Below, in pieces: positions 1 to 64,000 of a DNA stretch of 64,000 bases. Source of the DNA: Octopus sinensis (taxonomy: Eukaryota); contig NC_043011.1 of the NCBI RefSeq assembly GCF_006345805.1, positions 31,012,464 to 31,076,463 of the forward strand, read 5' to 3'. The position numbers were made by a program, and so were the translations under genes. Under the pieces are notes generated by a model. That model saw only the letters and a list, made by a program, of their open reading frames with translations. It did not search any database and had not been told where the DNA came from. Positions within the stretch are counted from its first letter, which is position 1; each line of letters begins with the position of its first letter.

Positions 1-683
1 TCAACCAGAAAAATGGTCACTTAAATAACAAGCTACATAATGCAAAATTTTTACTTTTCAAAAATTCCAATTCTAAAGGGTCGAAACAAACCCGAGCAAC
101 GCCGGGCGATACTGCTGGTTATACAGGAATCCCTTGCTTTATGGAAGTAATGCGTTCCTAAATATCTGGCCATAACGCGAAATTCCATAATGCGAAATTA
201 ATTTTGATATCAAGTGAGATTGTGTTCCCACGGACTTTTTCAGAAATACAGAAGCACAAGAAAACAACAGAGAACAAGCAACACGATCGCCTTTATACAT
301 GAAAATATCAATTTCTAAACACACGTTATACAAAAACAAAAACATTTCAAGAGAAATGTTAGAGAATTAATAAGAGTCGTAATATCGTAAGGGTACGTTC
401 TTACCATAAAAGATGTTGTCTATTGTGTGAGGGATGGTGGTGAAATGAGCCTTACTAGAAGGATTAGGGACAATGTTTATTATCGTATAATTCATTATCA
501 CGGACATCAGCTGGAAGAGTGAAGAACCTTAACCAAAGTTGTTGTTTATGACGCATCATCTCTTTGTACAGCTTAGTGTAGGAACTGAGTCGATTGTAAC
601 TTCCTCCAGTAATTTTTGTTTCGTTCATGATTAGGATCGTTATCAGCAAAAGCTCGTAGACTTTCCTCTCTAAGTGCCAACTC

Positions 684-1344
684 GGATCTTTTCGGTTTGA
701 ACGGCAGATTTTTAAAATAATTTCTATGTAACTAAACACTTTTAAACTTCGTATACTGGCAGAATGTGTTTATAAAACATCTTTTTCTCTTGGCTTTCTT
801 GAGAAAATTCTGTAGTCTGTAAGATATTTGTAAGATATTTTCTTCAATTTTGGCAATTTCAACCAATCAATGACGTCTATTGAGGTGAAACAGTTACATA
901 GAAATTATTTTTAAAAACTGCCATTCAAACCCATAAAATTATCAACCATCTTACAAACAATAACTCTGAGCACCTTTTCGAACTCCACCCGTCTAACACC
1001 CGTGGACATATTTACAAAGTCAGAAAACAGCACAGCTCCCATGACTTCAGGAAACATTTTTTCACGCTAAGAGTTGCTGAAGCATGGAACAAACTGCTGG
1101 CATCAGTTGTTAGTTGTCGGAGCACTGCATCCTTCAAAACTTTCATGCTTTCTGAGATTCGCCAACACTACACCTGATTTTCTCCCCTCCATACACACAC
1201 AAGCATGTATCTGACTCATACATTGTTCGCTTTCCAGACATTTGTACATTACTGCATATACTTTATACGCACTTTCTGACAAGTTGTGGTGCACCTGAGT
1301 ACTGTATACAATAATTTCATTATTATTATAAACCGAAAAGATCC
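684..1344. mobile_element. MITE with GGATCTTTTCGGTTTGAA TIRs and 8-bp TSD (Merlin-like)
   Basis: Perfect TSD gccaactc at 676-683 and 1345-1352. The right TIR is split by a CR1 fragment. Confidence 0.8.
932..1329 (+). mobile_element. 5'-truncated CR1-type LINE 3' end
   Basis: Frame 932-1177 reads SNTRGHIYKVRK...RKHFFTLRVAEAWNKL...ASFK. (ATT)n tail; aaacc duplicated on both sides. Confidence 0.8.
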
Positions 1345-2642
1345 GCCAACTCGTTAGCAGTAATTAAGTAGTGTAAGTGGAACTTCCATTGTCTCATCTG
1401 TATTCTCAGCTTGTTCTAACAGCATCAACTCCTCATTGGATAAACTTTCTCTCTGGCACACTAGCAACTCAGTCACATAGTCTCTATAACTCCTACAAAT
1501 CCTACATCCTTTACAAATGTCACAGTATCTTATCGAATTTGATGTAGATGTTCTGCTTGAGGAAAACTTGTAATATAGTCTGGCCATATGCTTCTCTAAC
1601 CACCATTCAGAGTTGAAGATTTCACTTCATCCCATGACTCAGCTATATTATCCACAGTATCCATTATGTTGAATTTCTTTCAGAAATCTCTAACTGTAGG
1701 TTTATCCTTCCTGTCAATTGCTTTCGTAAGTTGTTTGAAAGTTCTTATATAATATGCCTTGAAGTTAGCTATCACGCCTTGAACCAATGGCTGGAGCAAA
1801 GAAGTATTTTTGAGGATATATTCTACTCACATTATCAGAAAGGTCATCTCTGTTGTCACATATTGTTCCCACTATAGACGTTGCAAGGTTTAATGTTTTG
1901 GCAATCTAATTTTCTTTCCCACATCAAATCTTTTAAATACATCAAGTTTAAAATGTAGAGTTCCTTTTCACGTTACTGCCTTCAATTCTACTTGACAGCT
2001 TCTTTCCAAGAATCTTAAATGGAAGGTAAATCCAACAGCAGTGGGGATTGGTTATCCACAACAAATATGTAGTAAAAATTAAATTAGCCCACAACAGATA
2101 AGTTTTGTGAGAACAGAAAATTGTCTTATTTCTATGAGCATAATGAAAATGAGATGAAATGGTGGACTGAGGAAGAGAAAGTACTATATTATTACGTATA
2201 TCCTTCCTGTCGGCAAGGTAATATTTCCCCATGGCCAGACATGTTTTTGCAGCACATTGAAAATGAATGACTTAGCTTGTTTGACTTTACAATCATTATG
2301 CAATGTCAAGGAGGAGACGAAAATACATACACACATATGCAATATATCATCATCATCATCGTTTAACATCCGTTTTCCAGGCTAGCATGGGTTGGACGAT
2401 TCGACCGGGATCTGGAAAGCCAGGAGGCTGCACCAGGCTCCAGTCTGATCTGGCAGTGATTCTACAGCTGGATGCCCTTCCTAATGCCAACCACTCTGTG
2501 AGTGTAGTGGGTGCTTTTTACGTGACAGCGGCACAGGGACCAGAGGAGGCTGGCAAACGGCCGCGATCGGTTGGTACATTTTACGTGTCACTGACACGTG
2601 CACCAGTCAGGCGGCGCTGGCATCAGCCTCGTTCGGATAGTG

Positions 2643-2694
<52 letters not shown>

Positions 2695-3014
2695 TTGTCA
2701 CTGTTTAACATCCACTTTTTCATAGTGGTATGAGTTGGACAGTCTGACAGGAGCTGGCAAACCAGAAGACTGTGCCAAGCTCTACTGTTCGCTTTGGCAT
2801 TGTTTCTATAGCTAGATACCATTCCTAATGCCAACCACTTTACAGAGTTCACTGGGTACTTTTTACATGGAACCATATGTATGTATGCATGTATGTATGT
2901 ACGTATGCATATACATACATGTGTGTGTGTATATGAATAACTTAGAAAGGTTTTGGCCAGTATTGGCCCATGCCATGTCTAACTTAATAGCACCACTGGG
3001 CAAAGTCTTCCAAT

Positions 3015-3480
3015 TCAGTACTTGGGCACCAAGGCCCATTCAAGAAGAGAGTTATTGTTTGCAGAGACATATCCGGGTGTGGGTGATTTGTCCGGGACTG
3101 CTTGGAGGAATTTGTCCGAAGACTTCTTAAATTTTGTGTGGTCAGTTTCTGTTTTGACATATCCTGGTGTAATGTTGAAGAGAGAGGGGCCAATTGAGGT
3201 GAAATAATTGTACCGTATTGTTGTTATGAGATGCGATTTAAATTTTTGTTGTGGATGGATGGCACAGGGTCCAAGTCTTGGCTGTATTTTGAAGGTGATG
3301 CCAACATCATTTGGACAGTGCTGATGGAATATTTTCCACATCATAGAAATAATGTAGCGTTCACAGCATCGTTGGAGTTAATAGAGTTTCAGCTTTTCTA
3401 GTCGACCCCAGTAGTCGAGGTCTGAGATACCATCTATCTTTTTCGTGATTGTATGTGATATAATGATGTTAAGATAGTCA
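3015..3480 (-). mobile_element. CR1/L2-group LINE ORF2 C-terminal fragment
   Basis: DYWGRLEKLKLY*LQRCCERYII...GPSLFN...FKKSSDKFLQAVPD motifs. Confidence 0.75.
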
Positions 3481-4004
3481 CCCTTTTATAAGAAGGGATG
3501 GATATGAAAAGAAATAGAAACCAGCAATACAATGTTTTTTTTAAATTTTATTTTCAGTTATGAAGTAATACATTTTATTATAAGGACATTTTATTATAAG
3601 GACAACTCTACCATAATATAAACTGCCAGTCAAGTACTGAGGTAAATGTAACTGACTAACCTTCCTCTTGAAATTGCACACCTTGTACCTAAATTAAAAA
3701 CAATTAATAGGACAACTGTATGCTAAAACATTCACATCACATTTCACAATGCACAGTTCACTCTCAGCATATTCTCAGCTCTGTATGTTGCTGAAATACC
3801 AGAAGCTTCTGATTCCTAAGTCACAGAACTGGCATCCAATAAAACAAAACATTGCTCCATTCAGAAAGTTTCAACAAGGTTGCTTCTTCAAGAAGTGCAC
3901 AAGGACAAAATCACATAAAGAGAAAAGTGTTTTAAACAAAAATCAGTAATAGCATCACTAAAGAGAGGAAGATAAAAAAAAAAACTAGTAATGGTATAGG
4001 ATTT

Positions 4005-4358
4005 ACATAGTGAAGTATTATAATTTTATTGTATTCTGAACACTTGATTAACTTGTGGTAGGTCTTGTAGAATGTTACTTGGCTCAAGTCCAGAACACAG
4101 CCAAAAGCTGACTCTGGGGAAACTCAATACTCAATACACAAAGTTGTTTTTAAAGAAATTTCACAAGTATATAAAATATATGAAAAAGATTCAGATGGAT
4201 TTTAGAACTTCAGCTTGGTTGATCAGCTCTACAGTCTGCCTTGTTAACTGTTGAGTTTGTAAGAGTAGCTGAAGATAAATAAACTTGGCATTCTTCAATA
4301 AAGACAGAACTGCAATTGGTTACATGGCGTTGTTGGCGTTAATATCAAGCTTCAGTAT
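4005..4358 (-). other. NCAPG: Probable terminal (3'-UTR) exon of NCAPG
   Basis: Acceptor tgtttatttcag before 4358. AATAAA on the minus strand at 4030-4025, followed by a U-rich tract. Repeat-free sequence. Confidence 0.5.
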
Positions 4359-5771
4359 CTGAAATAAACAAAACAACAAAACATAATTACAATTAAATCA
4401 TCATCCTCAACATCATCTTTTAACATCTGTTTTTCCATGATGGCATGGGTTAGAAGGTTTAACAGGATCTGACAAGCCATAGGGTTGCACCAAGCTTTGG
4501 TGTCTGCTTTGGCATGCTTTCTATGACTGAAACTACTACAAGAGGAACAGCGAAATCATTGACCTTACCAGTTTCAGAGCCAGTGAAGGCCATAAGCATA
4601 TATATATATATGTGTGTGTGTGTATATATTATGTATGTGTGTGCATGCCTGCATGCATGTGTGCAAGTTTGTGGGCTTGTGTGATTGTTAAGTATTTCCC
4701 CTCACTATTCACATGTTTGCTGCCTGTAAACGAAAGCTTCACTGTTCCTCAAACAGTGTCATTTGCTTGCAATCCACTGTGAAAGCATGTCTAGACATGC
4801 TTTCTTTAATATGTCATATGATCTTTGCAAACCAAGGTTCACGCATAATGTTGATTGTTTCTAGTTCTTATTTCTCTATTGCCTACAAGGGGCTAAACAC
4901 AGAGGGGACAAACAAGGACAGACAAAGGGATTAAGTCGATTACATTGACCCCAGTGCGTAACTGGTACTTAATTCATCGACCCCGAAAGGATGAAAGGCA
5001 AAGTCAACCTCAGCGGAAGTTGAACTCAGAACATAACAGCAGATGAAATACGGCTAAGCATTTCACCCAGCGTGCTAACGATTCTGTCAGCTCGCTGCCT
5101 TATTGTTTCTAGTTCTTTGCATAACTAATGTCCAGGCAATTCATTGTTTGATAGGTTGGGGAATTATTATCTTGTTCAGTGCAGGTGGGTGTCAGTAAGG
5201 GCATCTGGCCATAGAAAACTCTTCCACAATGTAATCTTATCTATTTCATCAAACATAGAAAAATTAGTCATTAAAAATAGGTGCATGTGTGACTGAGTGG
5301 TAAGAAGTTTGCTTCCCAACCACATGGTCTCCGGTTCAGTGTCACAGCAAAACAACTTGGGCAAGTATCTTCTACTACAACCCCGGGCCAACCAAAATCC
5401 TGTGAGTTGGTTTGGTAGATGGGAACTGAATGAAGCCCATCATATACATGTGTGCGTGTGCATGTGTGTGTGTGTATGTATAGGTGTGTGTGTATGTGTG
5501 CGTGTGCATGTGTGTATGTATAGGTGTGTGTGTGTGTGTGTGTTACTATCTGCTTGTCTTAGCTCCATGTGATAGTTGCAAACAAAATGTCACCGCCATG
5601 ACAGCAGTGTCTGTTTCCAATCTTCTGTGAAAACATGTCTGGCCTGGCCTTGAGGAAAAATTCATTTACATAGAAACAGGTGAGTGTTGGTGACAGGAAG
5701 GACATCCGGCTGTAGAAAATTTGCCTCAACAAATTCTTCCCAATCCATACAAGCATGGAAAATTTGTTTAA

Positions 5772-5994
5772 CCCTTTACCATTCAAACTGGCCATATTCA
5801 GCCTCAATATTCTATGTGTTTTATGTTCAGACCAGCCAGATGCAACCTCTCGCATTTAATCTACAATGTTCTTCTAAAAATAAGCAATCCCATCGTGAAA
5901 ATCTCAAAGGTACAAGGTAACGCATGATTAATTCAAAACAAAGAGAATAAATAAGCATTACATTTGACAGAATAAGTCTGAATGCTATAAAGGG
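5772..5994. mobile_element. piggyBac-like MITE
   Basis: TTAA|CCCTTT...AAAGGG|TTAA termini. Related pieces near 40826-41030 and 58670-58850. Confidence 0.65.
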
Positions 5995-6159
5995 TTAAAA
6001 AAAACAGACCAGATCTGACCTAAACAGTAGGAAAAAAAAATTTCAATTTAACAAAGTGTATCCTAAAAGAACCAGCAAGTCACAGCACTAGTCACCAGAT
6101 TTAATTGACTAGACATCAATTAACTTACCTTCATTTTATTTTGCAATCTCACACAATCT

Positions 6160-6507
6160 TCATGCTACACTGCTCCCATCAACTTCTGTGTCACACTCGG
6201 ATGTTGTATTATTGCTGTCAGATTTCGGTTCACACTCAGACACAACACTGCTCCCATCAATATTTGTTCCACACTCTAATGTGACGTTATTACCGTCAGT
6301 TTCTGTTCCACACTTGGGCGCCGCATTGCTGCTGTCGCCACTTTTTGTTCCACATTCAGATGTCACATCATTATTGTCACCATTCGGCGTTTCACACTCA
6401 GGCCCGATGCTGTTAACTCGACTTTTTTCTTCGCATGCAGACACAGCTTTATCTACTCGCTGTGAGAATTTCACCAAGGTTTTCAAACTCATATTGTCTT
6501 TGACAAC
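6160..6507 (-). CDS. NCAPG: NCAPG coding exon 16 (VVKDNMSLKTLVKF... repetitive acidic tail ...GSSVA*)
   Basis: Acceptor atcaacag, phase 0, TGA at 6162-6160. Consensus donor AAG|GTAAGT at 6129/6128 follows the stop. Confidence 0.85.
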   Translation of the reverse strand, partial: VVKDNMSLKTLVKFSQRVDKAVSACEEKSRVNSIGPECETPNGDNNDVTSECGTKSGDSSNAAPKCGTETDGNNVTLECGTNIDGSSVVSECEPKSDSNNTTSECDTEVDGSSVA

Positions 6508-7299
6508 CTGTTGATTAAAAAGAAATATGTAAAAAAGAAAAAAAAAAATTAACAAAAAAAAAATACTGTAGTAGACATGGCAGTGTGGTGACAAGTTTAA
6601 TCTTCCAATCAAATTCAATCAAATTCAATCCTGAGAGGCACCATGAGTAAGTGAGTGCCTTCAGCAATAACTCTATCATGCAAGCAGTGGCCTTTGTTTC
6701 TAACCTTCCATGTAAACATATCCGGTCATGGGAAATACTAGTTCACTTGGAAACAGGTGAGGGTCAGTGAAAGGAAGAGCAGCTGGCCATAAAAATCTGC
6801 CTCGATAATTTCCACCTGACCCATGCAAACATGGGAAAGTAGATGCTAAAAAGACTGTGTGCTATGAGCAAACTGTTGCAATCATTCAAATCAAGCCATC
6901 AGTTCCCTCTCTTCCCTGCCTTTATGTTTACTATTAAAAGGAGGCTGGGTATCAGCACCATCACCAGTCTGCAAGAATCTGCAAAAGCTGAAGCTCTCAC
7001 GAAAGAGTCATTAAGTTGGTGTATGATATAAAAGTGACATGTAAAGAAAATTAAATTATTTTAGAGTAGAAGAAAAAGAAGTCCCACTATCAATCTTACA
7101 TTGGCTTTTTCATGCTGGCATGGAAGCATAGGTACACACACACACACACATGCATATATACTCATCGCTTTAATGTTCACATGTCCACTTTTGCATGGGC
7201 CAGACAGAATAGATTGTCAACTTTAATAAATACATATACAGTGTGTGTGTGTGCATGCAGAGATACATGAAACACTGAAAATATACAGAATATAGATTC

Positions 7300-8527
7300 C
7301 ATCAACTGCCAGTGGGGTAAGCTAGAGGTAGTAGATAGTTTCCGTTATTTAGGTGACCAAGTTAGTAGTAAGGCAGCAAGCTGGCAGAAATGTTAGCATG
7401 CCAGGCGAAATGCTTAGCGGTATTTCGTCTGCTGTTACGTTCTGAGTTCAAATTCCGCTGAGGTCGACTTTACCTTTCACCCTTTTGGGGGTTGATAAAT
7501 TAAGTACCAGTTACACACTGGGGTCGATGTAATCAACTTAATCCCTTTGTCTGTCCTTGTTTGTTCCCTCTGTGTTTAGCCCTTTGTGGGCAATAAAGAA
7601 ATAAGTTAGTAGTGTAGGTAGGTGCTCTGAGAGCATAGCTGTGAGAATAAGATTTAGGCTGGACAAAGTTCATAGAGCTCCTACCTCTGCTGGCAACAAA
7701 GGGCCTCTGTCTCAGAGTGAAAGGCAGATTGTATGATGCCTGTTTGCAAACAGCCATGCTACATAGCAGTGAAACATGGGCTGTGATAGCCGAGGACATG
7801 CATAGGCTTGAAAGAAATGAAGCCAGTATACTTTGCTGGATGTGCAATGTCAGTGTGCATGTTTGACAGAGTGTAAGCTTCTTGAGAGAAAAGTTAAGCT
7901 TCAGAGATATCAGATATGGTGTGCAAGAGAGATGACTGTGCTGATATGGTCATGTGACGCATATGGACGAGGACAGCTGTGTAAAAAAGTGTTGATCTCT
8001 AAATGGGGAGGTAGAGGTAGACCCAGGAAAACATGGAACAAAGGTGGTGAAGAAGCATGTTCTTCAAACTTTGGGCCTCACAGAGACAATGACCAGTGAC
8101 CGAGACCTTTGGCGATATGCTGTGCTTGAGAAGATCCGTCAAGCCAAGTGAAATCGCAGTTGTTAGCGATGCTGGTGTCACATAAAAAGCACCTTTCAAG
8201 CATTGGGCCTTATGGAGGCAAAATGGCCGAGCTCCTTTCAAGAGTTGGGCCTCAAGGAGGCAATGACCAAGATCTTTGGCATTAAGTCATGCTTGAGAAG
8301 ATCAATCAAACAAAGTAAAATCGCATTCATGGCAGATACTGGTGTCATACAAATGGCACATAAAAGCATCCATTACACTCTCAGAGTGGTTGGCGTTAGG
8401 AAGGGCATCCAGCAGTAGAAACCATACCAAATCAGACTGGAGCCTGGCGCAGATTTCCAGCTTGCCAGCCCTGGTCAAATCATCCAACCCATGCTAGCAT
8501 GAACAATGGACACCAAGTGGTAATGAT

Positions 8528-8530
<3 letters not shown>
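7300..8530 (+). mobile_element. 5'-truncated RTE LINE with 3'-UTR tail, carrying a SINE at 7371-7606
   Basis: EVVDSFRYLGDQV, VKGRLYDAC, GRGRPRKTW motifs, homologous to 52260-52834. The SINE is flanked by agttagtagt. Confidence 0.8.
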
Positions 8531-8565
<35 letters not shown>

Positions 8566-9451
8566 GATAGTGATACAGATAAACACAATTAGGTTTGATA
8601 AATATAAATATACATACATACACACATTTATCTTACTTGGAGAATAAAAAATACAGAAAACTAAGGTAAGAATACATGGTTTCTTTTTTAACTCAACACC
8701 CGTTTCTGGGAGTTCAGAATTACATAATAGTTGTAATGTTCATAATTAGCAGATGGAATGTGCAAAAAGTCATGGATTTGCAACCAGTAGATGGACACAG
8801 AGACATTATTGTAATTGAAACTTCCTTCATCAGGAGGAAAATTAGCAGACAGCCAATCATACTCCATGTAAAATTGGAAGATAGCCAATTATATTTCATG
8901 TAAAAGTAAATTTATTTGACAATATATATATATTTATAAATATCTATATACTTGTACATATGTGTTCATCTTCTGAATATGTTTAGTTTTTGTATCTATC
9001 TATCATCATTTAACATCCATCTTCCATGCGTGCATGGGTAGGACGGTTGACAGGACCCAGCCAGGTAGAAGACTACTCCAAGCTACTGTGTGTTTTGGCA
9101 GCGTTTTTATGGCTGGATGCCCTTCCTAATACCAACCACTCTGCAGAGTGGACTCAGTGCTTTCAACAGGCAAGATTAGTCTTTGGCATGATATTTAAAG
9201 TTGGATGCCCTTCCAAATGCCAACCACTTTACAGTGCAGACTAGATACTTTTTATATGGCACCAACACTGGCAGGATCACCAAGCAACTCGCAAGACAAG
9301 GAATTGTGAGAGAAGTAGGGGTATTTGAGAAGGGGAACTCATGTCAGAGAGGCAAAAACAGGTGTCTTGCTATAGAGGAGGTACATAATTACCCAGAGAG
9401 AGAGAGAGAGATACAAGAAAGAGGACAGAAGCATATATCCCTATATATATC

Positions 9452-9494
<43 letters not shown>

Positions 9495-9924
9495 CCCTCT
9501 CTCTCTCTCAGAGAGGCACAAGCACCTACACACACTTCCGCTTACCAAATTCAATCACAAAGCTTCGTTCGGCATGGGGCTATAGCAGAAGACACTTGCC
9601 CAAAGTGCCACGCGGTGGGACTGAACCCGAAACCATGTAGCTAGGAAGCAAGCTCCCTAACCACACAACCATGCCCGCGCCTATATATATTATATATATA
9701 TATATATTTATGTGCATCAAACCTAATCATGTTTATTTGCATCCCTATCTCCATATCAGCTCACCTGGATTTCTCTTATAGCCACTCTTTGCCACATGAA
9801 CTTAATCCTCAATAAAAACTTCAAATTTCAGATCATTTGAGCACTACTACATGTTTTCTATATTGAGCATCTCTGGGTCTCTCTCCTAACTGTATGTATG
9901 TGTATGTATATATATATATATGTG

Positions 9925-10780
9925 TGTAGCACCGCCTGGCCCCTGTGCCGGTGGCACGTAAAAAGCACCATCCGTTCGTGGCCGTCTGCCAGACTCGTCT
10001 GCACCACCATCCGTTCGTGGCCGTTGCCAGCGCCGCCCCGACTGGCCTCGTGCCAGTGCATGTAAAAAGCACCATCCGTTCGTGGCCGTTGCCAGCCCTG
10101 CCTGGCCCCCGTGCCAGTGGCACGTAAAAAGCACCATCAGTCCATGGTCGTTTGCCAGCTCCGTCTGGCACCCATGCAGGTAGCACGTAAAAAGCACCCA
10201 CTACACTCACGGAGTGGTTGGCGTTAGGAGGGGCATCCAGCCGTAGAAACAGTGTCAGATCAGACTGGGCCTGATGCAGCCTTCTGGCTTCACAGACCCC
10301 AGTTGAACCGTCCAACCCATGCTAGCATGGAAAGCGGACGCTAAATGATGATGATGATGATGATGTGTGTGTGTGTGTGCCCCCTCGCCCCGACTGGCTC
10401 CTGTGCTGGTGGCACGTAAAAAGCACCTTCTGAATGTGGCTAATGCCAACGCTGCCTCGACTGACTCTCGTGCCGGTGGCACGTAAAAGCACCATCTGAA
10501 CATGGTCAATGCCAGTCCCCTCTGGCTCCTGTGCCGGTGGCACATAAAAGCACCATCCAAACATGATTGATGCCAGCTCCCTTTGGCCCCTGTGCTGGTG
10601 GCTTATAAAAGCACCCACTACATGCTCGGAGTGGTTAGTGTTAGGAAGGGCATCCAGCTGTAGAAAAACTGCCAGATAAGACTGGAACCTGGTGCAGCCT
10701 CCTGGCTTCCCAGACCCCAGTCAAACTGTCAACCCATGCCAGCATGGAAAACAGACGTTAAACAATGATGATGATGATGG
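9925..10780 (+). repeat. Two tandem RTE 3'-UTR tail copies with an internal ~60-bp minisatellite and (GAT)n ends
   Basis: Same sequence as 52965-53418. Other copies at ~2345-2640(-), 12895-13140(-), 15390-15670(+), 27340-27540(+), 35555-35740(+), 42320-42475(-), 45470-45890(+), 54152-54700(-). Confidence 0.8.
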
Positions 10781-11021
10781 TGTGTGTGTGTGTGTGTCCA
10801 TATTTTCATTTACACTAGCCTAAAAAGAAAAGATGTTTAACTCTTGTAACTTAGTATTTCAACAAACAGGCATCAATAAAATAAGTACACGACAAAAACA
10901 AATTAGGGTTGATGTAATAAACTGAAAACTTTTAAAGTAAGAAAAAAAAAATTGAAGAGGAAGGGAAACAGAGTAGCAGAAAAATAAATTCTGAACATTT
11001 AAAATTGAACAATATACTCAC

Positions 11022-11192
11022 AGAGAGTATTTTTGATATTAGTGTTTTAAGATCTTTCAACATTGTGATGCTATCTTCATTTAGATCCAGATAATTCAAT
11101 ACTCGGCTCAACGGGCGAACACTGAAGGAGTTTGGATTAGAAAGAATTTCGTTGCACACTTGGACAAGAATTCTGTCGTGGTTTAAATTTTC
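11022..11192 (-). CDS. NCAPG: NCAPG coding exon 15 (ENLNHDRILVQVCNEILSNP...KILS)
   Basis: Acceptor ttttgtag, donor TCT|GTGAGT, 171 nt, phase 0-0. Confidence 0.93.
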
Positions 11193-11810
11193 CTACAAAA
11201 CAGGAAACAAAAAAAATAGAAAGATAAAACAAATATATCATTTAACATCAGCCACATCATACTACTATTTCAACAAGCAAAAAAAAAAAAACACACATAC
11301 AGCACCACCATTTTAACGTCCACTTTTCCACACCTGTATGGGTCAGATGGTATTTGCTGAGACAGATTCTTTTTTTAGTCAGATGCACTTCCTGTTGCAA
11401 ACCCTCACTTCTATACAAGTAAAATAATAATTTCCCATGACTAGACATTTTCACAGAAGAATGGTAACAAAGAACACCACTTGTATGATAGCAACATTCC
11501 TTTACAACTATCATGTGAAGTCAAGGGCACACGCACACAATGGGCTTCTTCCAGTTTCTATCAACCAAATCCACTCACAAGACTTTGCTCAACCTGGGGT
11601 TATTTGTATACAAACTTTCACTGCTTGCTCTAATTTCTATAAAAAATATGCAGAGATAACTTTAAAAAGTAACTGAATTGCACTGCTTAATACAGGTGGG
11701 GCACAATAATGACTTATAGGCCTTTTATTATATACCTGGTACTATATTATGGTTGCATAACAAAATATGGTTCCCTACCAACAATTAATATATATCATCA
11801 AACTGAAAGT

Positions 11811-11930
11811 TGGAGAGGGATGCTCAGCTGGAGAGGGGTGCTCAGCTGGAGAGGGGTACTCAGCTGGAGAGGGGTGCTCAGCTGGAGAGGAGTGCTCAGC
11901 TGGAGAGGGATGCTCAGCTGGAGAGGGATG
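11811..11930. repeat. 18-bp minisatellite (GCTCAGCTGGAGAGGGGT), about 6.5 copies
   Basis: Directly visible; explains the WRGVLS and ERGAQL ORF artefacts. Confidence 0.9.
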
Positions 11931-13406
11931 CAGGTGACATACCTGTATGCAAGGACAAATGTCTCTTCTCAAACACAGCAAATGCAAGAAGTCTCAGTCC
12001 CCTACACACACACACACACATATGTAAATATGCATACATGCATGTAAATATGCATGCCTGTGTATGTATATATGTATGTGTTGCACTAAACAGCAGGTTT
12101 AATAATGGTACACTTAATCCATCAGCTGGCTTAACACCAGCAACTACTCCAACATAGTGGAGTCCATGCTGTTGCAAGCATTGAAGGGCCAGGCTACCGG
12201 CTTGAGGATACCTTAATCCCTCTTTCCCTCTCAGAAGCCCAGTAAAAAGTCAGGAGTACTGCCTTTCCTCTTGGCTAATCAATGAAAATAGAGAAAATGG
12301 AAATCAAAGACATTCATCCACATATTTTCCTACAGTGGATGAATTCAAGTGTATAAAATTCTGGTGTAGATTTGAACTTGGGATTTATGAGTCCAATATC
12401 TTAAGCACTTGGTATCTGCACAACCATGAAAATCATTAAACTATGAATATCACTAGAGTAAGAAAACCTATCTTTTTCAGTTCATCCCATTATCCATTCA
12501 TATAGGAGTTTCAAACAACATTCATTAAAAATATAGCTTAAGAAAAACAAACAAAATGGCTATGTGGTTAAAAAGCTCACTTTATAACCGTGTAGTTTCT
12601 GGTGCAAGTGTCTTCTAATATAACCTCAGGTCGATCAATGCCTTGCGAATGAATACTGTAGCTGATGGAAATAGTATGGAAGCCCATTGTTCGTGTATAA
12701 ATATATGTGTGTGTATGTGTGTAAAAGCATGTGTGTGTGTGCATGCATGTATATGTACATATGTGTACATGTTTGTCTCTCCACACAACTTGACAACCAG
12801 TGTTGGTTTATCTATGGCACTATAACTTAGCAGCCCAGCAAGAGAGACCAATAGAATAAGAGCCAGATTTGAGAACAAATAATTATTGCAGCTTACTTCA
12901 TCATCATCATCATCGTTTAACATCCACTTTCCATGCTGGCATGGGTTGGACAGTTTGACATGGTGCTGGGCAGCTGGAGAGCTGTCAAGGCTCCAAATGT
13001 CTGTTGTGACATGGATTCTATAGCTGGATGCCCTTCCTAATGCCAACCACTTAGCAGAGTGTTGTGAATGTTTTTTAAATGCCACAAGCACAGGTGCGTT
13101 TATGCAGCACCAGTATGGGTGCATTTTATGTGGCACCAGCACCTGAAAGGACAGGCCTGTATGTGTGGATGCACCTCAAGGCAGTGCTGCAGCTTGACGG
13201 CCAGTGTTGGTTAATTTATGTCCCAATAACTTAGCAGTCCAATAAGACAAACCGACAGAATAAGTACCAGACTTATAAAAGAAAAAAATAAGCACCACAG
13301 CTTCATTAAAATCCTCCAAGACAGTGATACACGACAAAGTAGACGATTCATGATAAAAGTAGACGATACACAATAAAGATACATGATAGACTTCTAATTC
13401 ACTAAC

Positions 13407-13566
13407 CTTACAAAATGTTCCTGGTAGAAGCCTTGGTCTGGTTAATTCAATCAACAGATCACAGACTTTGGAAGTGTCTACTTTGGACAAGGGACTGGAG
13501 GCTGGAGCATTGCATAAAGTCTTAACCACTGGAAGAAAACTGTCAACCACGAGCTCTTGGTTCAAA
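13407..13566 (-). CDS. NCAPG: NCAPG coding exon 14 (LNQELVVDSFLPVVKTLCNAPASSPL...TFCK)
   Basis: Acceptor ttttacag, donor AAG|GTTAGT, 160 nt, phase 2-0. Confidence 0.94.
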
Positions 13567-13974
13567 CTGTAAAATGAATAGCGTTTTAACTTAGAGAGGT
13601 AAAAATAAAAAAGTGCTTGTTTTTATTGATGATTATAGGGAGGGCCTTTCGAAAAATTAAAAAAGAAAACAAATGATAGATAAGCAGCATACTTAATATA
13701 TCAGAATTGTTGTAGTAGTTGTTGTAGAAGGAGTAGCAGCAGCAATAATGTAGAACTATGAAACAGATTTTGGAGATAGGAAAATAAAAGAGGCTCTCGC
13801 TCTCTCTTTATATATATGTGGGTGTTGTATATATACGTGTTGGCTCCCGTGCCAGTGGCACATAAAAAGCACTATTTGACATGATCGTTGCCAGCGTCGC
13901 CGACTGGCACCTGTGCTGGTAGCACGTAAAAAACACCATTCAAGCGTGGTCATTGCCAGTGCTGCTGGACTGGG

Positions 13975-14172
13975 AGGGAGGGAGGGAGAATGGAAGGAAG
14001 GAAAGGAAGAGGGAGGGAGGCAGGCAGAAAGAATGAAAAAAGAAAGAGGGAGAGAGAAAGAAAGGAAAAATAAATAAGATGAATAAAGAAAGAAAGGGGG
14101 AGAAAGGAAGGAAGGAAGGAAAGAAAGAAGGAAAGAAAAATGAAAGAGGGAGAAAGAAGGAAGGAAAGAAGA
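13975..14172. repeat. Homopurine (GGAA/GAAA)n low-complexity tract
   Basis: Directly visible. Confidence 0.9.
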
Positions 14173-14469
14173 CAGACTAATAGAGAGTAACTATTACTGA
14201 GTGTGAGAGAGAATATATGTAAGCAAGGGAAACAGAATGAGAAAAGGGAGAGAATCAGTTGTAAACTGCAGCTTTTAGAGAAAAACCCATGTAAAACACC
14301 TTTTTTCTCCAGTTTCTCACTTCATGCAAGAGCTCTGGGCAAAAAATTATAGTGCCTGACCATCCTTGGCACATAAGTAATGTGTGTGTAAAGTTTGGTG
14401 AAAATCGGTTGAAAATTGTAGAAATGCATACATATTACACATATTCAGACACAGACATTTAATACTTAC

Positions 14470-14651
14470 GCAGAGTCTGATGCGAAGACTGGAAAAAATG
14501 TTCCCAGACAGCAGCACAAGTAATAGTTATCTTCAGAGATGGGATTGAACCATAAAAGAATTAAACGAGTAAGAACTTTGGAGGCAGCTATTCGACCAGA
14601 AAGCAATAATTTTGCCAGACCTTCTGCAGCAACTGTTTGGATTTCACAAAC
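14470..14651 (-). CDS. NCAPG: NCAPG coding exon 13 (VCEIQTVAAEGLAKLLLSGRI...RLILLWFNP...FFPVFA); not in the ORF track
   Basis: Acceptor ttatacag, donor GC|GTAAGT, 182 nt, phase 0-2. Most conserved CAP-G block. Confidence 0.96.
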
Positions 14652-16196
14652 CTGTATAATATTTGCATATGTATATAAAAATCAGTATAAAAACATTCTG
14701 TGACACCATATAATACTTTACATAAAACTCACATAAAAACTATATCACAAACTCAGAAAAAAAAAGTCATAATCTATATAGTGTGAAAAAGGCTAAAGAC
14801 CCCCTTCAATCATGAATGACCATGGGATTACACCTAGAAAGTTACTCTCCAAGGCACAAGTCCAGGCAGGGCTATTTATGGAAGACCAGCAGTCACTCAT
14901 GCATACCAGCCTCCTCTCTCCACACCATCAATGTTATCCAAAGGAAAAACAAAGACCGATACAGTTTGGCACCAGTGACATCGCAACTCTACAGCTGAGT
15001 ACACTGGAGCAACATGAAATAAAGTGTCTTGCACAAGAACACAACACACAGCCTGGTCCAGGATTCGAACTCACTACCTCATTATTGTAAGCCCAATGCT
15101 CCAAACACAGAGCCATGCGCCTTCACATATAAGATATTTATAAACAACCCTTACAGTACAATATAATGCATATAAAACATTTTAGTAAAATCCTACTCCA
15201 TCAGGCATGGCTGTGTGGTTAAGAAACTCACTGTGCAACCACATCATTCTGAGTTCAGTCCCACTGCATTGCACTTTGGGCAAATGTCTTTTATTATAAC
15301 TCTAGGCTGACCAATGCCTTTTGAATGCATTTTGCAGACAGAAAATTTAAGGAAGCTAGACATATATACCTTTTACTTGTTTTAGTGATTGGATTCGAGC
15401 GTGGCCGTTGCCAGTGCCACCTGACTGGCTCCCATGCCGGTGGCACATAAAAAGCACCATCCAAGCGTGGCCAATGCCAGTACCGCCTTTGTGCAGGTGG
15501 CACATAAAAAACACCCACTACACTCTCAGAGTGGTTGGCATTAGGAAAGGCATCAAGCTGTAGAAATATTGCCAGATAAGATTGGAGCCTAGTGCAGCCT
15601 TCTGGTTTGCCAGCCCTCAGTCAAACCGTCCAGCCCATGGAAAGCAGACATTAGATGACAATGATGATGATTACAGCTATGTTGGGGCACCACCTTGAAG
15701 GAATTAGTCAAAAATTTGACACCGGTACTTGTTTTTTAAGCCTGGTATTTATTCTATTGATCCTTTTTGTTGAACTGTTAAATTACAGGATGTAAACAAA
15801 CCAACATCAGATATTGAGTAGTTGGTGGAGGGAGACACAAACACCACACACACACACACACATATACTCGACAGGCTTCCACCCTATTTCTGTCTACCAA
15901 AATTCACTCACAAGGCATTGGTCAGCTTGAGGCTATAGTGAAAGACATTTGTCCAAGGTGCTGTACAGTGAGACCAAACCCAAACCCAAAACCATATGGG
16001 TGCAAAGCAAACTTCTTAACCACACAGCCATGCTAGTGAATTAAAGAACCTAAACAATCATCAACAAAGACAACAAAGTTACAAATACAATATCCCTCAC
16101 CATATCGCAGTTTTATTAAAGTTTACGTCGATTCCTCTGTGGTGTTGTTTTGCATTTATGATAAAATATATACAAATGATAAAAATAATACAAAAA

Positions 16197-16595
16197 GGAT
16201 TGGCTGTGTGGTAAGTAGCTTGCTTACCAACCACATGGTTCCAGGTTCAGTCCCACTGCGTGGCACCTTGGGCAAGTGTCTTCTACTATACCCTCGGGCC
16301 GGCCAAAGCCTTGTGAGTGGATTTGGTAGACGGAAACTGAAAGAAGCCCGTCATATATATGTAAATATATGTGTGTGTGTGTGTGTGTATTTGTGCATCT
16401 GTGTTTGTCCCCCCAACATTGCTTGACAACCAATGCTGGTGTGTTTGCGTCCTCCATAACTTAGCGGTTCGGCAAAAGAGACCGATAGAATAAGTACCAG
16501 GCTTACAAAGAATAAGTCCTGGGTATCGATTTGCTCGACTAAAGGCTGTGCTCCAGCATAGCCACAGTCAAATGACTGAAACAAGTAAAAGAGTA
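16197..16595 (+). mobile_element. tRNA-derived SINE (family starting GGCGTAGGAGTGGCTGTGTGGTAAG)
   Basis: A-box-like TGGCTGTGTGG, B-box-like GGTTCAGTCCC, CORE-like ccttgggcaagt, internal (TG)n, tail gaaacaagtaaaagag. Many copies in the window. Confidence 0.8.
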
Positions 16596-16706
16596 CAGTA
16601 CTGTTTCTACTTCACGGGTTTTCACCTATCATGGCGGGGGGAAGGGGTGTAGGAGCTTAACACCCACAATAGTCAAGGGACTACTGTAGTCAAGTAACAA
16701 ACTCAC

Positions 16707-16958
16707 CTCAGAATCCATCTGTTTACAGAGTAGTGCTATCATTACACTGGATCCAGATTTTTCTTGAGTGCTTTCCTCCAAATTCGACTCTAAGTTATTT
16801 GCGGTTTCATTATTCTCTGAACAAGAATTAGCTTCACCATCTTCTTCACTGCTTGAAGAATTCACAAACAGATCGATTCCAAACACTAATAGAATATCAA
16901 AGATTGCTCTCAGAGCTGTCACTTTCACTGCATCAACTTCCACTTCGATATGACACGC
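16707..16958 (-). CDS. NCAPG: NCAPG coding exon 12 (ACHIEVEVDAVKVTALRAIFDILLVFG...MDSE)
   Basis: Acceptor ccatttaag, donor GAG|GTGAGT, 252 nt, phase 0-0. Confidence 0.9.
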
Positions 16959-17713
16959 CTTAAATGGAGAAAAAGTACCACCAGATTCATTTAGAGCATT
17001 CAAAAAAGTACAGGTAAAGTACTAAAATAAATAGTCAAAATTAATCAAGAATAAAATTGATTCTCCCGTCCTATACTTGTGGTGATTTGGTAGAAAAAAT
17101 TGTGCCCAGCAAATGTAACCTACCACTACTTCTAGATTTAATAAATGGCTATGTCAGATGTATAAAAGGCACCATTGTCCATATCCTCTCTTATGCTCAC
17201 TTTTTGTACCTTGTGAGTTTGCTCTAGCACCCCATCACCACCTTACTTTTATATCCTTCACCCATGTATCTCTTCTGTAGCAAAACATCTGTGCTTGTCC
17301 CTCTACCATACTTTAACCTTTAAGCACTACAATCTCTCCAGACCTACTTTTCAACATGACAACATTAACTGCAACAACTTTAAGCTTTGCAGTTGACAGA
17401 CAGAGAATTGAATCTCTAGTGTTATTTAGGTTGTCTGTTGACCATTTTCTACATCTGAAAGAAAGAGAGTTGGTTCAATCATCTAATGTCTTGTGGAGTC
17501 CACATTTTCTTTATGCAGAATTTTAATCAAAGTTACTGCTCTCTTCATCAAGTTGCCTTCTCTGTTGCTTGCAGAGTTCACATCTATCCCCATACAGCTT
17601 TCATTTTCAATCAAAATTACAGTTCTACATAAGTTACGAAAAACACCAACATAACAGCTGGGTCCACTTTATTTTCACTGTATATATTATGAAGAAAATA
17701 TCCAGGAGCTTAC

Positions 17714-17833
17714 CTCTAAGAAAATATTCAAGTGTCGTATTGCTGTTTCTTTACAATTCAAGCAACACAATCCGAGACATTTCAGCCCAAGGTTTCGCAC
17801 TTCATCGCATTCATTTGGGATGGAAGGAAGAAT
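17714..17833 (-). CDS. NCAPG: NCAPG coding exon 11 (ILPSIPNECDEVRNLGLKCLGLCCL...IFLE); not in the ORF track
   Basis: AAG acceptor (tttcatcaaaag), donor GAG|GTAAGC, 120 nt, phase 0-0. VRNL..CLG.C motif. Confidence 0.92.
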
Positions 17834-18619
17834 CTTTTGATGAAATCATGGAAAAGAAGAAATCATAAAAACTGTTGTAATATTGAAATAATATCTATGG
17901 AAACTGCTGTAATATTGAATTTTTATTCCATAAGAAACAAGTCAAATTTTTACAAGGGATAGGTATAATTAACTGAATTAACCCCAATATATTACAAGTA
18001 TTTATTTGAGATGACCCATGTTCACCATTCAATGAATTCCCCTCCCCCACCATCTCCCACTCACCTTTTGCACTCTCACTCACTTCCTGCCTACTCACCC
18101 TCTCTAATCCTATTAACCACTTTGCATAACTTCATCTCTCAGTACCTTGAGGGTATGCCCTGATGCATCTTCCCCACCATCTTCTCTCTCTCTCTCTTTC
18201 TCATTTCCAAGTTAGGGTAGCCATGTATCTCCTCGTGAAGGCGGTGAGCTGGTAGAATCGTTAACATGCTGGGCAAAATGCTTAGCAGTATTTTGTCTGC
18301 TGTTACATTTTGAGTTCAAATTCCACCAAGGTCTACTTTGCCTTTCATCCTTTTGGGGTTAATTAAATAAGTACCAGTTACACACTGGGATCAATGTAAT
18401 CGACTTGATCCCTTTGTCCCCAATAAAGAAATATCTCTTCTACAGCTTACTTGGGTCAGATTTCCTACAGCCAGATGCCATTCCTATGTAGGACTACAGA
18501 ATGTCTTCTCTAGCCCAGGAATCAGAAACTTTTCATAATGGCCCACTTTTGCATTTCTTTTATTTAGTAACATTTACAAATTGTTCACATGTTAGTTAGT
18601 TAATTTTTTGGCTCAAAAA

Positions 18620-18810
18620 GCAAAAAAGCAAGGCCATGTAGGGGGACATGGAGTTATGTACAGGGTGGTGTTCAAGTAAAGAGTTCAGGCCACTTGTGGT
18701 CAAGGGAGACTTTGAACCGAGCGGTCGTCGGCATCTTCACCATCTCATCCGGCAGCTTATTCCACGGATCCGCAACCCGGACGGAGAGAGCCCCTCTCCT
18801 TCGATGTATA
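18620..18810 (-). mobile_element. CR1/L2-type LINE 3' end, CpG-rich (young)
   Basis: RRGALSVRVADPWNKLPDEMVKMPTTARFKVSLDHKW* on the minus strand. Confidence 0.7.
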
Positions 18811-19172
18811 TTATTACATCATATCATTACGTGGAAAAAAAAATATCCTTACATGGTTCCCCATTTCTATTTCTGGCAATGTTTGCAGGCAAAAATTAAA
18901 ATGTGATAAACAAAGTACTGATATATATTGGGGAAACATCAGTAAGAAAACTAAATAAATTGGTACTTTCTAACAAAAATCCCTTGCTATATTTCTTCCA
19001 CCTAAGATGTAGTGAATCACTCGTTGGCACATGAATAAGCTGTTAAGCAACTATGCTATTATTCATGCACAACAAACAAAAAAAGAAAAGAAAAAGCAAT
19101 ATAAGATTTTTTGAAAAATAAGAACTATCAACACAAAAACAAGACATTAAGAATTAATCAAGAAATACTTAC

Positions 19173-19280
19173 AATGCTCTCTTTCAGAACTTCAATGGTT
19201 GGTTCTTTGACAGAGACATTCTTCAACATTAGTGTTTCACAAATTATTGTTAGGCACTTCAACAGAGTCTTTGGATCATT
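19173..19280 (-). CDS. NCAPG: NCAPG coding exon 10 (NDPKTLLKCLTIICETL...LKESI); not in the ORF track
   Basis: Acceptor ctttacag, donor ATT|GTAAGT, 108 nt, phase 0-0. Confidence 0.92.
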
Positions 19281-20248
19281 CTGTAAAGTAAAAGCAAATT
19301 ATCTTGACTTATAAGGACACAGCACAGATTTATTAGCAGGACAGCTACTTGGGCAAGGTAATACACTGCAAACAAGCACATAACTAATCAAACCATATGA
19401 ACTTGACTTCAACAGCATGTTAGATACTAAAAGACTCATCTACTGCTGCCACAACTCTCTCGCTGGATACCAGGAGATTCGTCTACTGTTACAACTCTCT
19501 ACTCCCATCCGAGAACCATTTCCCTTTAAAACTATCTCCTGGCCCATGCTTCACAAACAACTGCTAACCTGCATCAGTTTAAACTGAATACTTGAATGTA
19601 TTAATCTCATCCCTTTTAAACTTATTGATATAGCAGGATAAGATAAAAAATATGAACACTCTCCCTTCCATCTCATCGCAAAGTGTTGTTGAGTGAATAA
19701 AGCAGAAATAAATATACCATATTTGAGGGCATATAAAACATGCAATTTTTTTTTCCATGAACAGTGTCTCAGAAGAGTACTCCTTGTCTTATCTGTGAAG
19801 TTGGGCCTATCTCATTTCAGAAATAACTGAATCAACATTTAACAGAACCCTCTTATCAATTACCTGCTACAGGAGAAGCAGTAATCTGATATTTCTAGTA
19901 GAGATCTTCAGCAAACAAGAATGAGGGGAAGATATGAAAAAAAGTCTTTAGACAGATTAATAACGGAATAAGAGACTGAGACAAAGTGAAAGATGAGTGA
20001 TTAGGCAGTAAAGTAGTAAAAGAAATAATAAGTAAAAAAAAATTGGGAACTGAAAGAGTTGCAGAACAGAAAATATTTTTTAATCAATGCAATTTTAATC
20101 ATATATAAATACAAGACTGAATCTTTATTTTTTTTTCCCCTCTTATCAATTTTTGTGTATGAAACTATCTTAGTTCTATCTATTTGAAATTTCAAACAAA
20201 AGGAGATGACAAGGGACAATAACAAATGGTGAGATGCTGTGATAAAAC

Positions 20249-21049
20249 GGATCCTTTCGGTTTGAACGGCAGTTTTTAACATAATTTCTAGGTAACTAAA
20301 AAATTTTAAACTTTGTATACTGGTAGAATCTCTCTCTATATAAACGGCAGTTTGTCTGTGCGTTTTCTGTGTGTCTGTTTTCTCGTACCCTCACTCTGGC
20401 CACGGCTTTCAACCGATTCTGATGAAACTTGACACACATATAGCCCAATGTCATAATTCAAAACTAACACAGCGAAAATTTTGAAAAGTTCCCCCAGTTC
20501 TGAAAAAAATCGATAAATTCGACATGGGGTCGAGAATCAGAAACCCAAACCACAGACTGTCTAGGGGACGCAACTCCACCTTTTTTAACTCTCAAAAAAA
20601 ATTTACCATCATTTTTTTCCCATTTTTTTGCTATTTTTTGGCTATAACTCTCTAAAAATGCTTTATAGTTATTTCCCTTACAAACCTGAGCAACGCCGGG
20701 CGATACTGCTAGTGTGTTTATAAAACATCTTTTTCTCTTGGCTTTATTGAGAAAATTCTATAGTTTGTAAGATATTTGTTGGGTTTTTTTTCTTCAATTT
20801 CTGCAATTTCAACCAATCACTGACGTCTATTGAGGTAAAAAAAAACATTCTGTGCCGTATGAATATGTCCCTCGTTTAAGAAACAGATTGGGTTTATTTA
20901 CATTTGTGAAGAAAAAAAAGGTACCCTTCCCCCCACCCCTAACTCTAAAACAGATTGAAATGCAATAGATCGATACTAGGGTCATAATTATAGGTGACAA
21001 TTTTATATGACACCGCTAGAAAAAACTGCCATTCAAACCGAAAAGATCC
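20249..21049. mobile_element. Merlin-like MITE, second copy
   Basis: TIRs GGATCCTTTCGGTTTGAACGGCAG / CTGCCATTCAAACCGAAAAGATCC. TSD gataaaac / aataaaac (7 of 8). Confidence 0.8.
20329..20712 (+). mobile_element. Non-autonomous Helitron nested in the MITE
   Basis: 5'-TC start, 3'-CTAG end, GC-rich subterminal segment, inserted between A and T with no TSD. Removing it restores tggtagaa|tgtgttta as in the other MITE copies. A related 3' end is at 90-118. Confidence 0.85.
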
Positions 21050-21358
21050 AATAAAACAGATTTGTCCAACCCACACCAATATGGAAAGATAGATGTAAAA
21101 TAAAATTGAAAATGAAAACTAAAATGCAAACAAATTTAATGTAAATTCCTATTTCATTTTTCTCTAATTAAACTAAAATGGCTAAGACATTCACTGGATA
21201 CATTTGGTGCTACTAGCTACTATTTCATTCTTGTTCACAATCTCTAACTTTGGTACAAAGTACAATGTTTGTAAAGACATCATTTAATAGGAAATGGCTG
21301 AAACAAAACTACAAATTAAGAATAATTTTTCACACTGTGTCTCCCAAGCAATGCTAAC

Positions 21359-21535
21359 CTTCACTTCATTTGTTTCCTCGGAGCTGGGTATTTTTGACGC
21401 ATTTAATTCTTCTTGTTGCTGTTCAAGTTGCTTCAGAGTGTTCTTTACATTGGCAGCAGAAATATAGTCTTCTTTTTTGACATATTCATCTAAATGATCT
21501 CGCAGCTCGTGAATTTTAATTCGTAAGGAAGCAAT
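21359..21535 (-). CDS. NCAPG: NCAPG coding exon 9 (IASLRIKIHELRDHLDEYVKKEDYISAANVK...EVK); not in the ORF track
   Basis: Acceptor ttgtatag, donor AAG|GTTAGC, 177 nt, phase 0-0. Coiled-coil segment of CAP-G. Confidence 0.92.
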
Positions 21536-24500
21536 CTATACAAAGGAAATTCAAACGAAATTTTAAGCATAATTCTAACCATCTAATCAGGAAACTAAAG
21601 AGACACTTTTAAAAGAGCAGTCAATAAAACAAAGCTCAATGAAAATTTCTGAGAAATGTTAAATTTGCTTTTTTTTTTCTGGTTTTAATTTTTAATTTAA
21701 AAGGAAATACTCTATGGGCTCACCCAACACAATACAGAAAAAAAAAATCTATAATAATTGAAGTCTTATGAAGAGCTATTAACAGGAATGGAAATTACTG
21801 GCATATTCATCTAACTCATTTTAATTCATAAGGAAGCAATCTATACAAAGGAAACTTTAAGCATAATTTTAACCAGCTAATCAGGAGACTAAAGAGGCAC
21901 TTTTAAAAGAGCAATCAATAAACCAGGAGGCTCAATGAAAATATCTGAGAAATGTCAAATTTGTTTTATATTTTTTCTGGCTTCAAGTTTTAATTAGATA
22001 GGAAATGCTGTGCTCACCCAATACAAAACAGGAAAAAAATCTATAACAGCAGCACTCAGAGAGTGCAAACCTCCGCCAAGGCAACACCAATGTCCTCTCA
22101 ATGATTAGCCAAAGATGATTTTTAAAATGAGAATATTTAAAATAAACTCGAATGCTCTCACAAATGAGAATACTAAGAATGAACCCGACCGCTCTCAAAA
22201 GTTAAATATATAAAAAAAAAAAACAGGAAAAATAATCCAGAATCTTTGTCCAGTACTGGATTGATCCCAAAATCTAATCACTTCATGCCAGTCATGAGGC
22301 CAAACATCCTTGAAAGTTTCATCCGAATCCATCCAGTGGTTCTTGAGATATCTTGTCCACAGACAAACAATACCATTCTTACACACACACACACACAAAC
22401 ATTTTAAACCATTGCTGGCATCAAGAAATTTTGCTTGTGGACCATATTTCACATGAGTTAGGCAACTCTGCAATACTAATTTTTCAGTAATCTGCTATCT
22501 ATCTAACACTGATCATTATCAGACATGAGCTGATTACCACTGTATCCTAATTTCAGAATAAATACATTGTATCCGTGCATTTTATAAGAGGCAACTAAAA
22601 GGGTGTCTGGCAGGAAAACACTGCTTAGGGAATTAGTCCAGCCCGTACCAGAGCAGATGGAAGAGCAGATGCAAAATGATCATGATGATGATACGAGTAC
22701 AATGGGATCTCAGATAGACTGAACAAGTAGACAGACTACAGACCTAACAGATGTACAGGCAGAGTAGTTATCAGTAGGAGCACCCATAATGTGCAATCTT
22801 TCAACTGCCCAAAAAATTGAGTAGAAGTAGTTTACAGTTCCTGTTACTTAGAGGACCTAATCACCAGAAGAGTCAGCTTATAGCAGCAGCATAATAGCCA
22901 GAGTATGGACAAGGTAGAAAAATTTTAGGAAACTTTTATTCCCGATAGCAAAAAAAAAAAAAAAAAGGACATCTCTCTTTACATGTAAGGCAGAATGTTT
23001 GAAGCATATTGCACTGTGGCAGTGTGACAGATATATGCAGTGAATACAGAGAATATAGAAAAGCTGAAATGAAATGAGGCGAGCAGGCTTCAGTGAATGA
23101 GTAATGTTAATGTGCAACAGCGATAGAGCACAGATGAGCCGAGAGAATATGATTACAGGGGACAAATCAATGCGTAAGAAAATGGTAGTTGATTTCCATC
23201 TGCCATAAACTCCTTTCAGTTGCATTTTCAAGTAATACAAACGAAAGGGGCCTACAGAAGATGAAAATCAACAATGACATTGGAAGAAGTAATAAAGGTT
23301 GATCTCAGAAAGGCAAACCTTAAAAAGGAGGTTAACAAACAATTGTGAAAAATAGCAAGGTACTATGATGAAGCAGACCTGTCCAACCCATGCCAGCATG
23401 AAAAAAAAATAACGATAATGATCATTCATTCATACACACGCACACACATTTAGGTAGATAGGTAGGTAGGTAGGTAGGTAAAATAGCATAAATGGAACCA
23501 GGAGGAAAAGAGACAGACAGTTGAACAATATGTAAGGTTACAACAGGTAGACAAATATTCTTTTCTCCTCTAGGCACAAGGCCCAAAATTATTGGGGAGG
23601 GGACCAGTCAATTAGATCGACCCCAGTACGCAATTGGTACTTAATTTATCAACCTCAAAAGGATGAAAGGCAAAGTCGACCTAGGTGGAATTTGAACTCA
23701 GAATGTAAAGACAAAATACCTATTTCTTTACTGCCCACAAGGGGCTAAACACAGGGAGGACAAACAAGGACAGACAAACGGATTAAGTCGATTACATCGA
23801 CCTCAGTGTGTAACTGGTACTTATTTAATCGACCCCTAAAGGATGAAAAGCAAAGTCAACCTCAGCGGAATTTGAGCTCAGAACGTAAAGACAGACAAAA
23901 TACCGCTAAGCATTTCGCTCAGGTAGACAAAAATTAAGAAGGTGGTGGACAAAACATAACACACATACATATACAGAATCACTAACAGAAAAAATTGTGC
24001 ACAGGAAATTGTATGCTGTAAAAATGGAAAGGAAAATAAGATGACCAACATTTTGAAAGAAAGAAATAAACAAAAGAAAAGAAACAGTGGTGTATTTCAG
24101 GCAACATGGTTAAAATGTGAATATAACATCTTTTTGTCATTAAACATCTTATATCAGAACAGTGTGACAAATAATAGTCAATAAGGCTTTTTTTTTTTAT
24201 TTATAGGTTATGCTTAACCATATTGACAACCTAAACAGACAGAGATATCAATGGATAGATTCATCATCCTCATTTAGCATCCATATTTCATGTGGGAAAA
24301 TACCACAAGAGCCAGCCAAGCTGAAGCCTGCAGACTTCTGTGACTGTTTTGGCAGAATTTTTACAGCTGGAGTGGACTTAGTGCTTTTTATGTGGTACAG
24401 GTGAGGTGAGTAGTGCTTTGTGTGTGACACAAGCACAGGCAAGGTCAGTTCTGGCAAGGTTTTTGCATTCGCAAAATTGTATACTTGTTGCATTATACAT

Positions 24501-25102
24501 TAAGAAGTTGAATATGTCACAGACAAGTTTTATTTACATTTTGTTATTACTTAGTTAGAAGAGAAGGGCAAGGCCCTAACCCTATTCAAAGCTGCAAAGA
24601 CTGATGGGAGAGCAGAGGTTTTCCTCAAGCTGGAGACATGGACCAAAGCTTACAATAAAGTGGACTCTACTAAAGGCACGCAAAGATTATATGGCAGAGT
24701 GGAACCAGGAGACAGGTTAACTCTCTTCTCCCCACCCTCAAGTAGACCACAGTGAGATTTGAACTCAGAATGCAGAGAGCCAGAATAAATACCTCAAGGC
24801 AGCCCATCTGATGCATTGACAATCTTGCCAGTCCACCACTCCAAAGTAGCATTTCATTTAATGATCCTCAAAAGGATGAAAGGCAATGTTAAACTTCGCA
24901 GTATTTGAACTCAGAACAGAATGAGAGGGAATAAATTACGAGTTATTTCATCAATGCCCTCACATCTGTACTCATTCACAACCAATATTCCTTACATAAT
25001 TCTCATGTCAACTGAGTATGACACTGTGTGTTACTATACTAGGTTGGCCCATTCAATTACTGGTACTGTATTTTGGGCCTTCAGTACTAGACGAATAAAA
25101 TA

Positions 25103-26162
25103 TGAGATGCATTCAAAAAGTATCCGACTTTATTTTTTCCTACCAAAACAATATGCCACATGAGCATAATCCTGGATAATTTCCTGGATTATTACACAAT
25201 GGTCTTACATGACTATTCACCAAACCTCAATCAGCTCCTTGTTTCAGCTTGTGGATGGCCTGCTTGAGTGTGCCTCGCTATCCACTGATGTACGGCCATG
25301 TCTGAAATGGTTGTACCACGCCTTGGTCTGAATTTTGCCTGTGGCATCATCGCCAAAGGCCTGCTGAACTTTCTGGATGGTTTGAGCTTGTGTGTGGAGG
25401 CGCGTGGCTTAGTGGTTAAGGTGTCAGCACCATGATCATAAGATTGTGGTTTCAATTCCAGGACCAGGCAATGTGTTGTGTTCTTGAGCAAAACACTTCA
25501 TTTCACATTGCTCCAGTCCACTCAGCTAGCAAAAATGAGTAACGCTATGATGGACTGGCATCCTGTCCAGCTGGGGAGCACATACGCCATAGAAACCGGG
25601 AAACTGGGCCCATGAGCCTGGCTAGGCTTTAAAAGGGCACGAGTGGAGGCACATAGCTTAGTGGTTAGGGTGTCAGCATAATGATCATAAAATTGTGGTT
25701 TCGATTCCAGGACCGGGCAATGTATTGTGTTCTTGAGCAAAACACTTCGTTTCACGAGCTCCAGTCCACTCAGCTGGCAAAAATGAGTAACGCTACAATG
25801 AACTGGCATCCTGTCCAGCAGGGGAACACATACGCCATAGAAACCGGGCCCATGAGCCTGGCTAGGCTTTAAAAAGGGCACATTTATTTTTATTATTTTG
25901 AGCTTGAGTATCACCAAGCTTTTGGCATAACTTAATGCAATATTTCTGCTCAATGCATTTGGTGAAAATGAAAATCCGACAAGCATGCACTACACACATG
26001 TACTCTACATGTAACAGCTGGAAAGTGACACGGCCTACAGGCACGAAAATTTTAATGCATGTGATGGAAGGGTAGCATCACCTCTCACCCAAAGGATTTT
26101 ACCAACATGGAATTAGTTTTGGTGGGAAATGATGAAATCGGATACTTTTTGAATGCACCGTG
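25103..26162 (-). mobile_element. Internally deleted mariner element interrupted by a SINE dimer
   Basis: TIRs tgagatgcattcaaaaagtatccga / tcggatactttttgaatgcaccgtg with TA flanks. Translation EQKYCIKLCQKLGDTQA...QQAFGD...WYNHF..GRTSV..SSRPSTS. Confidence 0.8.
25394..25880 (+). mobile_element. Head-to-tail pair of tRNA/CORE-like SINEs
   Basis: Two ~245-bp copies starting gtggaggc(gcg/aca)tggcttagtggttag. ttgagcttg is duplicated outside the pair. Confidence 0.8.
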
Positions 26163-26620
26163 TATAACCCTCCAGTGAAGAACGTGTAACTCATTTTACT
26201 TGGATAAGAGTTACATTATAATAATTGGCAAAAACAAAACTGTCTACTATACAAAAAACTCAAGCAAAAACACACACAGAAAAGAGACTGACTTTCAGGG
26301 ATGCAACAAGTTGAATGCTGGTGTTCAGCTTGTTGCATCCCTGCTAAAAAAACTATTGATCATTTTATCCCTAACAGGTACAATACATTTGACAGGCTTC
26401 CAATTTCCCTCACAAGGCTCAGGCTGACCTGATGTGATGGTAGAAGATACCTGCCCCAAAGTGTTGCACAGTGAGAGTGAACACACAACTTCATGATTGA
26501 GAAGTGAACTTCTTAACCATTCAACCTGATGTGAGAGCTAAGAGTCCAGTGTTGAGTAATACAGACAAGACAGATGAAGCCATGAGAGTGAAAATCAAAA
26601 CAAAAATTTGTATGCATTAC

Positions 26621-26834
26621 CTTCAGATCAATTGCTCGTCTCTCATCTTCGTTAACGCTCAGCAATGTCAAAACAACAGGCTCATGTATTTCACTGACCA
26701 AGTCACAAATGTAGTTCATAAGTTCCTTTTGATCTGGTTTCAGTATGTGTAGCTGTGCCACAATGGTACTAATCCAACAATTGTTGGTCTTATCAGACAC
26801 TAAAACATCATGGAGCAAAGTCTGCACAGCATTC
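26621..26834 (-). CDS. NCAPG: NCAPG coding exon 8 (NAVQTLLHDVLVSDK...DERRAIDLK)
   Basis: Acceptor ttttttag, donor AAG|GTAATG, 214 nt, phase 2-0. Confidence 0.9.
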
Positions 26835-29529
26835 CTAAAAAATAAATTTGTTTTTTTTTTAAATTCAATAATTATAAAAGGACAAACGCTCTAATTTAAA
26901 GGGAAAAAGTATTTCTTATTCTTTTTGTGGTGAGGCAAGGTTTTTTTTTTTTTTGCAATCTTCAAATCTTAAAAAATTATTAAGCCACAAAAGGATAAGA
27001 GATGACATCATTCTTGCTGACTCTGTCACACTATAATAAGATTTATCATCATCATTATTGCTTAACATACATTTTCCATGCTGGCAAGAACTAGACGGTT
27101 TGACAGGAACCAATGTGGCCAGAGAACTGCATCAAACTCCAGTGTTTGCTTTGGCAGGGTTTCTATGGTTGGATGATCTATGACTGGTGAGAAAGAATTT
27201 TAAGATGCTGGCCCTCACTGAAAAAATGACAAGGAACCAGGAGATGTGGTGATTTGCTGTACTTGATAAGACACATCAAGCTAAGTAAAATCACTGTCTC
27301 CTACACATACAGGCTTGCCCTTTCAGGTGCTGATGCCACTTAAAAAGCACCCATGCCAGTGGCACATAAAAGGTACCCAGCACACTGTTAAGTGGTCAGC
27401 GTAAGGAAGAGTATCCAGCCATCAAAACCATGCCACAACAGACAGGAGTCTGGACAGCTCCTTGCTAGCCAGCTCCATGTCAAACCGTCCAACCCATGCC
27501 AGCATGGAAAGAGGATATTAAACGATGATGATGATGATGATGCCCTTCCTAAAGCCAACCACTTTACAGCATTTACTGGGTGCTTTTTTCATAGCACCAG
27601 CACTGGTAACTTACAAGACAACACCTTCAACTGAGGAGTAAGGGATAGTATTAAGGGTGGAGGCTTTATTCCAGGCGATGAAAGGTTAATTTATGATAGA
27701 GGAGTCAGACACAAGTGCTTTGCAGTAGAGGAGATACATGGTTACCCTAAATGGAAGGAGAGAAAAAAGGTATGTCAGAGCACATATTTAGCTTCACCTT
27801 CTGTAGCTGTTGCCTGAAGGGGAAAACATAAGCAGAGAATCCCAAGTTTGTAGTCTGATAGAGAAAACACAGGAAGAAAACAGGTTTAGTAAAAAAAATA
27901 TGAAGAAGAGAAAATACTACAGGAATGACTGATGAGGGGAAAAAAATTAGATTAGGCTTGGCCTGGAGTGATACACAACTTTCTAGTCCAGGATGTTGTA
28001 GTGGTGGTAGAAGATTCAGAAAGATGACACATCATATCTGTGGGTCTTTTAGGCTATTGGTTGTAACATGTTAATGAATAAATCTTTGCATTCCATCCAA
28101 GGGAGTTGTGGCGATTTTCTGTACCTAAGATGTGTCAAGCTTAGTTAAATTGTGGCCATCCATACATACAGGCTTGTCCTTTACAGGTACCAGTGCCACA
28201 TAAAATACACTCATGCTGACCCATGCCAGTGGCATGTAAAAAGCATCCAACACAGTCTGTAAAGTGGTTGACATTAGGGAGGGCATCCAGCCATAGAAAC
28301 CATGCCACAAGAGACAATCGGACTCTGGACAGCTTCTCAGCTGGCCAGCTTCTGTCAAACTGTCCAACCCATGTCAACATGGAATACGAGCATAAAATGA
28401 TGATGATGGTGGTGACAACAATACAATGCAGTTTTGTATGTGTATAGCAAGTGCACCATCTCCAATATGTGACATCATTTATTCAATCATACCAAATTAA
28501 CAATACAGCCCAACAGTCCATTGGATCCTTTCAAACTGTCCAACCCACACCGGCAAAGAAAACAAACTTTAAATGATGATGATTATGATAATGTCACATA
28601 AACACATCACTAATCATTCTATATAATCATAGTCGCTAAATATTCTACAACTACACCACTCACCAAACTGTCTTCTATTTCTCTCTTATCTACAGCTAGT
28701 ATACTGATATCTGTGCCTTAAAACAAGCTGCCTCTACCTGACTTCCACCATCTAAACCGCATCGCTTCCTGTCCATTCTGATCTCACCCTTCTCCAGTCA
28801 CTGTATACTTTGTCAAATTCTTCCTTGTTTTTCTATAAGCAGGTACATGTATCACTGTGATTAAGTTTGCTTTCCAATCATGTCGTTTATATACAGTCCA
28901 CTGCATGGCATCTTAGGCAAGTGTTTTCTACTATAGCCCAAGCTGACACCAAGGCCTTGGGAGAGAATATGCTAAAAGGAAACTGAAAGAAGACTGTCCA
29001 TATAAATGCGTGAATGTGTGTGTGTATTTGTACTCTATTAAAAGTGTGTGTATTTGTATTCTATTAAAATTGAGAGAAACAAGCAGCATTGTTGTTATCA
29101 CTTCTGTCAACTAATCAACTGCTCCTCTTTATACCTTCAAAGATGTGCAACACTTGCGCAAGGTACCATGAGTAGGACTGAACCTGAAACCACATGGTTG
29201 GGAAGCAAACTCCTTAACCATGCAGCCAAGCCTGAAAAAAATTAACCTGGTTTTAAACTTTTAAAATTTGTCCAATATCAAGACAAAGACACAAACTCTT
29301 TTTCACTCTTTTTGAGATGAAGAAGGATTAAAATAATTTCACTGGTACTGGTCACTTCGAGAACTGCTGGACTAGCATTTAATATTAGGTGGATATCTCA
29401 CTTGAAAATACACAAAGTTCTACAACAGACAATGATTCCAACCAACAAATAACCTGACCACCACACAAGATGGTACCTCCAGTCTATGTAGTTAGTTAAG
29501 TTTTAACAAGTCAAAACTTTGGTTCATAC

Positions 29530-29655
29530 CTTGCAGCAATGTCTGACAAATCCATGAATTTCAACATGCCCATCAACTGCTCCACAATGAATTGAAGTTC
29601 TAACTCGTCTTCAGCAGATCTTGTTTCGGATTTAACGCAATTGTCAAGATTGCAA
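29530..29655 (-). CDS. NCAPG: NCAPG coding exon 7 (CNLDNCVKSE...ELQFIVEQLMGMLKFMDLSDIAA); not in the ORF track
   Basis: Acceptor catttcag, donor AG|GTATGA, 126 nt, phase 2-2. FI.EQL..D.S motif. Confidence 0.9.
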
Positions 29656-31655
29656 CTGAAATGAGATAATGAAATAAGAAATATTTAAATAACATTGTGT
29701 AACAAGATCTTTGTCCTTGAATAGTCAATGTAATTTCTTATTTGCTTACCCCTAGAAAGTATGAAAAATGGCTATTTCCTTACATTTTTTCAAACCCCAA
29801 AGAATCCCTTTCAACACATAGCTATGATGCTCCCCTTATGATACTCCTGCTTATGATCAGAGATTCACATACTGTCGGCCACATGCTCAAATGGTTAAAG
29901 TCAAGCAATTAACAATCAAATCTATGATATTGAGCAGAATATTTGCTTATAACAATATTTCTGCTTCAGCAGTGCTGAATCTGTTCAAAATGTAAAGGAA
30001 AATAGGTCAGTTTCAAAACATTGATGTCCAATTGACAAAAGCAATGTTTGAAAGGAATAGTAAATCATTTCCTTTGATTTCTAGATAGAAGCAAATAGGA
30101 AATAACACTTACTGGCCAAAGGCGAAAAAAATTCAAATTTTGTTACACAGTGTAATTAAATATGTATAGATGTCTTTGTGCCACCAACACTGGTTACTTG
30201 AAACCAGTGTTGGTTGGTTTGCGTCCCTGTAACTTAGCAGTTCAGCATAAGAGACCAATAGAATAAGTAAACAAAAATCCGTACTAGGATTCATTTGTTC
30301 AACTAAACCAGGCATGAGCAACCTTTTCCAAAACGTGGGCCACACAAAACATGGCTTATCATCAGATGGACCACACTAATAAAAGCATTCAAGGTAATTT
30401 TTTTGCTAGGCATGATGCCATTCAGAGATTTCTGCAAGCCAGACTGCTCATGACTGGACTTACACCCCTTAAAGCAGTGCTCCAGCATGGTCACAGTGCA
30501 ATGACTGAAACAAGTAAAAGTTAAAAAAAAAAAAAACACACACACACACACACGCACACACAAAATGAAACAAAATAGTTTTAATATTTAGGTGCTGAAC
30601 TAACAGTGAATGCGCATGGCTCAATGGTTACAACGTCAGGCTCACAATCGTGAGGTAGTGAGGTTGATTCCAAGACTAGGCTGTGTGTTGTGTTCTTGAG
30701 CAAAACACTTTTACTTATGTTGATCCAGTTCACTCAGCTGTAGAAATGAGTTGCGACACCACTGGAGCCAAACTGTATTGGCTTTTGCCTTTCCTTTGGA
30801 TAACATCAGTGGCATGGAGAGGAGAGGCTGGTATGCATGGGCAACTGCTGGTCTTCTATAAACAACCTATCCCAGACTTGTGCCTCAGAGTGGAACTTTC
30901 TAGGAGCAATCCCATGGTCATTCATGACCAAAGGAGGTCTTTACTCTGCTGAACTAACAACCAATGATGGCTTTCAAACTTTAGCATCACTAACTGAAAA
31001 CATGATGCACCTTAGCACAGAATAAAGTACAATACTGAGCAAATTAGAAATCTCAGTCTATTTAGCTAACAATCAGTCAGCACATGCATTTCATGTTTAA
31101 GCAGTTAAGAGATAAGGGGAAGTGCATCCAACCGTAACTTTAGGTGTTCAAACTGGTACCAACACAAACTATCACTAGCTAGTGTGTGTGTGTGTCAATA
31201 GATACATTTACACCATAGAAATACATCATCGTTGTTTCAACATTCACTTTTCAATTCTTGCATGGGTCAGAGAGATTTATGATGCCTTTCCAGTTACCAG
31301 CCTTAACCTGTTTCCAAGCAAACGTTTTTGCAGAATATCGGAAATAAAAAAATGACATTCATTTACAACAATCACATGATGACAAGTCAAGGTCACACAC
31401 ACACACACAAACCGACCTCGCCTGTGCTGGTGCCACGTTAAAAAGTACTCAGTCCATTCTGCAGAGTGGTTGGTGTTAGGAAAGGCATCCAGCCATAAAA
31501 ACCCTGCCAAAACAGACACAGTTGCCTGGAGTAGTTTTTCTACCTGGCCAGCTCCAGTCAGCCGTCCTACCCTTGCATGCATGGACGATGGATGTTAAAC
31601 GATGATGACCATGATGTATATTCATCATCATCATTTAACGTCCACCTTCCATGCT

Positions 31656-31696
<41 letters not shown>

Positions 31697-31791
31697 ATAG
31701 TATGACAACAAAAGAATGAATGAGACCTTGATATTATGTAAATAGAGGAATTTATCTGTAATATAATATGTGACAATTATTTGGTTGCCAT

Positions 31792-31852
31792 AATAAAACT
31801 CCGAGTTTCAGATGTTGGGGCCGAAATCTGCTCTGGCATCTCGTCAGTTATT
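31792..31852 (-). ncRNA. Minimal type I hammerhead ribozyme motif
   Basis: AAUAA-CUGACGA-GAUG...CAUC-U-GAAA-CUCGGAG-UU-UUAUU. Stem I AAUAA/UUAUU, near-palindromic stem III. Confidence 0.7.
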
Positions 31853-32923
31853 AAGACAAACAAAAATGCTGTGAAAATGACCGTTAAACAAAGGGAAATT
31901 ACTATGTGAATGACCATTATTAAGACAAACAAAAGTGCTGTTAGAATGACCATTAAATAAAGGGGAAAAAAATGAAAAAAAAAGGTGTCAATTGGAAGAT
32001 CTTAGCCAAGTGTAAGCCTTACACCAATGGCAGTGGCAAGTGCAGTCTTTGTGATATGGAAAGATGGCTCATCTGGAAAAGCATCTTAGACCCCACTACA
32101 TGTCTAAATTCAAGAACTGAACTTTCTGGATCATGTCCAAATATGGTTAAATATTTGTTACATTTTTGGTTCCCCCAAGATCACAGATAGCACCTGCTTT
32201 TTATATTGTGTCCACATACAAGCATTTTATCTCTATATATTCTTTTATATATATTTTTTTTACATATATATTTTTTATATATATATATATTTTTTTTACA
32301 TATTTTTATATCTTTATTGCTTTATATATTTTTACATATTTTTTCTGTATATTACCTTTCACCCTGCATTTTTTATTGTGCATGTGCGTATATAGACGTG
32401 TATATGAACGTATTTGTGCACATATGGGTATATATATGTGTGCGGGAGTGTACATGCATATGGTTGCATATATATGTATACATATAGGTGTGTGGGTGTG
32501 CATGCATGTGTTTCACTCGAGTGTGAGTGAGCATATGCATATATAGCATATACATATTTAGACATGTATATATAATGTGCACATATGGGCATGTGTACGT
32601 ATGTGTGCGTGTGTGCGGATATGTATATATGTACATGTGTATGGTTGCATATACATGTGCACATAGAGGCAATGTGTGTGGGTGTGCGTGCATGTGTTTC
32701 AAGCGAGTGTGAGTGAGCATATGCATATAGGCACATGTACACGGGTGTGCATGCGCACATGTGTATGTATGTACATGCGCACATTCTATAAGTGTTTTTT
32801 ACTTTCTACCTTTCAGGTTTTTTCCCTTTATTTAACGGTCATTCTAATAGGTCTTTTGTTTGTCTTAATAACAGTCACTTACTTAGTAATTTCCCTTTGT
32901 TTAATGGTCATTTTCATACCATT

Positions 32924-32984
32924 AATAATTGACAAGATGCCGAAGCAGATTTCCGCACTGACAGCCGAAACTCGGAGTTTTATT
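32924..32984 (+). ncRNA. Degenerate hammerhead motif (core mutated to UUGACAA)
   Basis: Same layout as 31792-31852 but with C3 and G8 substituted; probably inactive. Confidence 0.55.
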
Positions 32985-33018
32985 ATGGCAACTGAATAAT
33001 AGTCACATATTATATTAC

Positions 33019-33055
<37 letters not shown>

Positions 33056-33681
33056 TATATAGGTGCAGGACTGGCTGTGTGGTAAGAAGCTGGCTTCCCT
33101 ACCACATGGTTCCGGGTTCAGTTCCACTACATGGCACCTGGGGCAAGTGTCTTCTACTATAACTCCGGGCCAACCAAAGCCTTATGAGTGGATTTGGTAG
33201 ACAGAAACTGAAAGAAGCCTGTCGTGTGTGAGTGTGTGTGTTGTGTTTACCCACCCTCACCACCACCATCACTGAACAACCGATGTTGGAGTGTTTACGT
33301 CCCTGTAACTTATCGGTTCGACGAAAGAGACCGATAGAATAAGTACTAGGCTTACAAAGAATAAGTCCTGGGGTGGATTTGTTCGACTAAGAGCAGTGCT
33401 CCAACATGGCCACAACCAAACGACTGAAACAAATAAAAGAACAAAGAAAAAGAATATGTATATATACGCACGCACACACACACACAACAGGTCTATCAGT
33501 CTACCGAAATCTACTCAAGGTTTTGGTCACATCAGGGTTATAGAAGATGCTTTCCCAAGGTGTTATGCAGTGGAACTGAACTCAAAACCCTGTGGTTGAG
33601 AAGCAAACTTCTTAACCACACAACACTGCAGAAATACACACCTAACCCCCGCCTCCCCAAAAAACCCACAAATATCATTCA

Positions 33682-34050
33682 TCATTGTTCAACCGTGGTC
33701 GAGACAATGGAATTTACCATGCTACGCCAGTCTTCACGGTCCATCATAGCATTATGGAGGTCCTGTTGCTGGATGCCTGTATCCCTGGAGATTACATCAG
33801 GGTAGGAGAGTGTGTGCCCTCTGGTATTGCGAGTAGATGGCTTCCAAAGGAGAAGAGTAGAAATTGCCTCGTTTTCAGCTCTACAACAATGTCCAGCAAA
33901 CTGGACTCTCCTACCTTTTACAAGAGATAACACAGGTGGTAGTTTCCCAAGAGATGACACAGGTGGTAGTTTCCCATATATTTGCATTTTGGTTGGATGA
34001 CTCTTCCACGAGAGATTTTGAGCTCTCATATAACCATTAATAAGGGACAA
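33682..34050 (-). mobile_element. RTE-type LINE 3' coding fragment
   Basis: RRVQFAGHCCR...LLLWKP...MMDREDWRS. Internal 27-nt tandem duplication (GKLPPVSSL x2). Confidence 0.75.
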
Positions 34051-34085
34051 AAGTCAATTGATAACTAAACAGTAAAACGTCTTAC

Positions 34086-34235
34086 CTCTTAAGATAGTCA
34101 CAAAACACAATACTGTTTGGTAACACTTTTTCTAAGCTGTCTGCACCATCAACACCAAGTGAGTCCAGGTACTGACATAAAGTCTTCCAGTAGGCAACTT
34201 TTTCACAGTCAACTTCTTCTTTATTAATCAGCAAG
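34086..34235 (-). CDS. NCAPG: NCAPG coding exon 6 (LLINKEEVDCEKVAYWKTLCQYL...FCDYLK); not in the ORF track
   Basis: Acceptor gtttccag, donor AG|GTAAGA, 150 nt, phase 2-2. YW..LC.YL motif typical of CAP-G. Confidence 0.92.
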
Positions 34236-35399
34236 CTGGAAACAGAAGTAGTTTATCATTATCAGAATGACATCAATAAGTAACTGACACAAACTAATAA
34301 ATGAAAAATTAATTACGTTACCATTATACAGTTAATTCATTTATTCATTTACTATCTACCATCCTCACCAGCACTACATACAATTTAATACACTAACTTC
34401 TCAACCACACAGCTATGCCAACACCTCAGTGAGTGAATGAGAGAGAGAGTTATAATATGAAATGCACCCAAAGTTTTTCTCTCAGGAACAGAACTCTCAC
34501 CCACTGACAGACATGTTGGTCAGCCCATAGATCACCACCACATCTAAGCAACCAGTGTCTCAATCAGAGTTACTGCCCTTCTAGGGAAGAAAGTGTCACA
34601 AACTGTCTTATCACCAAAGTTTCTGTTGGACCACAGCAACAAAAGTACTTAAGCCTTTTTTGCCCAGTGCACCTGACTAACAGCAAGTTAAATGATAAGG
34701 GCGTTACTTATCTCCAAGACAGTGCTGACCAAGCGCACCTATGATCAAAGGCATTTTGAGACCAACTCATCTTTTAGGAGTATGTCGGAGTGCATTTATG
34801 TCTTTTCCTTATTTAAGAATGTAAGATGCAATCTGAAAGAGATTTGACTGCTATTTCTAGTAAGTTGGAGACCATTTATTGAAGACCAACTTATCTATAC
34901 ATTATCATCATCTAACATACATTTTAACTGCTGGCATAAGTTGGACAGTTTGGCAGGATGCAAAGGGCCCATGGACTGCAACATACTGTAGTGTCTGCTT
35001 TGGCATGGTTTCTATGGCCAGATGTCTTTCCTAATGCCAACCACTAAACAGCATGGAATGGGTCACAAGCACAAGTGATGCCGTCATGCAGGTTGCAAGG
35101 CAATGTACCCCGCAGGTGTAGGAGCAACATTATGCTAGGAGTTGAGGGAAAAGAGACAAGTAAGATTATGAATGAGTGTGATTTGAGAGGAAGATTTAGC
35201 TGTTGTTTCTCACAGGTTGAGCAATGACATAGAGGCTCTTACAAGCTCATCACATGAGAAGGTTTAGCTTACTGCTGAAGGCATTATTATCTGCAGTCAT
35301 CATAACTATGACTGTTCATTGCACAGGCATGAGTTGATAAGCTTCCTTCCATACTGGTCAGCTTTTTGCTTGAGTTTGCCATTTATTATGATCAATGCC

Positions 35400-36140
35400 T
35401 TTCCACTTCATGTTCCTTTTTGCAGTATCTTTGAACCTCAGTCTAGATATTCCATAAGTTTCTTTTCCCCTTGTATAGTTGAGAGTAAAAGATTTGTCTG
35501 GAGAGTCTGCTATTGTCCATCCTGTGTACAAACCTCAACCAACATAAATTTCTATCGTGGCACGTAAAAAGCACCCACTACACTCACGGAGTGGTTGGCG
35601 TTAGGAAGGGCATCCAGCTGTAGAAACATTGCCAGATAAGACTGGAGCCTGGTGCAGCCTTCTGGCTTCCCAGATCCCCGGTCGAACCGTCCAACCCATG
35701 CTAGCATGGAGAACGGACGTTAAACGATGATGATGATGAGAAGGATTCCAATCATAGGAAGCAGACCAGCATGCCTTAGGACCTCTTCATTCTTGATCTT
35801 GTCAAAGGGTTAGTGTTAGGGTTTTTGCAGTATCTTTTTGAACCTCAGTCTAGATCTTCCATGTTTCTTTTCCCCTTGTATAGTTGGGAGTAAAAGATTT
35901 GTCTGGAGAGTCTGCTATTGTCTATCCTGTGTATATGCCCCAACCAACATAAATTTCTATCAATGAGGATTTCCATCATAGGAAGCAGACCAGCATGCCG
36001 TAGGACCTCTTCATTCCTGATCTTGTCAAAGAAAATGATGTTCATAATTTGTTGCATCTGTCTCATCATATATGCATGTAATATGCCTACTTGAGCTTTA
36101 TAGACTGTCCAGGTTTCAACTCCATGCAGCAAGAAAGCAT
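35400..36140 (-). mobile_element. RTE LINE fragment with an internal ~205-bp tandem duplication
   Basis: LLHGVETWTVY...IRNEEVLR..GL...LCWLGHIHRI..RL..QIFY motifs. Confidence 0.75.
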
Positions 36141-36773
36141 CATATAGAGTATATAATTAACAAGTGATAACATGTTTCAGTATGTTATGTCTTGATATAT
36201 ACCATGCAACAGACTGACATTCTATCCAGGAAAAAATATCACCTTAAACACTCAACAGCTTGAAAACTGGGATAAGCTCCAGTGAGCTGTGATATCTTCA
36301 GGTAAAGACCAATAAACAAATCTAAAATAAAAGATTAAATTACCATTTTAACATCCACTTTTCCAAGCTTGCATGGGTTGCACTGAGTTTGAGGCAGATT
36401 TTCTAAGGCTGGATGCCCTTCTTGTTACCAACCCTTGTTTATAAGCAAGGTAATATTTCCCCCTGGCCAGACATGTTACCACAGATTCATTTACAACAAT
36501 TACACAATGTCAATACAAGGAGACACAAATATACATATTCACTCACATACACATAAGGGCTTCTTTCAATTTCCATCTACCAAATCCACTTACAGGGTTT
36601 TTCTCACCTATAGCAGAAGACACTTACCCAAGGTGCCACTCAGTAGGACTGAAGCTAAAATCATGCGGTTAGTAAGCAAACTCCTTAACAACACAGCTAT
36701 ACCAGCACTTATGAAAATTATAGATGAAACATTATGAAAATTATAGATGAATAAAAAGTAAAGAATAACATAC

Positions 36774-36966
36774 TCATCTGATAAAAAGGTGAAGTTTTTA
36801 ACTAATTCTTCTGCAGTATATTGCTCAAAGAGAGACAAAAGTAGCTTCTCACACTGCTTAAAACTAGTGACAACATCAAGAGAGTAAAGTAATTCAAGAA
36901 AACTACCATCACAACTTTGAAGCCAAGACTGAAACAATTTTCTGGTACAAATCTTCTTCACAGTAA
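36774..36966 (-). CDS. NCAPG: NCAPG coding exon 5 (TVKKICTRKLFQSWL...FLSD)
   Basis: Acceptor tatttcag, donor GA|GTATGT, 193 nt, phase 1-2. Confidence 0.92.
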
Positions 36967-39666
36967 CTGAAATATACAAACATAAACTGAATATATATAT
37001 ACTCCACAAGATATCAAGTGTTGACTTACAGATAGTTTCAGAAACTACAGTCAAGCCATCAGTGACAACTTTACAAACACGGGCATGCAACTTTTGGATT
37101 GCTTATATACAGTCCTAGGCTCAGGAGTGGCTGTGTGGTAAGTAGCGTGCTCACCAACCACATGGTTCCAGGTTCAGTCCCACTACTTGGGAAAGTGTCT
37201 TCTACAATAACTTTGGGCCAACCAAAGACTTGAGAGTGGATTTGGTAGATGGAAACTGAAAGAAGCCTGTCGTATATATGTATATATATCTAATGTAGGA
37301 TAAAATTTTTTGAAAAAAATTCTATCAATGGCCAGCATATTAAAAAATACCTTTAAAGGTTAAATCTATAAATTGTTATATATATATATATATAATATAT
37401 ATATATTATATATGTGTATGTATGTATGTATGTATGTATGTGTGTATATGTTTGTTTCAGTGTTTGTCCCCCCCAACATCGCTTGACAACCAATGCTGGT
37501 GTGTTTACGTCGCCATAACTTAGCGGTTCGGCAAAAGAGACAGATAGAATAAGAACTAGGCTTACAAAGAATAAGTTCTGGGGTCGATCTGATCGACTAA
37601 AGGCAGTGCACCAGCATGGCCACAGTCAAATGACTGAAACAAGTAAAAGAGTAGAGAGTAAAGAGTCCTCTGCAAGATGAAGGCTTCAACATGTTCCTTC
37701 CACCCACCACTCTGAAGTGGAGGCTGTGAATTTTGAGCTTGAAATCATATTGGTTTGGTAAGCCTACTCCACCACACTGGCTTGACATGGCTTGGGAGAG
37801 GGATGCAGTGTTTTATACTCATACCCAAGAGTAGTTAAGATGATATCATTGACCCCAGTGCTCAACTGGTGCTTATTTTATCGATCCTGAAAGGATGAAA
37901 AGCAAAGTTGGCCATGGCGGAATTGAACTCAGAATGTAAGGATGAATGAAATACCACAAGATATTTTGCCTAACATGCTATCATTTCTGCCAGATTTTTC
38001 TTGAGCCCAAGGACTTGCAAGGCCAGTTACTGGGTATCCACGATGTATCATTGACCAAGATTACAACATTCCCCCTGAACAGGACTCTGGTCAAGTGCAA
38101 GGTTCAAGCCAGCAATTTTTAATGGAAGAGAACATGCTGATTACATCAACCTCCATATCTGACATTATTTTATCAACTCCAAAGGGATGAAAGGCAAATT
38201 CGGAAAAAAATTCCACAAGGCAATTATCCAGTGCTCAAAGAAGTCTCCTGACGAATAATAATGGTTTCTGATTTAGGTACAAAACCAGCAGTTTTGAAGA
38301 AAGGGGATTAGTCTGGTATTTTATTGACTGGTATTTTATTAGGGGATTGACCGGTATTTTATTATATCATCTCTGGAAGGATGAAAGACAAAGTCAATTC
38401 CAACAGGACTTGAACTCAGAATGTGTAGGCATATAACCATACAGTGGTTTCAAATTTTGACACAAAAGCAGCAATTTCGGGTGAGAGGGGTTAGTTGATT
38501 ACATCAACCCCAGTGATCAACTGGTTCTTATTTTATTGACCCTGAAAGGGACAAAAGGAAAAGTAAACCTTGGCAGAATTTGAACTCAGAACATAAAGAC
38601 GGATGAAATCCCACAAACTATTTTGCCCAGAATGTTAACATTTCTGCCAGCTCACCACCTTGGAGGCATGTAACTATATATTACAAGACATTTTGTCTGT
38701 AATTCTAGTGAGTGTGTGAATCCTCAGGCATTAGTAATTTTGTCTCAAATTTTGGCACAAGGCCAGCAGTTTTAGTGGGAGAGAGTGAGTCAATCACAAC
38801 AACCCTAATGCTTTGGCACTTTAATTCCAAAAGGATGAATGGCAGACCTTGTAAGAATTTGAATTCAAAACAAAGAGCTGAAAGAAATGCCACTGTGCAT
38901 TTTGTCCAATGTGCTGAAGATTTTACCAACCTATAACATACTTTAATACTTCCCGAAATATAACTTTCTTTATTGGCCACACAGGGCTCTTTAATACTTC
39001 TTGAAATATAAAAATACTTTAACACTTCCTAAAATATAAAAAGGATTTCTAACATCCTTTCTTCTATACGTTTGGAATAAGATTCAATTTAAGACCACAT
39101 GTTGAAACATATTCACTCATTTATCCCTTTTTATAAGTTTATTAAGTTCTTGTGGTCTTATTAATCCATCTCGTAAAAGACAGTTCCTGAAGGAAGAATT
39201 AGCAGACAACAGGAGATAAGGCTTTGAGGAGTGGAATATCAAAGAATAGGCAAGCATAAACTTTACAAACTTGCGAAAGAACAGTGGAAAACAGAATAAT
39301 GGAAAATGTTGATCTGATAGATTGATATTCTCTCTCTCTAATATATATATGTATCAAATATGCATGATCAAAGATTTGGATGTTACTCAGTATAAAAAGA
39401 AATATATCCTTTTCTTACTCTAGGCACGAGGCCCGAAATTTCGGGATACTTAATTTATCAACCCCAAAAGGATGGAAGGCAAAGTCAACCTCAGCGGAAC
39501 TTGAACTCAGAACGTAAAGACGAACGAAATACCGCGAAGCATTTTGTCCAGTATGCGAACGTTTCTACCAGCTCAATCAGATTAATAAGTGGCCCATACA
39601 ATTCCACCAAAATACAATAATTCAAGAATATCACCATTAAATAATGAACATGCTTAAAATACTTAC

Positions 39667-39897
39667 TAGATCTGTCAGTTAATCCTCTGTCTATCAAGTC
39701 CAGACGCTGTGAGATAGATAATGCCCTGATATTGATTTTCTCAGCCAATATGGAAAACGTTTGGCACCGAACAGACTCAGTTATGTCTTTAGTTCTGTCA
39801 AGAATGGCTGGTAACGTCTTGCTTAACAGTGCAATAGACCCAACTACAGCACGTCGCACGCCAGCATGAGAATCATTCTCCAAATGAAACAGGTACG
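39667..39897 (-). CDS. NCAPG: NCAPG coding exon 4 (AYLFHLENDSHAGVRRAVV...GLTDRS)
   Basis: Acceptor ggtttcag, donor A|GTAAGT, 231 nt, phase 1-1. Confidence 0.95.
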
Positions 39898-40572
39898 CTG
39901 AAACCAACAGAAAGACAATTATGAAGAGACAATAAACTTCAAGGTAATCAATATCCTTATCATCATCAGTGTCCTCAAACACAGCAATTTTTGTTTTCCT
40001 GATTATTTTTGGCCCAATTTCAGTAACTTGTGCATCTAAGTAACATGAACCACCAAGCTATCAGCAACAAGTCTTTGTGTGACAAACAATGTGCATGATT
40101 GTCGTACTGCATTTGGGCAGGCATGGATTCTCTCAGCAAGATTCTCATACACGGACTTGTACCTGGGACGGTAACTTCCTAGGTGCAATCCCATGGTCAG
40201 TCATGACTGAAGGAGGTCTCTGCATAGATCTCATTTTAACCTTTAAGAAATGAAACCTACAGTTGTTTCTATAGTACAGCCCACCTCTTATTTTACAATG
40301 AAATTCCTGGAATCCAGTTTTATAGTGATATTTATTTTAGCAATTAAAGCTTAAATCAGATAAACTTTTACAACAAGTAGGCCACAAGAAATTGCTCATC
40401 ATCTTGCAGGGCACACTACAATAAAATTCAAGGTAATTTTTCATCAGGTGTTTCCCCTCCTATCTGTTACAGGAGGCATAATCACCTTCACACATGACAG
40501 GAACTTCCACCTACCAAATTCAATCACAAAGCTTACCATTCAGTAAATCCTGCAGGCCGATGCCTACTTTAA

Positions 40573-40792
40573 CCCTTTCGTTACTGTATTTATTTTGAGA
40601 TGCTCTGTATTTCTTTCAATTACTTCTTATGTAATAAAGAATTTAGTAAAATAACTTAGTTATCATTAAGCTAGTGTTAGGAACATAAATTGTGACTAAG
40701 GTTTGGTGGAAAATTTTAATTCAAAACGTATGAAAACAAGACATTTGTACTCAGAGCCAGAGCTGGTTTCAGCCAGGTTGGTAACGAAAGGG
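40573..40792. mobile_element. piggyBac-like MITE, complete copy
   Basis: TTAA|CCCTTTCGTTAC...GTAACGAAAGGG|TTAA. Partial copies at 41440-41636(+) and 42035-42190(-). Confidence 0.8.
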
Positions 40793-41155
40793 TTAAATCA
40801 ACAAAAGCAGCTATGGAATTTAGTCCTTTAACATTTAAGCTAGCTGTATACAACTGAAATATTTTATTCATTTTATCTTCAAACAGGCCAGATCTGGCCT
40901 CTCACACTTACCCTACAATATTATTCTAAGAATAAACAATCACATTATCCCAATCTCAAAGCTACAAAATAATGCATGATTAATTTAAAACAATATGAAT
41001 AAATAAGCATTACTTTTGACAGACTAATCCGAAAGCCTGCTTCCAACACCAGATATCTCTTGTGTGAATCGAAACTAAACTGGCGTGAACCTTATAAATT
41101 TGAGAAAAACCAAAATTGACAATACCAAGGAAAAATAAGCTTGACATATCATTAC

Positions 41156-41381
41156 CTTCAATGATGGGACAGTTTTCATCCTCTGGGTTCTGTAAGCAAG
41201 CCAGGGCATATATGGCTTGTTCTCTAATAATAGGTATAGAATCTTTTGTCCGTTCTAGCATTATGGTGGTTATATTTGCACAGAGCTCATCGTCAAGCAT
41301 AACATCACCCAAACCAGCAAGTAGTTTATTTGTCAATTGACAACAGCGATAGCGAATAGCTCGTGAAGAACAATTGTGGGA
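41156..41381 (-). CDS. NCAPG: NCAPG coding exon 3 (SHNCSSRAIRYRCCQL...DENCPIIE)
   Basis: Acceptor tttttcag, donor G|GTAATG, 226 nt, phase 0-1. Confidence 0.95.
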
Positions 41382-43252
41382 CTGAAAAATAGAAAAAGAC
41401 AATGTTTAAATAGTTGTATTCATCATTGTTTAACATTGTGTTTCTTTCAATTAATTTTAAATATAATGAAGAATTTAGTAAAATGACTTAGTGATCATTC
41501 AGCTAGTGTTAGGAACATAAATTGTGACTAAGGTTTGGTGGAAGATTTTAATTCAAAACATATGAAAACAAGACATTTGTACTCAGAGCCAGAGCCGGTT
41601 TCAGTTGGGTTGGTAATGAAAGGGTTAAACTAGCTTTAAAGTGACAACCGCACTAATTTTCACTCTAGCACACCATTTCCTGTCCTATATATTTACCTTG
41701 TACCTTGACCTCACATCTCTCTCTCTCTTTCTCTTTCCAAATGGGGATGCTATGTATTCATCTCTTCAGCAAGACCTGCTTCTGTCCCTCTGACATACTT
41801 TCATATTCATGTCTTTGCCTTGTGGGTACTTGGGGATATACCTAGTGCTGGTGACATGTAAAAAAGCATCCAGTAAATTCTGTGAAGTGGTTGGAGCTAG
41901 GAAGGGAATTCTGCTGTAGAAAGCATGCCAAAACAGACACTGGAGCTCAGTGTAGCCTTCGGGCTCATCAGTTTATGTCAAATCATCCATCTCATGCCAA
42001 CATGGAAAAAGGAATATTAAATGATGATGACAAGTTTTGAATTAAAATCTTCCACCAAACCTTAGTCACAATTTATGTTCCTAACACTAGCTGAATGATC
42101 ACCAAGTCATTTTACTAAATTCTTCATTATATTTAAAATTAATTGAAGGAAACACAGAGTATCTCAACAGAAATATGGTAAGAAAAGAGTTAAGAACAGC
42201 AACAAAACATTTACTGATGGTGAGGGTGCAACAGTACAGTTCAATTTATTATAAAATTTGTGTTGACTAAGACTTGCCTACAGTTTGTATGTGTGTGTGA
42301 AAGAAGCCTGTTGTATATATATCATCATCATCGTTTAACGTCTGTTTTCCATGCTAGCACGGGTTGGATGGTTCGACCGGGGTCTGGGAAGCCAGGAGGC
42401 TGCACCAGGCTCCAATCTGATCTGGCAGTGTTTCTACAGCTGGATGCCCTTCCTAATGCCAACCACTCCGTGGTTGCTCATGCCAACATGGAAAAAGGAA
42501 TATTAAATGATGATGACAATGATGATGATAATAATGAATTTAAGGTTTATAAAGTATATGTAAGGTTCATGGCACACATGGTGTGTGTGTGTGTGTGTGT
42601 AACAGCATACTATAGTTGTAGAGTTGTATATAGGATTGTGTAAGAGCAATAATATGTATAAGTGGACAAGAGCTTATGTTTAGAAATATCTGGGAAAAAA
42701 GGGTGTGTATGTGTAGTGTTTGTCGGAGTGGCTGTGTGGTAAGTAGCTTGCATACCAACCACATGGTTCCGGGTTCAGTCCCACTGCGTGGCACCTTGGG
42801 CAAGTATCTTCTACTATAGCTTCGGGCTGACCTTGAGAGTGGATTTGGTAGACGGAAACTGAAAGAAGCCCGTCGTATATGTGGGTGTGTGTGTATGTGT
42901 GAGTGTGTCTGTCCCCCCAACATCGCTTGACAACTGATGCTGGTGCGTTTACATCCCCGTAACTTAGTGGCTCGGCGAAAGAGACCGATAGAATAAGTAC
43001 TAGGCGTACAAAGAATAAGTCCCGGGGTTGATTTGCTCGACTAAAGGTGGTGCTCCAGCATGGCCACAGTCAAATGACTGAAACAAGTAAAAGAGTTAAG
43101 GAGTAAAGAGAGTATACAGAGAGTATTTATATATAGAGAGATATGTGTGTGGATATGCGCATGCGAGTAAAATATGTATACACATAGTGTGTATGTGTGT
43201 GTGCGTGCACGCACACATGTGCCTCAACTATTGTTTAGAACATGTTTCTTAC

Positions 43253-43486
43253 ATCAAAAATAAAAGCAATAACTTTTTCCATGATTGAAGATTGAACCAC
43301 TTCTGGTTGCGAATTCTCCTCCTCCTCTGGTTGTAAGTCCTGCACTTCATTGTTTTTGCGACTTAATGCTATAATTAGATTGGACACAAAATTGACTACA
43401 CGCTCCACGGCAGGTTCCCGTTCAAACTTCACCATAAAGTATTTCATGAAAGACTTCAGTTCAACCCAAAATTCCTCAAAGGTTTT
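43253..43486 (-). CDS. NCAPG: NCAPG coding exon 2 (KTFEEFWVELKSFMKYFMVKFEREPAVERV...FIFD)
   Basis: Acceptor ttttccag, donor GAT|GTAAGA, 234 nt, phase 0-0. Confidence 0.95.
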
Positions 43487-44589
43487 CTGGAAAAAAAAAA
43501 AAAAAAAAAAAGCATTAAGAAAGCTTTTTTAAATAAAAATCATGCATATTTGTAAAAGTGCAAAAAAACATAATATTCAAGATTCATTCCAGAAGTTTTG
43601 AGACATTTTTTTTTTCCAAAAGAGACATTTATTAATTTCAAAGAAGTACAAAACTCTAATCTCCTTCAAAGTAGGATCGTCTGACTTCAATGCACTTCTT
43701 TATTTTATTAAATTTGCCATAAAGTCAGTACACAGAGTAAGGAAGCTTGCAGGCTGGACACGGACATTAATGAGGTGAATGATAATGATACAAGGATGAT
43801 AAAGATGAGAGAAGACAAAAGCACCCACCGACTTTTGCTTCTCTAAAACATTGTTCTTTTAAAATATCACACTGAGGCAATAAACCTCTAACACAAAAAT
43901 ACAACAATACAGTTATTTGCTTTTCTGTCCGACCAACCAGGCTCCTCACTTCTACGAAGCATCTAGACAGTTCCAAGCCAGACCACTTTGCCATATATCT
44001 AAAGGAGTTCGCTGGGAAGGAATTCCTTATCCTGCACAAATCGGTTTCCCATATGACCTCCACAGCCACTGCGAAGGCCACTCAGGGTTCTCCGTGCAGG
44101 ACAAAATCCCCTCCCACCGGCCTTTCCTTTCAAACTTCCTAACAAAGTTCTGCAATGTCCCTCCCTTATGGAAGAGGACCACAAATTCCTCCTCCAGTGG
44201 CACTCCCACCAAAGTGTAGCACCCCAGCCACTTCATGAATGCCCCATGGAAGCCCTCCAAAGTGAAAGTGTCCAGGACCCTTGTCACAAACTCCATCTGC
44301 AACCTCCATCTACTTATTTTATCGACCTCGAAAGGACAAAAAGGATAAGTCAACTACAGCAGAATTTGATGATAATGGTTTCAAATTTTGGTACAGAGTC
44401 AGCAGTTGTTTTGAGGGAAGGGGGGGGTAGATTACACCGACCCCAGTATCTGACTGGTACTCATTTTATTGACCCTGAAAGGATGAAAGGCAAAGTCAAC
44501 CTTGGTGGAATTTGAGGTAGATGAAATACAGCTAAGCATTTTATCCAGCATGCTAACGGTTCAACCAGCTCACAACTTTGATAATGATA

Positions 44590-44960
44590 ATAATAATAAC
44601 AAGAGCACTCAGGGAGCACAAACCTCTGCCAAGGAAACACCAACGTCCTCTCAACGATTAGCCAGAGATGATTTTTAAAATGAGAATATCTGAAATAAAC
44701 TTGATTGCTCTCACAAACGAGACTACTAAAAATGAAGCTGACTGCTCTCAAAGATTAAGTAAAAAAAAGCAGGAAAAATAATCCAGAATTCCTGTCCAAT
44801 ACTGGATCAATCCCAAAATCTAATCAGTTCATGCTAGTCACAAGGTCAAACATCCCTGAAAGATTCATCTGAATCCCTCCAGCGGTTCTTGAGACATCTT
44901 CTCCACGGACAAACAAACACAACTGAAAACAATACCTCTGCCTTTGCTAAGGCAGAGGTA
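44590..44960. mobile_element. Helentron/HINE-like interspersed repeat (second copy ~22045-22400)
   Basis: Two similar copies in the window. Terminal hairpin tacctctgcct-ttgcta-aggcagaggta at 44933-44960. Class assignment is tentative. Confidence 0.45.
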
Positions 44961-45899
44961 ATAGTAATAATATTACTTTCTAATTTTTGGTACAAGACTA
45001 GCAATTTTGAGAGGAGGGGCAAGTTGTAACACAACAGCAATAGTAAATGGCACAGGGAGAACAATCAAATTAACCTCAGCCTATTACTGGTACTCATTAT
45101 ATTAACTTACTCAATGAAAGGAAAAGTAAAATACACCCTCAGTGACCATAGGTCAGTTATAAACCTCACCACTGAGTTTATTTTTTTTCATATTTTATCA
45201 CATACTTGTTTCACTTATTGGACAGCGGTCATGCAGCAGCACCACACTGAAGGGCTTAGTCAAACAAATATACTTATTTTTTAAGACTGGTACTTATTCT
45301 ACTGGTCTCTTATGCTGAACTGCTAGGTGATAGGGACACAAACAAACCAACACTTATTGTTAAATGGTGATGCAGACAAACAGACAGACAAATATGGATA
45401 GTTAGAGATGGACAGATAGACTGGTATGGATAGATAGATATTTTTATATTAGCTGTGATACCGTAAGAGAACCATCCGAATGTGGCCGTTGCCAGCGCCG
45501 CCCCAACTGGACTCCGTGCCCGTGGCACGTAAAAAGCACCATCCGATTGTGGCTGTTGCCAGCCTCGTCTGGCCCCCGTGCCGGTGGAACGTAAAAAGCA
45601 CCATCCGATTGTGGCCGTTGCCAGCCTCGTCTGGCCCCCGTGCCAGTGGCACGTAAAAAGCACCATCCAATCGTGGCCGTTTGCCAGCCTCGTCTTGCAC
45701 CTGTGCAGGTGGCACGTAAAAAGCACCCACTACACTCTCGGAGTGGTTGGCGTTAGGAAGGGCACCCAGCTGTAGAAACACTGCCAGATCAGACTGGGCC
45801 TGGCGCAGCCTTCTGGCGTCCCAGACCCCAGTTGAACCGTCTAACCCATGCTAGCATCGAAAACGGACGTTAAACGATGATGATGATGATATATATATT

Positions 45900-46175
45900 G
45901 ATAGAAATGGTAAGACAACAAAAGAATGAAAGAGACCTCAATATTATGTAAATAGAGGAATTTATCTGTAAATATAATGTGACAATTATTCGGTAGCTAT
46001 GATGAAACTCTGAGTTTCGGATGTCGGGGCGGAAAACCCAAGCCACCATCTCTTTTTTCGATGGCTGGATAACTGAAGAGATGGCAGCATGGGTTTCCAC
46101 CCTGACATCCGAAACTCGGAGTTTTATCATGCCTACTGAACAATTGGCATGTCACATATTATATATATATATATA
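45900..46175. mobile_element. Penelope pseudo-LTR remnant arranged as a palindrome
   Basis: 45900-46020 is homologous to 31700-31820. 45970-46055 and 46075-46165 are inverted copies. Confidence 0.7.
46068..46128 (+). ncRNA. Minimal type I hammerhead ribozyme motif
   Basis: GAUAA-CUGAAGA-stem II-C-GAAA-CUCGGAG-UU-UUAUC. Stem I GAUAA/UUAUC covaries with the 31.8-kb copy. Confidence 0.72.
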
Positions 46176-46450
46176 TATGATGGACTTCCTCACAGTTTTC
46201 CATCTACCAGCCTAGGGACATAGCAGAAGACACTTGCCGAAGTTGCTTCACAGTGGAACTGAACCAGAAATCACCTGATTGCAAAGCAAACTTCTTAACC
46301 ACACAGCCATGCTTATGCCTTATGTTGATTTTATAAAATATTCCTCAATACTAGTGATAAAGGCAGAGAACGACATAAATACTAAAAAAAAAGAAAAACA
46401 TTTAGTGAGACAAAGAAAGGAAAGAAAGAAGTAATTAAATCTTATCTTAC

Positions 46451-46534
46451 ATTTTCATATATCTTCTGCATCTCTTTGATCAGTCGTCCATGAGACTGTG
46501 AATTCTGTTGACTCTGATGGAAAATCGGTTCCAT
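46451..46534 (-). CDS. NCAPG: NCAPG coding exon 1 (MEPIFHQSQQNSQSHGRLIKEMQKIYEN); exon extends 5' to the acceptor at 46567
   Basis: Polypyrimidine tract plus AG before 46567, ATG at 46534, donor AAT|GTAAGA, phase 0. Resembles the CAP-G N-terminal helix. Confidence 0.8.
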
Positions 46535-47570
46535 TTTGTCTTTGGTTTGGTTTGGTGTTCTTTTACTCTAAAAAAAATAAGATATAAAATTATGTTGTGT
46601 ATGGATGTGGCATCATTGTTTGACCCATATCAGTCAAACCCATAACCAAAGAGATTGCAGCCCTGACCATTCAGTCTTTTTGTGTATTCAGGACTACATT
46701 GATCAATGTGTCTTCATTTCTAACATTGTAGTGTGTATGTTTTGAGGGAAATTTTGCTGTTGTTTCTAGCAGGTCAAGAAACCTTGAATAGGTTCCCTTG
46801 TATAGATGTGCAGAAATGTATTATAGCAGTGTGTGTGTGTGTGTGTGTGCATACAATAAAGTGTGTGTGTATGTAAAAGTGAGGTATGTGAATGTGTGTG
46901 TGCAATAGAAGTGGGATGGTGAACATTCAACGCTGAAAGGGAAGATCAAACAGCGTTTCAACTGTGTGAGTGAGTGTACAAGGGAAGTATGTGAACCAGC
47001 ATTCTTTCAGTAACAAACAATCTCAAAAGACAACCACTAGATAACATTGATTTAATTTGATTTACCATCCATATTCTATCTTTTGTCCTTATTTATATAT
47101 AAAATACTACAATTAGCCGTCATTTTTGACGGCACGGGGCCAGCTAGTATTCAATAAAATTTTGTGTAACAGGCGTAAAACAACTTCCTCTAAACGAATA
47201 TGAAAAAAAAAAAATGCGTGCACACGAAAGGGGGGTGGGGGAGAGGCCTCGGAAAATTCACATCGGGAATTTCCGAAAGCGTCTGAGGGGTTGACCCGGG
47301 CACCAAAACAAAAAAAAAATATAGTGTAATATGTGTAAAACAACTTGCTCTAAACGAATATGACAAATTTTGTACAATTTATGTTGCGTTCCAGGTTCGG
47401 CTAGAGTTGGGATTTAGAATTAGGGCTAGGTTTAGGGTTAGTCACGATTGGAACGCTTTTGTTGATGCTTAGAAAACAATTTTTGATTCCTGAAAAAAAT
47501 AAATAAAAGACGTGATTGTCACAGTTGGAGAGCAATGTTTTAAATTTCTTAGCAAATGCGAAAAACTAAC

Positions 47571-49500
47571 AGGTTTGTCGAGTCTGATTTTTAAAAGTTA
47601 TTCAAATTGATATCAGATAATGACTGAAAGAGCTGAAGATCACCGAAATTCCTAACTTCATAAGATACAGACCGCAACAGACAGTTAAGCAACAATTAAG
47701 CACGAATGCAACTGGTTCCGTTTTTGACAATTGAAGGAAGGAAGGCAGAGTTTGACAGTTTTTGTGTGTAATAAACTATTTATCTAAGAATATACCATGA
47801 ATTAAGATAGAAAATATTGTTATCAATTCTGTATACAATACTGGAACAATTAGAAGAATTGAACGCCAGGTGAAATATTTATATACCATTTTTACTCGTG
47901 TAGAAGTTGTTCCCAAATTTAGTGTTAAATCTTGGTACACAAATTTTCCCCTCATATTCAAACTTCATATCAGCTTTGCTCCGTGTGCAAGTCGCATCCC
48001 AGTCTTTTTTTTTTTTTTTCAGAAAAAAAAAATAAAATAGAACGATTTTATACACGAGTAAATATGGTAAGCAAAGAATTGGGATGTTCGGTTATGTTTG
48101 TCATTTCCGAAGGGATTTGTGTTTGTTTTGTTTTTTTAAATGGTTAATTTCGTTACAACCCTTTCTCTATAATTCGATGGCATCAAATATTTCTTACTAG
48201 TTTTCGAGATTTCTGAGATAAAATTTACAGAACCAACATTTGTAAATCTCTTTAGAGGGGCTGCAGCACTACTTTTAATTACCTAACAATTATATATTTC
48301 TGGAACTCCTTACAGTAATTTCTTTAGATTTCGTAACTAAAACTAGTCTGGGAAATATTTTTTGAAAAGACTTGCTTTATTTTAAAATGATTTAACGAGT
48401 TTTATAAAGTTATCCTTAAGATATTGAAGCTAAAATAGTTTATGAAGTTACTTGTCTTTGCTACAGCTTTAAGATTAAGTCTTAAATTATCGGGAACAAA
48501 GATTTTATTTATATAATACATAAGAGGGCGTATGAGTGATTTAAATCAAGTGTTATGAAAATACATACCAACGTATTGACATATGCGTGTAGAATATACG
48601 TATATAATAGAATTTCTTTGATGTTTTATAACCAAAATATAGCCTATCAAAGAAACAAGTTTTGTGAAAAATGAATAGTGGTTTTAATGCATTTCAATAT
48701 ATTAACGTACCATTTAAATATATAATAAATAATAAAACCTTACTTGAAATTAGAAGGGAGACATGTAATCAGTTTCGAATAGTCCGCCAAAAGATACGCA
48801 TATTATGCTGGCAGCGACAAAACTTCGTTCTTTTTATAGCTTTTAAATATTTAAAATAATGAATTGTTACAAAGTGCCGTTCAAAAGGAAAAGATCCAAT
48901 TATATTTATATTTTTTTTTAATAATAATAAACACTTGAGAAAATATCAGGGATTTTTTTTTTCATCTGTACGAAAGTAAAATACTAACTTCGTTCTTCGC
49001 AAGTAAATATTTTCGTTAAATCGTTTAAATTGTCTCATCGCAACGGAAATTTGGTGACTACGCATCGCTTGATATATACTCTAATTTTTTGTACGCAAAA
49101 TCATTTGTCACAGTGTTTGATAGCCTAAACTATGTATATTTAACCGAAACACCAAGAATAAATTTTTTTTTAAAATACATCTATTCCAATTTTCTTTAGT
49201 ATTCGTTATTTTTATCGCTTGGAATCAGCATTTTGTTTCGTTTCATGTAACATTCTTCCTTTTCTAATTACCACCATTTATTAAAGTCTTTATTGGTTAA
49301 ATTATTCTTTATAAACATGCGAAGTAGAGAATAAAGCATTTATTTTTGGTCAAGGGCTTCAAAATTGGCATCAGATCATCTAGGTTTGTAGGTGCGAGGA
49401 CTTAACATGTGCTTTAAAAAAAACGACATAGCGGAGACGTAACAAACCCCTTTGTGCGAGTACCGGTTTTAGGGTCAACAAAGTTTAGGAAAGACTTCCA
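47571..49500 (-). promoter_or_regulatory. Probable NCAPG promoter and first non-coding exon region
   Basis: The ATG exon has its own acceptor, so an upstream exon is required. Candidate donor CCT|GTTAGT at 47571/47570. The region is largely free of SINEs and microsatellites and visibly richer in CpG than its flanks. Confidence 0.4.
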
Positions 49501-49586
49501 CCCGTCCCCGTCCCCCACCATTTTCTCCCAAATTTGTTTATTTTTGTAATTTTTTGGCCAACAATCCCCGTTTTCGGATACGGAGG

Positions 49587-49892
49587 GGATCTTTTCCTTT
49601 TGAACGGCACTTTGTAACATAATTTCTAGGTAACTAAAAAGTTTTAAACTTCGTATACTGGTAGAATGTGTTTATAAAACATCATTTTCTCTTCGCTTTA
49701 TTGAGAAAATTCTTTAGTTTGTAAGATATTTCGTCTGAAATTACTTGCATTTCGGCAATTTTAACCAATCAATTACCTCCACTGACGTAAATAACATTCT
49801 GTGCATAATGAATATGTCCCTCCTTTAAGAAACAGCTTGGGTTTATCTAAATTTGTGAAGAAAAAAAGATACCCTTCCCCAACCCCTAACCC
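49587..49892. mobile_element. Truncated Merlin-like MITE
   Basis: Left TIR GGATCTTTTCCTTTTGAACGGCAC with a body homologous to 20249-20940; no right TIR found. Confidence 0.7.
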
Positions 49893-49894
49893 TA

Positions 49895-50045
49895 ACCATC
49901 TTTGACCAAACTGGGGATGCTTACCTAAATTTGCTGCAGGAATCTGTTGTTCCATCTGTCAAAGAGTTGTTTGCTGACAAAGAGATTTCTTTTCAGCAAG
50001 ATAGAGCACTTCTCCATTACCATCATGACATAAGGACCTCTAGCA
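49895..50045 (+). mobile_element. Tc1/mariner (maT/rosa-like) transposase fragment, part 1
   Basis: YLNLLQESVVPSVKELF...FQQDRALLHYHHDIR, a decayed FQQDGAPPH motif. Confidence 0.7.
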
Positions 50046-50728
50046 TAGACTCGGGTGAAATTCTTCTCTCCCATTTATTATATATACAAGCATTCAAACA
50101 TAGCAAGGAACAGCTAGCCTTTAGCCACTATTTGGATCCTGTTGTGACCACTATTCTGATTGGTTAGTATTGGCACAATTTGTCTCTTATTCTGTCGTGC
50201 CAATTTGCCACATATAACCTGTCAGAGGCCCTAAATGCAATCATGTGTGACAACTTGTTTACAAACCTATTCTTAACCTAGAGTTTCTTATAAAAACTCA
50301 GCTTTTCCTCTTTCTGAGGTCTTTGGTCCCAGATCTTTTAAGGTATAGCCACTGACCACAAAGATACTACCAGTTCTGGTGACAACACCAGACAACACCA
50401 CCACAGCAGCCACGTTGAGACTCACTAACTTCGTCCAACAGCATTACAGCAACCGCTTTCTTCATCACCACCATCATGTCCTTTTCAACGATGCCAATAT
50501 CATCTCTCTTTGTACACAGCGCAGCAAGCAACTCACCCAGGTTCCAACACTTCACTGTTTATGAGTTACTTCACAATGGATCAACAGCGAATATACAACC
50601 TGCATTAACTCCTGTATCAAGTGACCCAGGCAGCAGCATCATAGCCATGACTTCACGTACATCATGTACCTGTAACTGTAACCAGCTCAGCATCATGGCC
50701 ATGACTTCTTGATACAGTAATATAGTAT

Positions 50729-51110
50729 AGGAGCACTCCATCGGTTACGACGATGAGGGTCCCAGCTGATACGATCAACGGAACAGCTTGCTCGTGGAAT
50801 TAATGTGTAAGTGGCTGAGCATTCCACAGACACGTGCACCCTTAACGTAGTTCTCGAGGAGATTCAGCGTGACACAGAGTGTGACAAGGCTGGCCCTTTG
50901 AAATACAGGTACAACAGAAACAGGTAGAAAGAGTGAGAGAAAGTTGTGGTGAAAGAGTACAGCAGGGTTCACCACCACCACCTGCAGGAGCCTTGTGAAG
51001 CTTTATGTGTTTTCGCTCAATAAACACTCACAATGCTCGGTCTGGGAATCGAAACCACGATCCTACGACCGCAAGTCCGCTGCCCTAACCACTGGGCCAT
51101 TGTGCCTCCA
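50729..51110 (-). mobile_element. tRNA-derived SINE
   Basis: Minus strand begins GTGGAGGCACAATGGCCCAGTGGTTAGGGCAGCGGAC...GGTTTCGATTCCC (A and B boxes), followed by a non-tRNA body. Confidence 0.8.
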
Positions 51111-51540
51111 CACTTGATACAGTATTTCACTTACCATGTATTATTGACTACAAACTGGTATTCTTCTTCTTGTAGCTATGAACTTCTCACATCAATGGCT
51201 ATAGACCCTTTCACTGTCTCCTTCTTCACTGCCATCCTTAAATGTTAACACATGCGCATACATCTATGCTTACATACACACACACACACACTTGGTTCTC
51301 ATGATGGCCTGTCTATTATTCTGTATACATGATGCTCACATAGACACACATGTTAACATATGAATAAATGTTTTCTTAACCATTCTTATACAGTTATGTC
51401 TCTTTTTCCTTCTGGCACTTATATGTACTCTTCATTTTCTCTTTATTATATCGGCTGTGTGATGTGGCACTAAAGAGCCATTCTCGTCACCTCACATCCA
51501 CGGTCCATTACAGATCTATCTCAATGCAACTTTTCCAAAT

Positions 51541-53418
51541 AGATGGTACCACCGATGCTAAGACAGCAGCAGGAGAAATACCTAGCCAAAGATAAGCCCC
51601 TGTACCTCGCTTTCGTTGACATGGAGAAAGCCTTCAACAGGGTCCCCCAATCCCTTATCTGGTGGTCAATGAGGAAACTAGGGATAGATGAATGGTTAGT
51701 GAGAGCTGTGCGAGCCATGTACAGGGACGCTGCTAGTAAGGTGAGGGTTGGCAACGAGTACAGTGAAGAATTCCGGGTAGAGGTAGGGGTCCACCAAGGT
51801 TCAGTCCTCGGCCCCCTCCTATTTATCGTAGTCCTCCAGGAAATAACAGAGGAATTCAAGAAAGGATGCCCCTAGGAGCTCCTCTATGCTGACGACCTTG
51901 CTCTAATTGCAGAGTCACTATCAGAACTGGAGGAGAAGTTTCAGGTGTGGAAGCAAGGATTAGAATCGAAGGGCCTTAGAATCAACCTAGCTAAAACCAA
52001 AGTCCTAATAAGTAGGAAGGTAGACAAATCACAAACGCCTTCAGGTAGATGACCCTGCTCGATCTGTAGAAAAAGCGTAGGTAGAAACTCTATAAGATGC
52101 ACCAAGTGTAAGCTATGGACACATAAGAGGTGCAGCAATGTAAAAGGAAGGCTAACTAGGAAGATAGTTTTTGTATGTGGCAGATGCTCAGGAGCAATAA
52201 ACACTGAAAATGCGCAGAGACCAACTTCCGCCACATTCCAGGGAGAAAAACTAGAAATAGTTGATAGTTTCCGTTACCTAGGTGACCAAGTCAGTAGCAG
52301 GGGCAGGTGTGCTGAAAGTGTAACTGCTAGAGTAAGAATAGCCTGGGCAAAGTTCAGAGAGCTTTTACCTCTGCTGGTGACAAAAGACCTCTCGTTCAGA
52401 GTAAAAGGCAGACTGTATGACGCATGTGTACGAACAGCCATGCTACATGGCAGTGAAACGTGGGCCGTACTGCTGAGGATATGCGTAAGCTCACAAGAAA
52501 TGAAGCCAGTATGCTCCGATGGATGTGTAATGTCAGTGTTCATACTCGACAGAGTACCTTGAGAGAAAAGTTGGACCTAAGAAGCATCAGTTGAGGTGTG
52601 CAAGAGAGACGTTTGCACTAGTATGGTCATATGGTGAGAATGGATGAAGATAGTTGTGTGAAAAAGTGCCACACCCTAGCGGTTGAGGGAACCTGTGGAA
52701 GAGGTAGACCCAGGAAAACCTGGGACGACGTGGTGAAGCACGACCTTCAAACTTTAGGTCTCACCGAGGAAATGACTATAGACCAAGACCTTTGGAAGTA
52801 TGCTGTGTGTGAGAAGACCCAGCAGGACAAGTGAGACCATAACCCGTGGCCTCTACCTGGGATGTAGCCAGTCCACTTATGCATACCTTTCCTTCTTGGG
52901 ACACAAAACTCTACTTGTGAAGACCTGTTGAGGCAAGTGAAAATCAAAATCAAAATCAATCAACATCAATGGAAATTGTAGCTGTGATACCAGTGCCGGT
53001 GGCACGTAAGAGAACCATCCGAACGTGGCTGTTGCCAGTGCCGCCCTGACTGGCCTCCGTGCCGGTGGCATGTAAAAAGCACCATCCAATCGTGGCTGTT
53101 GCCAGTGCCGCCCTGACTGGCCTCCGTGCCGGTGGCATGTAAAAAGCACCATCCGATCGTGGCCGTTGCCAGCCTCGCCTGGCCTCCGTGCCGGTGGCAT
53201 GTAAAAACTACCATCCGATTGTGGCTGTTTGCCAGCCTCGTCTGGCACATAAAAAGCACCCACTACACTCTCGGAGTGGTTGGCGTTAGGAAGGGCATCC
53301 AGCTGTGGAAACATTGCCAAATCAGACTGGGCCTGGTGCAGCCTTCTGGCTTCTCAGACCCCAGTTGAACCGTCCAACCCATGCTAGCATGGAAAGCGGA
53401 CGCTAAACGATGATGATG
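51541..53418 (+). mobile_element. 5'-truncated RTE LINE: RT, PHD-like finger, C-terminal region, 3'-UTR minisatellite and (GAT)n tail; disrupted by stops
   Basis: LAFVDMEKAF, GVHQGSVLGPLLF, LLYADD, YLGDQV, GRPRKTW. In-frame stops at 51873-51875 and near 52050. Confidence 0.92.
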
Positions 53419-53848
53419 GATTGAGCAAAGAAGTAGTTTTGAATTCCCTCCACATTCACCAGACCTCACTCCAATGGACTTCTTTTTATGGGGATATCTC
53501 AAAGATAAATTTTACCGCTCAAAACCAGCTGATAGAGGAAATCAAAAGACAATATCTCACAGTTCCAAATAAAATGGTGCGTAACGGTTTTGAATCAATT
53601 GGTTCATGACTTCAACTGTGTTTGAAGAGTGGTGGTCATCAGTTTCAACATTTATAAAAATGCATTTGTCCATTTTGCATTTCACCATTGATCATTGTCA
53701 ATAACCAATGCATTTATTGTTATTTAAAGAGTAAGTGTATTTTTTGACCGTGTATTTGTCAATTTGAACCATTAATCTTGTTTCTAAGTCAATAAACATT
53801 GAATTGTCATTTAAAGTGTGAGTACATTTTGGTGGGGGGGACACTCTG
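53417..53848 (+). mobile_element. Tc1/mariner (maT/rosa-like) transposase fragment, part 2, with right TIR
   Basis: WIEQRSSFEFPPHSPDLTPMDFFLWGYLKDK...GGHQFQHL*. Ends ggggacactctg|TA. Confidence 0.8.
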
Positions 53849-54779
53849 TATGTATGCCTGTCTGTGTTTATCCCCCACCACTGCTTTGACAACTGGTGTT
53901 GGTATGTTTACATTCCCATAACTTAGCAGTTTAGCAAAAAGGATTGATAGAATAAGTACTGGGGTCAATTCATTTGACTAAAAAATTCTTCAATGTGGTG
54001 CCCCAGCATGGCCACAGTCTATTAACTGGAACAAGTAAAAGATAAAGGTAACAGCATGGCAAAGAAAGGAGAATTACAAAATCTTTTGTCCTCTCATTTC
54101 TAAACAGGGAGAAGATATCAATTTATCACTAACATTTGAGAACAGGGCTTTCATCATCATCATCATCATCATCGTTTAACGTCCGTTTTCCATGCTAGCA
54201 TGGGTTGGACGGTTCGACCGGGGTCTGGGAAGTCAGGAGGCTGCACCAGGCTCCAGTCTGATCTGGCAGTGTTTCTACAGTTGGATGCCCTTCCTAATGC
54301 CAACCACTCTGTGAGTGTAGTGGGTGCTTTTTACGTGCCACCGGCACAGGTGCCAGGGGAGCCTGGCATTGGCCACGCTCGGTTGGTGCTTTTTACGTGC
54401 CACCGGCACAGAAGCCAGTCAAGGCGGCGCTGGCATCGGCCACGTTCGGATGGTGCTTTTTACGTGCCACCGGCACAGGTACCAGGGGAGCCTGGCATTG
54501 GCCACGATTGGTTGGTGCTTTTTACATGCCACCGGCACAGAAGCCAGGCAAGGCGGCACTGGCATCGGCCATGTTCGGATGGTGCTTTTTATGTGCCACC
54601 GGCACAGAAGCAAGGCAAGGCAGCGCTGGCATCGGCAACGTTCGGATGGTGCTTTTTACATGCCACCAGCACAGGTATCACAACTACTATTTCCATTGAT
54701 ATTTATTTCGAACTATTGGTCGATCGGCTCCTATCTTTCCTAATCCTGTCCTTCTCTCTTTCAAATGTGACAAAAACTT

Positions 54780-57000
54780 TAGTAACCTATTAGAAGCTCC
54801 CTTTCTCTCATTTGGTACATGATGGCTGGCAAACTACTCTATTTACTATTAACCTTTTGAGAAAAATAAGAATTATTTTCTGATGTCTTTGGAACATTGT
54901 TTCATATAAAGTGCATAACTGTGACATTTTCCTGCAATTTCATTGTTCTGGAATAGAGTTCTAACATATTCTTTAAGTCTTTTTATCGGTTGAAATACTT
55001 CCATCATGTTCCCCTTAAAGTTGTAATTCCTTGATTTTTTGCAATCTTCATTATAAGGCAAACTTCCTAATTCTTGTAGTATTTTGATGCTATTCTTTGA
55101 ACTCTTTCTACAACTCTTTTGTCCTTTCTGAAGCAAAGTGACCAAGAGTGTACCACATATTCTAAATGGGCTTGCACATACTATCATCATCTTTGTTTTA
55201 AAGTTCAGATTTCTATGCTTACATATATCAGACAAAATTCATTGAGGCAGGTTTTTCTGGGACAAAGTAGTGAGCTACATAGAGGAGATAACAAAGGATG
55301 GAGATTATTGGTGATTTACTATGCTCAAGAAGACCTGTTCATTACAGTGAAAGAGAGGTCCTAAAAGTATGCTTATACCTGTAAATGCTAGGCCCTGGAT
55401 CTGGCACCCAATCTACCCATGTCAAGCATTCCTCTATCCTTCATTCTCATCATCCCTACCCATACTACTTTCCACTGATCACCCCACTTCCAGTACCTTC
55501 AGTTATCCCCTCTCCACCTTTGAACTACATCTTAGGTCCACCATATTTCACCTTTTAACATCTCTCGAATATTTCATCATTCTCAGGGCCTTTGTTGTTT
55601 CACTCATTGTAGCCAAACTTATGTACCTCTGACCTCCATCTCCGACACAGTTCATCCTTCTCCATTCTTACACCCTGCACATCATTTCCCTACTTATCTA
55701 TCCTCTGATATATGACATTGCAGCTCTCACCTCCTGTGCTGCTGCTAGTTATCCATTCCTTTCTGATCTGCTTCTATCTGTTTCACTACTTTGCTCCATA
55801 CAGATATTTATCATCAACCAAACTTCAATACTTTTTCAACACTCACTACATTCACCTCTAGCCTAATCTCTAACCATATATCACCCTCCTCCCACAATCT
55901 TATAAAATTATCCACCTTTCCTTTCCCCACTGATCCACATTTATATTTTCCTTTATTCCTTTATACTCACCATGTTATACCATGAAAATACGTTCTGGCG
56001 TCTCATCGCCATTTTTCATCTCCCTTGCATCTACTCACACTCACAATATATTAAGTAGCTATGTATTTTCAATAGCAAGATGCCTGTGCTTGTTCCTCTT
56101 GTACTTTAGCCTTCATCATCTGACATAAAGCCACCTCTACTTCTCTCAAATACACTTACACTCAGTCAAGGGAGCTTGTTCCTGTTCCTTTCTTTACTTT
56201 GTCTTGCAAGTTACTTGACCATCTCACTGGTGCTGATGTCACAGGAAAGGCATCCAGCACACATTGTAAAGTGATTGGTGTTAGGAAAGGTTGTCCAGCC
56301 ATAGAACTATACCAAAGCTGAGACATTGAGGCCCCAACACAGCTCTGAAAACTGACATTAAATGACAATGACGATTTAATAAGCACTAATAGTAAACTTT
56401 GGTTTCTCTTCTCAGAACAAATTACTTTTGTACAAGTATATCTTGTTTTCAAGTTCTGTGTGTGTTTAGCATAGTCCCTTCCTAGTTTACATCTTGCCTT
56501 TACACAATTTATATTTTTATGGCCTTTAAAAATTTTCTGTTTGCATAAAGAATTGGAAAGAGGCCCTTTATTTTTTAGGCTTACTTTCCAGTTCATAACA
56601 TCCTACAGCTTTCTTACAATTATGACTGAAATTTTCCCATGCATCATAAACTCCAAAATCATGTAGCACTTCTTTTTCACTTATTTAAGAAATTCTCACA
56701 TTGCTTCATATTTTCCATAACAGCATATAGTTGTATTGCTTCCTTCATTCACTGTACCTTTATTTATATCCTATAAAATATTCAAAGCATATTACAGCAT
56801 GATCTCATATACTATCATGCTTTCTACATCATATATATTTCCTGTCAGCATTAGATCTGACATATTTGGACTCTACAAGATAATTTTGTTGAATGGCTTG
56901 TAAAAATTTCTTGAATGTATTATCTGGCCCATCCATGTCCTTATGTTTGTTTCAATTAATTTCTGGATAATTATGACTTGGCTACTAAGTGGTCAATATT
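54780..57000 (-). mobile_element. Heavily decayed CR1-type LINE remnants
   Basis: Frame-shifted HLEY...ERVQR...LPY motifs at 54900-55240. Weak ORF2-linker resemblance at 56400-57000. Confidence 0.45.
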
Positions 57001-57540
57001 TTGTTTTGATGAAAGTGGTGAGCTGGCTGAATTGCTAGCATGCTGGGCAAAATGTTTAGCAGCATTTCATCTGTCTTTACGTTCTGAGTTCAAATTCTGC
57101 TGAAGTCGCGTTTGTCATTCATTCTTCTGAGATTGATAATATACATACCAGCTGAGTAGTGGGGTTGATGTAACTGACTTACCCCCATCCCCAAACATGC
57201 TGGCCTTGTGCCAAAATTTTAAACCAATATTTTGTCTTGATGTTTCTGAGAAATAAAATTCAGATTCACTACTAGAACTCCTATCAAAAAGTATCATTTT
57301 GAAGGGTTTCAGTTGAACAAATTGACCCCCATATTTCTATTATTTTTTTTAAAAATCTGTTACTTATTCAATCAGTCTCTTTTGCAGAACTGCTAAGTTA
57401 TGGGGACATTATCAAGCCAACACTGGTGGTGGAGACAATCACAAAGACACACACACACACACATGATGGGCTTCCACAGTTTCTATCAACCAAACTCACT
57501 CACAAGGCATTGGTCAGCCCTGGGCAATAGAAGAAGACAT

Positions 57541-57999
57541 GGATCTTTACCTTTTGACTAGCAAATTTAGAAAATAATTTTCTGTAACTAAACACTTTCA
57601 AACTTCGTATACTGGTAGAATGTGTCATATAAAATATCTTTTACTCTTAGCATTTTTGAGAAAAGTTTATATTTACGAAGTTATTTCATTTTTAAGTTAC
57701 GTATTTCGGTAATTTCAACCAATCAATGACGTGTATTCAGCTGAATAAAATTACTGCTGTTGTTTGTCAACAACAACTATTGTCGGAGTATATTTCGTTT
57801 GTCACTGTTATTTATTACATCATTTGTGCGTTTGTACTGAATTTAGGGTTAGAGTTACGGCAAAAAATGAAAAATGAAGCATGAACTATTATGGTGGTGC
57901 CATGAAGTAAACAGGTTTCAGATACACTCGTTTATTCATACAAACGTAACTGAGATGAAATATTATTTTCTAAATCTGCTGGTCAAAAGGTAAAGATCC
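57541..57999. mobile_element. Merlin-like MITE, divergent TIR variant, inserted in a SINE
   Basis: GGATCTTTACCTTTTGACTAGCA / TGCTGGTCAAAAGGTAAAGATCC. TSD gaagacat / gaagacac. Flanks rejoin as the SINE motif agaagacacttg. Confidence 0.78.
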
Positions 58000-58880
58000 G
58001 AAGACACTTGTTTTAGGTGCCATGCAGGGCTGAACCTAAACCCATGTGGTTGCAAAGCAAACTTCTTAGCCACAAAGTCATGCTTGTATCTTTATAAATT
58101 ACTAAATAAAATCTTATTCTCCCCTATGGTTATTTTAACTCAAACAACTTCAAGAGATTCTGTACTAAAAGGCTTTGATACTTCAAAAGAGATTTTATCT
58201 TTATCTCTTTAGCATTCAGATTACATCTGTCAAATGTAACCATTATAAATCTTGGTTGATTGTTTCTTAATTGAGCATGATCTGTTGTGTGCCTCTCTAG
58301 CAGCACCATAAATTTGCCGTGTTGCTTGATCCTTTAGCATTTAGATTACTCTGTGAAATGTAAATTTTTTTTTTACTTGTTTCAGTCTTTTGATTGCAGC
58401 CATGCTGAAGCACCACTGTAAAGGGTTTTAGTCAAACAAAATTGAACCCAGGACTTATTCTTTGTAAGCCTAGTACTTATTCTATTGATCTCTTCAGCCA
58501 AAGCCACTAGTTACAAGTGATGGGGGGGGGGGGGGGGGACAAACAGACACACACATAAGCACCTAATACAAATATACACACAATGGACTTCTTTCAGTTT
58601 CCATCTATCAAATCCACTCACAAGGCTTTGGTCAGCCTGAGGCTGTAGTAGAAGAGACTGGCCCAAAGTGCCAAAGAGTCTTGAATCAATTGTACATTAT
58701 CTTGTAGCTTTGAGATTTCAATGATGCAATTGTTTATTTTTGGTAAAACATTATAGGGTAAGTGTAAGAAGTCAGATCTGGCTAGTTTGAACATAAAACA
58801 AATAGAATATTTTGGTCAGATATGGACAGTTTCAATACTAAAATAGGGTTAATGTAAATTACTAAATTTTCACGTTAATA

Positions 58881-59248
58881 GGCGTAGGAGTGGCTGTGTG
58901 GTAAGTAGCTTGTTTACCAACCACATGGTTCCGGGTTCAGTCCCACTGCGTGGCACCTTGGGCAAGTGTCTTCTACTATAGCCTCGGGCCGACCAAAGCC
59001 TTGTGAGTGGATTTGGTAGACGGAAACTGAAAGAAGCCCGTCGTATATATGTATATATATGCGTGTGTGTGTTTGTGTGAGTGTATTTGTCCCCCTAGCA
59101 TTGCTTGACAACCGATGCTGGTGTGTTTATGTCCCCGTCACTTAGCGGTTCGGCAAAAGAGACCGATAGAATAAGTACTGGGCTTACAAAAGATTAAGTC
59201 CCGGGGTCGATTTGCTGAAACAAGTAAAAGAGTAAAGAGTAAAAGAGT
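58881..59248 (+). mobile_element. tRNA-derived SINE, well-preserved copy
   Basis: Same family as 16197-16595, 33060-33430, 37110-37650, 42724-43110 and 63790-63960. Confidence 0.85.
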
Positions 59249-59814
59249 TAAGCATTGCTAACCTTCTGCATAAATTTGTAATTTCTCATATTCATTACAT
59301 TGTCAACAATATTGTCATCCAACCATGTTTTGTTTTCCAGTGAAATTTTTCAGCATTTTTAAACATTCACTTTATGAATTCTTTACAGCTACATTATTTT
59401 CTTCATCCTGATAAACTAGCTTTAGGAACTGAACAATTTTCCTTCTTCTTCCCGAATATCCATGAACTCCAACTTAAAATCTAGATACCATTATTATCTC
59501 TTACTAATATGCAAATCACACACCCTTGTTCTTCTCTGAGATTGCAATCTCTCTTATTCTATAATGCACCTCCACTGTCCTAGCTGCACTCATAACTCAA
59601 AGTGCACTCCAAAATTTGGTGTCTCTGCATATGCAGATTTTTCTTTGGCTTTCTCACATTCAGTCTTATGATTGGCACTCCTAAGAGAGCAGTAATTAAG
59701 AGAAAGTAGGAATTGACTCAAATCATGATGAGCTGTGCAGATGTAAACTAGTCAAACTTGCTCCTTAATCTTGAATAAGATGAAAAAGACCAACAGTTTC
59801 TTTTCTTCTATATA

Positions 59815-60205
59815 CTGATACGAGCAAAACGCCCCCCCGTCCAATGGTCGGTGCTGAGTTGTCAAACATTTAAACCAAATTTTCTCAAAACAACTTGTCC
59901 AACCGTCCCATTTTGTGGCATTATTTCAAGCCAGCCGGCTTTTTTTTGCGCCAACTGCACGTGCATTTTTCTCGCATATGTGTAGTATCGATTGCAACAG
60001 CTGATGTACTTGCATGTACAAATGCATGTTCCCACAGCTTTATCGATCGCATTCACACATGTAATCGATTTTTGTAATTTTTTCAAGACTTATACACGCC
60101 CTGATACCGTTGGTATCTACATATCAAATTTGAGCACAATCGGATGGAGGATGCCTGAGATCCTAGAAGACACACACACAGACAGAACGTATTTTATATA
60201 ATAGA
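59815..60205 (-). mobile_element. Non-autonomous Helitron-like element
   Basis: Minus strand starts A|TCTATTATATAAAA plus (TG)n and ends GCTCGTATCAG|T. AT target, CpG retained; the 3' end deviates from CTAG. Confidence 0.55.
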
Positions 60206-62069
60206 TTTTACACATTATATAAGGTCAAAGAGAAAGAAAAGGCCATGAAGGAGATGGAGGTTCTACATGGTTACACAACATGCTAAAAATAGCAGTGAAT
60301 TCACTCAAACTACATCTTTAAAAAATGGAAGAACACAGTCATGGCTGATAAGCTTTGCTCACAGACCTGCTTGAAGAAAGTTGACCTGGAGCTTCAACAA
60401 CAACAACAGAGGGAAGAAAAAAGAAGAAAATATAAAAAGACAACAATAAAAAAACAGATAAGAAATGGTAAGAAGGAAATTTAGCAGTATGAGGTGTGAT
60501 GATTATCTTTATTAATATAATCTAACAGTAATCAGTCTGTTTAAACATTCATCCTCTCTGTTTAAAAAGTGTTGCACAACTGCAGTGGAGATTTTGTTGT
60601 TACAAATTATTACCAAAATCAACACTGAAATTATAATAAATAGGTTAACAAACTAATAATAAATAAGTGTAAATGACTGACGAACAGACCCCCAAAAATC
60701 TTTTCTTCGCTGTTGCATAACAAATTAATTTCCAAACTGTCAGTAAGTAGTCATTCTAATACACACACACACGCACACACACACCATGAGATCAGATCAG
60801 ATCAAATAAAAAAAACAAAACAAAAGAGGGCCATGGACCAAAATCTACTTAAAAGTTGTGTCCTACCTCATTCACCCTCATCAGTAAGAGGGACACTGTT
60901 TCTAAGGCTCGAAAGTGTATATCCCGTCACAGATATTATTATCATGTATTTATGGCAAGGACACTTCATTCTCAATTGACACAGCCCAATACTGAGTAAG
61001 CACCATTCAGTAGTATTTCTCAATGACCCGTGTGGTTAAGAAATTTGCATCACTATCACATGGTTCCAGGTTCAGTCCTACTCTGCACCACTTTGGATCC
61101 AATATCTTCTACCACAGGCTCGAATCAACACAAGCCTTGGCAGTGCAACTGAATAGATGGAAATTGTGTGGAAGCCCAGTGGATGGACTGTAACTGGTCT
61201 TGCGGTGGTAGAATTAATCTAATGACTAGTTTAACACCCACCACCTGGTCCATGGGTGCTGTTAGTAGAGCCCACCCAGTTGCATATATTCTAACCAGTT
61301 ATCATCTAGTCTGAGAATAACTCCTCTCTTTCTACCACCAATTTCGAAGGCTCTGCATGGGCGCTGCCTTTCCTTATTAATAAACTATAAAAAAATAATT
61401 TAAAAAACACCTCTCAAGAGTGTTACTTGAAAAGACATGAGCTCTTTCAAAATAACTTGTTTACATCACTTAATAATTTAAATTTCAATAGGCGCCTATC
61501 AACTGATTCATATTGAAATCACACTATTCATTACAGTTAATCTTTACAAAAATTCCTCTGCACCAGTGCTCAATTTCAGTTTTTGTAATACTATACATTG
61601 AGAGAGAAACTTCTCTCTGGAGAGGATGCCAGTCTATCACAGATAACTTTCCTAAAAAAATGAGTTGAATTCCAGTTGTCATTGTTTTTAGTGATGAACT
61701 AAATACCACAATATAGTGCCTTTTTCATTTAAGTGATCTGAGTCATTGAGAGTTAAGCATTTCAACTACGGATATAGTGTAGTGTCACTGACGAGATAAA
61801 AGCCATTATCTTCTTCAACTCAGCCGGTCCTCAACCCTCACATAACACCCACTGCTAAACTGTAAATGGGTTAGTCAGGGATTTAATAAAAAATCAAATA
61901 ACAGGACAGTTGTTCACCATACATACACAGCATGTGCAATTGGTTGATAAATAATGTGTGTGTAAGTGAAATGAAATTTTTTTTTTAAATGATTCAAAAA
62001 TTCAAAAGATTTGATATAATACTTATGTACCATCCAATTTGTTTGGTCATCAAGGGAGCTTCTAGAGTG

Positions 62070-62255
62070 TGTCATATGACCTGCTAAAACAGAAGCCAAT
62101 GAGAGAGTACTTCTGTACATGACCTGCCAACACTGCAGCCAATGAGAGACCATCTGTAAAATATTATATTACCAGTCAAGACAACAACCAATGAGAGATG
62201 TATGTATATTACATGATGGCTACTACAGCAGCCAACAAGATACTGTCTATGTAAG
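62070..62255. repeat. Degenerate ~45-bp tandem repeat, 4 units, three with CCAATGAGAG
   Basis: CCAAT at 62096, 62139 and 62188; CCAAC variant at 62232. Confidence 0.7.
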
Positions 62256-63510
62256 AGACATGAATTGATAATACATCATTGGAATCTTTACTTTAAATTA
62301 GTCATTGTTTTCAACACAGAAACCAGATCCAACAGCAGACATGAAGGTTACAGCTACAAAGTAATTCACATTATGAGGTTTGGTTAAATCAAACACCAGA
62401 TTTAAAGGCAGGAGAATACTGCTTGTAGAGTACCTGTTATTAAGGGAGTACAGCTGATGGCTTATGAGTGAACGATAATTATTATGTAGTATGTATAAAT
62501 CTGTCTGCCAGACACCTTTGTTTATATATTATGCATTTAGTTCAATCAGAGCAGATTTCTGGTAACCGATGGTGACACCACCAACAACCTCATAATGTGT
62601 TGGTTTTCACTTTTAAATAAATAAATAAAATATAATTTAAAACTTCTCTAAAGATAAAATACTGATTTCTTACATAGGCACAAGGGTTCAGATTCATTGG
62701 GAATAAGGGATGAGATGAGACTTAGAGATGTTCATGCTTTTCTCAAACATCAGCAGCATAAGTGAATTGAAATAGCTACAACTGGGTTGTGGATTTCACT
62801 CACAAGGAGTTTATCAATTTTTATGGTATTTAATGCTAAAATTCTAAAAGAACACAATTTTTTTTTGTTTTTGCTTAGGCGCAAAGGCTTAAGTCAAACC
62901 AACAAAAGAAATTCCAGTACATATTTTACTAATATCTATTTTATCAACCCAAGTGAGATAAAAGGCAAAGTCAACTCAGAGCACACAGGAACAAAATAGT
63001 AAATGGTATAATGCCTTTAGTCTGGGTACTCTAATATTTATGCCAACTCAGAACATTCTAACTATAAAATAAGGATTTCATATACAGGCACAAGGCCACA
63101 AATTTGTAGGGGAGGGATATACTCAATTGATGTCACCCAGTATAATAACTGGTACTTATTTTAAAGGCAAAGTTGATCCTGGTGGGATTTCAACTTACAA
63201 TTGTAAAGGGACAAAAACTAAATACTGTTAAGCATTTAGTCTGGAGTTCCCCATTTTTTCAATCCTGCTTGCTTCCATTCTCTAATAGATAAAAAATACT
63301 TTTTTTTTTTTTAAATGACACACAAGTGAATTAGGGTTTCTGAGAGAGAAATAAATAAGAGTTCCATAAAAACAACACTATTACATAATTAGTATATACA
63401 AAGTGAAAAAAACACTCGTTTTTTTTTTTCCCCATTTTTTTTCTTCTTACACATAATAAAATAAGTTATTTCATTTTGTCCTGCTGTAAAAATACTATTG
63501 TCAACATTGA

Positions 63511-63713
63511 TTAAGTGTCTTCACGTTGTATATTGAAACAAGATGGAAATTTCCAACTGCGAGAGCCACCACACACTCTCAGTGCAAGCCAGTCATCTGT
63601 GTTTGATACGGAACATATGTCTTTCTCATCGTTTGTCACTTCTGTCTCAGTAGAACTTTCACAATTAGCTCCCCGGTGATTACTCTCTGTATTGTTGTCA
63701 GCAGTATCCGAAC
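63511..63713 (-). CDS. Probable last coding exon of an unidentified upstream gene (SDTADNNTES...DDWLALRVCGGSRSWKFPSCFNIQREDT*)
   Basis: Long U tract plus ttgacag acceptor before 63713 (phase 1), open frame to TAA, non-repetitive sequence. Protein not recognised. Confidence 0.6.
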
Positions 63714-63954
63714 CTGTCAACACAAGCATTAAAAAAAAAAACAGTTATTAAAAAAAAAAAACACGCACACACACACACAAAAAAAAAAAAACTCACAGGC
63801 ACAGTTTTGACTGTGTAGTAAGAAGTTTACTTCCCAATCACATGGTTCTGGGTTCTGTCTCATTGCATGGCACCTTGAGCAAGTGTCTTCTTCCATAGCC
63901 CTAGGCTGACCAAAGCCATTTGAGTGGATTTGGTAGACAGAAACTGAAAGACGC

Positions 63955-63996
<42 letters not shown>

Positions 63997-64000
63997 GAGA

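What the first reader, a model, noticed from the sequence alone, without database searches (positions are those of the whole stretch)
31792..31852. Hammerhead ribozyme motif on the sense strand of the NCAPG pre-mRNA (intron after coding exon 6)
Seen: the minus strand reads AAUAA CUGACGA GAUG-loop-CAUC U GAAA CUCGGAG U U UUAUU. It has both catalytic boxes, a 5-bp stem I, a near-palindromic stem III and a GUU cleavage triplet. Stem I covaries with the copy at 46068 (AAUAA/UUAUU versus GAUAA/UUAUC). All copies carry one extra pyrimidine before GAAA, which departs from the textbook core. Known: Penelope-like retroelements carry minimal type I hammerheads in their pseudo-LTRs, and these cleave poorly as monomers and better as dimers. 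Inference: this copy is transcribed every time NCAPG is, so an essential mitotic gene may carry a latent self-cleaving intron site.
Basis: partly seen in the sequence, partly recalled or inferred. Interest (0 to 1): 0.75.

Follow-up and report, generated by a model that had tools for sequence, protein, structure and literature searches.

The report
Decayed retroelement hammerhead motif in an intron
The hammerhead-ribozyme-like sequence is really there, but it is one of four decaying copies of a Penelope-type retroelement repeat that landed in introns of the condensin gene NCAPG. Everything I could compute suggests it is an inert passenger, not a working self-cleavage site.

Summary
On the minus strand, 31852..31792 reads AAUAA-CUGACGA-GAUG…CAUC-U-GAAA-CUCGGAG-UU-UUAUU. 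It lies in sense orientation inside intron 6 of an NCAPG (condensin subunit 3) gene.

A strict type-I hammerhead descriptor hits only this copy and its relative at 46068-46128. The chance expectation is 0.007 hits per window.

The motif belongs to a ~250-300 bp repeat with exactly four copies in the window. They form two head-to-head inverted pairs, and their outer ends abut (TA)n microsatellites. This is the published insertion signature of Penelope-like elements (PLEs), whose pseudo-LTRs carry minimal hammerheads.

So this is a new member of a known kind. It has one small twist: the unpaired nucleotide sits on the 3' side of helix II, not between A9 and G10.1.

The "latent self-cleaving site in an essential gene" reading is not supported by what can be computed:
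- Rfam models give no hit.
- The monomer's hammerhead fold is 7.4 kcal/mol worse than its best fold.
- The extra base in this copy is U where the other three have C, a likely CpG decay.
- There is no sense-strand dimer partner.
- The intron also transcribes the antisense of copy B, which is predicted to bury the motif in a ~240-bp duplex.
- The motif is no better conserved than its flanks.

Interest is low.

The parts
31792..31852 (-). Hammerhead motif, copy A (the finding). Stem I is 31848-52 / 31792-96. CUGACGA is 31841-47. Helix II is 31811-31840. The extra U is 31810. GAAA is 31806-09. Helix III / the near-palindrome ACUCGGAGU is 31798-31806. The predicted cleavage site is 31797|31796.
   Evidence: 86.1 bits to the 4-copy model
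31731..31977 (-). Whole repeat copy A: a ~125 nt 5' region, the motif, and a ~60-100 nt tail. It is one arm of an inverted pair with copy B.
   Evidence: 80.6% over 248 bp versus 33046-32811; arms 83-87% complementary
31848..31955 (-). 36-nt tandem array, 3.1 units, directly 5' of the motif. Each unit ends in CUUAAUAA, which is the stem I 5' strand.
   Evidence: also seen in copy B
32811..33046 (+). Repeat copy B, antisense to NCAPG. The motif is at 32924-32984 with box UUGACAA (U3/A8) and one broken helix II pair (GAUG/CAGC).
   Evidence: 81.9 bits
46068..46128 (+). Hammerhead motif copy C, the best preserved (CUGAAGA … C-GAAA). It is antisense to NCAPG and lies in intron 1.
   Evidence: 88.4 bits
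45889..46062 (-). Repeat copy D, sense to NCAPG in intron 1. The motif is at 46001-46062, with box 1 reading AAAAAGA (C3, U4 and G5 lost, or a 5' truncation). It sits head-to-head with C, a few bases apart.
   Evidence: (73.2 bits)
31659..31693 (.). (TA)n microsatellite at the 3' end of copy A. Matching (TA)n tracts lie at 33021-33061 (end of B), ~46156-46178 (end of C) and ~45889-45898 (end of D).
34086..34235 (-). NCAPG coding exon 6. The acceptor AG is at 34237-36 and the donor GT at 34085-84. Intron 6 runs 34085..29656.
29530..29655 (-). NCAPG coding exon 7.
46451..46534 (-). NCAPG coding exon 1, with the ATG at 46534-46532. Copies C and D lie in the intron that follows.

Best explanation
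The motif is the hammerhead module of an old, non-autonomous or 5'-truncated Penelope-like-element (PLE) type repeat.

Inferred origin: the element inserted twice into (TA)n microsatellites inside NCAPG introns. Each insertion produced the head-to-head inverted pair typical of PLE integration.

Inferred original role: in the element's own multimeric transcripts, the hammerhead would have cut as a dimer. Its near-palindromic ACUCGGAGU would form an intermolecular helix III.

In NCAPG the four copies are neutral passengers that have drifted about 15-35% apart. Copy A is transcribed with the gene, but I predict that it does not cleave at a meaningful rate. The reasons:
- It is a lone monomer with no loop-loop contacts.
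- Stem I is 5 bp, all A-U.
- Stem III is 3 bp with a triloop.
- The helix II/G12 junction is weakened. The family's bulged or extra C has become U in this copy, so G10.1 faces U.
- It should be trapped in a long duplex with the antisense of copy B.

Shown here: the sequence, the copy structure, the gene context and the fold predictions. Inferred: PLE origin, the dimer mechanism and inactivity.
For: - The motif is far beyond chance, and there are exactly four copies.
- Architecture: A/B and D/C are divergent inverted pairs, and their outer ends abut (TA)n. This matches published PLE features: high 5' truncation, an inverted 5'-truncated copy next to the unit, and a microsatellite/(TA)n insertion bias (PMC8557442). 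It also matches 'dual min-HHRs ~100-700 bp apart on opposite strands' (PMC4209133).
- Motif features match the PLE min-HHR consensus in PMC4209133: helix I of 5 bp, a long helix II, palindromic 15.2-16.2/loop 3, and a G10.1-C11.1 pair that can be drawn in B, C and D.
- The hammerhead pairing scheme has 85% of cells paired, against 30-50% when partners are slid. Five pairs change on both sides, and the RNAalifold alternative has none.
- Neutral decay: A-B identity is 84% in the motif and 84% in both flanks. Box 1 is intact in 2 of 4 copies. Two of A's three private changes are at CpG sites.
- Predicted inactivity: A's hammerhead-constrained fold is -2.2 against an MFE of -9.6 kcal/mol. The MFE of the 1371-nt intron segment pairs 54 of the 61 motif bases of A with 32924-32984, and the duplex energy is -258 kcal/mol.
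- Literature: single min-HHRs show no detectable cleavage and dimers cleave weakly (PMC4209133). No RNA-seq ends were found at a PLE hammerhead site in Anolis (PMC11167929).
Against: - There is no PLE ORF in the window. The only reverse transcriptase fragment is LINE-like, and there is no GIY-YIG-like motif. The PLE link therefore rests on architecture and motif type.
- No Rfam hammerhead model matches, even at E<=10 on short stretches.
- The unpaired nucleotide is on the 3' side of helix II. The published PLE consensus places it between A9 and G10.1.
- There are only four copies, and within each inverted pair the two are probably not independent, so the covariation statistics are weak.
- Inactivity is predicted, not measured. 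G-U or even U-U at 10.1-11.1 is tolerated in some natural hammerheads (PMC3088659). Chaperones or co-transcriptional folding could still permit some cleavage.
Confidence: 0.75

Rival explanations
1. One reading: copy A is a functional or latent self-cleaving site that cuts NCAPG pre-mRNA in intron 6 and could modulate expression of this mitotic gene.
For: Both catalytic boxes, A15.1-U16.1, a GUU triplet and stems I-III are present on the transcribed strand. The homodimer prediction forms an extended intermolecular helix III. Some natural hammerheads tolerate non-G-C pairs at 10.1-11.1 (PMC3088659).
Against: - No dimer partner with an intact core lies on the same strand.
- The hammerhead fold is disfavoured by 7.4 kcal/mol.
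- The motif is predicted to be sequestered by antisense-B.
- There is an extra U at the core junction.
- The motif is no better conserved than its flanks.
- Tested min-HHR monomers are inactive (PMC4209133).
- From my own knowledge of ribozyme-in-intron experiments, slow intronic cleavage is generally tolerated because splicing is co-transcriptional.
Confidence: 0.06
2. Chance resemblance: the repeat is an ordinary SINE-like or satellite-like element, and its hammerhead-like boxes have nothing to do with ribozymes.
For: No Rfam hammerhead hit. RNAalifold does not recover the hammerhead fold de novo. The extra nucleotide departs from the core consensus. No PLE ORF is nearby.
Against: The descriptor expectation is 0.0067 per 64 kb. 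Several independent PLE-HHR hallmarks coincide: palindromic helix III, a long helix II with compensatory changes, short helix I, opposite-strand pairs and (TA)n targets (PMC4209133, PMC8557442).
Confidence: 0.08
3. The copies are monomer offspring of a non-LTR retrozyme (a small circular-RNA retroelement with type I hammerheads), not fragments of an autonomous PLE.
For: The unit is short (~250-300 bp), AT-rich and non-coding with a type I hammerhead. Retrozyme monomers are dispersed and often intronic, and retrozymes are phylogenetically nested with PLE pLTRs (bioRxiv 10.64898/2026.07.22.740005; PMC7229834).
Against: No direct tandem copies of the hammerhead unit occur in the window. The helix I and II loops lack the tertiary-contact architecture described for classical retrozyme hammerheads (PMC7229834). 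The inverted head-to-head pairs fit PLE integration better.
Confidence: 0.2
4. What matters at this locus is the inverted pair rather than the ribozyme. A and antisense-B (and D with antisense-C) form long intronic dsRNA hairpins that could be edited by ADAR or processed into small RNAs.
For: The arms are 83-87% complementary over ~233 nt and 833-1067 nt apart. The predicted duplex energy is -258 kcal/mol, and it dominates the MFE of the intron segment. The D/C palindrome scores against hairpin RNA models.
Against: This is purely structural prediction with no expression or editing data. Such inverted repeats are abundant in repeat-rich introns and usually have no consequence.
Confidence: 0.25

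Closest known systems
Minimal type-I hammerheads (min-HHRs) of metazoan Penelope-like elements (Cervera & De la Peña 2014, PMC4209133)
   Same: - Type I topology.
- Helix I of 4-5 bp with no defined loop 1.
- An unusually long helix II.
- A tiny helix III with palindromic 15.2-16.2/loop 3, implying dimer action.
- High sequence variability in helix II.
- Mostly solitary copies, or pairs on opposite strands.
- A U3-A8 core variant exists in that family, and copy B has U3/A8.
   Different: The published consensus has an unpaired nucleotide between A9 and G10.1. Here A9 is followed directly by G10.1, and the unpaired pyrimidine is on the 3' strand, either a bulged C11.2 or an insert between 11.1 and G12. 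No RT/GIY-YIG ORF or pLTR tandem is present in this window.
Drosophila virilis Penelope hammerhead variant (PMC4209133)
   Same: It escapes standard descriptors, has a bulged nucleotide within helix II, and has a small palindromic helix III.
   Different: D. virilis has a 2-bp helix I and keeps the 5' bulge as well. Its copies are nearly identical because the invasion is recent, whereas the copies here are about 15-35% diverged.
Non-LTR retrozymes of animals (PMC7229834; bioRxiv 10.64898/2026.07.22.740005)
   Same: Short, AT-rich, non-coding repeats with type I hammerheads. They are related to PLE pLTRs, and their monomer copies are dispersed and frequently intronic.
   Different: Retrozymes are defined by head-to-tail tandem units. 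Here the copies are inverted pairs with no direct tandem hammerheads.
Conserved intronic hammerheads of amniotes (HH9/HH10; De la Peña & García-Robles 2010, cited in PMC7229834)
   Same: A hammerhead on the sense strand of a host-gene intron.
   Different: HH9 and HH10 are canonical, have tertiary contacts, are ultraconserved at orthologous positions, and match the Rfam models. This motif is minimal, is a repeat copy, is no better conserved than its flanks, and has no Rfam hit.

Membership tests
Hammerhead ribozyme (type I) | Box C3-U4-G5-A6-N7-G8-A9 | tested here: met
   CUGACGA in A and CUGAAGA in C. B has UUGACAA (U3/A8). D has AAAAAGA, which is broken.
Hammerhead ribozyme (type I) | G12-A13-A14, the A15.1-U16.1 pair, and H17 (not G) at the cleavage site | tested here: met
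   GAAA, then …GAG-U-U| in all four copies.
Hammerhead ribozyme (type I) | Helix II closes directly on the core (G10.1-C11.1 next to A9 and G12) | tested here: inconclusive
   One extra pyrimidine lies between CAUC and GAAA. It can be drawn as G10.1-C11.1 plus a bulged C in B, C and D. In A it gives G-U, or an inserted U.
Hammerhead ribozyme (type I) | Match to the curated covariance models (Rfam Hammerhead_1/3/II/HH9/HH10) | tested here: not met
   No hit at gathering score on the whole window. No hammerhead hit at E<=10 on 701-nt and 251-nt stretches.
Hammerhead ribozyme (type I) | Site-specific self-cleavage giving 2',3'-cyclic phosphate and 5'-OH ends | not testable with these tools
   Needs a transcription/cleavage assay or RNA end mapping.
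PLE min-HHR (Cervera & De la Peña 2014) | Short helix I (4-5 bp), long helix II (6-8 bp or more), palindromic 15.2-16.2/loop 3 | tested here: met
   Helix I is 5 bp. Helix II is 4 bp plus up to 7 further pairs. ACUCGGAGU self-pairs with one central mismatch, -11.5 kcal/mol for the 11-mer AACUCGGAGUU that contains it.
PLE min-HHR (Cervera & De la Peña 2014) | [quoted passage not shown] | tested here: not met
   A9 is followed directly by G of GAUG. The unpaired base is on the opposite strand.
PLE min-HHR (Cervera & De la Peña 2014) | Located in the pseudo-LTR of an element encoding RT + GIY-YIG endonuclease | tested here: not met
   In this window there is only a LINE-like RVT_1 fragment at 51543-52049(+), and no GIY-YIG-like motif.
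PLE insertion architecture (Craig et al. 2021, PMC8557442) | 5'-truncated copies with an adjacent inverted copy forming inverted repeats, and insertion into microsatellites such as (TA)n | tested here: met
   A/B and D/C are head-to-head pairs. All four 3' ends abut (TA)n.
Non-LTR retrozyme | Head-to-tail tandem repeats, each unit carrying a hammerhead | tested here: not met
   The covariance model with filters off finds four copies, and no two are in direct tandem.

The most novel reading that the evidence does not exclude
The repeat family could represent an undescribed hammerhead core-junction variant. In it, the usual unpaired nucleotide between A9 and G10.1 is replaced by a bulged or inserted pyrimidine on the 3' side of helix II, next to G12. 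The variant would still cleave as a dimer, and intact sense-strand intronic copies could then occasionally cut host pre-mRNAs.
Probability: 0.1. Interest if true: 0.45.

Novelty: new member of a known kind. Interest (0 to 1): 0.2.

Why it matters
It matters little for NCAPG biology. PLE-type hammerhead repeats occur by the thousands in many non-mammalian animal genomes, and a large share fall in introns, so a sense copy in some essential gene is expected.

Two points have modest value:
- This family places its unpaired nucleotide on the 3' side of helix II. If that holds genome-wide and the consensus is active, it widens the tolerated hammerhead core-junction space. It would also explain why standard descriptors and Rfam models miss the family.
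- The locus is a clean example of PLE-style inverted insertions into (TA)n that create long intronic dsRNA-forming pairs.

Tried and rejected
- **Rfam.** I searched the whole window at gathering score, and 31500-32200 and 45950-46200 at E<=10. There was no hammerhead hit. The only hits were miRNA-like ones caused by inverted repeats.
- **Species identification.** A protein homologue search with NCAPG exons found nothing at E<=1e-20. The source organism is unknown. I only guess that it is a non-mammalian, possibly molluscan, animal.
- **Public collection scans with motif patterns.** Metagenomes gave 16 hits, none with CUGANGA upstream, so these are chance. Viral contigs gave 0 hits. Prokaryotic genomes gave 1 hit inside a bacterial contig with no helix III, also chance. 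No family members outside the window were obtained.
- **Lünse, Weinberg & Breaker 2017** (PLE hammerhead dimers) is not held in the library, and the supplement of PMC4209133 is not held either. I could not check whether this junction variant is already catalogued.
- **RNAalifold de novo** gives a weak non-hammerhead consensus (-4.8 kcal/mol, no covariation). This neither supports nor replaces the hammerhead scheme.
- **Candidate extra copies.** The sites at 41715-41769(-) and 63648-63706(-) are unrelated to the family.
- **U3/A8 in copy B as evidence of selection.** I considered this attractive because the variant is known in Schistosoma PLEs. But A and B probably arose in one insertion, G8 sits in a CpG, and B also has a broken helix II pair. 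Coincidental decay cannot be excluded.

Full report
**1.

In standard hammerhead numbering the parts are:
- Stem I: 2.5-2.1 / 1.1-1.5, five A-U pairs.
- Box C3-A9, with N7 = C.
- Helix II, starting at G10.1.
- G12-A13-A14.
- The A15.1-U16.1 pair.
- Cleavage after U17, between 31797 and 31796.

A loose pattern (CUGANGA…GAAA…U) is uninformative, with 16 matches against 12 expected. A proper descriptor asks for a 5-bp stem I, the box, a 4-bp helix II, a 0-1 nt insert, GAAA, U16.1, H17 and a complementary 3' strand. It hits only this site and 46068-46128(+). Across 300 dinucleotide-preserving shuffles the mean is 0.0067 hits per window, and no shuffle gave two.

**2. Gene context**

Stop-to-stop translations of the minus strand contain a chain of exons. 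Concatenated, they align to human condensin complex subunit 3 (NCAPG, PDB 6igx_B) over residues 60-488 with E = 3.7e-71.

The start codon is at 46534. Exon 6 is 34235..34086, with AG/GT boundaries, and exon 7 is 29655..29530. Copy A therefore lies in sense orientation about 2.2 kb into the 4.4-kb intron 6.

**3. It is one of four copies of a repeat**

Self-BLAST of the window, direct reading and a covariance model built from the copies and run with filters off give exactly four copies. They score 88, 86, 82 and 73 bits, and the next match scores 15 bits.

| Copy | Coordinates | Box 1 | Base before GAAA | Note |
|---|---|---|---|---|
| A | 31852..31792 (-) | CUGACGA | U | the finding |
| B | 32924-32984 (+) | UUGACAA | C | helix II GAUG/CAGC has one mismatch |
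| C | 46068-46128 (+) | CUGAAGA | C | best preserved |
| D | 46062..46001 (-) | AAAAAGA | C | box 1 lost or 5'-truncated |

The homologous unit is larger than the motif. A and B share about 125 nt upstream, including a 36-nt x 3 tandem array whose units end in CUUAAUAA. A and D share about 100 nt downstream.

**4. The architecture points to a Penelope-like element**

- A/B and D/C are head-to-head (divergent) inverted pairs. The A/B arms are 83-87% complementary and 833-1067 nt apart. The D/C arms are almost abutting.
- All four 3' ends run into (TA)n tracts.
- Craig et al. (PMC8557442) describe PLE insertions as highly 5'-truncated. They often have an inverted 5'-truncated copy immediately adjacent, which forms inverted repeats. 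They also show a strong bias toward microsatellites, (TA)n in Naiads.
- Cervera & De la Peña (PMC4209133) report min-HHRs mostly as solitary motifs, or as pairs 100-700 bp apart on opposite strands.

The window holds no PLE ORF. The only reverse transcriptase is a LINE-like RVT_1 fragment with YADD and a PHD-like finger at 51543-52559(+), and no GIY-YIG-like motif exists in any frame. The copies are therefore either 5'-truncated 3' ends or a non-autonomous derivative.

**5. Motif anatomy against the published PLE min-HHR**

Shared features:
- Short helix I (5 bp).
- Long helix II. The 4-bp base continues through an internal loop to up to 11 pairs, capped by a conserved G/A-UUU(U) loop.
- A tiny helix III whose sequence ACUCGGAGU is palindromic except for the central base. 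It can therefore form an intermolecular 4+4 bp helix in a dimer. The 11-mer AACUCGGAGUU that contains it self-pairs at -11.5 kcal/mol.

The difference: the published consensus has an unpaired base between A9 and G10.1. Here the unpaired pyrimidine is on the 3' strand.

In B, C and D it is a C followed by G12, so the canonical G10.1-C11.1 pair can be kept by bulging the neighbouring C. In A it is U. Because the other three copies have C in a CpG, this is most simply a deamination in copy A. It leaves either G10.1-U11.1 or a U inserted into the core junction.

I found no description of this junction variant in the sources I could read. Perreault et al. (PMC3088659) list A6a, U13a, 2a/2b insertions and a U10.1-U11.1 mismatch.

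**6. Evidence that the RNA structure was once selected is modest**

On the four-copy alignment, the hammerhead pairing scheme has 85% of cells paired, against 30-50% when the 3' partners are slid. Five pairs change on both sides; 15 of 500 column shuffles reach that number. They are:
- stem I 2.5-1.5: A-U to G-C
- stem I 2.2-1.2: A-U to G-C, in D
- the C3-G8 to U3-A8 tertiary pair, in B
- two pairs in the helix II extension

RNAalifold's own consensus is a weak non-hammerhead fold with no covariation.

Caveats:
- There are only four sequences, and the structure was derived from them.
- A and B, and likewise C and D, share diagnostic bases and probably each arose in one insertion. Differences within a pair are then post-insertion drift.
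- That applies to B's U3/A8. The variant is known in Schistosoma PLEs (PMC4209133), and C3/G8 double mutants partly restore activity (PMC11167929). But G8 in this lineage sits in a CpG, and B also carries a broken helix II pair.

**7. There is no sign of selection at this locus**

- A-B identity is 84% in the motif (51/61), 84% in the 5' flank (100/119) and 84% in the 3' flank (51/61).
- A-D identity is 66% in the motif against 89% in the tail.
- Box 1 is intact in only two of four copies.

As far as four copies can tell, that is what is seen.

**8. Will copy A cut NCAPG pre-mRNA? Probably not**

- (a) Tested PLE min-HHRs show no detectable cleavage as single motifs. They cleave only weakly as dimers or with an engineered helix III, mostly at unphysiological Mg2+ (PMC4209133). 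In Anolis no RNA-seq reads end at the PLE hammerhead site (PMC11167929).
- (b) A needs a partner. In a double hammerhead, each active site combines the enzyme half of one unit with the substrate half of the other. The only other minus-strand copy is D. It is 14 kb upstream in intron 1, has lost C3-U4-G5, and its stem I strand (UCAUC) mismatches A's AAUAA.
- (c) The isolated 61-mer prefers a non-hammerhead fold. Its MFE is -9.6 kcal/mol, against -2.2 when stems I-III are enforced. For copy C the values are -12.2 and -8.8.
- (d) The antisense of copy B is transcribed about 1.07 kb before A in the same intron. The MFE of the 1371-nt segment pairs 54 of the 61 motif bases of A with 32924-32984. 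The arm-arm duplex is predicted at -258 kcal/mol.
- (e) From general knowledge of ribozyme-in-intron experiments, slow intronic cleavage is largely tolerated. I did not test this here.

None of this is a measurement. I put the chance of physiologically relevant cleavage at about 5%.

**9. Classification and novelty**

In mechanism and anatomy this is a PLE-type minimal type-I hammerhead in a decayed repeat, a new member of a known kind.

Intronic location is unremarkable. About 43% of Xenopus retrozyme copies are intronic, even though introns are somewhat depleted relative to their size (bioRxiv 10.64898/2026.07.22.740005).

The only unusual feature is the position of the unpaired pyrimidine. 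That may explain the lack of any Rfam hit, and it would be worth a genome-wide look.

External searches for relatives in metagenomic, viral and prokaryotic collections found only chance matches. The source organism could not be identified.

**Verdict**

Interest is low, about 0.2.

Noticed in passing
window 31579-31654 (-): A near-perfect ~76-nt hairpin scores 28.9 bits against Rfam mir-965 (gathering score 43, E = 0.0011). It is built from two inverted ends of the abundant SINE-like repeat, so it is probably a repeat artefact and not a miRNA gene.
   Followed up: partly
window 45980-46149: The D/C head-to-head palindrome scores against hairpin RNA models (MIR9555 39.7 bits, mir-605 36.4, skipping-rope 31.7 against a gathering score of 36.7). 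The only reason is that it is an inverted repeat. As RNA from either strand it would fold into a ~60-bp imperfect hairpin.
   Followed up: partly
window 31421-31616, and at least 20 other sites (e.g. 12899-13094, 45700-45896, 54158-54350): A very abundant ~200-bp SINE-like repeat whose end carries (GAT)n followed by (TA)n. The hammerhead repeats A and D sit in the (TA)n next to such ends, so SINE tails may supply the target microsatellites.
   Followed up: no
window 51543-52559 (+): A LINE-type reverse transcriptase fragment (Pfam RVT_1, YADD motif) interrupted by stops, followed by a PHD-like zinc finger. Apparently related LINE 3'-end ORF fragments lie at 7651-8148(+), 33685-34053(-) and 35848-36156(-); the three I scanned had no Pfam hit. 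It is not a Penelope-like element.
   Followed up: partly
window 31848-31955 (-), and the matching part of copy B at 32821-32923 (+): A 36-nt tandem array (3.1 units, 66% matches) lies immediately 5' of the hammerhead. Each unit ends in CUUAAUAA, the stem I 5' strand, so stem I could pair in alternative registers. Its significance is unknown.
   Followed up: no
window 31837-31839 (-), and the equivalent in B, C and D: All four copies have an AUG inside helix II (G-AUG), opening short ORFs of about 20-60 codons. In the Anolis Poseidon element the PLE ORF also starts at the beginning of stem II (PMC11167929). The reading frames are not conserved between C and D because of a 1-nt indel.
   Followed up: no
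window 31978-32810: The 833-bp spacer between the A and B arms is low-complexity (CA/TG- and TA-rich, with several short tandem arrays and a 100-bp direct repeat at 32449-32543 / 32630-32729). It has no ORF or recognisable element body.
   Followed up: no
window 41715-41769 (-): CUGAAGAGAUG…CAUC shares an 11-mer with copy C, but it has 8 nt between the hairpin and GAAA and no homology beyond. The covariance model does not recognise it, so it is probably chance.
   Followed up: yes
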